A stretch of 36,896 bases of DNA from Deltaproteobacteria bacterium (lineage in GTDB: Bacteria; Myxococcota; JACRCW01). The DNA is taken from assembly GCA_016218805.1 (NCBI GenBank), contig JACRCW010000124.1:1-36896 (forward strand), in the 5' to 3' direction. The notes beneath the pieces were generated by a model, which saw nothing but the letters and a program-made list of their open reading frames with translations, searched no databases and was not told the DNA's origin. This document shows positions 1 to 36,896 of the stretch, piece after piece. A program made the position numbers and the translations under genes. How positions within the stretch are numbered: position 1 is the first letter of the stretch; each line of letters begins with the position of its first letter.

Positions 1-1
1 C

Positions 2-468
2 GCGATGCGCCTGTCCCGGGGGTCCGTGTCCTTCATGCAAGCAGGATCGGCAGCAACCACCGCCGCGTTGATCAGCCGAGTCGCCGATGGGATCTCCCCC
101 TACATCACGCCTCCGGGCCCTGGCCCCGCTAATCAAGTACAGGCGCAACCTCACTTGTGGATGTTCACGGGCGCCTGGGGATCGACCCCACTTCGCCCCC
201 GTTCAGGATTGACCGGTTGGAAACAGTCTACGCTGCAGTTCACGTGCTGCGGATGGCGACTTCGTCAACGAAGGCGGGCGAAGTCGCGGGAGGGCTTCGA
301 CGGTTGAAGGTGGCGGGCCCCATCAATGTGGTGGGGAAGCTATCGACCGGTCAGACTCTGGCCAATGCGATGAGAGCGCCCGTCCCGTGGACCGAGGTTG
401 CCCCCAAGTTCTGGGGCGCGATCACGGAGGTCGTCGTCCGCGCCTTGCTTGAGCAATCGTTTCCTTGA
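2..468 (+). pseudogene. Probable 3' part of an unknown gene entering from the left edge, possibly frameshifted near 140-160
   Basis: Frame 2 is open from the window edge to 307, and frame 1 is open 133-468. Both read like protein, but no family was recognised. Confidence 0.25.
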
Positions 469-612
469 TCCGAGCCGGCTCAGCCACCTTGACCTTCGCG
501 CTGGCGAGGCCGTGCGCCGAATGGTGGACCCATCCGCAAGGGTTTCGTGCTGCGCGTGACCAAGCCTTGGTGCCGGAGTGTCCCCAGAATGAAGCTGTGC
601 TGGAACAGGAAC

Positions 613-637
613 AAAAAAAGGGGCCCGCAGGCCCCTT
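613..637 (-). terminator. Rho-independent terminator on the minus strand
   Basis: Minus strand reads AAGGGGCC-TGCG-GGCCCCTT-TTTTT: a perfect 8-bp stem running into a T7 tract (A7 at 613-619 on +). Confidence 0.75.
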
Positions 638-676
638 CGAAAGCGATTCATCGGTGGTGTCTGCCACCGTGATCGA
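613..676 (-). ncRNA. Candidate ~65-nt two-hairpin small RNA
   Basis: Bounded by a sigma70-like promoter (682-710) and the terminator (613-637). Internal hairpin GAT-CA-CGGTGG/CAGACA/CCACCG-A-TG-A-ATC. No complete ORF fits inside. Confidence 0.4.
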
Positions 677-681
677 ATGTG

Positions 682-710
682 TCTTTAGGGATCCCCGCCC
701 GCCGCGTCAA
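682..710 (-). promoter_or_regulatory. Putative sigma70-type promoter for the candidate sRNA
   Basis: TTGACG (710-705), 17-bp spacer, TAAAGA (687-682). The -10 element is imperfect. Confidence 0.4.
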
Positions 711-965
711 GTCAAGGAGGTGCCGGACCGGTTTTGGGCAACGCCTGTTGCGGTGCGCGCCCCATGGACGGCGAGGGAGCGCCCCGAGTCGTCTGGAGCG
801 AGCGTTCGCGGCGCGCGCACAGCGCGGCCCTGCCGAACTCCAGCCACCCCATCCCCAGCGAGATCACCGCCCGCTGGCGTCACGACTGCATGGTTCGGCC
901 GGGCCGACCGAGCCACCCGCCTGTGGACGGGTACAGGCTTGATAAGTTGGCGTTTTGTGCAAAGG

Positions 966-1102
966 CGTGAGCAGCACCATGAATGTCACGCGCATGGATG
1001 GAAACATTCGTGAGCATTACCATGCATGAGGCGAGATTCCCCAAGAACTCACGTGACTTGCCTTGTGTGGATCACGACATGCGTTTCTGTTAGACGTGAG
1101 CA
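966..1102. repeat. Degenerate 43-bp-period array of CGTGA boxes (operator- or recombination-site-like)
   Basis: CGTGA at 966, 1009, 1052 and 1095; three copies extend to CGTGAGCA. The inverse TCACG lies 20 bp into units 1 and 3 (986, 1072). Units 1 and 2 match at 17 of the first 20 bases. Confidence 0.6.
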
Positions 1103-1112
1103 CAACCCCACT

Positions 1113-1816
1113 ATGCGCATCCTTCAGCACGGCCTGACCATTGACCTGGATGAGTCGGACCCGCGCGTGGCCGTGATCCAGACGCGCCTTATGGCCGCCC
1201 GCTCCCCCCACCGCTCCCCATGCCGGCCTTGCAGACATCCTGCCCCGCAGTGCCGGAGGCCGCGCTGCGGTTCTGGCGCGCGTTGAGCCCGCTACAGCGC
1301 CGCGAACTGCTGTTGCTTGCGGACCGCCCACACACACCCATGGAGATGGAAGCTGCCCTGGGCGTCACGCAGCGGGTGCTCATGGGCCGTCATGGGAGCC
1401 TCTTGCGTTGCATGCCCAACGTCAGCGGCGAAGCCTTCCCGTTGCACGTTCCCTGTCAGTGAAAACCGGCGTTTGCCCAAACCCAGCGCTCGTTGCACCG
1501 ACGCTGTCAGACGTCGACGCGCAACGCGGTGCGTTATCCCTTCCCAGCGCCTTTGACCTTGTTCCGGCCGTTCCACCCCCGCGCGCACTCGGAACGGAAC
1601 GCCTGGGAGCAGGGGTGGTTTCTGACAGGGAGAATGCAACGAAGCCTGCCCCAGGGCATGCAACGCAACAGGAGCCTGGCGCAGTTGGCCCGGTTCCACG
1701 GGGTGGCGGTGCGCATCCGGGCGCGCGGTCGTTCGCGCGCGTTGCGGCGGTTCTACCTGGATGATGCCACGGCGGAACTGGTGCGCGCGCTGGCGGTGAA
1801 CGACGGCTGTAAGTAA
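1113..1816 (+). pseudogene. Small winged-HTH-like protein gene, interrupted by a MITE and probably frameshifted near 1190-1215
   Basis: Removing 1401-1676 fuses ORFs 1220 and 1493 in frame to give ...RELLLLADRPHTPMEMEAALGVTQRVLMGRHGSLAQLARFHGVAVRIRARGRSRALRRFYLDD.... The likely N-terminus MRILQHGLTIDLDESDPRV (ATG 1113) is in another frame. The HTH call is inference. Confidence 0.6.
1401..1670. mobile_element. 270-bp non-autonomous transposable element (MITE) with T(G/C)T...ACA ends
   Basis: Terminal inverted repeats TCTTGCGTTGCATGCCC (1401-1417) and GGGCATGCAACGCAACA (1654-1670) match 16/17. Direct repeat GGAGCC flanks it at 1395-1400 and 1671-1676. Internal CGTTGCA-N7-YGTCAG boxes at 1406, 1440, 1491, and inverted at 1622-1641 and 1646-1665 (degenerate). 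No transposase. Confidence 0.88.
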
Positions 1817-1897
1817 GGCTTGACACCGACCCGGCCCTACAGCGTTGAACGCTCTGAGCCACCGAATCAGCGGCTGGCGCTTCAGTCAGGAGGGAGC

Positions 1898-2719
1898 ATG
1901 GATTCCCAGAGTGAGAACAGCTGGCACTTCATGCCGAGCTTTCGCGTCCCAGAGCCGTCCTGGGATGGGGCCAACTCCATGGTCCGCGAACTGCGCGACA
2001 CCATGGAGGCAGAGAGGGAGTCCAATGAGCAGGCGCTCCGGGTGTCAGACGCGGCCCTCATGGATGTTGGTGGTGATCCCTGTCGGGAAAACTGGTGGCA
2101 GTTCAGGCCGCTCCGCCTCTCCAGGGAGGAAGACTGGTCGGACTGGCTGGCGTGGCTGCTCTCGACGTCCACGGCTGGCACGTTGGGCCATGGTCTCCTC
2201 GGCCAGTGGATGCCCGGCACGACGCCGGTTGATTTCGTGAGGCCACAGGTCCTGCGCGAGCACGTCTTTGGTGACTACCGGACCGACATCGTCTTGAAGA
2301 CGGCGAGCGGCCGCTTCGCCCAAGTGGAAGTGAAGTTGTGGGACAAGCACTGGGAAAAGACCGAGGGCACAGGAGCCGAGGTCCGCAAGGCGCTCAAGAT
2401 TGAGAAGGGAAACATGGTGGACGTCATCCTCGCGCCCGCGCCAGCCATTCAAGCCAGGCAAGGTCGCATGACGCCGCGGGAAGTTGAGGAGCTTCCCTAC
2501 AAGACCCTTGACTGGGGGAGCGTGGCCAGCGCGCTGAGGCGCACCCTTCACGCCAAGGCGGAGGCCACTCCATGGAGGGTGTGGGCCCGGACGTTTGCCG
2601 GCGCCATGGAGCAGCGCCTGCTGGGCGCACTCCACGTCCCCGCTTCACTGCAGGCGTCAGCGCGCCAGCTGGCCGTGGCAGCAAGGTTCATTCACAACGC
2701 GGGAAAGGGAGGTGCGTGA
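1898..2719 (+). CDS. PD-(D/E)XK superfamily nuclease-like protein
   Basis: REEDWSDWLAWLL...VLRE...RTDIVL...QVEVK matches the E..S..LA.LL / RE / R.D / E.K pattern of this family. GGAGGGAG RBS precedes ATG 1898. Confidence 0.7.
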   Translation: MDSQSENSWHFMPSFRVPEPSWDGANSMVRELRDTMEAERESNEQALRVSDAALMDVGGDPCRENWWQFRPLRLSREEDWSDWLAWLLSTSTAGTLGHGLLGQWMPGTTPVDFVRPQVLREHVFGDYRTDIVLKTASGRFAQVEVKLWDKHWEKTEGTGAEVRKALKIEKGNMVDVILAPAPAIQARQGRMTPREVEELPYKTLDWGSVASALRRTLHAKAEATPWRVWARTFAGAMEQRLLGALHVPASLQASARQLAVAARFIHNAGKGGA

Positions 2720-3210
2720 TGGGCAACATGCAGGGGTTCGTAGAGGAGGGCTTCCGGCACTATTCTGACGCCAAGGAGGCGGTGACCCGCTTTGAGGCCT
2801 ACGTGCAGGAGCAGTTGGTCCTCGTCCTGACGGGATTCAAGCATTGGGCGTCATTCGCTCCCGACGCGCACGGCGAGCCGAAGGCGTACCTGTGGCCTGA
2901 CGCCGGCAGCGGCCTCTACATTGGTTGCTGGTTTCCGGGCAAACTTGGCGAGAAGAGGGTCTATGTCGACGTCAGTGTGTGGTGGCGGCCCGCGCTCGGT
3001 ACGGTCTACACGGCCGAACTCTACACATGGCAAGACAAGCGCATCGACTTCAAGAGCCCCGACATGCTCCCGGAGGGGGTCAGCGTCATCGACGCGAGTG
3101 ACGCCAACGTCTTAGTCATGAAAGTGGGGCCAGCGTTGGCAATGGGTGAGGACCTCGCGCGGCTTCTCCGCCTGCGCCTCGAATGCGCACCCACCCCGGA
3201 CAAGGCGTAG
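2719..3210 (+). CDS. Hypothetical protein translationally coupled to the nuclease
   Basis: TGATG stop/start overlap at 2717-2721 with GGAGG upstream. 163-aa globular-looking product (MGNMQGFVEEGFRHY...). Confidence 0.7.
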   Translation: MGNMQGFVEEGFRHYSDAKEAVTRFEAYVQEQLVLVLTGFKHWASFAPDAHGEPKAYLWPDAGSGLYIGCWFPGKLGEKRVYVDVSVWWRPALGTVYTAELYTWQDKRIDFKSPDMLPEGVSVIDASDANVLVMKVGPALAMGEDLARLLRLRLECAPTPDKA

Positions 3211-3317
3211 CAGGCATCCTCGGTGCTTGACGACGTCAAACAACTCCGGTCTCCGCGGCGGCCACCGGCGCCGCAGCTACCGCGGATTTCCGGATTGTCG
3301 ACAGGCGTGGCGCCCGC

Positions 3318-3725
3318 TCAGGCGGCGGCCGGCGCCGCGCTGGTGGTCACCACGTGGATCGCGGGCGGATCAGCCAGCACGCGCTTCACCGCGCACTGGT
3401 CCACCACCTGCTTGAGCGTCCCCAGGTAGCGCTCCGGGAAGGACGGTGGGACCTCCACGTGCAGGGCAACGTCCGCCAGGCGGTGCCGGGCGTCCCAGGT
3501 GTGCGTCTGCGTGATGCGAATGCCGTCCGTGGGGATGTTGCGCGTGCGGCAGAAGCCCTGCACGTAGAACCCCGCACACGTTGCCAGTGACGCCAGGAAC
3601 AGCATGAACGGGGCCGGCGCCTCATCCGTGCCGCCGGCGTCCACGGGTTGGTCCGTGAGCACGGCGTGCGGGCCCACGTGCGCAACAACTTTCTTTCCAT
3701 CCAACAGGTCAACGGTGATGTCCAT
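3318..3725 (-). CDS. OsmC/YcaO-N-like family protein
   Basis: TDQPVDAGG..APAPFMLFLASLATCAG...QCAVKR, with the two conserved Cys. Confidence 0.85.
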   Translation of the reverse strand: MDITVDLLDGKKVVAHVGPHAVLTDQPVDAGGTDEAPAPFMLFLASLATCAGFYVQGFCRTRNIPTDGIRITQTHTWDARHRLADVALHVEVPPSFPERYLGTLKQVVDQCAVKRVLADPPAIHVVTTSAAPAAA

Positions 3726-3807
3726 GCCCGTGGGAGCCGCGGGCGGTGCGGAGGGTTCGCCCGCGGGTCACTTGCGCGGACGGCCCGTTCCCGGTCAATG
3801 CCGCCCC

Positions 3808-4467
3808 ATGACTGAACGCCGCCGCGACGACGGGCCGCTCCCCCCGCCCGGGTCCGTAGGGCCGCACCCGCGTCCCTGGCCGGATGACCCGCGCCTGGAC
3901 CCGGAGCTGCTGGCTTCCGGTGACGCCCGCAACGTGGTGGACCGCTACCGGTACTGGCGCGTGGAGGCCATCCGCGCTGACCTGGACCGCACGCGGCATC
4001 CCTTCCACGTTGCGCTGGAGAACTGGGAGCATGATCCCAACATTGGCGCGGCGGTGCGCAACGCCAACGCGTTTGGCGCGCGGGCGGTGCACATTGTGGG
4101 GAAGCGCGGGTGGAACCGGCGCGGCGCCATGATGACGGAGGTCTACCAGCACGTGGTTCACCACGCGGATGCGGAAGCGCTGGTGGCCTACGCGGCCCGC
4201 GAGCAGTTGCCCGTCGTCGGCGTGGACAATGTCCCGGGTGCGGTGAGCCTGTTTGAGGCTGAGCTGCCGCGTGCGTGCATGCTGGTGTTTGGCCAGGAGC
4301 GCACCGGGCTCAGCGCGCCCATCCGCCGGGCGGCCGCGTGCATGGTGGCCATCCCGCAGTACGGCTCCACGCGCTCCATCAACGCGGGGGCGGCCTCCGC
4401 GGCGGCCATGTTCGAATGGTGCCGCCGTCACGCGGCCCGGGACGTCCCGCTGGTGACGGGGAATTAG
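3808..4467 (+). CDS. TrmH/SpoU family RNA 2'-O-methyltransferase
   Basis: SPOUT motifs ENWEHDPNIGAAVRNANAFG, FGQERTGLS, IPQYGSTRSINAGAAS. Start placed at ATG 3808. Confidence 0.9.
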   Translation: MTERRRDDGPLPPPGSVGPHPRPWPDDPRLDPELLASGDARNVVDRYRYWRVEAIRADLDRTRHPFHVALENWEHDPNIGAAVRNANAFGARAVHIVGKRGWNRRGAMMTEVYQHVVHHADAEALVAYAAREQLPVVGVDNVPGAVSLFEAELPRACMLVFGQERTGLSAPIRRAAACMVAIPQYGSTRSINAGAASAAAMFEWCRRHAARDVPLVTGN

Positions 4468-4521
4468 CCGGACGGCGCGCTTGGCTTGACGGCGCGGGTG
4501 CACCCGGCCGACAACCTGACC

Positions 4522-4851
4522 ATGCGCTGGAAGCTCCTCGTGGGTGTGCCCGTGTGCGCGGCCCTGCTTGCGCTGGGCTCCTGCTACGGGGCCTACGGGC
4601 AGGGCGAGGCATGCGACCCCACGCTGGGCGGCCGCGACTGCGCCGACACCCTGGTGTGCGCGTACGACTACGACGAGTGCCCCCAGTACGGCTGCCCCAA
4701 GTGCCGCCTGCAGTGCCGTACCAACGCGGACTGCGAATCCGCCAATGCCGACCGGTGCGACGCCGCGCGCGAGTGCAAGCTGCAGCAGCGCACGGACTAC
4801 AGCGGCGTGTGCGGCGTGTGCGACGACATCAAGCCGATCTGGCCGCCCTGA
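4522..4851 (+). CDS. Small Cys-rich putative lipoprotein
   Basis: MRWK + hydrophobic stretch + LGSC lipobox, followed by a densely Cys-spaced mature region. Confidence 0.7.
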   Translation: MRWKLLVGVPVCAALLALGSCYGAYGQGEACDPTLGGRDCADTLVCAYDYDECPQYGCPKCRLQCRTNADCESANADRCDAARECKLQQRTDYSGVCGVCDDIKPIWPP

Positions 4852-4968
4852 GCGGCGCTCCCGCCACCGTCGACGCGTGACGTCATGCCGGTTGCCAGGG
4901 TCCCGTGCACCGCGACGGGGGGCCTGCTAGGCACGCGCGCGTCGGTGACCTTCCATGACGGGTGAATC

Positions 4969-7900
4969 ATGACGCGCTCGACGAGGCTTGTTCCGCTGCT
5001 CCTGCTGGCTACCCAGGCGTGCAACTGCGACGACACTCTGACCGATGCCCCGGCGCCGGAGATTGTGGTTGCGGACGAGGACGGCACCGAGGCCGGCGGC
5101 CAGCCACCGCTCATCATTGAGTTTGGTGACGTGGAGATTGGCCAGCGCGTGGCGCACAAGGTGCGCATCCGCAACACCGGCAAGGCTCCGCTGGCGCTCA
5201 CCCGTGCGGCGCCGCTGGTGGATCCGGCGGACACCGTCTGCCCGGTGTCGTCCGCGGAGTTTGCCTACCCGCCGCTGTCTTCCAGCCAGGGCGTGGAGGT
5301 GGGGCCCAGCGGGGAGAAGCTGATTGAGGTGGCCTACCGGCCGCAGGACGGCGGCGGTGACTGCGCCATCATGCAGATCCTCTCCAATGACGGGGACGAA
5401 CCCGAGACGCGCGTCTACTTCCGCGCGCGCGGGTCAGCCGCGCGGTTCTGCGCGCAGGATCCGTCGCTGGACTTTGGGGACGTGGTCATTGGCCAGCAGA
5501 AGGACCTGCCCACCAAGGTGACCAACTGCGGCATCCGCACGCTGACCATCACCGCGGTGCGGGCCACCAGCTCATTCCCGCCGTTTGAGCTGCTTACGCC
5601 CGTCACCACGCCGCGCGCGCTGCAGCCGGGCGAAGAGATCCCGTTGGACTTCCGCTTCGCGCCCGTGGAGGCGCGGCGCTACGGGGGCCTGGGCGCCACG
5701 GCGGACCCGGGCGTGCTGGTGTTTGAGACGACGGAGGCGGGCGTGGGTTCGCTCACGCTGCTGGGGCGCGGTGTGACCCCGCCGGAGTGTCACCTTGTGG
5801 TGGCGCCCACGGCCATCAACTTTGGCCAGGTGGCGGTGGGCGCCTCCGCCACGCGGGACGTGCTCATCAGCAACAGCGGGGATGCGCCGTGCACGGTGGA
5901 TTCCATCTCCCGCATCTCCGGCTCCACGGACTTCTCCGTCACCGCCGGCGCGGCGCCGCCCGCCGTCACCGTGGCACCCGCGCAGGTGCAGGCCTTCACC
6001 ATCACGCTGGCACCCGCCGCGGCGGGCCTGCTCAACGCGGTGTTCCGCGTGACCAGTTCCACCACGGGCATGGATTACGACGTGAACGTGGAGGCCAACC
6101 AGCCGCCGCCGCAGGGGTGTGCGCTGGAGCCGGACCCCGCGTTCCTGAACTTTGGCACCGTGCCCATGGGGCGGGTGAACTCGCTGCCGGTGGTGCTGCG
6201 CTCCGTGGGCACCGAGGACTGCTCCGTCAAGCAGATCACCTTCCCGGCGGGGAGCCCGGAGTTCAGCACGTCCACCACCGTGCTCCCGCTCATTGGCCTG
6301 ATGGTGCCGTCCGGTGAGTCCACCAACGTCAACGTGGATTTCCGCGCGGCCAGCCCCGGGCCGCGCAGCGGGCGCATGCAGATCAAGTACGGCGAGCTGG
6401 GGTTTGGCGGCACCACCACGACGCTGAACGTGGACCTGGCCGGCAACGCCCAGGCGCCGACGTTGTGCGTGGATCCACAGGAGCTGGACTTTGGCTCCGT
6501 CCCGGTGGGGACCGAGGTGCGCCGCAGCGTGTCACTGCAAAGCTGCGGGGCCACGGAGCTCACCCTGCGCGGCGTGCAGATTGCCTCCGGGAGCAGCCCC
6601 GCGTTTGACGTACCTACGCCCCCCGCGCTGCCCGCCACCGTGCAGCCCGGCAGCGCCGTGACCGTGGAGGTCCGCTACAAGCCCACCACCGCCGCCGGAG
6701 ACCTGGGCATCCTGCAGGTGATGTCGGATGACCCCAACCTCGCCGTGGCGCCTGTGCGGCTCAAGGGCAATGCGGCCGGGCTGTGCCCGCCGCTGATGGT
6801 GTGCTCGCCCGATACGTTGGAGTTTGGCAACGTGCAGGTGGGCTTCCCGCAGACCATGGCCGTGGTGTGCCGCAACTACGGCACCCAGACGGTGACGGTG
6901 ACCTCCGCGTCCATTGCGCCCAGCCCGCCGTGGGCGCAGGCGTCCATGCTGCCGCGGTCCCTGGCGGTGGGGGATGCGCTGACCGTGCAGGTGACCCTGA
7001 CGCCGCTGACCACGGGCGCGTACTCCGGCACGCTGACGGTGAACTCCAACGCGTGTGCCAGCGCGCAGCAGGTGCAGCTCACCGCCACCGGCATCCCGCC
7101 GCTCATCCCCACCTGCACCCCGCCGGCGTCCTTCACCCCGCGCGAGGAATGGGCGTGGACCACCTCCACGGTGCACCCGCAGAAGGACCAGGTGTGGATG
7201 ACGCCGCTGGTGGTGAACCTCACGGATGACAACGGTGATGGCGCGGTGACCGCGGAGGACATCCCGGACGTGGTGTTCACGTCCTTTGACGGGCGGGACT
7301 TCAAGACCAACCCGCAGGATCCGGACATCATGGCGCCCATCAAGGCGGTGGTGCGCGCGGTCAGCGGTGATGACGGCCGCGAGCTGTGGACCGCCGGAGC
7401 CGAAGAACACATGGTGCAGAGCGAGGCCAACCTGGCCGCCGGTGACATTGACGGCGACAACCTGCCGGAGATCATTGGCAGCAAGTACGTGCTGCTGCCC
7501 GGGGAATCCATCATTCCCGACGGTCCCAAGGTGATGGGGCGGTTTGTGCGCGGCCGGCTCATCTGTTTTGACAGCCGCGGGGGCTTCAAGTGGGAGAGCG
7601 ACGAGTGGACCGCCAGCAAGGACGAGATGGAGGACAGCGGCGCGCCCGCCATTGCGGACCTGGACGGGGACGGGTTTGCGGAGGTCATCTGGCGCAACCA
7701 CGTGTTTGACGCTGCGGGTCACCTCAAGTGGGCGGGGACCGCGCGGTCCGGCTCCGCCGGGCACGGGGCGTTTTCGTTCCCGGTGGACCTCAACGGGGAC
7801 GGCACGCTGGAGGTGAGTGCCGGGTTCACGGCGTACCGCGCGGACGGGTCCATCCTGTGGAACCGGACGGACGTGCAGTTTGACGGCCTCCCCGCGGTGG

Positions 7901-8607
7901 CGGACTTTGAGGGTGACGGCACGCCGGAGGTGGTGGTGACCAACGGGTGGGTGCACATCCTCAACGGCGAGGACGGCACAGACGCCTACCCCACCATCAC
8001 GCTGCCGTACCCCGAAGGTGGCTGCTCGGAAGCCAACGCGTCCGACTGTGACACCCCCATCCCCACCAACGTGGCGCTGGCGGACTTTGACGGTGACGGG
8101 AAGCCGGAGATTGCAGTGGCCAACAAGAACCTGCTGCTGGTGCTGGAGGCCAACGGCACGGAGAACTGGCGCGTGGAGATTTCCGACCAGAGCGGCATGA
8201 GCGGACCGTCCGCGTTCGACTTTGAGGGTGACGGCATCTACGAGGTGGTCTACGCCGACGAGCAGCAGGTGTTCGCGCTGCGCGGGACGACGGGGCAGAA
8301 CATCTACACCTCGCCGCGGTCCAGCCGCACCATTGCCGAATACGCGACCATTGCGGACGTGGACAACGACGGGCACGCGAACATTGTGGTGGTGCAGAAC
8401 GAGCCGCTGCTGCGGCAGGTGAAGGGCATCAAGATGCTGGCCAACGCCACGGGCCAGTGGGCGGGGAGTTCGCGCATCTGGAACCAGCACGCCTACCACA
8501 TCACCAACGTCACGGAGTCCGGCCAGGTGCCGCGCGCCGAGCCCACGCACTGGCGCGGGGATGCGGCGCACAACAGCTTCCGTGCGCAGGGTCCGCGCTG
8601 CCAGTGA
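4969..8607 (+). CDS. Large surface lipoprotein: six Ig-like (choice-of-anchor D/ASH-like) domains plus an FG-GAP/VCBS-type beta-propeller
   Basis: Lipobox-like TQAC. Six xxFGxVxxG domain starts (IEFGDV, LDFGDV, INFGQV, LNFGTV, LDFGSV, LEFGNV). About eight DxDGDG-type Ca-binding loops in the C-terminal half. Confidence 0.85.
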   Translation: MTRSTRLVPLLLLATQACNCDDTLTDAPAPEIVVADEDGTEAGGQPPLIIEFGDVEIGQRVAHKVRIRNTGKAPLALTRAAPLVDPADTVCPVSSAEFAYPPLSSSQGVEVGPSGEKLIEVAYRPQDGGGDCAIMQILSNDGDEPETRVYFRARGSAARFCAQDPSLDFGDVVIGQQKDLPTKVTNCGIRTLTITAVRATSSFPPFELLTPVTTPRALQPGEEIPLDFRFAPVEARRYGGLGATADPGVLVFETTEAGVGSLTLLGRGVTPPECHLVVAPTAINFGQVAVGASATRDVLISNSGDAPCTVDSISRISGSTDFSVTAGAAPPAVTVAPAQVQAFTITLAPAAAGLLNAVFRVTSSTTGMDYDVNVEANQPPPQGCALEPDPAFLNFGTVPMGRVNSLPVVLRSVGTEDCSVKQITFPAGSPEFSTSTTVLPLIGLMVPSGESTNVNVDFRAASPGPRSGRMQIKYGELGFGGTTTTLNVDLAGNAQAPTLCVDPQELDFGSVPVGTEVRRSVSLQSCGATELTLRGVQIASGSSPAFDVPTPPALPATVQPGSAVTVEVRYKPTTAAGDLGILQVMSDDPNLAVAPVRLKGNAAGLCPPLMVCSPDTLEFGNVQVGFPQTMAVVCRNYGTQTVTVTSASIAPSPPWAQASMLPRSLAVGDALTVQVTLTPLTTGAYSGTLTVNSNACASAQQVQLTATGIPPLIPTCTPPASFTPREEWAWTTSTVHPQKDQVWMTPLVVNLTDDNGDGAVTAEDIPDVVFTSFDGRDFKTNPQDPDIMAPIKAVVRAVSGDDGRELWTAGAEEHMVQSEANLAAGDIDGDNLPEIIGSKYVLLPGESIIPDGPKVMGRFVRGRLICFDSRGGFKWESDEWTASKDEMEDSGAPAIADLDGDGFAEVIWRNHVFDAAGHLKWAGTARSGSAGHGAFSFPVDLNGDGTLEVSAGFTAYRADGSILWNRTDVQFDGLPAVADFEGDGTPEVVVTNGWVHILNGEDGTDAYPTITLPYPEGGCSEANASDCDTPIPTNVALADFDGDGKPEIAVANKNLLLVLEANGTENWRVEISDQSGMSGPSAFDFEGDGIYEVVYADEQQVFALRGTTGQNIYTSPRSSRTIAEYATIADVDNDGHANIVVVQNEPLLRQVKGIKMLANATGQWAGSSRIWNQHAYHITNVTESGQVPRAEPTHWRGDAAHNSFRAQGPRCQ

Positions 8608-8618
8608 AGCCCGCGCCC

Positions 8619-8651
8619 GGTATTGCGCAGTGCAGAACCAGGTAATACCCT
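8619..8651 (+). promoter_or_regulatory. Putative TA promoter with overlapping inverted-repeat operator
   Basis: TTGCGC (8623-8628), 17 bp, TACCCT (8646-8651). GGTATTGC (8619-8626) and GTAATACC (8642-8649) form a 7/8 inverted repeat. Confidence 0.55.
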
Positions 8652-8658
8652 CCCCGGC

Positions 8659-8916
8659 ATGGTGACCCTGAGCGTGAAGGTGCCCGAGTCCCTGCGGGAA
8701 CTCCTGGACGAGATGGTGCGCCGGACCGGCAAGACCCAGTCGACGCTCATCCGTGAGGCGCTGGAGCAGTTGGGTTCCCGCCGGCGCGGCGCACGGCGCC
8801 GGCAGCCCTCGCTGCTGGCGCGTACCCGCCACCTGTGCGGCGTCCTGCAGAGCGGACGAACTGACCTGGCGTCCAACCCCGAGCACCTGGAGGGTTTCGG
8901 GCAGTGGAAGCGGTGA
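8659..8916 (+). CDS. Ribbon-helix-helix (CopG-like) antitoxin
   Basis: MVTLSVKVPESLRELLDEMVRRTGKTQSTLIREAL fits the RHH pattern, and the ORF overlaps the downstream PIN gene. Confidence 0.85.
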   Translation: MVTLSVKVPESLRELLDEMVRRTGKTQSTLIREALEQLGSRRRGARRRQPSLLARTRHLCGVLQSGRTDLASNPEHLEGFGQWKR

Positions 8917-9320
8917 TCATGGACGCGGGTCCGCTGGTCGCCTTCTTGGACCGGAGCGAACGGCACCACGCGTGGGTCACCCAGGCGTGGGACGTTCTGG
9001 GCCCCCGGGTTATCACCTGCGAGGCAGCGCTGGCCGAGGCCGCGTATCTCGTCGGGCGCATCCCAGGCGGCGCGGAACGCCTTGATGAATTGCTGGCAAC
9101 GGGAGGCTTTCGGATTGAGTTTGACCTGGCCGGTACCCTCGGGGAGGTGTTGTCGCTGCGTCGCCGCTTCCGGTCGGTGCCCATGTCGCTTGCGGATGCG
9201 TGCCTGGTCCGGATGGCCGAACTGCATGGTTCATCGTCGGTGATGACCCTGGACCGCGATTTCCTCGTCTACCGGAAGAACGGGCGGGGGCGGATTCCGC
9301 TCATTGCGCCGTTTGTGTGA
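8904..9320 (+). CDS. PIN-domain (VapC-family) toxin
   Basis: IMDAGPLVA, EAALAEA, MSLADAC and TLDRDF supply the acidic PIN residues. Confidence 0.9.
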   Translation: MEAVIMDAGPLVAFLDRSERHHAWVTQAWDVLGPRVITCEAALAEAAYLVGRIPGGAERLDELLATGGFRIEFDLAGTLGEVLSLRRRFRSVPMSLADACLVRMAELHGSSSVMTLDRDFLVYRKNGRGRIPLIAPFV

Positions 9321-9329
9321 ACGCACGCG

Positions 9330-10016
9330 CTACTTCTTCATTTCGCCGGTGATGGTGTTCTCCAGCGGGAGGATCTCCAGGCCGGCCCACGGGTCATCCT
9401 TGACGGGGATCATCAGTTTCCCCTGCTTCTCCTTCTCCTGCGCCACCTCTTCCAGCTTCTCCAAGGTGGCGGGGATGCCGTGGCGGGTGGCCCACTGCAT
9501 GACAAAGACGGGGATGTACCCGCCGGGGTTGAGTGCGGCGCGGTAGGTGGCGCGCGAGCGCTTGCCTCCGGGGAGCGCCTCCACGATCCAAAAGCCCTCA
9601 TAGACGGGCGGGCGGACGTGCCCGGCGCGCACGCCGAGTCCCGGCTCCTGGGTGAGCTTCCACTCCATGCGGAAGGTGCCGGTGCCGGCCTCATCCAGGT
9701 CCGTGGGAATGACGCGTTCCAGGACGACGTCACGCGGGCTGAGGAGCGGGTACTTGCTGATGGAGTAGTTCCAGGTGCGGTTGCCGTCCTTGCGGAACAT
9801 GCGGCAGTACTGGAGCGACCGCGACATGTTCTTGTCCTGGCACTGGCGCAGGATGGCGTGGCGCGCGGCCAGCGCGGAGGCCTCAATGGTGGCGGAGGCT
9901 TCCAGGGCAAACGTGTTGGGGCGGTTGGTCTCCTGCGCGGAGACGCGCACCTCCGAGATGGCGAGTGCGGGCGCGGAAGCCAGCAGGAGGAGGACGGGCA
10001 GGGCGCGGCGCAGCAT
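9330..10016 (-). CDS. Secreted START/SRPBCC-domain protein
   Basis: Signal peptide ending ALA, plus START-like motifs PLLSPRDVVL, EGFWIVE and NPGGYIPVFV. Confidence 0.7.
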   Translation of the reverse strand: MLRRALPVLLLLASAPALAISEVRVSAQETNRPNTFALEASATIEASALAARHAILRQCQDKNMSRSLQYCRMFRKDGNRTWNYSISKYPLLSPRDVVLERVIPTDLDEAGTGTFRMEWKLTQEPGLGVRAGHVRPPVYEGFWIVEALPGGKRSRATYRAALNPGGYIPVFVMQWATRHGIPATLEKLEEVAQEKEKQGKLMIPVKDDPWAGLEILPLENTITGEMKK

Positions 10017-10066
10017 GACGCTGGCGAGATACCAACAGGTCCCCGCCGCCGCCAGCGCGCCGCCTG

Positions 10067-10123
10067 CCTCCCCCCGCTTGCGGGGGGAGGTCGGCCGATG
10101 CGGAGCATCGGCCGGGTGGGGGG
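10067..10123. repeat. REP-like double-hairpin intergenic element
   Basis: Perfect inverted repeats CCTCCCCCCGC-TT-GCGGGGGGAGG (10067-10090) and CGGCCGATGC-GGA-GCATCGGCCG (10092-10114), followed by GGTGGGGGG. Confidence 0.7.
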
Positions 10124-10150
10124 TGGGTGGGCGCGGGTGTTTTGGCGTTC

Positions 10151-12529
10151 CTACGCGTCCTTCACATCCCGCGCGCGCAGGGTCACCACGGCCACGCCCC
10201 CCGCGGACCGCACGGCAACGCCGAGGTGGTCATCGTCATGGGCGGGGGACCAGCGGACCTGGCGGCCGTCCCCTTCCACGGTGCCCTCCGCCTGCCAGCG
10301 GGTGGAGACTGCGTCCGGCCCGCCACACAGCTGCACCTGCACGCCGTCCTTCCCGGCCGCAAACGAGAGCCGCACGGTGGGCGGTTCGTAGAGCGGGAGG
10401 TCCCGCGTGCGCACGCCGCGGCGGGGTGCGCTGTCACGCCACTGGTCAATGCGCTGGCGGCCCGGCACCTGGATGAGGCTGCCGTGGCCGCCGTCAAACC
10501 CGGCGTCAGGCGGGAGCGGGTCCACCACCATGCCGGCATCGCGTCCCGCGTCGGGCGGGGGCGGGTCGGCCATCATGCCGGCGTCAAACCCGGCGTCCTC
10601 CGGCAGGGGGTCCACCACCATCCCGGCGTCACGTCCCGCGTCAGGTGGCGGCGGGTCCACCACCATCCCGGCGTCACGTCCCGCGTCGGGCGGCGGCGGG
10701 TCCACCACCATGCCGGAGTCACGCCCGGCGTCCTCCGGCAGCGGGTCCACCACGTTGCCGGCGTCATACCCCGCGTCCACGCCGCCATCCTGCGGGACGG
10801 GATCCACCACCATGCCGCCGTCTCCGGGGACGGGGTCATACACGCACCCGGCGCTGATGCCTTCCACCGTGCCGGCCAGCGCCAGGGACGCGCCCAGCGC
10901 AAGGCCCTGCGCCACGCCCACCAGCTGACGGCGCGGCTTGCGGGACTTGCGCGCCTCCAGCGCCACGGCCTCCATGTCCTGCTCCAGCGCGTCCATCTGC
11001 GCCTGCCAGCGGCCGTCGGCACCGGCAATGCGCAGGCCCAGCAGCGCGGTCTCCCGCTCCACCAGTTCGCGGTCGTCACCTGCCGCGGCGGCCAGCGCCA
11101 GCGCCTCTTCCAGGAAGCCCGCGGTCTCACGGGCAATGCCGCGCGTGAGTTCGCGCGCGCGTTCAGACACGCGCGCCACGCCGGGTGTGCCGGCGTGGAA
11201 GTGCGCCAGCACGGCGGCGGAGTAGCCCAGCCCCATGTAGCGGTTGGCCACGCCGTCCGGCGCAAAGTTGCGCTCGCGGAACGCCGCGGCGCAGATGCGG
11301 AACAACAGCTCCGCCTTGTCGTCAACGATGCGGTAGTTCCAACCCAGGTAGCTGCCGCCCAGTTCCTGGCGGCGGGCCAGTTCCCGCTGCAAGGGCGTGC
11401 CGTGGTACGGCTCGGCGCGGCAGAAGTTGACCGGGTGGTCGGCGTGCTCGCGCATGAACGCAATGTTCTCGCGCACGTCGTCAAGCGTGGCATCCGGTTC
11501 AAACAGCAGGATGTTGTAGCAGGCAAAGATGCCGGCCTCGCGGCAGGCGCGCAGTGCCTCGCGCACGCGGGCGGTCTGGCTGGAGCGCCGCATGTGCGTT
11601 GCGCCGGCCTGGGATGCATTCTCCACGCCCACGTACAGGCGCAGCACGCCCAGCGCGCGCAACTCGCGCGCCAGGTCCGCCGTCACGCAATCCGGGCGCG
11701 CCTTGCCAATGATGCCCACCATTCCCACCTGGCGCGCGTCCAGCGCGGCGCGGATGGCGCGCACGCGCTCCAACGTGTCCGCCGGGCGCGGGAGCAGGAA
11801 GTTGTCGTCGTGGAAGCAGTAGATGCACGGCTCCCCGGCGGCGTGCCACAGGCGCGCCATCTCGTCCGCAATGTTGGCTGGGGAGCGCAGGCGCAGCGTC
11901 TTCCCGCCGCCCTTCTCGCGCGCATCCCGGTAGAAGGACGTGATGGAGCAGTAGCTGCACCGGCCCCAGCAGCCGCGGCTGCCCATGATGGGGATGAACG
12001 GGACGTCCAGGTGGCGGTTGTGCGGGCGGTAGCGTGCCGCGTGGGGCAGCGCGTCCAGGTCCTCCACAATGGCGCGCGGAGCCGTGAGCCGTGCGGCACC
12101 GCCCGGCGCCGCCAGCGCGAGTCCGGCCACCGTGTCCAGGGGACGGCGGTCCCGCAGGGCGTCCAGCAGATTCACCAGGGTGTGCTCGCCTTCGTGCAGG
12201 ACCACGCTGTCCACGCCGTGCGCGTGGCCCAGGACCTGGTCATGCGCCAGTGTGGGGAAGTGGCCGCCGCAGGTGAGGTGGCCGCGGAACCCGGCGGCGC
12301 GCAGCCGGCGCGCCAGGCCAAGGAATTCATGCGCGCGGTGCTGGAACTGCATGGACAGGCCCACCACGTCCGGCTTCTGACGCAGGGCCAGCGTGACGAC
12401 GTCATCCACGGCGTCCGGGTCATTGAACGGCACCACGCGCACCGCGTGCCCCGCCGCGTGCACGCATGCCGCCAGCAGCCCCATCCCCAGGTTCTCCTCG
12501 AAATCCGCACCCACCAGCACGAGTTTCAT
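10151..12529 (-). CDS. B12-binding radical SAM protein (class B methyltransferase-like) with a C-terminal signal-like segment, repeat tract and small beta domain
   Basis: N-terminal cobalamin-binding Rossmann domain (ENLGMGLLAA, VVGLSM, GGHFPT). SRGCWGRCSYC is the CxxxCxxC motif. Core motifs FHDDNF, YVGVEN and EPYHGTPL. Confidence 0.92.
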   Translation of the reverse strand: MKLVLVGADFEENLGMGLLAACVHAAGHAVRVVPFNDPDAVDDVVTLALRQKPDVVGLSMQFQHRAHEFLGLARRLRAAGFRGHLTCGGHFPTLAHDQVLGHAHGVDSVVLHEGEHTLVNLLDALRDRRPLDTVAGLALAAPGGAARLTAPRAIVEDLDALPHAARYRPHNRHLDVPFIPIMGSRGCWGRCSYCSITSFYRDAREKGGGKTLRLRSPANIADEMARLWHAAGEPCIYCFHDDNFLLPRPADTLERVRAIRAALDARQVGMVGIIGKARPDCVTADLARELRALGVLRLYVGVENASQAGATHMRRSSQTARVREALRACREAGIFACYNILLFEPDATLDDVRENIAFMREHADHPVNFCRAEPYHGTPLQRELARRQELGGSYLGWNYRIVDDKAELLFRICAAAFRERNFAPDGVANRYMGLGYSAAVLAHFHAGTPGVARVSERARELTRGIARETAGFLEEALALAAAAGDDRELVERETALLGLRIAGADGRWQAQMDALEQDMEAVALEARKSRKPRRQLVGVAQGLALGASLALAGTVEGISAGCVYDPVPGDGGMVVDPVPQDGGVDAGYDAGNVVDPLPEDAGRDSGMVVDPPPPDAGRDAGMVVDPPPPDAGRDAGMVVDPLPEDAGFDAGMMADPPPPDAGRDAGMVVDPLPPDAGFDGGHGSLIQVPGRQRIDQWRDSAPRRGVRTRDLPLYEPPTVRLSFAAGKDGVQVQLCGGPDAVSTRWQAEGTVEGDGRQVRWSPAHDDDHLGVAVRSAGGVAVVTLRARDVKDA
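10487..10843 (-). repeat. Coding tandem repeat, mostly 45-bp units, giving 8 xxDP(L/V/P)P cores
   Basis: VYDPVPGDGG, MVVDPVPQDGGVDAGYDAG, NVVDPLPEDAGRDSG, MVVDPPPPDAGRDAG x2, MVVDPLPEDAGFDAG, MMADPPPPDAGRDAG, MVVDPLPPDAGFDGG. Confidence 0.95.
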
Positions 12530-12637
12530 CGCCGCACCCTCACGCCCGGCGTCGTGCCGGTGCGCTTCCGGTACGCAGCGCCCGACGGGGATTCAACGGT
12601 CAAGCAGCCGGTCCCGCAGTCCTCGCGTGACGCCGCG

Positions 12638-13141
12638 TCAGCTTTGGGTGGCGCGGGCCAGCGCGGTGAACCAACGGACCTTCTCGTCCTCGGAGAGGAC
12701 CGCGTTGGCTGGGCTGGTGGATGGGAGCAGGAACATGCGCGCGCCGCCGATACGGTGCGCCTGGACGCCCAGCACCGCCGTGCGGCGCGGACGCCACAGC
12801 GGGCAGAACGCGTCCTTGCCAACAAACGCAAACCACGCGGGCCGCAGTGACCAGGCCAGGCGTTCCAGCCGCGCGAGCGCGCCGTCAAAGTCACGCGCGC
12901 GCAGGTCCCCACTGCCGCGTGTCACCCGCGCCACGCTGTTGGTGAGGCCCAGTCCGTCGTCAACCAGGAGCGCCTGCTCGTGCGGGGCCAGCAGGCGGCG
13001 CGTGAGCCCGGCGCGGTGCAGCGCGCGCCAGAAGCAATTACGGGGATTGGCGAAGTGGGCGCCGGCCGCCGCGCTGACGCGTCCCGGGTTGATGCCAACG
13101 AACACGATTCGCAATCCCGGCGCCAGGACATCGGGGAGCAT
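12638..13141 (-). CDS. mug: G/U mismatch-specific DNA glycosylase (UDG family 2)
   Basis: LPDVLAPGLRIVFVGINPG, HFANPRNCFW, LPSTSPAN. Confidence 0.9.
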   Translation of the reverse strand: MLPDVLAPGLRIVFVGINPGRVSAAAGAHFANPRNCFWRALHRAGLTRRLLAPHEQALLVDDGLGLTNSVARVTRGSGDLRARDFDGALARLERLAWSLRPAWFAFVGKDAFCPLWRPRRTAVLGVQAHRIGGARMFLLPSTSPANAVLSEDEKVRWFTALARATQS

Positions 13142-13803
13142 CAGTTCCCCGTCGACAGGGCGCGGGCCAGTTGCGCCAGCAGCGCGGTGCCCGCCTCTTC
13201 GGCCGTGGTGCCAAAGGACACGATGCCGTCCTCATGCCCGTCCATGGACAGCACCCGCAGGCGCCGCAGCGGACCGTCACGGAACAACCGGTCCACCTCC
13301 GCAGCCATCTCCGGGGTTCCGTACGGCGCATCCACCGGCGTGCGCGGCAGCTCCAGGCGCGCGGCGGCCTTCCAGAGAACCGGGCTGTGCACGTGGAACA
13401 CCCAGCGGACGTGACGGCCGTGCTCATAGATGGCGCCGTGGGTCATGGATTCTGACGACGGCGGGACCGGACCGCGGCTGGCCACGCGGTTGCGGCGCAC
13501 GTCATGCTTCTCCACCAGGGCCACGTCGGTATCCCCCAGGACGCGCCGGCCGCCCGTCTGGGTGCCCGTCACCCAGAACGCCGCCGCGCCCGCGGACACG
13601 CGTGCGCTCACGTTGCCAAACCCCGCGCCGCCATAGCGCGCCGGGGCCTGCCCGATGAGCCCCAGGTCCCACAGGATGGTGCGCCACCCGGTGAGCGGTC
13701 CCAGCACGTCGGGCGGGACGGGCAGCGGGATGCCCGTGGCAACGTGATCCGCCGTGAACTTGATGACGCCCTCGTCGTGCCGCGGCGCTCCGTGGGTGAC
13801 CAT
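13141..13803 (-). CDS. Class II aldolase/adducin family protein
   Basis: GNVSAR, PSSESMTHGAIY, HVH and GH metal-binding motifs. Its stop overlaps the mug start. Confidence 0.85.
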   Translation of the reverse strand: MVTHGAPRHDEGVIKFTADHVATGIPLPVPPDVLGPLTGWRTILWDLGLIGQAPARYGGAGFGNVSARVSAGAAAFWVTGTQTGGRRVLGDTDVALVEKHDVRRNRVASRGPVPPSSESMTHGAIYEHGRHVRWVFHVHSPVLWKAAARLELPRTPVDAPYGTPEMAAEVDRLFRDGPLRRLRVLSMDGHEDGIVSFGTTAEEAGTALLAQLARALSTGN

Positions 13804-13858
13804 GGGGCGCGTGGATAGGCCGTGGCCTTGGGCAAGGACAACGGCTGGGCGGTGGCCC

Positions 13859-14326
13859 TCAGGGTCCGGGCTTGTCCAGACCGCTGACTGTGAGCCCGCC
13901 GCCGGCCACCTGCGCCGCGTTGTCCAGCACCAGCAGGCGCACGCGCCCGGTGGCGGCCACGCGGCCGGTGTCGTCGGAAATGGTGACCTCCCACAGCTGT
14001 GACCGCCGGCCGCGCGTCAGCGGCCGGCCCACCGCGCGCAACACACCGCCGCGCACCGCGTGCAGGAACGAGGTGTGGTTGTCCAGCCCCACCGCGCTGA
14101 GTCCGTGCGGCATCACGTTGATGGCCGCGCCCACGGAGGCCACCGTCTCCACGATGGACGCGTGCACGCCGCCGTGGACCAGGCCGTACGCCTGCAGGTG
14201 CTCCGGGCGCACGGTCAGTTCCGCGGTGACCTCGTCAAGCGTGGCGCGCGTGAACCGCAGCCCGTTGGCGCGCACCCAGCCGTCGTCAATCGTGTTGATG
14301 GCCTCGCTGAAGTCCTGCTGTTCCAT
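13859..14326 (-). CDS. PaaI-family hotdog thioesterase
   Basis: HLQAYGLVHGGVHASIVET, SFLHAV, RGRRSQLWEV. GGAG RBS before ATG 14326. Confidence 0.9.
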   Translation of the reverse strand: MEQQDFSEAINTIDDGWVRANGLRFTRATLDEVTAELTVRPEHLQAYGLVHGGVHASIVETVASVGAAINVMPHGLSAVGLDNHTSFLHAVRGGVLRAVGRPLTRGRRSQLWEVTISDDTGRVAATGRVRLLVLDNAAQVAGGGLTVSGLDKPGP

Positions 14327-14451
14327 GGCGCGCTCCGTGCGCGTTCCATGGCGCGGCGGCGAGGGGGCGCGCAAGGCCGCGTTGCGCGTTGCAGGGGACG
14401 GGGCTACCCACCCGCCGCGCGGCGGCCAGGGTGCCGCGCGCTGGAGGAGCC

Positions 14452-14940
14452 ATGGAGAAGGCAGAAGCGGGCCCCGGGGTGCTGGAGACGGACCAGGTGG
14501 ACGTCCGCACACTCACCATGCAGGACCTGGACTGGGTGGTGCGGATTGACGCGCAGCACTCCGGGCGCACGCGCAAGGAGTACTACCGGGTGAAGCTCAA
14601 TGAGGTGCAGTCAGACACCGGCGTGCGCGTGTCGCTGGCCGCCACGGTGAAGGGCGAGCACGCCGGGTTCCTGATGGCACGCCTGTACTACGGCGAGTTC
14701 GGCGTGCCGGAGCCCGTGGCCATCCTGGATTCCCTCGGCGTGGCCAAGGCGTTTGCGGGGCAGCACGTGAGCAAGGCGCTGATGCGGCAACTGGAGATGA
14801 ACCTCTCCGCGCTGGGCATTGAGCGGCTGCAGACGCAGGTGGAATGGGACCAGGTGGATCTCATCCGGTTCTTCCAGCGCGCCGGGTTCAAGCCTGCCCC
14901 GCGGCTGTGCCTGGAGAAGCCGGTCCGGCGTCCGCACTGA
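14452..14940 (+). CDS. GNAT-family N-acetyltransferase
   Basis: LDSLGVAKAFAGQHVSKALM acetyl-CoA motif A and FFQRAGF. GGAGGA RBS. Confidence 0.85.
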   Translation: MEKAEAGPGVLETDQVDVRTLTMQDLDWVVRIDAQHSGRTRKEYYRVKLNEVQSDTGVRVSLAATVKGEHAGFLMARLYYGEFGVPEPVAILDSLGVAKAFAGQHVSKALMRQLEMNLSALGIERLQTQVEWDQVDLIRFFQRAGFKPAPRLCLEKPVRRPH

Positions 14941-14955
14941 TTTGTCCGTCTGCCT

Positions 14956-15393
14956 TCAGGGCCCGCCCGCCAGCAGCATGGCCGCGGCGATGACGGCGGT
15001 CACCAGCGGCGGCACCACCAGGATGGCCACGCAACCCTTGGCCTGGCCCTGCACCGGCACCACGCGCTCCTCGGTCGGCTCGCCGTCCACAACGAGCCGG
15101 ACCGGGAACCCGCGCGAGGCGTACGCGCCCCAGTGCAACTCCAGGTTGTGCGCGCGGCCTTCCCAACTGAACTGCGATGAGACCGAGCCGGTCATCCCGC
15201 TGCGCCCGCCGGTGACCAGCACGGGCACGCCGTCGACGTAGACATCGATGCTGGCGGTGCTCCACAGGTAGCGGGGCACGGTGCGCGCGCGCAGGCGGAA
15301 CGGGATGCCCGCGTGCACCAGGCGCACGCCCGCGTCCAACTGCGGGTCTGCCAGCGGCGCGGCCGACGACGGGTGGTGGACCAACGGGTCCAT
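14956..15393 (-). CDS. Hypothetical protein with a C-terminal transmembrane helix
   Basis: Start overlaps the PLD stop (TGATG). Hydrophobic C-terminus CVAILVVPPLVTAVIAAAMLL. Confidence 0.6.
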   Translation of the reverse strand: MDPLVHHPSSAAPLADPQLDAGVRLVHAGIPFRLRARTVPRYLWSTASIDVYVDGVPVLVTGGRSGMTGSVSSQFSWEGRAHNLELHWGAYASRGFPVRLVVDGEPTEERVVPVQGQAKGCVAILVVPPLVTAVIAAAMLLAGGP

Positions 15394-16796
15394 CACCAGA
15401 ACCCCAGCACCGGGTCCAGGATGCGGCGGCCAATCCCGCCCAGCGGCCGCGCGGCCTCCATGTCGGCGCGCGGTGCCTTCTCCGCGCTCTCGCGCAGCAC
15501 ATGGTCAAAGAACGCGCGTGACTCCGCGGCCAGCCCCGGGTCATCCACTTCCACAAACAGCTCATCATTGGCCAGCGTGCTGGCCAGGTTGAGGTTGTGC
15601 GAGCCGAAGTACGTGGTGTCATCCACGACGACGAGCTTGAGGTGCGTGAAGTTCCACGGCAGGCCCTTCACGCGCCGGAACGTGTGCAGCGAGACCCCGC
15701 AGCGCACCACCTCGTCCAGGTCCCGGATGGCCGCGAACCACGCCAGCGTGGAGATAGGCGGACTTTCATAGTCACCGTTGGTCAGCATGGTGACCACCGC
15801 CCCGCGCTGCGCGGCCCCGCACACCGCGGCCTTCACGCGCGGGTGCAGCACGGCGTACATGGACGTGAAGCGCACCTGGCTACCGGGTCCGGTCCGGGCC
15901 AGCCGCGTTTCCAGCGCGTCCAGCACGGGGTCCTGGATGACGCCCAGGCGCTCGTCCCAGGTGCGGGGGTTCTTCCCCTGCCGGCGCAGCGCCGTCATCT
16001 GGGCCACAAAATCCGTGTGCAACAGGCGTCCGCGCCGGGCCACGCCGTCCGGCCGCGAGGGTGCGTGCATCCAGCGGATGAGTTCGTCCAGCTGGCGGCG
16101 CCACGGGCCGTCCGGGTGCCGGGCGCTGGGGGGCACGTGCACGTCACGCTGCTGCTCGCTCAGCTCCACGCGCGGCAGCGCGGGCCGGATGACGTCCGCA
16201 CTCAGGCGGGCCAGCTCCCACAGCTTGCCAAACGCCTCCGCCACCTGGCGCACCAGCTCTCCCTTGAGCAGGTTGCTGGAATCAATCCACCGCAGGTTCA
16301 TCGCCGCATGCCCGCGCCCGGTGGTGAGCGCCCAGGCGTCATCCACAATGAGCACCTTCCCGTGCACACCGTCGGACGGGTGCCATCCATGTTTCACCAC
16401 GGACGCGGGCGAGCCGAACACGATGTACTCAATGGGCACCGCCGTGGGCGGGTCTGTCACATAGGACGGTGATTGGTTGAGCGGGTGGTACAGGTACTGG
16501 AAGAACCACTGCGTGATGACGCGGACCTTCACGCCGCGGTCCGCGGCCTGCCGCAGCGCGGCCAGCACCGGCAGCCCCACCTCGTCGTCACCCTGTTCAT
16601 AGAGCGCCAGGTCAATGGAGCGGCGCGCCTGGCTTATCAGGTACAGCCGGACTTCCAGGTCCGTGTACGGGTCAGCCACCAGCCGCACGTCATCATGGAT
16701 GTCCACCCAGGGGTAGGCTTCCGCGCGCGCGCCGGCCGGGGCGAGCGCGGCGGCCGCCAACAGGACCAGGGCGGTGAGCACCCGACGGCAACACAT
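15393..16796 (-). CDS. Secreted phospholipase D-family protein (two HKD motifs)
   Basis: HGKVLIVDD and HLKLVVVDD...GSHNLN. Signal peptide ending ARA-EA. Confidence 0.88.
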   Translation of the reverse strand: MCCRRVLTALVLLAAAALAPAGARAEAYPWVDIHDDVRLVADPYTDLEVRLYLISQARRSIDLALYEQGDDEVGLPVLAALRQAADRGVKVRVITQWFFQYLYHPLNQSPSYVTDPPTAVPIEYIVFGSPASVVKHGWHPSDGVHGKVLIVDDAWALTTGRGHAAMNLRWIDSSNLLKGELVRQVAEAFGKLWELARLSADVIRPALPRVELSEQQRDVHVPPSARHPDGPWRRQLDELIRWMHAPSRPDGVARRGRLLHTDFVAQMTALRRQGKNPRTWDERLGVIQDPVLDALETRLARTGPGSQVRFTSMYAVLHPRVKAAVCGAAQRGAVVTMLTNGDYESPPISTLAWFAAIRDLDEVVRCGVSLHTFRRVKGLPWNFTHLKLVVVDDTTYFGSHNLNLASTLANDELFVEVDDPGLAAESRAFFDHVLRESAEKAPRADMEAARPLGGIGRRILDPVLGFW

Positions 16797-16841
16797 GGTG
16801 CCCTCAAAGAGCACACGCCTCGGCGGTTTTCAAAGGGGAGA

Positions 16842-17303
16842 TCAGCCGCGGATGCGCTGGTGGGCCGGCGTGAGCGGCAGGGTGGTGGTGCGAACGGCCG
16901 CCACGGGGCCGGGCAGCCCGGCCGGTACGGGTACGGGTGCGGGCACCGGCGAAGGTGCGGACGGTGGGACGGGCACCTCGGCCGGGGGCGTGACCACCGC
17001 GCGCAGGCCCGTGTCCGTGACGCCCTCGGGAGGCGGCTCGTCCGTGGCCTGGAAGAGGTACGCGCGCAGGTGGCTGTCCAACGCCGCGTCCGCCTGGCGC
17101 AGCCACTCCAGCAGCATGGCCACCGTCTCACGCTGGTGCTCCAACTGCTGGAGCAGAACCTCCGCCAGCGCTCCGTCCGTGGCCGCGGCAATGCGCCGGC
17201 GCAGCTGCGTGGTGGCCTGCAACGCGTCCACCAGCGAGGCGGTGGCGGCCTCCAGGTTGGCCTGCGGGTCCGCCGGCGGAGGACTGTCAGGATCCGGGTT
17301 CAT
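16842..17303 (-). CDS. Divergent encapsulin-associated ferritin-like (EncFtn-like) protein with a Pro-rich tail
   Basis: R..A.TD..L..VL........E..AMLLEWLR..D....HLR.YLF matches the EncFtn pattern. GGAG RBS before ATG 17303. Confidence 0.7.
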   Translation of the reverse strand: MNPDPDSPPPADPQANLEAATASLVDALQATTQLRRRIAAATDGALAEVLLQQLEHQRETVAMLLEWLRQADAALDSHLRAYLFQATDEPPPEGVTDTGLRAVVTPPAEVPVPPSAPSPVPAPVPVPAGLPGPVAAVRTTTLPLTPAHQRIRG

Positions 17304-17352
17304 GCGCGCTCCATGACGATGTGCCGTAAGCCTACCATGCGCCCGCGCGCGC

Positions 17353-17892
17353 TCAGGAGGAGCGGGCGGGGGGGGACGCAAGGGAGAGCATGGCGGCGAG
17401 CCGTGCGATGGACACGTATTGCAGGTCCACCGCGCCCAGCCGCACGCGGTCCAGGTCCTTGAGCACCCGCGGCACCAGTTCCTGCACCGGCTCGTTGTTG
17501 ACGAACGTACCCGGCGTGCTGCGCGCATCCGCAATGGCCGCGGCGCGACGCTGCGTGAACAGGCGCGCGTGCACGCGGCTGACGGAGGAATGCGGGACCA
17601 CCAGGTCACACTCCTGGCCGCGCCCCACGCGCAGCACCGCCTGCACCAGCCCCATCAGGCGCCGGGGTGCCAGGGGCCAGCACAGCATGTCCACCGACAG
17701 TTCCGCCTGGGCCAGGGCCGCGGGATTGTGGAACACCGCCCGCGGCGTCCGCGCCGGCCAGGCCTGCGCCTCGTCATCCGGCAGGTGGCCCACCAGGATG
17801 CCCGGCGCGTGTGCCGTGCGCGTCACCAACACGTCCATGCGCCCGGCGGCGGTCAGCAGGACGGACAGCGGGAAGGGACCTGGCAGGCGCAC
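17353..17892 (-). CDS. FHA domain protein
   Basis: VGRGQECDLVV..SSVSRVHA, DARSTPGTFVN, DRVRLG. Start placed at GTG 17892 after GGAGGA. Confidence 0.85.
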   Translation of the reverse strand: MRLPGPFPLSVLLTAAGRMDVLVTRTAHAPGILVGHLPDDEAQAWPARTPRAVFHNPAALAQAELSVDMLCWPLAPRRLMGLVQAVLRVGRGQECDLVVPHSSVSRVHARLFTQRRAAAIADARSTPGTFVNNEPVQELVPRVLKDLDRVRLGAVDLQYVSIARLAAMLSLASPPARSS

Positions 17893-17987
17893 GCGTCGTC
17901 CTCCGTACACAGCCTGAGCGTAGAGCAGGCCGCAGCCCGGGCCCAACAATCGGCGCGTGTGCGTGAGGCCCGTACATCGCGTCTGCG

Positions 17988-19670
17988 TCATGGCACGCGG
18001 ACGGTGATGACCAGGGCGGGTGCGTACGCGCCCGCTGAATTGTCCCACTGCCGGTACTCAAACAGGGGCGGGCTCTGCGGTCCGTTGAGCACGAACACGA
18101 CGTGGTGGCCCGCGCTCCAACCGCTCTGGGCGGTCACCTCGCGCAACAGCGGGGCCACGTCCGGCGAGTTCACCACGGAGGGGCCGGGCAATCCCAGGTC
18201 CGTGCTCCAGGAACCCGTGGTGGCGCGGCACCCCCGGGTGGAGATGTTGTTCTGCGCTGCTGCAAACGCCGGGGCATCCGTGGAGTCCTGGATGCGGATC
18301 ACCGTGCGCGGGTCGTCCTCGGCGTTGCTGTCCACGTACAGGCGGAGCACCGCGCCCACAATGTCCGTGGACGGCCCGATGTCCGTGAGCGCGAAGCGCA
18401 GCCCGCCCCAGTGGTTCACGCTGTACAGCGACGTCCACCAGTGCGTGAGCAGCGTGTTGCCGGGCGGCGGGTCCTGCAGGGCGTCATCCGCGCTGGCGCC
18501 CACCGTGTACGTGTAGCTCTGCTGGCAGGTGCCCTCCGCGGTGCACGTGCTGCCGGCCGTGCACGAACTGGCCGTGCACACGCACGTCCCTGTGTCCGGG
18601 TCACACGGCCGCGTGGACGACGGGCAGGTCACCACTGTTCCGGATACGCAGCTGCCGCCCGAACAGCGCTCCACGCCGTTGCACGCGTTGGCGTCCTGGC
18701 AGTCGGCGTCGTTGCGGCACTGCACGCAGCCCAGCGGTTCCTCGCAGTAGGGTGTGCCACCGGTGCAGCTGAGCAGCGGGTGCGTGCACACGCTGTTGGC
18801 GCAGTCATCCACGGTGCAGGTCAATGTGTCCGGACAGTCCCCCGCGCCCAGGCACGCCACGCAGGTGCCGGTGGTCTGCCGGCAACGCGGCGTGGGCGCG
18901 CTGCAGTGTTGATCCGCGGTGCACTGCACGCACTGGGGTGGGGACTCCGGCACCGACCCTTCCACGCACTGCAGCTCCGCCGAACATGCGGGTGTTCCGG
19001 GTTGGCACTCGCCGCCGGAGCAGGCTTCCGCGCCGTTGCAGGACAACGCGTCCGCGCACGCCGTCCCTTCGGTGACGGCGGAATAGCGGTCCGGCGCCAC
19101 GGCCGCGCGGCACTCCTGGCAGCCGTTGTCCGGGTTGCGCGTCCCGTCGGGCACCAGCATGCCGGAGATGAGGCACGCGGCCACGCACTGTCCCGCCGCG
19201 TCACAAAAAAGGCCCTCCGCCGCCCCGCACGCGGTGCCGGTGGCAGCGCGCGCGTGGACGCAGGCGCTCCCGTTGCACGCGGCCACGTCACACGCGTCCG
19301 CGGCCACGCACGTGGTGGGCGTGCACGTGGGACCGCTGGACGAGGACGCGGGACGCGACGCCGAACTCCCGCTGGCCGCGGAGGACGCGCGCGAGGACGG
19401 CGTGCCGCTGGAGCGCGGCCGCGATCCACCGCTCGCGGTGTGTGACGCGGCGGAAGAAACCTGGCCTACCGACGAGGACCCGGGCACCACGCCGCCGGAG
19501 GTGCACCCGGGTTCCGCGCACGGCGGCTCGCAGCGGCCCTCCGCGCACACCCGGCCCCCGGCGCAGTCACCGGACGTCTCGCACCGGAACACCTGCGTGG
19601 AAGGCTCCAGGCACGCGCCCAGTGCGGCCATGACCACGGCCGTGCTGCAAAACAAAAGCGGAAGCCGCAT
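17988..19670 (-). CDS. Cys-rich repeat lipoprotein with a Ser-rich linker and C-terminal beta-sandwich (DNRLRE/CBM96-like) domain
   Basis: LGAC lipobox, repeated C..D..C / CNG.E.C modules, and a C-terminal ASADDA...GLRF...GAVLRLYV...APALVIT region. Confidence 0.75.
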   Translation of the reverse strand: MRLPLLFCSTAVVMAALGACLEPSTQVFRCETSGDCAGGRVCAEGRCEPPCAEPGCTSGGVVPGSSSVGQVSSAASHTASGGSRPRSSGTPSSRASSAASGSSASRPASSSSGPTCTPTTCVAADACDVAACNGSACVHARAATGTACGAAEGLFCDAAGQCVAACLISGMLVPDGTRNPDNGCQECRAAVAPDRYSAVTEGTACADALSCNGAEACSGGECQPGTPACSAELQCVEGSVPESPPQCVQCTADQHCSAPTPRCRQTTGTCVACLGAGDCPDTLTCTVDDCANSVCTHPLLSCTGGTPYCEEPLGCVQCRNDADCQDANACNGVERCSGGSCVSGTVVTCPSSTRPCDPDTGTCVCTASSCTAGSTCTAEGTCQQSYTYTVGASADDALQDPPPGNTLLTHWWTSLYSVNHWGGLRFALTDIGPSTDIVGAVLRLYVDSNAEDDPRTVIRIQDSTDAPAFAAAQNNISTRGCRATTGSWSTDLGLPGPSVVNSPDVAPLLREVTAQSGWSAGHHVVFVLNGPQSPPLFEYRQWDNSAGAYAPALVITVRVP

Positions 19671-19777
19671 CCGGCGAACTCTGGTCGGGAACCCCCGTCC
19701 CTTCAAGGAACGGCTGCCCGCGCTGACCCGTCGCGGGCGCATTGCGTGGCCGCGGACCGGTCGGCAACGCTCAGTCC

Positions 19778-21910
19778 ATGCGCAAGCGACGCGATGCCAC
19801 GCCATCCCCCGCCGACGCGCGGCCCACCGTGACGCGGCCCGATCCCGCGCGGGTGTTCCCCGGCATGTCCGCTGCCGATCAGCGCGCGCTCGCGGCGTAC
19901 ATGCGGGTGGTGGAGGTGGCTGCCGGGCACGCGGTGGTGGAGGAGGGCGGTGACGACCGCGACCTGTATGTGGTGCTGGAGGGCGAGGGCCGCATCCTCC
20001 GCCACGGCGTGGAAGTGGGCACGGTGACCCCCGGTGACTACTTTGGTGAACTGGCGCTGGTGGGCAGCCGGCCGCGCGCCGCCACCATCACCGCCGTCAC
20101 GCGGATGCAATTGGCCCGCATGGACGCCGCCGAGTTTGACCGCCTGCGGACGCAGGACGCCCCGCTGACCGCGCGCCTGCTGGCGTGCCTGCTGGCCTCC
20201 GTCGGGTCGCGGCTGACGGACATGACGGACAGCGTGCGCCTGCTGCTGCGTGAGCGCTCGCTGCCCCGGCGCGCCACGGTGGACCTCACGCTGGATGGCG
20301 AGCACCGTGAGGTGCGCATGGGCACGCCGCTGCGGGACATCCTGCCGCGCCGGCACGACGGGCGGCTGGTGGTGGCCGCGTTGCTGGGCCGCAAGCCGGT
20401 GAGCCTGACCACACCCGTTGCGTCCGACGTGGCGGTGGGCGTGGTCACCACGGACAGCCTGGCCGGGCAGCGCATCTACCGCTCCAGCCTGGCGCTGCTG
20501 CTGATGGAGGCGGCGCGTGCGGTGGCTCCCGCGCTGGTGCTGCGGCTGGGTGAATCCCTGGGCGGGGCCAGCCGCGTGGAGGCGGAGGGCGTCCCGGAGC
20601 GCGAACTCCCCGCGGTGGCGCGGCGGCTGCGTGACGAGATGCGCCGCCTGGTGGCCCGGGACCTCCCGCTGCGCCCGGAGCTGTGGACCGTGGACGAGGC
20701 GCTTGAGTACTTCCGCTACGAGGGCTGGAGCGACGTGGTGGACCTGCTGCGCACCTGGCGCCAGGCCACGGTTCCCGTCGCCACCTATCACGTGTTTCAC
20801 GCCATGCAGGGCGGCCCGCTGGTTCCCACCACGGCGGACCTGGCGGACTTTGACCTGGTGGCGGCGGACGGCTCGCTGGTGCTCCTGGACCGCCCCAGCG
20901 AGGGAGAACGCGTGGTGGCGCACCTGGCACGGACCCCGCGCGCGACCCAGGGTTCCGAGCGCTGGTTGCGCGCACTGGGCATCACCCACGTGGGCGCGTT
21001 CAACCGCGCCTGCATTGACGGCGGCGTGGCGCAGATGATCCGCGTCTCGGAGGGCTTCCAGGAGAAGCGCGTGGGCCGAATTGCCGACGAGATTGCCACC
21101 CGCGGGCCGAAGATCATCTGTGTGGCGGGTCCGTCCAGCTCGGGGAAGACCACGTTCATCAGGCGGTTACGCGTGCAGTTGCAGGTGGAGGGCATCAACC
21201 CCATCGGCGTGTCATTGGATGACTACTACGTGGACCGTGAGCGCACGCCCGTGGACGAGCACGGCGAGCTGGACTTTGAGGCCCCCGGCGCGCTGGACCT
21301 GGACCTGCTGCGCGACCACCTGGGGCGCCTGCTGCAGGGCGAGACGGTCACCACCGCGCGGTACGACTTCAAGCAGGGCAAGAGCCACCCGCTGGGCGGT
21401 CCTGCCGTGGCGCTGGGCCCGCACGACGTGCTGATGCTGGAGGGCATCCACGGCCTCAACCCGTCCATGGTGTCACCACCGCGGCCGGACATGGTGTACC
21501 GCGTGTTCATCTGCCCGCGGGTGCAGCTCCCGTTTGACCGCCTCAACCGCGTGCCGGCGTCGGACGTGCGGCTGCTGCGGCGCATTGTCCGGGACCGCCA
21601 CGGGCGGGGCATCAGCGCCGCGGACAACATCGCCCGCTGGCCGGCAGTGCGCGCCGGGGAACGGCGGCACATCTTCCCGTTTGAGCAGCACGCGGACGTG
21701 ATCTTTGACTCGTCACTGATTTACGAGTTGAGCGTGCTGAAGGTGTACGCCGAGCGCTACCTGCTGGAGGTTCCGCAGGACCACCCGTCCTACACCACCG
21801 CGTTCCGGCTGCTGGCGCTGCTGGACCGGTTTGTCACCATCTACCCGGACCACGTGCCGCCCACCTCCTTCCTGCGCGAATTCATCGGCGGCAGCGGCTT
21901 TGATTACTGA
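19778..21910 (+). CDS. cNMP-binding domain fused to a ThrRS-N-terminal-like/uridine kinase-family nucleoside kinase
   Basis: cNMP motif GDYFGELAL...PRAATI. Walker A GPSSSGKTT, SLDDYY, LEGIHGLNP, RLLRRIVRD, and C-terminal LREFIGGSGF. Confidence 0.88.
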   Translation: MRKRRDATPSPADARPTVTRPDPARVFPGMSAADQRALAAYMRVVEVAAGHAVVEEGGDDRDLYVVLEGEGRILRHGVEVGTVTPGDYFGELALVGSRPRAATITAVTRMQLARMDAAEFDRLRTQDAPLTARLLACLLASVGSRLTDMTDSVRLLLRERSLPRRATVDLTLDGEHREVRMGTPLRDILPRRHDGRLVVAALLGRKPVSLTTPVASDVAVGVVTTDSLAGQRIYRSSLALLLMEAARAVAPALVLRLGESLGGASRVEAEGVPERELPAVARRLRDEMRRLVARDLPLRPELWTVDEALEYFRYEGWSDVVDLLRTWRQATVPVATYHVFHAMQGGPLVPTTADLADFDLVAADGSLVLLDRPSEGERVVAHLARTPRATQGSERWLRALGITHVGAFNRACIDGGVAQMIRVSEGFQEKRVGRIADEIATRGPKIICVAGPSSSGKTTFIRRLRVQLQVEGINPIGVSLDDYYVDRERTPVDEHGELDFEAPGALDLDLLRDHLGRLLQGETVTTARYDFKQGKSHPLGGPAVALGPHDVLMLEGIHGLNPSMVSPPRPDMVYRVFICPRVQLPFDRLNRVPASDVRLLRRIVRDRHGRGISAADNIARWPAVRAGERRHIFPFEQHADVIFDSSLIYELSVLKVYAERYLLEVPQDHPSYTTAFRLLALLDRFVTIYPDHVPPTSFLREFIGGSGFDY

Positions 21911-21916
21911 GGGCGC

Positions 21917-22570
21917 ATGAACGGCTTTTTGTGTGACGGGCCGGAGGCCGCCGGGGCGCTGGTGCTGCTTGCCCACGGCGCGGGCGGCCCCATGGACAGC
22001 GCGCTGCTCACCCGCCTGGCCGGCGGCCTGGGCGGCGCGGGGCACCGGGTGGTCCGCTTTGAGTTCCCGTACATGGCTGCGCGCCGCACGGGCGGGGGCC
22101 GGCGCCCGCCGGACCGCACGGACGTCCTGCTGCAGTGCTGGCGGGAGGTGGCCGCGCGGTGGCGGGATCACCGGCCGCTGTTCCTGGGCGGGCACTCCAT
22201 GGGCGGGCGCATGGCCACCATGGTGGCCGACGAACTGGGCGCGGCCGGGCTGGTTTGCGTTTCTTACCCGTGGCACCCGCCGGGCGCTCCCGGGCGCCCG
22301 CGCACGGAGCACCTCAAGGCGCTGGCCACGCCGGCGCTGCTGGTGTGCGGCACGCGGGATGAGTTCGGCACGCCGGAGGAGGTGGCGGGCTACGCGCTGT
22401 CACCCGCGCTGCGCGTGCACTGGCTGCCCGGCGCGGACCACAGCCTGCGCGCGCACGCGCGCTCCGGGCGGACGGCCACAGGCAACATCCGGGAGTGCGT
22501 GGACGCGCTGGATGCGTTCATCCGTGCACGCGCCGGCCTCACGGCGCCAGCAGCTTCTCCAGCAGGCTGA
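21917..22570 (+). CDS. Alpha/beta hydrolase (KANL3/Tex30-like family)
   Basis: LAHGAGGPMD, RFEFPYM, nucleophile elbow GHSMGG, GTRDEFG, GADHSL. Confidence 0.88.
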   Translation: MNGFLCDGPEAAGALVLLAHGAGGPMDSALLTRLAGGLGGAGHRVVRFEFPYMAARRTGGGRRPPDRTDVLLQCWREVAARWRDHRPLFLGGHSMGGRMATMVADELGAAGLVCVSYPWHPPGAPGRPRTEHLKALATPALLVCGTRDEFGTPEEVAGYALSPALRVHWLPGADHSLRAHARSGRTATGNIRECVDALDAFIRARAGLTAPAASPAG

Positions 22571-23018
22571 TCGCGTTGGGCTCGCGGCAGCGGCTGCGGA
22601 ACGCCTCCAGCGCGTCACGCACGGTCATGGTGCGGTTGAGCTTGCCGCGCGCGTGCAGTGCGCCCAGCTCCGCCAGCGCGCGCTCGCCCACGCCCGCGTC
22701 GGAGTGGCGCAGCATCTTGCACAACAGCTCGGGCTCGTCCGGCATCTGGTGGTGCCGCAGCAGCGCGTCACACGCCTGGTCCAGCTCCGCGGGGTCCACC
22801 GCGCCGCGCAGCCGCTCCATGCGCATACGGGACTCCATGGCCCCGCCGGACGGGCCCAGGCCGCGCGGCCCGGGCGGTGGCGGCCCCCCACCGCCCCCCT
22901 TGTCAAACAGCGCGTTGAGCCGGTTGAACTTGGCGCCGTGCGGCTTGGACGGCGCCACCGGGTTCACCTCGCGCGGGGCGAACGGGTTGTCAGGCAGCTT
23001 GGGATCCCTGGGCGGCAT
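22539..23018 (-). CDS. Hypothetical helical protein
   Basis: GGAGG RBS before ATG 23018, GC3-rich codons, LNALFDKG and MPDEPELLCKML.H segments. Confidence 0.65.
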   Translation of the reverse strand: MPPRDPKLPDNPFAPREVNPVAPSKPHGAKFNRLNALFDKGGGGGPPPPGPRGLGPSGGAMESRMRMERLRGAVDPAELDQACDALLRHHQMPDEPELLCKMLRHSDAGVGERALAELGALHARGKLNRTMTVRDALEAFRSRCREPNAISLLEKLLAP

Positions 23019-23165
23019 GCAGGCCTCCGGCGTAGGTTGGGGTGGGACATGGTGGCGGCAGGCCCAGAGGCACGCAACCCGTTTCCCTCTGCGCCAGCGC
23101 GCGGGGTCAGCATTCCAATGGAAACTGGAGCGGGGCCCCTCCCGCGTGGTTTCCTGCGGAGCACC

Positions 23166-26100
23166 ATGGGCCACCGTCGTCTGCTGCTGTTGTGGATTGC
23201 CCTCAGTGCTGCTGCCTGTCCGCGCATTGTCACCCAGGGTCCGCCGGACGCTGCCACGGAGGCACCGGTCATCATCACCGGCGTGGAGGTGGAAGCGCTG
23301 CGGGTCCCGCGCGACGGCGGCGTGCACCTGGCCTACGGCGGGGACGTGCTGGCGGTCACGGGAAGCGGCTGGGACCCGGCGGCGGCCACTGTGCAGCTGG
23401 GGGGCGTGGACCTGGCCATGCTGCGGGACCGCTCCACAGTGACGGCGCTGCGCGCGGTGCTGCCGGAGCGCGTGCTGGAGGGGACGGTGAAGGTGCTCCA
23501 GGGGGGACGCGTGCGCGCTGAGAGCCCCGCGCTCGTGGCCGTGCTGGGCGTGGGCCACCCGGACCTGCCGGTGCAGCAGGGGGCGGTGGAGCCGCGCATG
23601 GCCATCCGGGCGGCGGGGATTGCCAACACCTGGTGCGCTCCCAGCCTGGCCGACGGTGGCGTGCCGTGCAGCGCGCTCCCCAACGCCACCGGCACGCTCG
23701 CCGTGGCGTTCTCGTTCGGGCCGGACCTGCTGTACCGGGATCCGACGTACCTGGCGGAGTTGACGCTGTTTGGTCCGGGCGAACGGATCACGGAGCGCCT
23801 GGAGCCGGCACACACGGACTACCGCTCGGTGGCGGCGGCCAAGCCGTTCCTGGTGCCGCGCCCCGGCGGGCGGTTCGATACGGGCCTGGCGGTGCACCAG
23901 GCATGGAGCGCGGACGGCGGGTTCGGCATCAGCGTGGACACCTTCCCGCCGCAGATGGACGGCGGCGGCCTGGAGTTGCACCCCGTGCTGCTGCCGGGCC
24001 CGCGCGGTGGGTTGCTGACGCTCGCCGTGGAACGCGTGAACCAGGTGGAGCAGCGCTCGCTGCTGCTGGACAACGGGCGCCCGGTGCTGCGGCGCGACGG
24101 CACGCCCATGTCCATTGAAGGACGGCTGGCTGCGGTGGGCGGCGTGGTGCAGGGGTATGACTTCCTGGCGGATGCCTACGGCGAAGCGGAGTTTGTGGCG
24201 GCGTCCTGCGGGGATGTCACGCCGGATGGGCGTCTGCCCGTGCGGCTGACGCGGCTGTTTCAGCCTTCCGGCGACGTGCTCACGCAGGAGCAGGGGGTGC
24301 CGCTGGACGGGTGGGGGTGCCGCGTGGACGGCGGGCCCAACCCGGCGCTGGACGGCGGCCAGCAGGCGCAGTGTGACGCGCTGCAGGACTGCGGCGAGGG
24401 CTGTTTCTTCACGTCGCTGTGTTCGCTCATGCCGACGTGCCGTCCCGGCCTGGGGGACATGAACACGTGCCTGCGCGACTCCGCGGGGTGCCGCGGGCGC
24501 GTGCTGACGGCGTCCGCGTGCCTGGGGACGGAGGGATGCGGCGTGCGCGCGGCGGGTTGCCCGGGCGCGGACGGTGGCCCCTGCCCGTGCAACGACGCGC
24601 CGTGCCGGGTCACGCGCCAGTGCTTCCTGGATGCGCCGTGCCTGGCGGCGCTGGGCTGCTACGGGGACGGTGAGGGCCTGTGCATCCTGCCGCCGGCGTG
24701 CGCGGCCGCGGCGGACCGCGGCCCGGACGCGGGGCCCGGCCCCGAGGGCGAAACGTGCGCAGCGCAGGTGGCCTGCATGCTGGACCCCGCGTGCGCGGAC
24801 CGCGCGGAGTGCCCGGCGGGAGGCTGCACGGCCACCGCGGCGTGTGCGCGGTCACTGTGCCCCACGGAGCCGTGCGGCAATGGCCAGGAATGCGGGCGCC
24901 CGTCAGACGACGCGCCGGGCGAATTGTCGCCGTTGGTGCCGGGCAGCCTGCTGGTGCACCCCGGGCGCGCGCTCAGCCCGTTCCAGGCGCCGCCGGAGCC
25001 CGTGTGCACGTTTGAGACCTTCCGCGGCCGCCTGTTGCCCTTTGGCCTGGACGGCTACTACGTCAGCAGCGCGGCCACGCTCTCCGCCGACGGGACGCAC
25101 CACCTGGTGGCCCGTCCGGCGGGCGGCACGGAGCGCATCCTGCTTGTCATGGACCTGGAGACGCTGGGGTTCTCCGTGGTGTCCGCCTCCGCCGCGTACG
25201 CGGACCTGCTGGCCGTTGCCGGCGCTCCGCTGCTGTTTGGCATCCCGGCGGAGGGCGGCCAGGTGCACGTCCTGGACGAACGCGCCCAGTTCCGCTTTGC
25301 GCTCAACGTGCTGGGCCCGGCCACGCATGCCTTCCCGCGGCCGCGTTCCGACGGCCGCGTGCTGGTGTTGCACCCCGGGTTTGTGCTGGAGCTGGACGGC
25401 AACGGTGGGGTGGAGCGGCACGCGTTCCACGGGGCTCCGCTGGCGGCTCCGCAGCTCCCGGAGCAGCCCGGCGCAGCCCCTTCCGCGCTGTGGGCGGTTC
25501 GCCCCCTTGAGGTGGGGCCGCCGGAACTGGTGCAGGTCAGCCTGGCTGATGACACCTTTGGCGAAGTCTCCGCGGCGGGCACGCTCCCGGCGGACAGCCT
25601 GCCGGAGGGACGCGCGCTGGGGGATGCGTTCCTGGGCGCGGTGGCTACCGGGGACACCGTGTTCCTCAACGTGTCCACCGGCGCCACCGCGGAGTGTGAC
25701 CAGGACGCGCAGGTGGTGGCCGTGCGGCCCTCCGCAACGGGCACCGGAGATGTGACCTGGTCACCCGTGGCGGGCACGTGCGGCGGGGCCATCACCGCGT
25801 TCAACCCGGTGGACCGCACCGGCCTGGTGGTGGTGCCCGTGGAGGGCGGCTACCAGACGGATATCGTCGGAGAGACAGGCGGCACGTGGCACACGCTGGA
25901 CCGGCGCATCCCGCAGATTGCGTTTGGCGCAGCGCCGCGCCCCGCGGGTGGTTTTGTGGGTCTGTTTGCCGCGGACGTGGGCGGCGCGGCGCGCCTGGAA
26001 CTGGGTCTGGTGGCACCCGCCACGGCTGACGCGGGCCCGCCCTACCAGCGCCTGATGGACGCGGAGACCTCAGACGCCGTGATGGTGGTGAGCCCGGATG

Positions 26101-26327
26101 GACAGCGGTTGTACGTGGGCGGGTTGGACCGGGTGCTGGAGGTGGAACTGGTGGAGCGCTGCCGTGACGCTGACGCCGGCGCGGGTTGCGCCCCGTGGGA
26201 ACTGCGGGCGGAACCGCGGCGCGCCATTGCCATTGACGGGCGCGCGCACCACCTGGCCGTGGATCCCGAGGGTACCCGCGTGGTGTACGTGGACCTGGAG
26301 CGGCAGAGCGTGGGCGTGCTGGAATAG
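23166..26327 (+). CDS. Large lipoprotein with an IPT/TIG-like domain, central Cys-rich region and beta-propeller-like segments
   Basis: GGAG RBS, MGHRRLLLLWIALSAAAC lipobox, GGDVLAVTGSGW IPT-like motif, SPDGQRLYV and AVDPEGTRVV blades. Confidence 0.75.
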   Translation: MGHRRLLLLWIALSAAACPRIVTQGPPDAATEAPVIITGVEVEALRVPRDGGVHLAYGGDVLAVTGSGWDPAAATVQLGGVDLAMLRDRSTVTALRAVLPERVLEGTVKVLQGGRVRAESPALVAVLGVGHPDLPVQQGAVEPRMAIRAAGIANTWCAPSLADGGVPCSALPNATGTLAVAFSFGPDLLYRDPTYLAELTLFGPGERITERLEPAHTDYRSVAAAKPFLVPRPGGRFDTGLAVHQAWSADGGFGISVDTFPPQMDGGGLELHPVLLPGPRGGLLTLAVERVNQVEQRSLLLDNGRPVLRRDGTPMSIEGRLAAVGGVVQGYDFLADAYGEAEFVAASCGDVTPDGRLPVRLTRLFQPSGDVLTQEQGVPLDGWGCRVDGGPNPALDGGQQAQCDALQDCGEGCFFTSLCSLMPTCRPGLGDMNTCLRDSAGCRGRVLTASACLGTEGCGVRAAGCPGADGGPCPCNDAPCRVTRQCFLDAPCLAALGCYGDGEGLCILPPACAAAADRGPDAGPGPEGETCAAQVACMLDPACADRAECPAGGCTATAACARSLCPTEPCGNGQECGRPSDDAPGELSPLVPGSLLVHPGRALSPFQAPPEPVCTFETFRGRLLPFGLDGYYVSSAATLSADGTHHLVARPAGGTERILLVMDLETLGFSVVSASAAYADLLAVAGAPLLFGIPAEGGQVHVLDERAQFRFALNVLGPATHAFPRPRSDGRVLVLHPGFVLELDGNGGVERHAFHGAPLAAPQLPEQPGAAPSALWAVRPLEVGPPELVQVSLADDTFGEVSAAGTLPADSLPEGRALGDAFLGAVATGDTVFLNVSTGATAECDQDAQVVAVRPSATGTGDVTWSPVAGTCGGAITAFNPVDRTGLVVVPVEGGYQTDIVGETGGTWHTLDRRIPQIAFGAAPRPAGGFVGLFAADVGGAARLELGLVAPATADAGPPYQRLMDAETSDAVMVVSPDGQRLYVGGLDRVLEVELVERCRDADAGAGCAPWELRAEPRRAIAIDGRAHHLAVDPEGTRVVYVDLERQSVGVLE

Positions 26328-26342
26328 GCGCGTTTGACGTTC

Positions 26343-27872
26343 TTACAGGGTCACCTGCACGGGCGTGCCCAGCGGGAGGTCCACGGGGACCGGGCCCGCG
26401 TTGAGTTCGCGCAGCCTGGCGGCCAGCTCCGCGTGCGTCCCGCGGTCCGTGTACGCAACGCTGATGTACGGCGCCCCACCCGCCGCGTAGCCGAACACCC
26501 GCCGCGCCTTGAGCAGCACCGCCGCCGCGGCGCTCTCGGCAGGGCCGGAGCACATCCGGGTCCACTCATTGCGCCGTGCGCGCGGGAGGAACGGCGCGTA
26601 GAAATTCCCGTACCCAAAGCCCGGTGGCATCACCAGCGCCTCCTGGCACCCGCTCACGCCCAGCAACGCCAGGTCCACGTCAAACTCGCGGCCAATGCGC
26701 GCGTGCACCTCCGGCATCGGCGCGGTGTCCGCGCCCAGGTACACCGTCCGCCCGCCGCCGCGCAGCAGCCAGGTCACCGTCGGCAGCGGCAGTCCCCAGT
26801 CCTCGCCCACAAACGGGGTGGCCACCACCTCCAGGTCCCGGAAACGCAGGCGGTCCCACGGCCTGACAAAGCGCACGTCCGTGAAGCCCAGCAGCGCCGC
26901 CACCCGCGCCAGGTCCACGTGCCAGGGGTGCGCCGTGTCCGCGGCGGGAAGGACCAGCGGCGTGTCGGCAGGGAACCGCGTCAGCGCCTGCGGGTTGAAA
27001 TGGTCGTTGTCACCGTGCGTGACCAGGATGGCGTCCACGCGGGGCAGGGCGCGCGGGTCAGGGGGGACGCCGGCGCCGGGACGCGCCGGGTGGCTGGCCG
27101 GGTGGAACAGCGGATCCACCACAACGCGCGCCCCGCCCAGCGCGACCAGCACCGCGGCGTGCCCCAGCCAGGTGAGCGTCCCCTCGTCGGCGCCCAGCGC
27201 GGGTGGTCCGCGCTGCTCCAGCAGGCCCAGCTCGCCCAGCACCGCCAGCAGCTCCGCCGTGTCCGGATGCGGCACCGCGCCCAGCACGTCCGCCCTCCCG
27301 TTGAGCGCCGCCACCACGTGGCGCAGCAGCAGGCCGTGCGCCTGGCAACAGGACAGGCCCACTCCCAGCACCTGGCGGTCCACCTCCCCCACGCCCACGT
27401 GCATCCCGGCCAGCGTGGCGTCCGCCAGCGTGCCCACGCGCGGCATGAACGGGATGGGCCCCAGCGCCCGCGCCTGTGACACCACCGGCGTGCACCACGC
27501 ATGGCGCACCAGCGCCGGTGACACGGACAGACCGTCCCACCGCTCCGCCGCGCCACCCAGGTCGCGCTCGGGCCTTCCCTCGGAGAAGAACACCAGGTTC
27601 TCCAGGACCAACTCCTGCAGCCGCTTCTCCGGCAGCGCGGCCTCGTCGGGCGTGGACCAGCGGTGCAGCCGCGCCAGCGCCGCAGCCTCCTCAAACGGCA
27701 GCTCCGTGCGCGTGGCTCCGCCGTGGCGCGTGGCCACCACCTCCACCCGCTGCCAACCCGCGCACGGGCGCAGCCGCAGTTCCAGTCCCACGGCGCGCCG
27801 GAACGTGGCGCCGGGCGGCACCGCCGGGTGCGCTCGCTTCCCCAGCAGCCGGTCCCACAGCGACGGAGGCAT
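26343..27872 (-). CDS. Metallo-beta-lactamase-fold protein with an N-terminal extension
   Basis: WLGHAAVLV, VVDP, DAILVTHGDNDH, YLGADT. Confidence 0.82.
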   Translation of the reverse strand: MPPSLWDRLLGKRAHPAVPPGATFRRAVGLELRLRPCAGWQRVEVVATRHGGATRTELPFEEAAALARLHRWSTPDEAALPEKRLQELVLENLVFFSEGRPERDLGGAAERWDGLSVSPALVRHAWCTPVVSQARALGPIPFMPRVGTLADATLAGMHVGVGEVDRQVLGVGLSCCQAHGLLLRHVVAALNGRADVLGAVPHPDTAELLAVLGELGLLEQRGPPALGADEGTLTWLGHAAVLVALGGARVVVDPLFHPASHPARPGAGVPPDPRALPRVDAILVTHGDNDHFNPQALTRFPADTPLVLPAADTAHPWHVDLARVAALLGFTDVRFVRPWDRLRFRDLEVVATPFVGEDWGLPLPTVTWLLRGGGRTVYLGADTAPMPEVHARIGREFDVDLALLGVSGCQEALVMPPGFGYGNFYAPFLPRARRNEWTRMCSGPAESAAAAVLLKARRVFGYAAGGAPYISVAYTDRGTHAELAARLRELNAGPVPVDLPLGTPVQVTL

Positions 27873-27922
27873 GGCGCGGCACTCTCCCGCCGCCCGGCCC
27901 CACGCACCAGCGGAAGCTCCGT

Positions 27923-28075
27923 TGATTCATCAGTCAGATGCGCAGCCGCGGCTGCCTGGCCCCGCTCGCCGAGAATCAGCGCGCGCGGTGGGCAAATGTG
28001 GGAGCCGCACCCATCGGCTGATTGGCCAGTCAGCCCAGAGGCGGATGCCGCGAGGGAGCCTGGCAGCGCTACCAG
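27923..28075. promoter_or_regulatory. Candidate transcription-factor sites in the divergent MBL/GH25 intergenic region
   Basis: TGATT-N4-AGTCA occurs twice (27923-27936 and 28019-28032). Near-palindrome CTGGCAGCGCTACCAG at 28060-28075. Confidence 0.4.
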
Positions 28076-28114
28076 AGCCACCCGCGCGGTGGACCACGCG
28101 CGCAGGAGCTCCGG

Positions 28115-29302
28115 ATGCGGAACGTGATGCGGGTGGCGGTGCTGGTGGTGGTGGGCTCGGGTTGCGTGGTGGCCATGGAGCCGCCGGCAAACGGTGACGG
28201 GCTGGGCCTGGCGTGCAGCGAAGGCCTGGACGAGCTGCGCGTGTGCGCCGAGGGCGCCACCGTGCACGGCGTAGATGTGAGCTACTGGCAGGGCAGGGTG
28301 GACTGGTCCACGGTGAGCGCGGCGGGGCACGTGTTCGGGTTTGCGCGCATCTCTGACGGGCTGCGCTACGTGGACACGCAGTTTGCCAACAACTGGCAGG
28401 GCATGGCGGAGCAGGGAATGGTGCGCGGCGCCTACCAGTTCTTCCGTTCCAACCTGGACCCCGTGCAGCAGGCGGACCTGGTCATTGCCAAGATTGAAGC
28501 GGCCGGCGGCCTGGCCGACGACGACCTGGGCGTGGTGCTGGACCTGGAGTCCACCGACGGAATGTCAGCGGCCACCGTGGTGGCGCGCGCCAAGGTGTGG
28601 CTGCAGCGCGTGGAGGAGGCCACCGGGCGCCGGCCCATGGTCTACACCGCCGCGTTCATGAGCAGCGTCATCGGCAACAACTTCCGCGACTACCCGTTGT
28701 GGGTGGCCAACTACGGGGCCACCTGCCCGGTGATGCCGTCGGGCTGGAGCCAGTGGGCCATCTGGCAGTACTCGGACAGCGGGCGCATCCCCGGCCTCAC
28801 GGGGAACTTTGACGTCAACGTGTTCAACGGTGACGAGGACGCGCTGCGCGCCTTTGCCCGCAGCCTGAAGCGCGGTGCCAGCGCGGACACCGGCACCACT
28901 GAGCCGCCGCCCCCGGCCGGCCCCGCGTACTGCCTGGAGGCCGTCTCCACCGGCCTCAATGGCGGCCGGCTCAACATCCGTCCCCAGCCCAACACGTCGC
29001 GCTCGCCGGTGGGGACGCTGGCGGAGGGCCGGCAGGTCCCCATCCTGGACCGGACGGACGGCGAACAGATTGGCTCCACGACGCGCTGGCTCAAGATCCG
29101 CAGCCCTGCGGGCGTCACCGGCTGGGTCAGCGGCCGCTACCTGCGCTGCGTGGGCACGGGCGTGCTGGATACCGGGGATGGCACCAGCCAGCCGGATGAC
29201 ACCGCGCTGGGCTTTGGTGAAGGCCGCGGCATGGGCCAGGGCGACGGCGCCCCCGGACCGTCCTCCGAGGTGGTGCCCGCGGCGCCGTGCGGCTGGCGGT
29301 GA
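28115..29302 (+). CDS. GH25 lysozyme/muramidase lipoprotein with a C-terminal SH3b domain
   Basis: GVDVSYWQGRVDW, RGAYQFF, LDLE, LWVANY, WQYSDSG. SH3b motif LNIRPQP...GWVSGRYL. GSGC lipobox and AGGAG RBS. Confidence 0.92.
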   Translation: MRNVMRVAVLVVVGSGCVVAMEPPANGDGLGLACSEGLDELRVCAEGATVHGVDVSYWQGRVDWSTVSAAGHVFGFARISDGLRYVDTQFANNWQGMAEQGMVRGAYQFFRSNLDPVQQADLVIAKIEAAGGLADDDLGVVLDLESTDGMSAATVVARAKVWLQRVEEATGRRPMVYTAAFMSSVIGNNFRDYPLWVANYGATCPVMPSGWSQWAIWQYSDSGRIPGLTGNFDVNVFNGDEDALRAFARSLKRGASADTGTTEPPPPAGPAYCLEAVSTGLNGGRLNIRPQPNTSRSPVGTLAEGRQVPILDRTDGEQIGSTTRWLKIRSPAGVTGWVSGRYLRCVGTGVLDTGDGTSQPDDTALGFGEGRGMGQGDGAPGPSSEVVPAAPCGWR

Positions 29303-29725
29303 CTAGTTGAGCCAGGCGGTCATCTCGTCGGCACGGACCACGCCGGCCTTCTGCACCACCGTGCGCCCGCCGTGGATGACCACAAAGTTGGGGATGCCCT
29401 GCACGTCGTACCGCCGGGCCAGCCCGGGGTTTCGGTCGGTGTTCACCTTCAGCACCACCACCTGCCCCGCCAGGTCACGCGCTACTTCCAGCACGTGCGG
29501 CGCGGCCACGCGGCACGGCGCGCACCAGTCCGCGTAGAAGTCCACCAGCACGGGCTCCTTCACCTGGCCCACCACCTCGTCAAACGCGCGCTCATCCACG
29601 TCCACGGGTTGCTGGTGCGGGGGCAGCGCCGCGCGGCAGGAGCCGCACCGGCCGCGGTGGGCCAGGTGCCGGGCCGGCACGCGGTTGGGCGCGCCGCAGG
29701 CAGGGCAGGTGCGGGTGAACTCCAT
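29303..29725 (-). CDS. trxC: Thioredoxin 2 (Zn-finger thioredoxin)
   Basis: N-terminal CPAC...CGSC, then VDFYADWCAPC, KVNTD and QGIP. Confidence 0.85.
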   Translation of the reverse strand: MEFTRTCPACGAPNRVPARHLAHRGRCGSCRAALPPHQQPVDVDERAFDEVVGQVKEPVLVDFYADWCAPCRVAAPHVLEVARDLAGQVVVLKVNTDRNPGLARRYDVQGIPNFVVIHGGRTVVQKAGVVRADEMTAWLN

Positions 29726-29849
29726 CGTCAACAACCTCCGGGTGGGACCGGCGCACAAGAAAAGGCGGCGGGGGCGGAAGTCAAACCGGGAGGGATGCGT
29801 GCCCCCCCGGTGGGCGTGGTAGCAGGGTCCGCCAGGAGACCCCGCCCGC

Positions 29850-31091
29850 ATGTCCATCCCGCAGCCGGCCAGCCCAGACCCGCGCGCCCTCCGCGAAAAG
29901 TTCCAGCGCGTGGCGGATGCGCTCGCCAGCCAGTTCCTGGGCAAGGAGGAGACCGCGCGGCTGATGCTGATCTGCGCCGCCGCCGGCGAGCACCTGGTCC
30001 TCATCGGCCCGCCGGGCACCGCCAAGAGCGCCGTGGTGCGGTCGTTCGCACGGTTGGTGGACGCGCGCTACTTTGAATACCTGCTCACCCGCTTCTCTGA
30101 GCCCAATGAGGTGTTTGGCCCGGTGGACCTGCAGGCGTTCCGCGCCGGCCGCTACCACCGTGTGACCACGGGCATGCTGCCGGAAGCGGAGATTGCCTTC
30201 CTGGACGAGGCGTTCAAGGCCAACAGCGCCATCCTCAATTCGCTGCTGTCCATCCTCAATGAACGCCGCTTCTCCAACGGCGCGGACACCGTGCACGTGC
30301 CGCTCATCAGCATGTTTGCGGCCTCCAATGAGGTCCCGCAGGACGACGCGCTGCACGCCATCTTTGACCGGTTCATCATCCGCGTGCACGCCGACAACGT
30401 GGACAGCTTCCACTTCCACGACCTGCTGCAGAAGGGCCTGGCCCTGGAGCGCGCCGCCATCACCGAGCGGGAAGCCGCCGAGGCCAAGATCCGCGCGCCG
30501 CTCAAGATGGGCCTGGCCGCCGCGGACCTGCAGGCGTGCCAGAAGCACCTGCTGAGCGTGGTGCAGTTCCCCGAGGACTTCCTGGCCACCTACAAGGGCC
30601 TGTGCTTCCAGATCCGCGCGGAAGGCGTGAGCCTGTCAGACCGGCGCGCGGTGAAGCTGCTCAAACTGTTTGCCGCCAGCGCCGTCATTGACGGGCGCGC
30701 GGTGGTGCATGACGGGGACCTGGCCATCCTGCGGCACATCTGGAACCAGATGGACCAGCGGGAGATCCTCCATGACCTGGTGGATCCCGTCGTCACGCGC
30801 TTCTTCAATGAACACCCGGAGACCGCGCCGCGGCTGCCGCGCCCGGACCTGGACAAGCTGGTCACCGAGCTGACGCTGGTGCACCGCCTGCTGACCTCCG
30901 GCCAGGAACTTTCCGACATCCAGGTGTTCAGCCACCTGCGCGCGCTGGATGACCTGCGCAAGGGCTTCCAGGTTGTTGGCGGGCCCACCGCGCAGCAGAT
31001 GATTGACCGCATTGACGCGTTGACCCGCACACTGCTGGAGGGCCGCGGCCCGGCGGCGGCGGGCGCACGGCGGCAGGGCCCCGCCCGCTGA
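29850..31091 (+). CDS. MoxR-family AAA+ ATPase, RavA-like
   Basis: GPPGTAKS, FEYLLTRFSEPNEVFGP, FLDEAFKANSAILNSLL, ASNE, DRF, SDRR. Confidence 0.9.
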   Translation: MSIPQPASPDPRALREKFQRVADALASQFLGKEETARLMLICAAAGEHLVLIGPPGTAKSAVVRSFARLVDARYFEYLLTRFSEPNEVFGPVDLQAFRAGRYHRVTTGMLPEAEIAFLDEAFKANSAILNSLLSILNERRFSNGADTVHVPLISMFAASNEVPQDDALHAIFDRFIIRVHADNVDSFHFHDLLQKGLALERAAITEREAAEAKIRAPLKMGLAAADLQACQKHLLSVVQFPEDFLATYKGLCFQIRAEGVSLSDRRAVKLLKLFAASAVIDGRAVVHDGDLAILRHIWNQMDQREILHDLVDPVVTRFFNEHPETAPRLPRPDLDKLVTELTLVHRLLTSGQELSDIQVFSHLRALDDLRKGFQVVGGPTAQQMIDRIDALTRTLLEGRGPAAAGARRQGPAR

Positions 31092-31136
31092 GCTGAAAAC
31101 TGGAGGCGCCGCACGGGCCCTACTAGCCTGCACCCC

Positions 31137-31394
31137 ATGTCGCGCACGTCGCTGCCCAACGAGGAGGAGTTCGTCGCCGAGCTGCGCCTCCAGCTGGACG
31201 CCCCACGGGTGCCGCTGGACCAGGTGCTTGACGGCGCGCTGGCGCTGTCCGCGTTGGGCTACCGCGCGCTGAGTGCGCAGTACGCGGACCGGGTCTGCCG
31301 CTACGCCGCCATCCGCGGCCGCCCGGACCTGCTCCCCGTGGCGCGTGGCCTGCTGCTGGGCGGCGGCACCGGGCGCCGCGTCGCCCGCGCCTGA
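31137..31394 (+). CDS. Small hypothetical protein
   Basis: 85-aa ORF with GC3-rich codons that fills the gap between the ATPase and the channel gene. Confidence 0.55.
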   Translation: MSRTSLPNEEEFVAELRLQLDAPRVPLDQVLDGALALSALGYRALSAQYADRVCRYAAIRGRPDLLPVARGLLLGGGTGRRVARA

Positions 31395-31402
31395 GGCCCC
31401 CC

Positions 31403-32515
31403 GTGTTGCGCTCCCGCCACCCGATCCTTGACTTCCTGCAGGAGCGGCTGGTCAAGGCGCTGGCCATCTTCGTCGGGACGTGGTTGCTCGGCGGGCTCGG
31501 GCTCTACCTCATCGGGTGGACGTTCCACATGCCCACGGAGATGAACGCGCCGGACGGCAGCGCGGACGCCGGCAACTGGTCACTCGGGAACTGCCTGTGG
31601 ATGGCCACCATGACGGTGAGCACGCTGGGCATGGGGGACCTCTCCATGTTCAGCCGCCTGCCCGTGCTGGGACGGCAGGTCGTCTACGCGTACATGATCG
31701 CCTACACGCTCATCAGCTACCTGCTGGTCCTCTACGCGTCCGCGCAGACCATCAGCTACGTGGTTGAAGGCGCACTGGGCCGCTACCTGGAGACGCGCCG
31801 CATGCAACGTGACCTCAACGAATTGGACAAGCACTTTGTGGTCTGCGGGCTGGGCTCCACCGGGCTGCACATTGTGCAGGAGCTGGTGAAGGTGAAAGCC
31901 ACCGTGGTGGGCGTGGACACCGCGCCGGAGAAGGTGGCCCACGCCAAGACCCTGTTCCCCACCGAGCTGTTCCTGGACGGTGACGGGACGCAGGATGACA
32001 CCCTGGAGCGGATTGGCATCCGGCGGGCGGCCGGGTTCTTTGCCGCCATGGGTGAGGACAAGGACAACATCATTGCCGTGCTGGCCGCGCGCCAGGTCAA
32101 TCCCGCGGCGCGCGTGGTGGCGCGCGCACAGGAGAGCCAGAACATTGAGAAGCTCAAGCGCGTGGGCGCCAACGTCACCATCTGCCCCACGCAGATTGGC
32201 GGCATGCGCATGGCGTCCGAGATGGTCCGCCCGGCGGTGACCACGTTCCTGGACACCATGCTGCGCAGCCAGAACTCCACCGTGCGGTTTGAGAACGTGA
32301 TCCTGCGCGAGAACGGCCCCGCCGCCGGCCGCATGCTCAAGGAACTGGACCTGCGCGGGCGCACGGGGCTCATTGTGGTGGCCACGGTCAAGGCGGGCGG
32401 CCAGATTGCCTACAATCCCGGGCCGGACACGCGCGTGGATGGCGGGGATGCTGTCGTTGTCATCACCACGCCGGACCAGAAGCGCGTGCTGGAGACACTG
32501 CTCAACGGCGCATGA
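31403..32515 (+). CDS. 2-TM potassium channel-family protein with RCK (TrkA-N/TrkA-C) domains
   Basis: TM1, pore helix, TVSTLGMGD filter, TM2, then HFVVCGLGSTG, GDGT, DKDN and PTQIGGMRMA. Confidence 0.9.
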   Translation: MLRSRHPILDFLQERLVKALAIFVGTWLLGGLGLYLIGWTFHMPTEMNAPDGSADAGNWSLGNCLWMATMTVSTLGMGDLSMFSRLPVLGRQVVYAYMIAYTLISYLLVLYASAQTISYVVEGALGRYLETRRMQRDLNELDKHFVVCGLGSTGLHIVQELVKVKATVVGVDTAPEKVAHAKTLFPTELFLDGDGTQDDTLERIGIRRAAGFFAAMGEDKDNIIAVLAARQVNPAARVVARAQESQNIEKLKRVGANVTICPTQIGGMRMASEMVRPAVTTFLDTMLRSQNSTVRFENVILRENGPAAGRMLKELDLRGRTGLIVVATVKAGGQIAYNPGPDTRVDGGDAVVVITTPDQKRVLETLLNGA

Positions 32516-32521
32516 CCCGCT

Positions 32522-32550
32522 TTGACAATCCGCGGGTGCGACCCAATCCT
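32522..32550 (+). promoter_or_regulatory. Putative sigma70 promoter for the leader ORF-secA paralog unit
   Basis: Perfect TTGACA (32522-32527), 17 bp, AATCCT (32545-32550). ATG follows at 32560. Confidence 0.5.
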
Positions 32551-32559
32551 GTGGGCGCC

Positions 32560-32868
32560 ATGCCCCGGTGGACCCGCACCATCCCGGTTGCCCTGCGCGC
32601 GATGATCGCGTGCCTGGTCCTGCTGCTGGGCGGCGGCGTCGCGTCGGGCGCGCCTGCCCGGGAGCAGGCCACCGAGTACCGGGTGCCAGCCTCCCCGTCC
32701 ACGACGACACCCGCGCCCCGCATGGCTGTAACCCGGGCGCGCGTGGTGTACCCCCGCTGGGTGCCCCAGGCTGCGGTCACAAGCCGCGACATGCAGCCGT
32801 GGCGCGTGCACCCGCCCGCACCCAACCCCGTTCCCGTCTATCTCCGGCATTGCGCTCTCCTGCGGTGA
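32560..32868 (+). CDS. Signal-peptide-bearing leader ORF upstream of the secA paralog (candidate arrest/monitoring peptide)
   Basis: Basic N-terminus, hydrophobic MIACLVLLLGGGVASG, low-complexity linker, C-terminal HPPAPNPVPVYLRHCALLR. Alternative start at 32512. Confidence 0.55.
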   Translation: MPRWTRTIPVALRAMIACLVLLLGGGVASGAPAREQATEYRVPASPSTTTPAPRMAVTRARVVYPRWVPQAAVTSRDMQPWRVHPPAPNPVPVYLRHCALLR

Positions 32869-32921
32869 GGCGCGCCAACGCTCGCGTTGGCCCGTCCCGT
32901 TCCACCCATTCCCTGGAGAGC
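32854..32921 (+). promoter_or_regulatory. Predicted RBS-sequestering mRNA structure (translational attenuator)
   Basis: GCTCTCC (32854-32860) is the exact complement of GGAGAGC (32915-32921, containing the SD). It encloses the hairpin GCCAACG-CTCG-CGTTGGC (32874-32891). Confidence 0.55.
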
Positions 32922-32923
32922 CC

Positions 32924-35359
32924 ATGTCCCCCGTTCAACCGGCGCCCCCGGCGCTGCCCGCATCCGCCACCCCATTCCGGACGCGCCTGAACCGCGCGGT
33001 CCGCCGCTGGCGCGGTGAGCGCACCGCGTATGGGCTGGAGCCGTTTGCCACAACGTTGCGCGCGCTGGAGCGCACGGACCTGCGCGCGCTGGCTGACGCC
33101 GAGCTGCTGGCGCGTGCCCGGGCGCTGCGCGGGCCCACACCGGATGAGACCGCGGTCTTTGCGCTGGTGCGGGAAGCCGCGCGCCGCGCGCTGGGGCTGG
33201 AGGCGCATGCCTGCCAACTGGCGGCGGGGCTGGCCATGGTGCGCGGCCGCGTGGCGGAGTTGCCCACCGGCGAAGGCAAGACGCTGGCCGCGGTGTTCAC
33301 CGCCGTGTGGCACGGGCTCAGCGGGCGGGGCGTGCACGTGCTGACGTTCAATGACTACCTGGCGCGGCGCGATGCCGCGTGGATGGGGCCGGTGTACCGG
33401 CTGCTGGGCGTGACCGTGGGGTGCGTCCAGGAAGGGCAGTCCGCGGCGGAAAAGCGCGCGGCGTACGCCGCCGACGTCACCTACGGCACCGCCAAGGAAG
33501 TGGGTTTTGACTTCCTGCGTGACGGCATCGCGCTGGACGCGGACCCGTGCGTACACCGGCCGTTCCACGCGGTCATTGTGGATGAAGCGGACTCCGTGCT
33601 GGTGGACGAGGCCCGCGTGCCGCTGGTGCTGGCCGGCGTGGACGAAGGCGGCGGCCCCGACGTGCGGCGCGTGGTGGAACTGACGCGCGGGATGCAGCGG
33701 GGCGTGGACTTTGAGACGGATGCCGAACAGCGCAACGTGTTCCTCACCGACGCGGGCGCGCGGCAGCTGGAGTCCGCGCTGGGCTGCGCCAGCCTGTATG
33801 ACGGTACCAACCAGGGGCTGTTGGAGGCCGCGCACTGCGCCCTGCACGCGCACGCCCTGCTCCACCGCGACGTGGACTACCTGGTGCGCGACGGGCGCAT
33901 CCAGGTCATTGACGAGTTCACCGGCCGCATCATGGAGAAGCGCCACTGGCCGGACGGGATCCAGGCCGCGCTGGAGGCCAAGGAGGGGATGGACCGGCGC
34001 ACCCGCGGGCGCGTGCTGGGCTCCATCACGCTGCAACACTTCCTGCGCCTCTACCCGCACCTGGCCGGCATGACGGCCACCGCCCAGGCCGCCGCCGAGG
34101 AACTGCAGGCCTTCTACCGCGTGGACGTGCACGTGCTCCCGCCGCACACGCCCAGCCACCGCACGGACCAGCCGGACGCGGTGTTCACCCACCAGGCGGC
34201 CAAGCGGCGCGCGCTGCTGGACGAGATAGGCCGCGTCCACGCCACGGGACGCCCCATCCTGGTGGGAACGCTCAGCGTGGCGGAGTCCGAGGACCTGGCC
34301 GCCGCCCTCCAGGCCGCCGGGGTCCGGTGCGCGGTGCTCAATGCGCGCAATGACCAGGAGGAGGCGGCGGTCATTGCGGAGGCCGGTGCGCTGGGCGCGG
34401 TGACCATCTCCACCAACATGGCGGGGCGGGGCACGGACATCCGCCTGGGTGGTTCGGATGAACGGGAGCGCGCCGCCGTGGTGGCGCTGGGCGGGCTGTA
34501 CGTCCTGGGCACCAACCGCCATGAAAGCGTCCGCGTGGACCGCCAGCTGCGCGGCCGCGCGGGGCGCCAGGGGGACCCGGGCTCCACGCGTTTCTTCATT
34601 GCCCTGGATGATGACCTGTTCCGCCGCTACGGGCTGACGGACGCGGTGTTTGCGCGGCATGGACTGCAACGGCGTGACGGCGAAGTGGACCACGGCGGGC
34701 TGCGCGCGGACGTGGAACACGCGCAGCGGGTCATTGAGGGACAGTGTTTTGACATCCGCCATGACCTGTTCCGGTACTCCAACGTGGTGGAGCAGCAGCG
34801 GCGGCTGGTGCGGGCCCGGCGGGAGGCGGTCCAGCGCGGTGACCCGGAGGCCCGCGCGTGGGAGGCCGCGGAACCCCAGCTGTATGCGCGCGCCGTGGCG
34901 CGGTGGGGGGCCGCACGGGCCGCCCGCGTGGAGCGCAACGCACACCTGCTGGCGCTGGACCGCGCGTGGGCGGAACACCTCTGCTGGGTGACTGACACGC
35001 GCGAGACCGTGCACCTGGTCAGCCTGAGCGGCCAGACACCGGTGGTGGAGTTCCGCCGCTGGTGCACGGAGGCGTTCGCGCGCCGCATGGAACAAATGGA
35101 CCAGGACCTCACGGGCGCGCTGGCCGGCGTGCTTGCCCGGGAGGACGCCGCGCTGGACGAACTGGAGCACGCCCGGGGGCCGTCCTCCACGTGGACCTAC
35201 CTGGTCAATGACGACCCGTTCCAGTCCGGCTTTGAGCTGCTCAAGGGCGGGGCGCTGGGGTTCTCCGCCATTGCCGCGGGCGTGTACGGGCCGCTGTTGC
35301 TGGCGTGGCTGGTGGTGCGCCGGTGGTGGGGCGGAAAGCGCGGCGGCAAACCAGCATGA
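32924..35359 (+). CDS. secA2: SecA paralog (accessory SecA2-like ATPase) with a hydrophobic C-terminal tail
   Basis: TGEGKT, NDYLARRDA, VDEADSVLVDEAR, DEFTGR, GMTATA, STNMAGRGTDI, QLRGRAGRQGDPG. 811 aa, no C-terminal Zn-binding motif. Confidence 0.88.
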   Translation: MSPVQPAPPALPASATPFRTRLNRAVRRWRGERTAYGLEPFATTLRALERTDLRALADAELLARARALRGPTPDETAVFALVREAARRALGLEAHACQLAAGLAMVRGRVAELPTGEGKTLAAVFTAVWHGLSGRGVHVLTFNDYLARRDAAWMGPVYRLLGVTVGCVQEGQSAAEKRAAYAADVTYGTAKEVGFDFLRDGIALDADPCVHRPFHAVIVDEADSVLVDEARVPLVLAGVDEGGGPDVRRVVELTRGMQRGVDFETDAEQRNVFLTDAGARQLESALGCASLYDGTNQGLLEAAHCALHAHALLHRDVDYLVRDGRIQVIDEFTGRIMEKRHWPDGIQAALEAKEGMDRRTRGRVLGSITLQHFLRLYPHLAGMTATAQAAAEELQAFYRVDVHVLPPHTPSHRTDQPDAVFTHQAAKRRALLDEIGRVHATGRPILVGTLSVAESEDLAAALQAAGVRCAVLNARNDQEEAAVIAEAGALGAVTISTNMAGRGTDIRLGGSDERERAAVVALGGLYVLGTNRHESVRVDRQLRGRAGRQGDPGSTRFFIALDDDLFRRYGLTDAVFARHGLQRRDGEVDHGGLRADVEHAQRVIEGQCFDIRHDLFRYSNVVEQQRRLVRARREAVQRGDPEARAWEAAEPQLYARAVARWGAARAARVERNAHLLALDRAWAEHLCWVTDTRETVHLVSLSGQTPVVEFRRWCTEAFARRMEQMDQDLTGALAGVLAREDAALDELEHARGPSSTWTYLVNDDPFQSGFELLKGGALGFSAIAAGVYGPLLLAWLVVRRWWGGKRGGKPA

Positions 35360-35371
35360 CCCCGGCCACGC

Positions 35372-36463
35372 TCAGTACGCCGTCCGCACGCAGTCATACG
35401 TCAGCGGGATGGGGTCGCCGGTGGCCAGCACCTCAAAGTCCGTGGGCAACAGCGCGTCCAGGTCCCGGGGACCCAGGCCCACCTCTCCCCACCGCACCGC
35501 GGAGAACCGGTCTGAGGCCGCCGTGAGCGCCACGTTGCCACCATCCGACAGCGCCATCCCGTACTGCTGCAGTGCGCGCGCCACCGTGCGCGCGGCGTCG
35601 TTGGGGAGCGACGCGAGATCGTAGTCCGCCCGGAGCCGCCAGCGGGTGCCGTAGGTGGGCGCGTCAGCGTCCGCCGCGGAGGGTGCCCCCGCGTGCGTGG
35701 CGGGCCGGACGTAGTGGCCCGCGCGCATGCGCGCGTTGGGCAGGATGAAGCGGATGGCATGGTCAATGTGGCCGCGGGCAACCTCCTCCGGCGTGAACAG
35801 CAGCGGCGCCACGGGGAACCCCGCAGCGTCGGAGCTGGTGCACTGCTCGCCGCGGCCCTGGGGGCCGTACACACGCGCCAGGTCCCACGCCGCAATGCAC
35901 AGCGTGTCCAACACGCCACCCGCGTAGCTGGCGGCGTATGCCTCAAACAGGCGGTTCACGCGCCGGTCCACCACCAGCAGGTGGCAGTCACCGCCGCCCG
36001 TGCACACGTAGCCGGACTCGCCCTCCACCGCGCCCACGGCGGGGATGGGGAAGGGCACGTCATCACAGTCCGGTGCGTAGAAGTCCCCCGCCGGGTTGCG
36101 CGTCACGTACGGGGTGGCCGCGTCCGCTTCCAGGACCACCATGGAGAAGTCAATCTGCACGTGCCCCAGGCCCCACCCGCCGTGGTCCGCCAGCCACTGC
36201 GTGATCTGCGCGGAACGCGCGTGCAGCGGTGCGGTGGTGACGTCCTGGTTCATCCACGCGGCGTCCGGGAAGTACCGCCCCGCCGCCCCGGCCGCGGAGG
36301 ACGAGGCCGCCGCCGCCGAAGACGAGCCCGACACTCCGCCCGAGGACGCGACGCCCCCACCCGGCGCGCCGCTGCCGCCGCCGGACCCGCCCGCCGGCGC
36401 CGCACACGCGGTCACCAGCCCACCCGCGCACAGCAGCACCGCACCCCAGGACCACCGTGGCAT
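35372..36463 (-). CDS. Putative lipoprotein of unknown function
   Basis: GGAGG RBS, LVTAC lipobox, Gly/Ser linker, then a globular domain (GDCHLLVVD, DAAGFP, HAIRFILP). Confidence 0.78.
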   Translation of the reverse strand: MPRWSWGAVLLCAGGLVTACAAPAGGSGGGSGAPGGGVASSGGVSGSSSAAAASSSAAGAAGRYFPDAAWMNQDVTTAPLHARSAQITQWLADHGGWGLGHVQIDFSMVVLEADAATPYVTRNPAGDFYAPDCDDVPFPIPAVGAVEGESGYVCTGGGDCHLLVVDRRVNRLFEAYAASYAGGVLDTLCIAAWDLARVYGPQGRGEQCTSSDAAGFPVAPLLFTPEEVARGHIDHAIRFILPNARMRAGHYVRPATHAGAPSAADADAPTYGTRWRLRADYDLASLPNDAARTVARALQQYGMALSDGGNVALTAASDRFSAVRWGEVGLGPRDLDALLPTDFEVLATGDPIPLTYDCVRTAY

Positions 36464-36543
36464 GCGCACCTCCGCCGCGCGCAGCCTGCCACGCGGCGCC
36501 CGGGACTTGAACGGCGCGCGGGGCGACGACACAACGCGCGGGC

Positions 36544-36896
36544 ATGGCGGACGCGGTCCAATACTCCGGGCGGGAGGCGCGTCCACGTTGCGTGGCTGGC
36601 CTGCGCGGGATCCTGCTGGTGCTGGTGTGCGCGGTGGCGCCGGGGCCCGCCGCGGGGCAGGGGTTCCCCGCCGCACCGCCCGTGGTGCGGCGCGTGCCGG
36701 CGGGGCCGGACACCGGGCTGGTTCCCGTGGTGCCGCCGCCGGGTGACTGGGTGGAGGAGCCGCGCGAAGTGCCGGTGGACCCCGCGGTGGCCGAGTCGCT
36801 CGCGCGCGTGGCGGTGCGCGGGGGCCACGGCGCGGCGGGTCCGTGGCTGCTGCTGGGTGGCGCGCGGTGGGGGCCCGCGCTGGCGGCGTGGGGGGC
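36544..36896 (+). CDS. Partial hypothetical exported protein running off the right edge
   Basis: Frame is open from ATG 36544 to the window end, with GC3-rich codons and hydrophobic GILLVLVCAVA. Start is uncertain. Confidence 0.45.
   Translation, partial: MADAVQYSGREARPRCVAGLRGILLVLVCAVAPGPAAGQGFPAAPPVVRRVPAGPDTGLVPVVPPPGDWVEEPREVPVDPAVAESLARVAVRGGHGAAGPWLLLGGARWGPALAAWG

Follow-up and report, generated by a model that had tools for sequence, protein, structure and literature searches.

Results

A single gene encodes a radical SAM enzyme and a repeat-bearing tail

The window analyzed here (36,896 nucleotides of contig JACRCW010000124.1, assembly GCA_016218805.1) contains an ORF in which an enzyme module is followed, within the same chain, by a lipoprotein-type signal, a repeat region and a C-terminal beta-sandwich domain. 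The features are listed below.

10151..12529, minus strand: whole ORF, 792 aa, ATG start, stop codon at 10151-10153
12167..12496, minus strand: cobalamin-binding domain, residues 12-121 (Pfam PF02310, E 1.7e-17; pLDDT >90)
11468..11980, minus strand: radical SAM core, residues 184-354 (Pfam PF04055, E 2.5e-15)
11948..11971, minus strand: CxxxCxxC cluster motif, C187/C191/C194 (from sequence; conserved in alignment A1)
10952..11320, minus strand: helical C-terminal part of the enzyme, residues 404-526, including a long hairpin at 451-529 (AF2, pLDDT >90)
10844..10951, minus strand: lipoprotein-type signal with n-region R527-R534, h-region Q535-G561 and Cys562 (codon 10844-10846) (alignment, AF2)
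10451..10843, minus strand: repeat region, residues 563-693, eight (M/N)(V/M)(V/A)DPxPxDxG cores with DAG/DGG spacers (from sequence)
10376..10450, minus strand: conserved extended segment IDQWRDSAPRRGVRTRDLPLYEPP, residues 694-718 (alignment of 112 homologs, AF2)
10154..10375, minus strand: Ig-like beta-sandwich domain, residues 719-792 (AF2, pLDDT >=95)

The N-terminal cobalamin-binding Rossmann-like domain scored 63.8 bits against a PF02310 cut-off of 32.1, and the radical SAM barrel 57.5 bits against a PF04055 cut-off of 29.5. Within the cluster motif, C191 and C194 are invariant among 112 homologs and C187 is at least 90% conserved. Judged by sequence and structural model, residues 1-526 are a class B (cobalamin-dependent) radical SAM enzyme, with cobalamin binding and SAM cleavage predicted. 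Its nearest folds are OxsB, MgmA, TsrM, AprD4, CysS and TokK (Foldseek E 4e-20 to 1e-14), and OxsB was also its PDB profile match (E 1.5e-12). These class B enzymes have the same domain order and fold but differ in sequence (14-18% identity), and signal segments and repeat tails are absent from all of the listed structures.

No NCBIfam equivalog cut-off was reached by the enzyme, all scores lying far below (ApyD 89.6 bits vs 750, HpnR 88.6 vs 650, BchE 88.1 vs 481, HpnJ 79.6 vs 578, rSAM_ocin_1 63.7 vs 282), and the peptide-modifying families ApyD and rSAM_ocin_1 scored no better than the lipid and tetrapyrrole enzymes HpnR and BchE. No RiPP recognition element came to light. Pfam on the whole ORF returned the B12-binding and Radical_SAM domains only, a SAM-dependent alpha-N-methyltransferase being absent. 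Full-length homologs of the ORF measure 715-838 aa at 46-63% identity; because 112 independent ones share the layout, an assembly or gene-call artefact was rejected.

A preliminary description of this ORF had made out a B12-binding and CxxxCxxC radical SAM module, an internal signal with a lipobox-like Cys562, eight repeated cores and a beta-rich C-terminal domain. All four were recovered: the module by Pfam and the alignment of the 112 homologs, the signal in a Cys present in every one of these (although this protein itself departs from the lipobox-like pattern), the cores at positions D565 to D670, and the last domain as a modelled Ig-like beta sandwich.

The putative internal signal ends at an invariant cysteine

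The signal consists of a basic n-region (R527-KSRKPR-R534) and a hydrophobic stretch (Q535-G561), with a helix modelled at 534-555 (AF2). Cys562 is invariant (112/112 homologs) and is preceded at position -1 by Gly or Ala in 106 of the 112; the last K/R lies 13-24 residues from the Cys (mode 17), with 2-7 K/R in the preceding 15 residues. A lipobox-like pattern, modelled on PROSITE PS51257, is matched by 69 of the 112 homologs; the protein described here fails it at E556, which falls in the excluded stretch. Some relatives, namely both G162 paralogs and G267, lack the Cys. In the fused protein the signal is not N-terminal, starting at residue 527 of 792, whereas in split homologs it is N-terminal, with a long n-region. 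The genome has both lgt (TIGR00544, 120.9 bits) and lspA (TIGR00077, 93.3 bits), each scoring over its family cut-off; we know of no tested precedent for LspA cleavage at an internal signal after 526 residues. A Tat signal was dropped by eye, as the n-regions have single or separated K/R and no conserved RR-x-F-L-K. An invariant Cys that follows a hydrophobic segment deep within a protein can be the mark of an internal lipoprotein signal, for which annotation pipelines do not look.

The repeated core is conserved beyond its spacers

The eight DPxPxD[AGST]G cores start at D565, D576, D595, D610, D625, D640, D655 and D670, and the DNA itself repeats with a 45-nt period (6.5 copies, 10487-10778). 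AF2 models the repeats as disordered (pLDDT ~30) and does not place them in the active site. Co-folding residues 1-532 (enzyme) and 600-692 (six repeats) together with SAM and a 4Fe-4S cluster gave no answer (score 0.00), which speaks neither way on binding.

In the 112 linkers DPxP occurs 539 times, compared to a mean of 66.7 and a maximum of 94 in 200 composition-preserving shuffles, an enrichment of about eight-fold. Across the six-frame ORFs of the whole genome there are nine matches to DPxPxD[AGST]G, eight of them within this ORF. Conservation extends to core flanks outside the search pattern, where the 518 units show V at -2 (74%), D at +5 (93%) and G at +7 (80%). Core copy number varies from 1 to 8 among homologs (3-8 copies in 110 of the 112 fused members) with a spacing of 10-35, and the spacers shift from DAG-type to GGT/GGS-type; the preliminary description had suggested checking for just such a core, kept while spacers and copy number change, and this is what the family displays. 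The first core begins 2-9 residues past the invariant Cys in 79 of the 112 homologs. DAG/DSG-rich tethers also follow the lipobox Cys in other lipoproteins of the same genome (C14:13841-15481, C165:19275-21071). The VVDPxPxDxG core is specific to the family and no generic linker, and only the DAG spacers are generic.

The C-terminal domain has a generic fold

In the extended segment at residues 694-718, R707 never varies and D695, W697 and D699 hardly do so, while the AF2 model shows no regular secondary structure (pLDDT 61-95). Residues 719-785 form a seven-strand beta sandwich (pLDDT >=95). Since fold searches with this domain gave generic Ig/PKD/FN3-like matches only (VIA Z <=7.3, Foldseek E >=0.013), it provides no functional lead. 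Among 136 library hits to residues 700-792, the Ig-like domain is always at the C-terminal end and no clear case of a stand-alone gene for the fused clade's tail was seen; the short hits begin inside the enzyme, signal or repeats and look like contig-edge fragments. Neither Pfam nor NCBIfam assigned a family to the tail or to six split lipoproteins, and the best ESM Atlas scores, 0.88 for the tail and 0.76 for one split lipoprotein, are both under the useful range.

Sister enzymes are followed by separate lipoprotein genes

An enzyme-domain tree of 37 rows places 31 in one clade (support 98/93), which holds the fused clade of 10151..12529, a tail-less clade and other fused clades. Split versions, another check that had been suggested, do exist: in 14/14 evaluable genomes the tail-less sister enzymes have one or two lipoprotein-precursor genes directly behind them, on the same strand and overlapping or adjoining the enzyme's stop. 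These lipoproteins comprise a conserved long n-region, an h-region, the lipobox Cys, a single core VVDPLPPPxxC (VVDPxPPP) 1-8 residues past that Cys, and a beta-rich domain. Just past the core they have a second invariant Cys, which is absent from the fused family. The substrate had been described as multicore, which holds for the clade of 10151..12529; because the split forms carry one core, it characterizes this clade and not the system as a whole.

In the other fused clades the layout is the same and the repeats are of an acidic-xx-PPP type, either HDxGVAEAAPPPY in 3-5 copies or EDVGxPPxDD in 2 copies. C-terminal domains differ between clades. Comparison of the Ig-like domain with the G281 split lipoprotein domain gave an hhalign E of 0.0021 at 13% probability, too weak to claim homology, and BLASTP against the same lipoprotein was not significant. 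The split forms and the other fused clades thus tie the enzyme to an exported, core-bearing lipoprotein throughout the superfamily; with the enzyme soluble in the cytoplasm and the lipoprotein exported, the two can meet only before export.

The preliminary description had noted no separate precursor or partner gene beside the fused gene, and ten related loci (L002, L013-L021) have no conserved neighbor, a single one recurring, once, in a search by a GC3-based gene caller that works poorly on L019-L021. No transporter, protease or other pathway gene is conserved near fused or split loci.

Discussion

The tail, comprising the repeats and the Ig-like domain, probably serves as substrate of the very enzyme to which it is fused, and we lean slightly towards a course of events in which it is modified by this enzyme in the cytoplasm before maturation through Sec, Lgt and LspA. 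This reading is supported by the link between enzyme and lipoprotein across the superfamily, by the split forms (14/14), by the point that enzyme and lipoprotein can meet only before export, by the other fused clades with the same layout and different cores, by the specificity of the core, by the position of the first core beside the Cys, by the lack of any other candidate substrate nearby, since neighborhoods are not conserved, by the presence of lgt and lspA, and by the precedent of DybA/DybH discussed below. It is weakened by the lipobox pattern holding in only 69 of 112 homologs and not in this protein, by the relatives that lack the Cys, by the AF2 model with its disordered repeats outside the active site, by the missing RiPP recognition element, by the want of a tested LspA precedent for such an internal signal, by the unspecific NCBIfam scores and by the weak homology between the Ig-like and split-form domains.

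We propose that the enzyme reaches its folded state, with 4Fe-4S cluster and cobalamin bound, while in the cytoplasm. Being tethered, it could modify the hydrophobic-hydrophobic-D-P-x-P cores during synthesis of the tail, before Sec export. Class B radical SAM enzymes most often C-methylate an unactivated carbon, and our guess is that the reaction here might be such a methylation on Val, Pro or Asp. The internal signal would next engage Sec, Lgt would lipidate Cys562, and LspA would cut between G561 and C562. The enzyme might remain at the inner membrane on the signal helix, while the modified lipoprotein, in which an acidic polyproline tether would connect the lipid anchor with an Ig-like head, would be freed to the periplasm or the outer membrane. 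Co-translational targeting, if it applies, would leave the tail hardly exposed to the cytoplasm, which counts against this reading. Polyproline stretches such as DPP, PPP and PPD cause stalling and dependence on EF-P, and stalling of this kind might provide a time window before export.

In a more far-reaching version, which we put forward tentatively and hold to be rather doubtful, the gene would be a one-gene maturation unit. The signal peptide would serve as tether, leader and cleavage site at once, each enzyme would modify its own eight cores before export, probably by C-methylation, and LspA would play the part of a 'leader protease'. The myxobacterial envelope would receive a lipid-anchored polyproline rod, modified by the radical SAM enzyme and capped with an Ig-like head. 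If true, the RiPP-lipoprotein hybrids would gain their first radical SAM member, and an internal lipoprotein signal would for the first time be seen to connect an enzyme with its substrate.

Other explanations have to be weighed against modification of the tail. The two parts could be functionally linked with the tail left unmodified, such that the lipoprotein receives, carries or senses a small-molecule product of the enzyme outside the cytoplasm and fusion or operon structure serves co-expression only. Gene fusion and fission indeed show a functional link but not its nature, and the Ig-like domain with the conserved 694-718 segment resembles a binding module. However, if co-expression were the aim, a signal peptide would make a clumsy junction, yet at least three fused clades retain the arrangement; moreover, what is conserved across clades is a short motif by the signal's end and not a pocket-forming domain, and the surroundings offer no conserved transporter or pathway gene. 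We consider this explanation unlikely, if the least so among the rivals. Following it in rank, and again unlikely, is a membrane-anchored enzyme that acts on a lipid or small molecule, where the hydrophobic segment would be a type II anchor, the repeats a periplasm-spanning spacer and the Ig-like domain an anchor or sensor of the kind found in TonB or anti-sigma factors. The hopanoid methylase HpnR and BchE are among the best NCBIfam scores, the repeats are modelled as disordered, a Ser/Thr kinase of the same genome has a Pro-rich periplasmic stretch past its TM segment, and the G162 relatives lack the Cys. A plain anchor, however, needs no Cys that is invariant in 112/112 homologs with Gly/Ala at -1, and conservation of the core motif far exceeds the needs of a spacer. 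In the 14/14 tail-less relatives, moreover, the tail is made as a lipoprotein of its own, with a cleavable-type signal, and so cannot anchor or regulate a soluble enzyme after export.

Alternatively, the enzyme could act on the precursor before export with the cores as docking motifs, the chemistry falling on the lipobox Cys, the signal region or the spacers. The nearness of the first core to the Cys in fused and split forms would suit this, as would the second invariant Cys just past the core of the split forms and their unusually long, conserved n-region, which could dock on the enzyme. On the other hand, the fused family does without the second Cys, and 3-8 copies in nearly all of its members are easier to explain if each copy is a site; we judge docking improbable and rank it behind the two preceding explanations. 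The preliminary description had also considered that the tail might be a generic myxobacterial low-complexity DAG linker without specific meaning. DAG/DSG-rich tethers elsewhere in the genome are in keeping with this, but it is contradicted by the concentration of genomic motif matches in one ORF, by the enrichment over shuffles, and by a core that is kept where the spacer type changes and in split forms, all of which make it highly improbable.

Modification of the tail before export has its closest parallel in the DAG-RiPPs, RiPP-lipoprotein hybrids exemplified by DybA/DybH (PNAS 2026, PMC13056109). According to the main text of that study, DybA, a precursor with a signal peptidase II signal, is modified by cytosolic DybH and then triacylated via Lgt, LspA and Lnt, its invariant Cys being explained by the lipobox; cytoplasmic modification by MNIO enzymes followed by export through the lipoprotein pathway is shown experimentally (PMC13056109). 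The likeness is that a signal-less modifying enzyme is genetically linked to a signal peptidase II precursor, here by fusion or, in 14/14 split cases, by adjacency. Some DAG-RiPP substrates are described as whole proteins of >30 kDa, and some relatives as relying on signal peptidase I (PMC13056109), which the G162 relatives here seem to do as well. The systems differ in that the DAG-RiPP enzyme is a multinuclear non-heme iron enzyme (MNIO) encoded apart from its precursor, whereas here a radical SAM enzyme is fused upstream of the signal, which is therefore internal; the DAG-RiPP motif is a C-terminal CPxCGxG (PMC13056109), whereas here a repeated VVDPxP beside the Cys is conserved as sequence. 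By analogy, the fused protein would be a radical-SAM, enzyme-fused variant of DAG-RiPPs (PMC13056109). The genome mining described in PMC13056109 is for the MNIO family, and the terms 'radical SAM' and 'fused' are absent from its main text. Our literature search found no paper on a radical SAM enzyme fused to or paired with such a lipoprotein, although the datasets of PMC13056109 could list further enzyme classes.

Borosins are described as fused and split methyltransferase-precursor systems (bioRxiv 10.1101/2021.12.24.474128). As here, enzyme and substrate share one polypeptide, with split forms in other lineages; borosins differ in lacking both a lipobox and an export signal that would separate enzyme from core. 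They employ a SAM-dependent N-methyltransferase without radical chemistry, and their product is a small released peptide. The preliminary description had likened the present gene to borosins, an analogy that covers the enzyme-substrate fusion only, because nothing suggests release of a small peptide and the tail is a whole lipoprotein with a tether and an Ig-like domain. LpoB-type lipoproteins, with their long disordered tethers, and TonB, with its Pro-rich spacer, combine an anchor, an extended Pro-rich stretch and a small periplasmic globular head. The tail shares this architecture but matches neither of them in sequence or fold, Pfam assigning it no family, and neither is tied to a radical SAM enzyme.

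If the tail is indeed modified before export, the co-option of the lipoprotein pathway seen in DAG-RiPPs would extend in chemistry from MNIO enzymes to cobalamin-dependent radical SAM enzymes, in substrates from peptides to whole proteins of the envelope, and in design to enzyme and substrate made as one chain around an internal signal peptide. A minimal system for testing already exists in the two-gene cassette of the split forms. The family comprises 663 database hits, and the wider superfamily occurs in 27 of 401 sampled genomes of the phylum.

Anatomy and enzyme class of the fused protein

The fused gene encodes a class B radical SAM enzyme that runs on, within one reading frame, into an internal lipoprotein-type signal, a repeat tail and an Ig-like domain.

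Features of the fused gene and its product
10151..12529, minus strand: fused radical SAM ORF, 792 residues
Residues 12-121: B12-binding domain (Pfam)
Residues 184-354: Radical_SAM domain (Pfam)
R527-KSRKPR-R534: basic stretch (sequence)
Q535-G561, then Cys562: hydrophobic stretch and cysteine (sequence)
D565, D576, D595, D610, D625, D640, D655, D670: eight DPxPxD[AGST]G cores (sequence)
10487-10778: 45-nt repeat, 6.5 copies (DNA level)
Residues 694-718: conserved extended segment IDQWRD...DLPLYEPP (alignment of 112 homologs)

The preliminary description had noted these enzyme domains, the signal with Cys562, eight cores and a beta-rich end, and it was borne out in full. Among NCBIfam models, ApyD, HpnR and BchE matched near-equally at 88-90 bits, all below their cut-offs of 480-750; judged by sequence, the enzyme is of class B but outside every named family. 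Its closest solved folds are OxsB, MgmA, TsrM, AprD4, CysS and TokK, and the top PDB sequence match is likewise OxsB. In an AlphaFold2 model built from 112 homologs, pLDDT exceeds 90 over residues 1-530; a helix (534-555), a disordered stretch (556-691, pLDDT ~30) and a beta sandwich (719-785, pLDDT at least 95) follow. Modelled with 57 sequences, residues 690-792 form a seven-strand sandwich (mean pLDDT 89.6) that matches generic Ig, PKD and FN3 folds only. With residues 700-792 as query, a profile-free search across 1.84 billion representatives gave 136 matches, the domain being C-terminal in every one; the short matches look like contig-edge fragments, since they start within the enzyme, signal or repeats.

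A putative lipoprotein signal inside a protein

A word-indexed search with the fused protein found 663 relatives, the best 120 of which are 715-838 aa long, 46-63% identical and derived from Myxococcota metagenome bins. Cys562 is invariant in the alignment of 112 homologs and is preceded by Gly in 75 and Ala in 31. Its nearest upstream Lys/Arg is 13-24 residues away (mode 17), 2-7 Lys/Arg fall in the preceding 15 residues, and the 12 residues behind the Cys are net acidic in 106 of the 112. Because of the invariant Cys, Gly/Ala at -1, the Lys/Arg spacing and the acidic residues behind Cys, segment 527-562 looks like a signal peptidase II (lipoprotein) signal set inside a protein. A PROSITE-type lipobox pattern is matched in 69 homologs and failed by 43, including the fused protein itself (Glu556). 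The Cys is missing in a few relatives, and this counts against a lipoprotein-signal mechanism. Both lgt and lspA are present in the window's genome.

Specific cores, generic spacers

The tail could simply be a generic linker, and other lipoproteins encoded by the window's genome do have DAG/DSG-rich tethers after their lipobox Cys. Against this, DPxP occurs 539 times in the 112 linkers compared with 66.7 ± 7.8 (maximum 94) over 200 shuffles, and the core is retained in distant members where GGT/GGS-type spacers replace DAG. In addition, DPxPxD[AGST]G has only nine matches in the 8.9 million residues of six-frame ORFs of this genome, eight of them inside the fused ORF. We therefore regard a generic linker as very improbable. 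Every one of the 112 proteins carries at least one DPxP copy (3-8 in 110), and in 79 the first begins 2-9 residues past the Cys. Across 518 units, spaced 10-35 residues apart (mode 14-15), positions beyond the search pattern are also kept: V at -2 (74%), V/A at -1 (81%), D at +5 (93%) and G at +7 (80%). Enrichment, conserved flanks and genome-wide rarity, together with the DAG/DSG tethers of other lipoproteins, mark the core as specific and the spacers as generic at the sequence level. The comparison suggested in the preliminary description thus came out positive: the core is conserved while copy number (1-8) and spacers (DAG to GGT/GGS) vary.

Elsewhere in the genome, just one coding-like ORF places a core-like motif straight behind a lipobox (...LSALAAC-AFMDPPPPEPP); it lies on another contig (C93:6909-8984, minus strand). 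Its product is by eye serine-hydrolase or beta-lactamase-like with C-terminal TM segments, and could serve as an in-trans substrate or carry the motif by chance. The cores (10451-10843, minus strand) abound in DPP, PPP and PPD triplets, which are some of the most potent motifs for EF-P-dependent ribosome stalling, and slowed translation of the tail could prolong its time near the enzyme.

Fused and split forms

Of 401 genomes searched from the phylum, 29 gave a match at E <= 1e-40.

Forms of the enzyme among the matched genomes
Same fused type: 2 genomes (G000, the window's own, and G002); VVDPxPxDxG repeats and Ig-like domain
Enzyme of 545-604 aa without a tail (34-40% identical): 14 genomes
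Fused clade with other repeats: 8 genomes; complete tails carry HDxGVAEAAPPPY in 3-5 copies
G018: 1 genome; EDVGxPPxDD present twice, end domain absent
G162, two paralogs: 1 genome; Cys-less hydrophobic segment running straight into AAVVDP or AVATEP
Basal, no tail: 2 genomes; no lipoprotein neighbour in G165, the one checked
Enzyme cut by contig end: 1 genome

Split versions, whose existence had been raised as a question, are present. In all 14 tail-less genomes one or two core-bearing lipoprotein-precursor genes (165-245 aa) lie directly behind the enzyme, on its strand, overlapping its stop or within a few bases. These precursors comprise an h-region with lipobox Cys, a core and a beta-rich domain, in that order; the single core stands within 1-8 residues of the Cys, typically as P(F/Y)xVVDPLPPPxxC, and a long conserved n-region (...RxRV(L/I)xH(L/M)(R/K)) precedes. 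No Pfam or NCBIfam model covers them, and the split cassettes hold no further conserved gene. In a maximum-likelihood tree (first 520 residues, 37 rows, LG+C20) every fused and split form falls in one clade (98/93). The fused clade of the window gene (100/100) occupies one side of the first fork, and the split clade (99/96) with the other fused clades the other (89/87). Since fused forms lie on both sides, the tree favours a single fission over two fusions, at a node that is not strongly supported.

The split n-region is unusually long, extending 35-40 residues ahead of the h-region (conserved KKLMPE(I/V)LPxP...RxRVLxHL(R/K); for example L052:10883-11521, L055:10946-11443 and L033:875-1591), and could be a docking element for the conserved ...ATPLQ(K/R)G stretch at the C-terminus of the enzyme. 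Sister fused loci of the same layout (L031, L032, L041, L042, L043 and L044, from G397, G267, G382, G127, G084 and G378) carry 3-5 copies of HDxGVAEAAPPPY(D/R), the first again right behind a lipobox-like Cys, and end in a beta-rich domain of another kind. The paralogous fused enzymes of G162 (L025 and L050) have a hydrophobic segment without Cys, ending in one at what is by eye a signal peptidase I-like site (...GLPIAA|VVDPKAE); duplicated ~100-aa domains with SEMAP motifs follow.

Proposed modification before export

Fusion or an overlapping gene links the enzyme to a predicted exported protein that starts with a signal and has, where the signal ends, a short acidic-xx-PP(P) motif; anatomy, conservation and fused/split linkage are direct observations. 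The split enzyme lacks a membrane segment, and the signal of its partner is of the cleavable type; contact between them is therefore possible only ahead of export. For the superfamily, the plain-anchor and sensor readings fall away on these grounds. Of what remains, the simplest explanation is that the enzyme modifies the tail before export, and we lean towards it. The enzyme would fold in the cytoplasm and act on the cores in its own tail, which lie 35-170 residues beyond its last helix. The internal signal would then engage Sec, Lgt would lipidate Cys562, and LspA would cleave ahead of it at the putative internal site, leaving the enzyme on the signal helix and releasing the modified lipoprotein. 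Class B enzymes mostly C-methylate unactivated carbons, including those of Val and Pro in the polytheonamide and bottromycin pathways. By analogy, C-methylation would be our guess for the cores, other class B reactions being possible.

Several results count against this reading: the repeats are not docked on the enzyme in the AlphaFold2 model, the NCBIfam scores do not favour peptide over lipid enzymes, 43 of the 112 homologs miss the lipobox pattern, and a few relatives have no Cys. A functional link without modification of the tail seems unlikely to us, and we give a similarly low chance to a membrane-anchored enzyme acting on a small molecule. It is also doubtful that the enzyme acts before export with the cores as mere docking sites and the chemistry elsewhere.

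A precedent for pre-export modification comes from the DAG-RiPPs, RiPP-lipoprotein hybrids. As PMC13056109 describes, cytosolic DybH modifies DybA, which bears a signal peptidase II signal and is afterwards triacylated via Lgt, LspA and Lnt; the authors attribute its invariant Cys to the lipobox. This gives an experimental answer to the objection that a signal-bearing tail would escape a cytoplasmic enzyme. The principle of a cytoplasmic enzyme acting on a signal peptidase II precursor was thus published in March 2026 (PMC13056109), and the proposed system would share it, with an MNIO as the enzyme there and a radical SAM enzyme here. Genome mining in that study was restricted to the MNIO family, and its main text contains no match for 'radical SAM', 'rSAM', 'B12' or 'fused'. 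Our literature search found no paper on a radical SAM enzyme fused or paired with such a lipoprotein. What the present case adds is a radical SAM enzyme, its fusion via an internal signal to the presumed substrate, repetition of the cores, and a presumed product that is an entire lipoprotein.

Gene neighbourhood

No conserved neighbour of the fused gene was found in ten loci, and its flanks in the window are unrelated housekeeping genes (UDG-family glycosylase, class II aldolase, thioesterase, RHH-PIN pair). The sole recurring neighbour is a 1212-aa lipoprotein-like protein (4969-8607, plus strand) with an LLLLATQACNC start, ASH/HYDIN-type Ig domains and FG-GAP repeats, whose homolog at L015 (4256-7960, plus strand) lies immediately upstream of the fused radical SAM gene there. 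Overlapping ribbon-helix-helix (CopG) and PIN-domain genes (8623-8916 and 8904-9320, plus strand), a VapBC-type toxin-antitoxin module, sit between the FG-GAP protein and a small secreted protein. The latter (9330-10016, minus strand; 228 aa, N-terminal signal LLLLASAPALA, no Pfam family) is encoded by the next gene downstream of the fused one, in the same orientation, and is not conserved at other loci. Elsewhere in the genome, a 28% identical B12 radical SAM paralog (C165:17277-18350, plus strand) lies ~1 kb upstream of a lipoprotein (19275-21071, plus strand) that bears a DAG-rich tether along with numerous CxxCH-like motifs and is by eye a multihaem cytochrome.

Follow-up and report, generated by a model that had tools for sequence, protein, structure and literature searches.

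A small open reading frame with a hydrophobic N-terminus lies directly upstream of a secA paralog in the window (the whole 36,896-nt stretch of DNA analysed here), and its last codons are predicted to form an RNA stem with the SD and start codon of that paralog. We hold with moderate confidence that this cis-acting leader controls translation of the paralog, a membrane-anchored SecA2, which would be unmasked when the leader is translated. The module is of the SecM-like leader/SD-masking type and is a further example of a known design, in which stalling is only putative. This reading draws on sequence features, a coding-like composition, a predicted structure and the recurrence of the architecture across loci, all of which were observed. 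The features are collected in Table 1.

Table 1. Features of the leader/secA2 module, in positions of the window.
Feature	Position	Strand	Basis
Promoter-like TTGACA-17-AATCCT (weak)	32522..32550	+	TTGACA 32522-32527, 17-nt spacer, AATCCT 32545-32550
Leader ORF, 102 aa plus stop	32560..32868	+	ATG 32560, 102 codons, TGA 32866-32868 (ORF list)
Signal-peptide-like segment: Arg-containing n-region, hydrophobic core, then ...SGAPA	32560..32658	+	Hydropathy
LSPALRSPAV in the -1 frame relative to the leader ORF	32838..32867	+	Frame reading; resembles LAPxxLRSPPF / SLRGPPF ends
Anti-SD GCUCUCC in the final leader codons (Ala-Leu-Leu)	32854..32860	+	Pairs with 32915-32921 in MFE and centroid structures
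Leader stop codon TGA	32866..32868	+	Sequence read and ORF list
Inner hairpin GCCAACG-CUCG-CGUUGGC, extended by GGCG/CGUC	32869..32896	+	Fold
SD GGAGAG(C) and ATG of secA2, both base-paired in the predicted fold	32915..32926	+	Fold
SecA paralog, SecA2 type, 811 aa	32924..35359	+	Pfam SecA_DEAD, P-loop_SecA, SecA_PP_bind, SecA_SW
C-terminal hydrophobic tail of SecA2, then Arg/Lys cluster; predicted membrane anchor	35249..35317	+	Hydropathy, tail sequences

The leader ORF was compared with the screening criteria for Sec/YidC monitoring substrates (Sakiyama 2021; Fujiwara 2024), as set out in part of the text of PMC10987492. It is a small uORF without known function, on the same strand as a sec gene and directly 5' of it, with a stop-to-start gap of 55 nt to ATG 32924. 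The N-terminal secretion signal or TM segment was judged by hydropathy alone, with no dedicated signal-peptide predictor: a hydrophobic span covers residues 7-33 with Arg residues before it (Kyte-Doolittle 15-residue maximum 2.45), and the peptide would presumably be exported. The 69 residues C-terminal to this span exceed the required spacer (>30 aa). The GC content by codon position was 0.73/0.63/0.86, similar to that of the neighbouring genes (0.65-0.78/0.42-0.50/0.89-0.91), and the ORF looks coding. These data (ORF list, codon GC and hydropathy) bear out the sequence-only reading, which had described a 102-aa ORF with a signal/TM segment 55 nt 5' of a secA paralog. An alternative start at ATG 32512, which forms an overlapping ATGA with the stop codon of the preceding RCK/TrkA K+ channel gene, would give 118 aa (ORF list). 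On inspection of the sequence, neither ATG (32512 or 32560) has a clear SD.

Homologs of the leader peptide were then sought. The protein library already lists the identical 102-aa protein as a called gene. No other homolog was found at E <= 1 in a word-indexed library of 5.8 billion proteins or at E <= 0.001 by full phmmer over 1.84 billion representatives, so nothing indicates that the leader sequence is under selection. A Pfam/NCBIfam search of the ORF gave no match.

A promoter had also been proposed for the leader. Its sequence is present, but it does not rise above chance: the -10 hexamer AATCCT agrees with TATAAT at just 3/6 positions, a promoter scan of 32000-33500 returned 0 sites, and TTGACA occurs 5 times in the window versus 7.9 expected. 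A transcript from this site would have almost zero leader length 5' of ATG 32560. No RNA run containing the locus was among the sequencing runs listed; we infer that the leader and secA2 are co-transcribed.

The downstream product scored 797.1 bits with TIGR04221 SecA2_Mycobac (NCBIfam equivalog; curated cut-off 725). A canonical 1024-aa SecA, whose C-terminal end is Cys-rich, sits elsewhere in the genome, on contig C95, and no monitoring-type uORF was seen 5' of its gene. As a protein above the cut-off and a second SecA beside the housekeeping one, the paralog would be classed by sequence as a SecA2. Its membrane tail falls outside model TIGR04221 and is conserved in the orthologous clade (tails of 9 orthologs); 5 more distant paralogs have no such tail.

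The structure around the secA2 start was predicted thermodynamically only. GCTCTCC at 32854-32860 is the exact complement of GGAGAGC at 32915-32921, and the arrangement GCTCTCC-N40-70-GGAGAGC, a pattern picked post hoc, is found once in the window (0.01 expected). The fold of 32830-32940 had -37.2 kcal/mol compared with -28.07 +/- 2.61 for shuffled sequences (z = -3.5), and 0/200 shuffles were as stable. The secA2 SD was paired with a probability of 1.00, its partners lying at -8 to -11 from the end of the leader stop, and a CAU codon of the leader paired with the secA2 AUG. The anti-SD/SD complementarity and the perfect 7-bp hairpin (core GCCAACG/CGTTGGC, 32874-32891) that had been noted by eye are thus confirmed. 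The inner hairpin was judged not terminator-like because no U-tract lies 3' of it and a terminator scan found 0 sites, and the intergenic/inner hairpin sequence has no repeat copy elsewhere in the genome. An Rfam scan of 32300-33100 returned one sub-threshold chance match, to a eukaryotic lncRNA model (18.5 bits versus gathering 60).

The predicted cost of opening 32912-32926 was 11.4 kcal/mol. It fell to 4.5-6.1 kcal/mol only when the ribosome P site was placed at 32848-32863, with the footprint over the last leader codons, and remained at 9.6-11.2 kcal/mol for a ribosome farther upstream. In silico, the downstream SD would therefore lie in a structure that is disrupted by a ribosome at the leader end; by the same modelling, ribosomes that pass over the last codons or terminate there would also unmask the SD. 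An in-frame HPPAP (codons ~32808-32822) was considered as the stall site and rejected, because a ribosome there stays within the upstream range of opening costs. With the anti-SD masked in silico, the SD was still predicted to pair weakly with other partners (summed P about 0.8, none > 0.57 singly).

Orthologous loci were compared in a set of 24 from the TM-tailed secA2 clade, each with 300 nt or more available 5' of the gene. In 16/24 loci (13 distinct), a small uORF whose product has a hydrophobic N-terminus ends 46-80 nt before secA2. The SD was predicted to be paired (P >= 0.76) in 12 of the 13 distinct loci, and the pairing partner lay within -18 to +13 nt of the uORF stop in 10 of these 12. 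The Sec-monitoring leader layout suggested for the window thus recurs at 15 other orthologous secA2 loci, and these related loci favour a leader-controlled design. The leader is dispensable in the clade, since 8/24 loci have no uORF, including G045 and G002. Among the uORF-less loci (6 distinct), an SD-like motif was found in just 2 and was less paired (0.26 and 0.64). The paralog itself is held by 12/401 genomes of the phylum sample; the class of the window has 4 genomes, with G002 as the only other holder, and in the class of G005 the paralog was found in 4/18 genomes.

The closest orthologous locus, L033, encodes a SecA2 of 60-62% identity. There, the G-P-P-F codons of ...SLRGPPFTV-stop are themselves the anti-SD, and the inner hairpin lies 3' of the stop, as in the window. 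A quick tree placed the window SecA2 as sister to that of L033 (SH-aLRT 98) and the pair as sister (100) to the clade with RSPPF uORFs. No SecA2 relative above 62% identity was found in genome and metagenome scans, so covariation of the pairing or of the ORF end had no close relatives to draw on.

In frame, the leader ends with ...VYLRHCALLR and the stop (HPPAPNPVPVYLRHCALLR before the stop). Neither R/Q/H-[A/G/S]-P-P nor RAGP/RAPG occurs in frame in its last ~15 residues, placing it outside the RAPP-like (RQH) group, and no in-frame resemblance to any characterised arrest motif was found. Its C-terminus could not be aligned with the uORFs of orthologous loci, and the full-length alignment was uninformative; with no homolog and an unaligned C-terminus, the leader shows none of the conservation expected of monitoring substrates. 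All 15 other clade uORFs have P-P-containing ends, and the ends at orthologous loci are RAPP-like (LRGPPF, LRSPPF) or FSGLSPP. RGPP and RSPP are on the published arrest-motif list (PMC10987492); in PMC12992588, RGPP is reported to arrest most strongly of the motifs and RSPP to be permissive. The clade leaders thus include at least two motif types, LR[SG]PPF and FSGLSPP; in the portion of the supplementary text of the main survey (PMC10987492) that was searched, the strings RSPPF, LRGPPF, SGLSPP and HCALLR were not found.

The sequence-only reading took this leader as a true secretion monitor in which ...PVPVYLRHCALLR-stop may be a new arrest class. The ribosome would stall at or just before the UGA until Sec/SecA2 pulls the nascent chain, and the stalled ribosome would free the SD. 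The position, signal, spacer and SD-masking stem all agree with such a monitor. However, the peptide has no homolog, so the ORF end is without conservation, and the other uORFs of the clade end in P-P motifs. A different motif class is therefore unsupported, and we consider this reading rather unlikely. Quite unlikely as well is a narrower form, in which the end ...PVPVYLRHCALLR-UGA would be a previously unseen arrest sequence acting at termination, having replaced the ancestral LR[SG]PP while the SD-masking stem was kept. If true, it would mean that, inside one secA2 lineage, a monitoring leader had exchanged one stalling chemistry for another. It is very unlikely that the ORF simply encodes a small membrane or secreted protein of ordinary type, such as a partner or substrate of SecA2, or that it is untranslated, with the stem incidental in GC-rich DNA. 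At 70% GC, this DNA has many long ORFs in all of its frames (65 ORFs >= 40 aa within 6.9 kb), the antisense frame 32502-32825 also has a high GC3 (0.85), and the peptide is an orphan, but the pattern GC1 > GC2 << GC3 suits the + frame and not the antisense one, and leaving the ORF out would open an empty gap of 408 nt between its two same-strand neighbours. The exact match of anti-SD and SD over 7 nt, combined with AUG pairing and the stability of the fold, also argues against an incidental stem, as does the repetition of the uORF and masked-SD layout at orthologous loci.

The leader might also be a frameshifted relic of an LRSPP-type monitor, with one base gained or lost around 32800-32845. 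The motif would now lie out of frame as LSPALRSPAV, with the stem kept for passive coupling or constant repression; in a variant, the shift arose in the assembly and the true peptide still reads ...LRSPAV.... We regard this as unlikely. From the -1 frame Arg codon to the secA2 ATG there are 71 nt, compared with 75 nt in RSPPF loci and 82 nt in L033, and [LF]RSP is expected just 0.0023 times per 40 positions. Local alignment against the R[SG]PPF set gave an empirical p of 0.014-0.033 for the -1 frame versus 0.08-0.13 for the ORF frame, and in the quick tree the window falls within the R[SG]PPF-uORF clade. The Ser codon is TCT in the window and AGC in L034, whose leader carries LRSPPF, indicating that the LRSP likeness is at the amino-acid level. 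However, the resemblance was spotted post hoc, and the p value for the -1 frame becomes ~0.1 once the choice among 3 frames x 2 motif sets is allowed for. Scored with a profile from which the window had been left out, LSPALRSPAV reached only 2.0 bits (rank 5251 of 205,987 in the six frames of the genome). Moreover, CUCUCC, which is required as the anti-SD, automatically yields Ser-Pro in the -1 frame, and this frame has no stop near the motif, being open to 32990. The assembly-error variant is opposed by a separate contig of the probable source run (depth 26), which is identical over 32400-33000 with no indel, though from the same read set; three other sequencing runs leave 32736-32862 uncovered, and only contigs of the probable source run span it.

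Several observations touch on this look-alike. On the relic reading, both second prolines of the old motif would have been changed to Ala in LSPALRSPAV. Low-stringency tblastn of the other uORFs against 32500-32930 (a 431-nt database) gave a frame A match with the mid-region of the FSGLSPP leader of L056 (E = 8e-4) and a -1 frame match with the tail of L033 (E = 0.008); being weak, in both frames and obtained with composition correction off, they were rejected as decisive. The regular expression L[SA]P.{1,2}[LF]RSP (3 matches in the genome) was discounted because it was devised after seeing the window, and the unbiased profile and resampling were preferred. Programmed frameshifting was set aside, as a classical -1 slippery heptamer was sought by eye in 32800-32845 and none was seen.

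In the preferred reading, control of secA2 translation by the leader, the last codons of the small exported-peptide ORF (anti-SD GCUCUCC and CAU) would form a long-range stem with the secA2 SD and AUG that closes over the inner hairpin. The secA2 start would be masked unless a ribosome sits on the last ~6 leader codons or the stop. The module is probably descended from the RAPP-like (LR[SG]PPF) monitoring uORFs of the closest secA2 orthologs and appears to be built like them; at present, unmasking would most likely be brought about by ribosomes slow at, or passing or terminating on, the leader 3' end. A force-sensitive, export-relieved arrest at the leader is possible.

Through monitoring leaders, the cell senses the capacity of its secretion machinery via the ribosome itself. 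In uncultured environmental bacteria, the membrane-anchored SecA2 paralogs form a clade of patchy distribution whose members usually have a leader of this kind. In the window copy the RNA switch is kept and the peptide motif is not, which makes this copy a natural test of whether the stem alone is enough (coupling) or a stall is needed, and it may record the decay or change of such leaders. To the view of housekeeping Sec regulation, these loci add members and overturn nothing.

Plain translational coupling, in which ribosomes translating an upstream cistron open an SD-occluding stem, is a general mechanism of bacterial operons. As in that mechanism, the 5' arm of the window stem lies inside the last codons of the upstream ORF, so every terminating ribosome should open it. 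Coupling leaves unexplained why a small orphan peptide with an export signal lies upstream, and why P-P arrest-type ends are kept at orthologous loci. The secM-secA system of Escherichia coli shares with the window a small ORF with an N-terminal Sec signal directly 5' of a secA gene and an SD-masking stem; according to PMC10987492, the secA SD is hidden in the SecM stem-loop, which a ribosome held close to the leader 3' end disrupts. Unlike SecM, the window leader has no FxxxxWIxxxxGIRAGP-like sequence and no sequence homology, its arrest is putative, and the gene downstream encodes a membrane-anchored SecA2-type paralog rather than the housekeeping SecA. MifM-yidC2 of Bacillus subtilis and VemP-secD2F2 of Vibrio are monitoring substrates too, and their arrest makes the SD of the downstream gene accessible (PMC10987492 and PMC11470409); they serve different machinery genes, and their arrest sequences are unrelated to the window peptide. 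Orphan RAPP uORFs lie 5' of genes annotated SecA2 in 3 Acidobacteriota genomes (supplementary file 9 of Fujiwara et al. 2024, PMC10987492). Whereas the window leader has no in-frame R/Q/H-x-P-P near its end, with LRSPA out of frame only, it has the gene context and uORF design in common with the RAPP-like peptides (RQH family, ApdA/ApdP-type) found 5' of secA/secDF, and the uORFs at its closest orthologous loci carry RGPP/RSPP near the C-terminus.

The leader ORF lies between a K+ channel gene and the SecA paralog, both on the same strand, in a window of about 70% G+C. All elements listed by the sequence-only reading occur where that reading placed them. The ORF it proposed was found, with its stop 55 nt from the secA-paralog ATG, and the signal/TM segment claimed for it was seen as a hydrophobic N-terminal span (residues 7-33) followed by 69 residues. 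Reading of the sequence showed no clear Shine-Dalgarno (SD) sequence at either possible leader ATG. The GC content of the leader by codon position was 0.73/0.63/0.86, compared with 0.65-0.78/0.42-0.50/0.89-0.91 in neighbouring genes, and this pattern is that of real genes. The proposed TTGACA-17-AATCCT promoter was not borne out: its -10 hexamer matched at 3 of 6 positions, a promoter scan around the leader returned no promoter-like site, and TTGACA occurred 5 times in the window versus 7.9 expected. The secA2 frame, which is +1 relative to the leader, is open for 64 codons 5′ of its ATG (32732-32923; 875 aa open versus 811 aa), and a +1 shift at the leader UGA would run into SecA2; this open frame probably reflects mere stop-codon scarcity in GC-rich DNA. 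Also present in the window were a bpMoxR AAA+ ATPase of MoxR-vWA-beta-propeller ternary systems two genes upstream (29850-31091), a 1464-aa ORF without Pfam match (21933-26327) and a 1212-aa ORF with ASH/HYDIN-like Ig and FG-GAP repeats (4969-8607).

Coordinates of the leader region in the window and of related uORFs at other secA2 loci (locus coordinates for the latter)
Feature	Position	Strand	Basis or remark
RCK/TrkA-type K+ channel gene	31403-32515	+	TrkA_N, TrkA_C, Ion_trans_2 domains
Leader ORF, 102 aa	ATG 32560 to TGA 32866-32868	+	ORF list
Alternative leader start, 118 aa	ATG 32512	+	ATGA overlap with channel-gene stop at 32512-32515
Anti-SD GCTCTCC	32854-32860	+	Ala-Leu-Leu codons of leader; exact complement of GGAGAGC
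Inner hairpin GCCAACG/CGTTGGC, perfect 7 bp	32874-32891	+	between anti-SD and SD
GGAGAGC, contains secA2 SD	32915-32921	+	sequence and fold
SecA paralog (secA2), 811 aa	32924-35359	+	SecA_DEAD, P-loop, preprotein cross-linking, wing/scaffold domains
SecA2 C-terminal hydrophobic stretch, then Arg/Lys cluster	35249-35317	+	hydropathy, tail comparison
R[SG]PPF-type uORFs	L034 1836-2051; L035 2158-2385; L040 1851-2078		
RSPPF-type uORFs, further	L042 2147-2374; L043 28-255; L045 2159-2386; L049 2150-2377		
L050 uORF	stop ends at 2244		
L033 uORF	886-1122		
FSGLSPP-type uORFs	L005 1083-1409; L006 826/931-1239; L056 1578-1904		L005 copy reverse-oriented

The exact complementarity of the anti-SD and SD arms, and the perfect hairpin enclosed by them, were both confirmed. 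Folding of 32830-32940 gave -37.2 kcal/mol with the SD paired (z = -3.5); a set of 200 shuffled sequences averaged -28.07 ± 2.61, and no member of it was as low. The secA2 AUG was also paired in the predicted fold, with a CAU His codon. The two-arm pattern, picked after viewing the site, occurs once in the window versus 0.01 expected. The stem segment was not repeated elsewhere in the genome and did not resemble a terminator in a terminator scan. The effect of a ribosome was modelled by forbidding pairing under its footprint. With the P site at 32848-32863, the predicted cost of opening 32912-32926 fell from 11.4 to 4.5-6.1 kcal/mol, while a ribosome farther upstream left it at 9.6-11.2 kcal/mol in the model. 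When the anti-SD was masked, the SD was predicted to be left with weak, scattered alternative pairs.

Against the NCBIfam model TIGR04221 (mycobacterial-type SecA2) the downstream protein reached 797 bits, above the cut-off of 725, and a canonical SecA of 1024 aa is encoded separately on contig C95 of the same genome, where no leader-like uORF precedes the gene. The C-terminal tail was common to the eight orthologs examined from other genomes or metagenome contigs (loci L004, L005, L033, L034, L035, L054, L055 and L056) and was lacking in five more distant paralogs (L007, L008, L057-L059). A conserved STWTYLVN[DE] block precedes the hydrophobic tail in this clade, and these sequence features suggest a tail-anchored SecA paralog. 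The paralog is rare: a search with this query recovered it from 12 of the 401 genomes sampled across the phylum and from 2 of 4 genomes of the class, the window's own included.

Orthologous loci were collected from relatives' genomes, a species-representative genome collection and metagenome contigs, with SecA2 identity to the window of 56-62% at best. Tail-bearing loci were counted where 300 nt or more of DNA 5′ of secA2 was available, which excluded L041 and L052. Of these 24 loci, 16 (13 distinct once near-identical contigs were collapsed), the window among them, have a small uORF on the same strand whose N-terminus is hydrophobic and whose end lies 46-80 nt 5′ of secA2. Eleven (L034, L035, L038, L039, L040, L042, L043, L045, L049, L050 and L051) have 71-75-aa uORFs ending LAPxx[FL]RSPPF-stop, 58 nt 5′ of secA2. 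At L033, the closest ortholog, the uORF is 78 aa long and ends SASLRGPPFTV-stop, 59 nt from secA2. In the nine R[SG]PPF-type uORFs of the table (71-78 aa) the N-terminal half is long and hydrophobic, and GGAGGAG pairs with an anti-SD that lies at the stop or immediately 3′ of it; from their sequences they look like RAPP-like arrest peptides; their end strings had no match in the portion of the PMC10987492 supplementary text covered. L005, L006 and L056, from three genera of another family, carry 102-109-aa uORFs upstream of tail-bearing secA2 with a signal-peptide-like N-terminus, a common xPW[ST] patch and FSGLSPP 4-8 residues from the stop. With Leu in place of the Arg/Gln/His of RAPP-like motifs, FSGLSPP may represent a motif type of its own (cf. 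uA_LPPP of Planctomycetota). The remaining eight loci (six distinct; L004, L054, L055, L036, L044, L046, L047 and L048) lack a uORF.

In a quick maximum-likelihood tree, for which the careful search is incomplete, the window SecA2 was sister to L033 (SH-aLRT 98) and the pair sister to the RSPPF clade (100). The window SecA2 clusters there with contigs that bear the labels Aminicenantes and 'Eubacteriales', and genome G002, the one further holder in the class (51% identity, no uORF), falls outside this group. Such a grouping, in a quick tree with long branches, suggests that the uORF-secA2 module may have spread horizontally. The secA2 of G002 (locus L004, reverse orientation) is preceded by two Cys-rich secreted proteins (9-362 and 405-1307). 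Each of them has at its C-terminus a short motif containing Cys, then a hydrophobic stretch and a cluster of Arg residues, an arrangement that resembles MYXO-CTERM-like sorting tails.

Of the 13 distinct loci with a uORF, 12 have a secA2 SD that is predicted to be paired, with probability 0.76-1.00; at the other, L006, an SD could not be recognised at the assumed secA2 start. The partner of the SD lay -18 to +13 nt from the uORF stop in 10 of the 12. For L040 and L049 a longer fold favoured a C/U-rich stretch deeper in the uORF, and a shorter fold paired the post-stop CCUCCUCC with the SD. At the RSPPF loci CCUCCUCC immediately 3′ of the stop serves as anti-SD; at L005 it is the P-P-V-A-A-F codons. 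At L033 the anti-SD consists of the G-P-P-F codons, and an inner hairpin comes after them, just as it does in the window. Among the six distinct uORF-less loci, two had an SD-like motif, which was less paired (0.26 and 0.64).

As the sequence-only reading had noted, the leader end, RVHPPAPNPVPVYLRHCALLR-stop, is unlike RAPP-type arrest motifs, none being found in frame near a stall-competent position. That reading also proposed a different motif class. No leader homolog was found in a word-indexed library of 5.8 billion proteins at E <= 1, nor by full phmmer at E <= 0.001 in a set of 1.84 billion representatives, and the leader does not align with the uORFs of other loci, whose ends are of the R[SG]PPF or FSGLSPP type; therefore, conservation of a new motif is not demonstrable, and nothing but the architecture supports the proposal. 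We regard a new in-frame arrest motif as rather unlikely. An unrelated small gene or chance ORF is the least probable explanation, and a distant one: long ORFs are abundant in this DNA (65 of at least 40 aa within 6.9 kb), but the gene-like GC pattern, the hydrophobic N-terminus and the 408-nt gap that would otherwise remain between the flanking genes speak against a chance ORF.

Slightly more credible than a new motif, yet still doubtful, is that the leader is a frameshifted relic or contains a sequence error. In the -1 frame, 32838-32867 reads L-S-P-A-L-R-S-P-A-V, resembling LAPxxLRSPPF and SLRGPPF, with the Arg codon 71 nt from the secA2 start, close to the 75 and 82 nt at the RSPPF loci and L033. 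[LF]RSP is expected 0.0023 times in 40 positions by a simple count, although the match was spotted post hoc. Unbiased tests gave weaker results: p from resampled local alignments was 0.014-0.033 in the -1 frame, against 0.08-0.13 in that of the ORF, uncorrected for six tests, and a profile of nine R[SG]PPF ends scored the site at only 2.0 bits (rank 5251 of 205,987 six-frame matches). The anti-SD CUCUCC alone dictates Ser-Pro in this frame. Because the Ser codon is TCT in the window and AGC in L034, the likeness is at the amino-acid and not the nucleotide level. An assembly frameshift is unlikely, since an independent contig from the probable source run (depth 26) was identical over 32400-33000 with no indel; three other sequencing runs had no coverage of 32736-32862. 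The likeness is thus a moderate hint that the leader may have descended from an LRSPP-type monitor and then shifted frame.

On balance we lean towards a SecM-kind leader/SD-masking module that would govern translation of a membrane-anchored SecA2, kin by position and descent to the RAPP-like uORFs of its orthologs. Ribosomes on the last leader codons would unmask the secA2 SD. The main value lies in the clade-wide picture and in the natural experiment offered by the window's copy, which lacks the motif.

PMC10987492 (Fujiwara et al. 2024) screened for a small uORF of unknown function 5′ of a sec/yidC gene, an N-terminal signal/TM segment, a conserved C-terminus and a spacer of >30 aa, and the leader shows all of these except the conserved C-terminus. 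Its RAPP-like query motifs include RGPP and RSPP. According to the later PMC12992588, RGPP is the strongest arrest core and RSPP is permissive, and SecM arrest is lost when the final Pro is changed (RAGA). Supplementary file 9 of PMC10987492 lists three Acidobacteriota RAPP uORFs, each 5′ of a gene with the annotation accessory Sec translocase SecA2; the idea of SecA2 monitoring leaders is therefore already published, at least as untested candidates. The SecM-like layout stood and recurs at orthologs: it is the same as that described for SecM-secA, MifM-yidC2 and VemP-secDF2 in PMC10987492.
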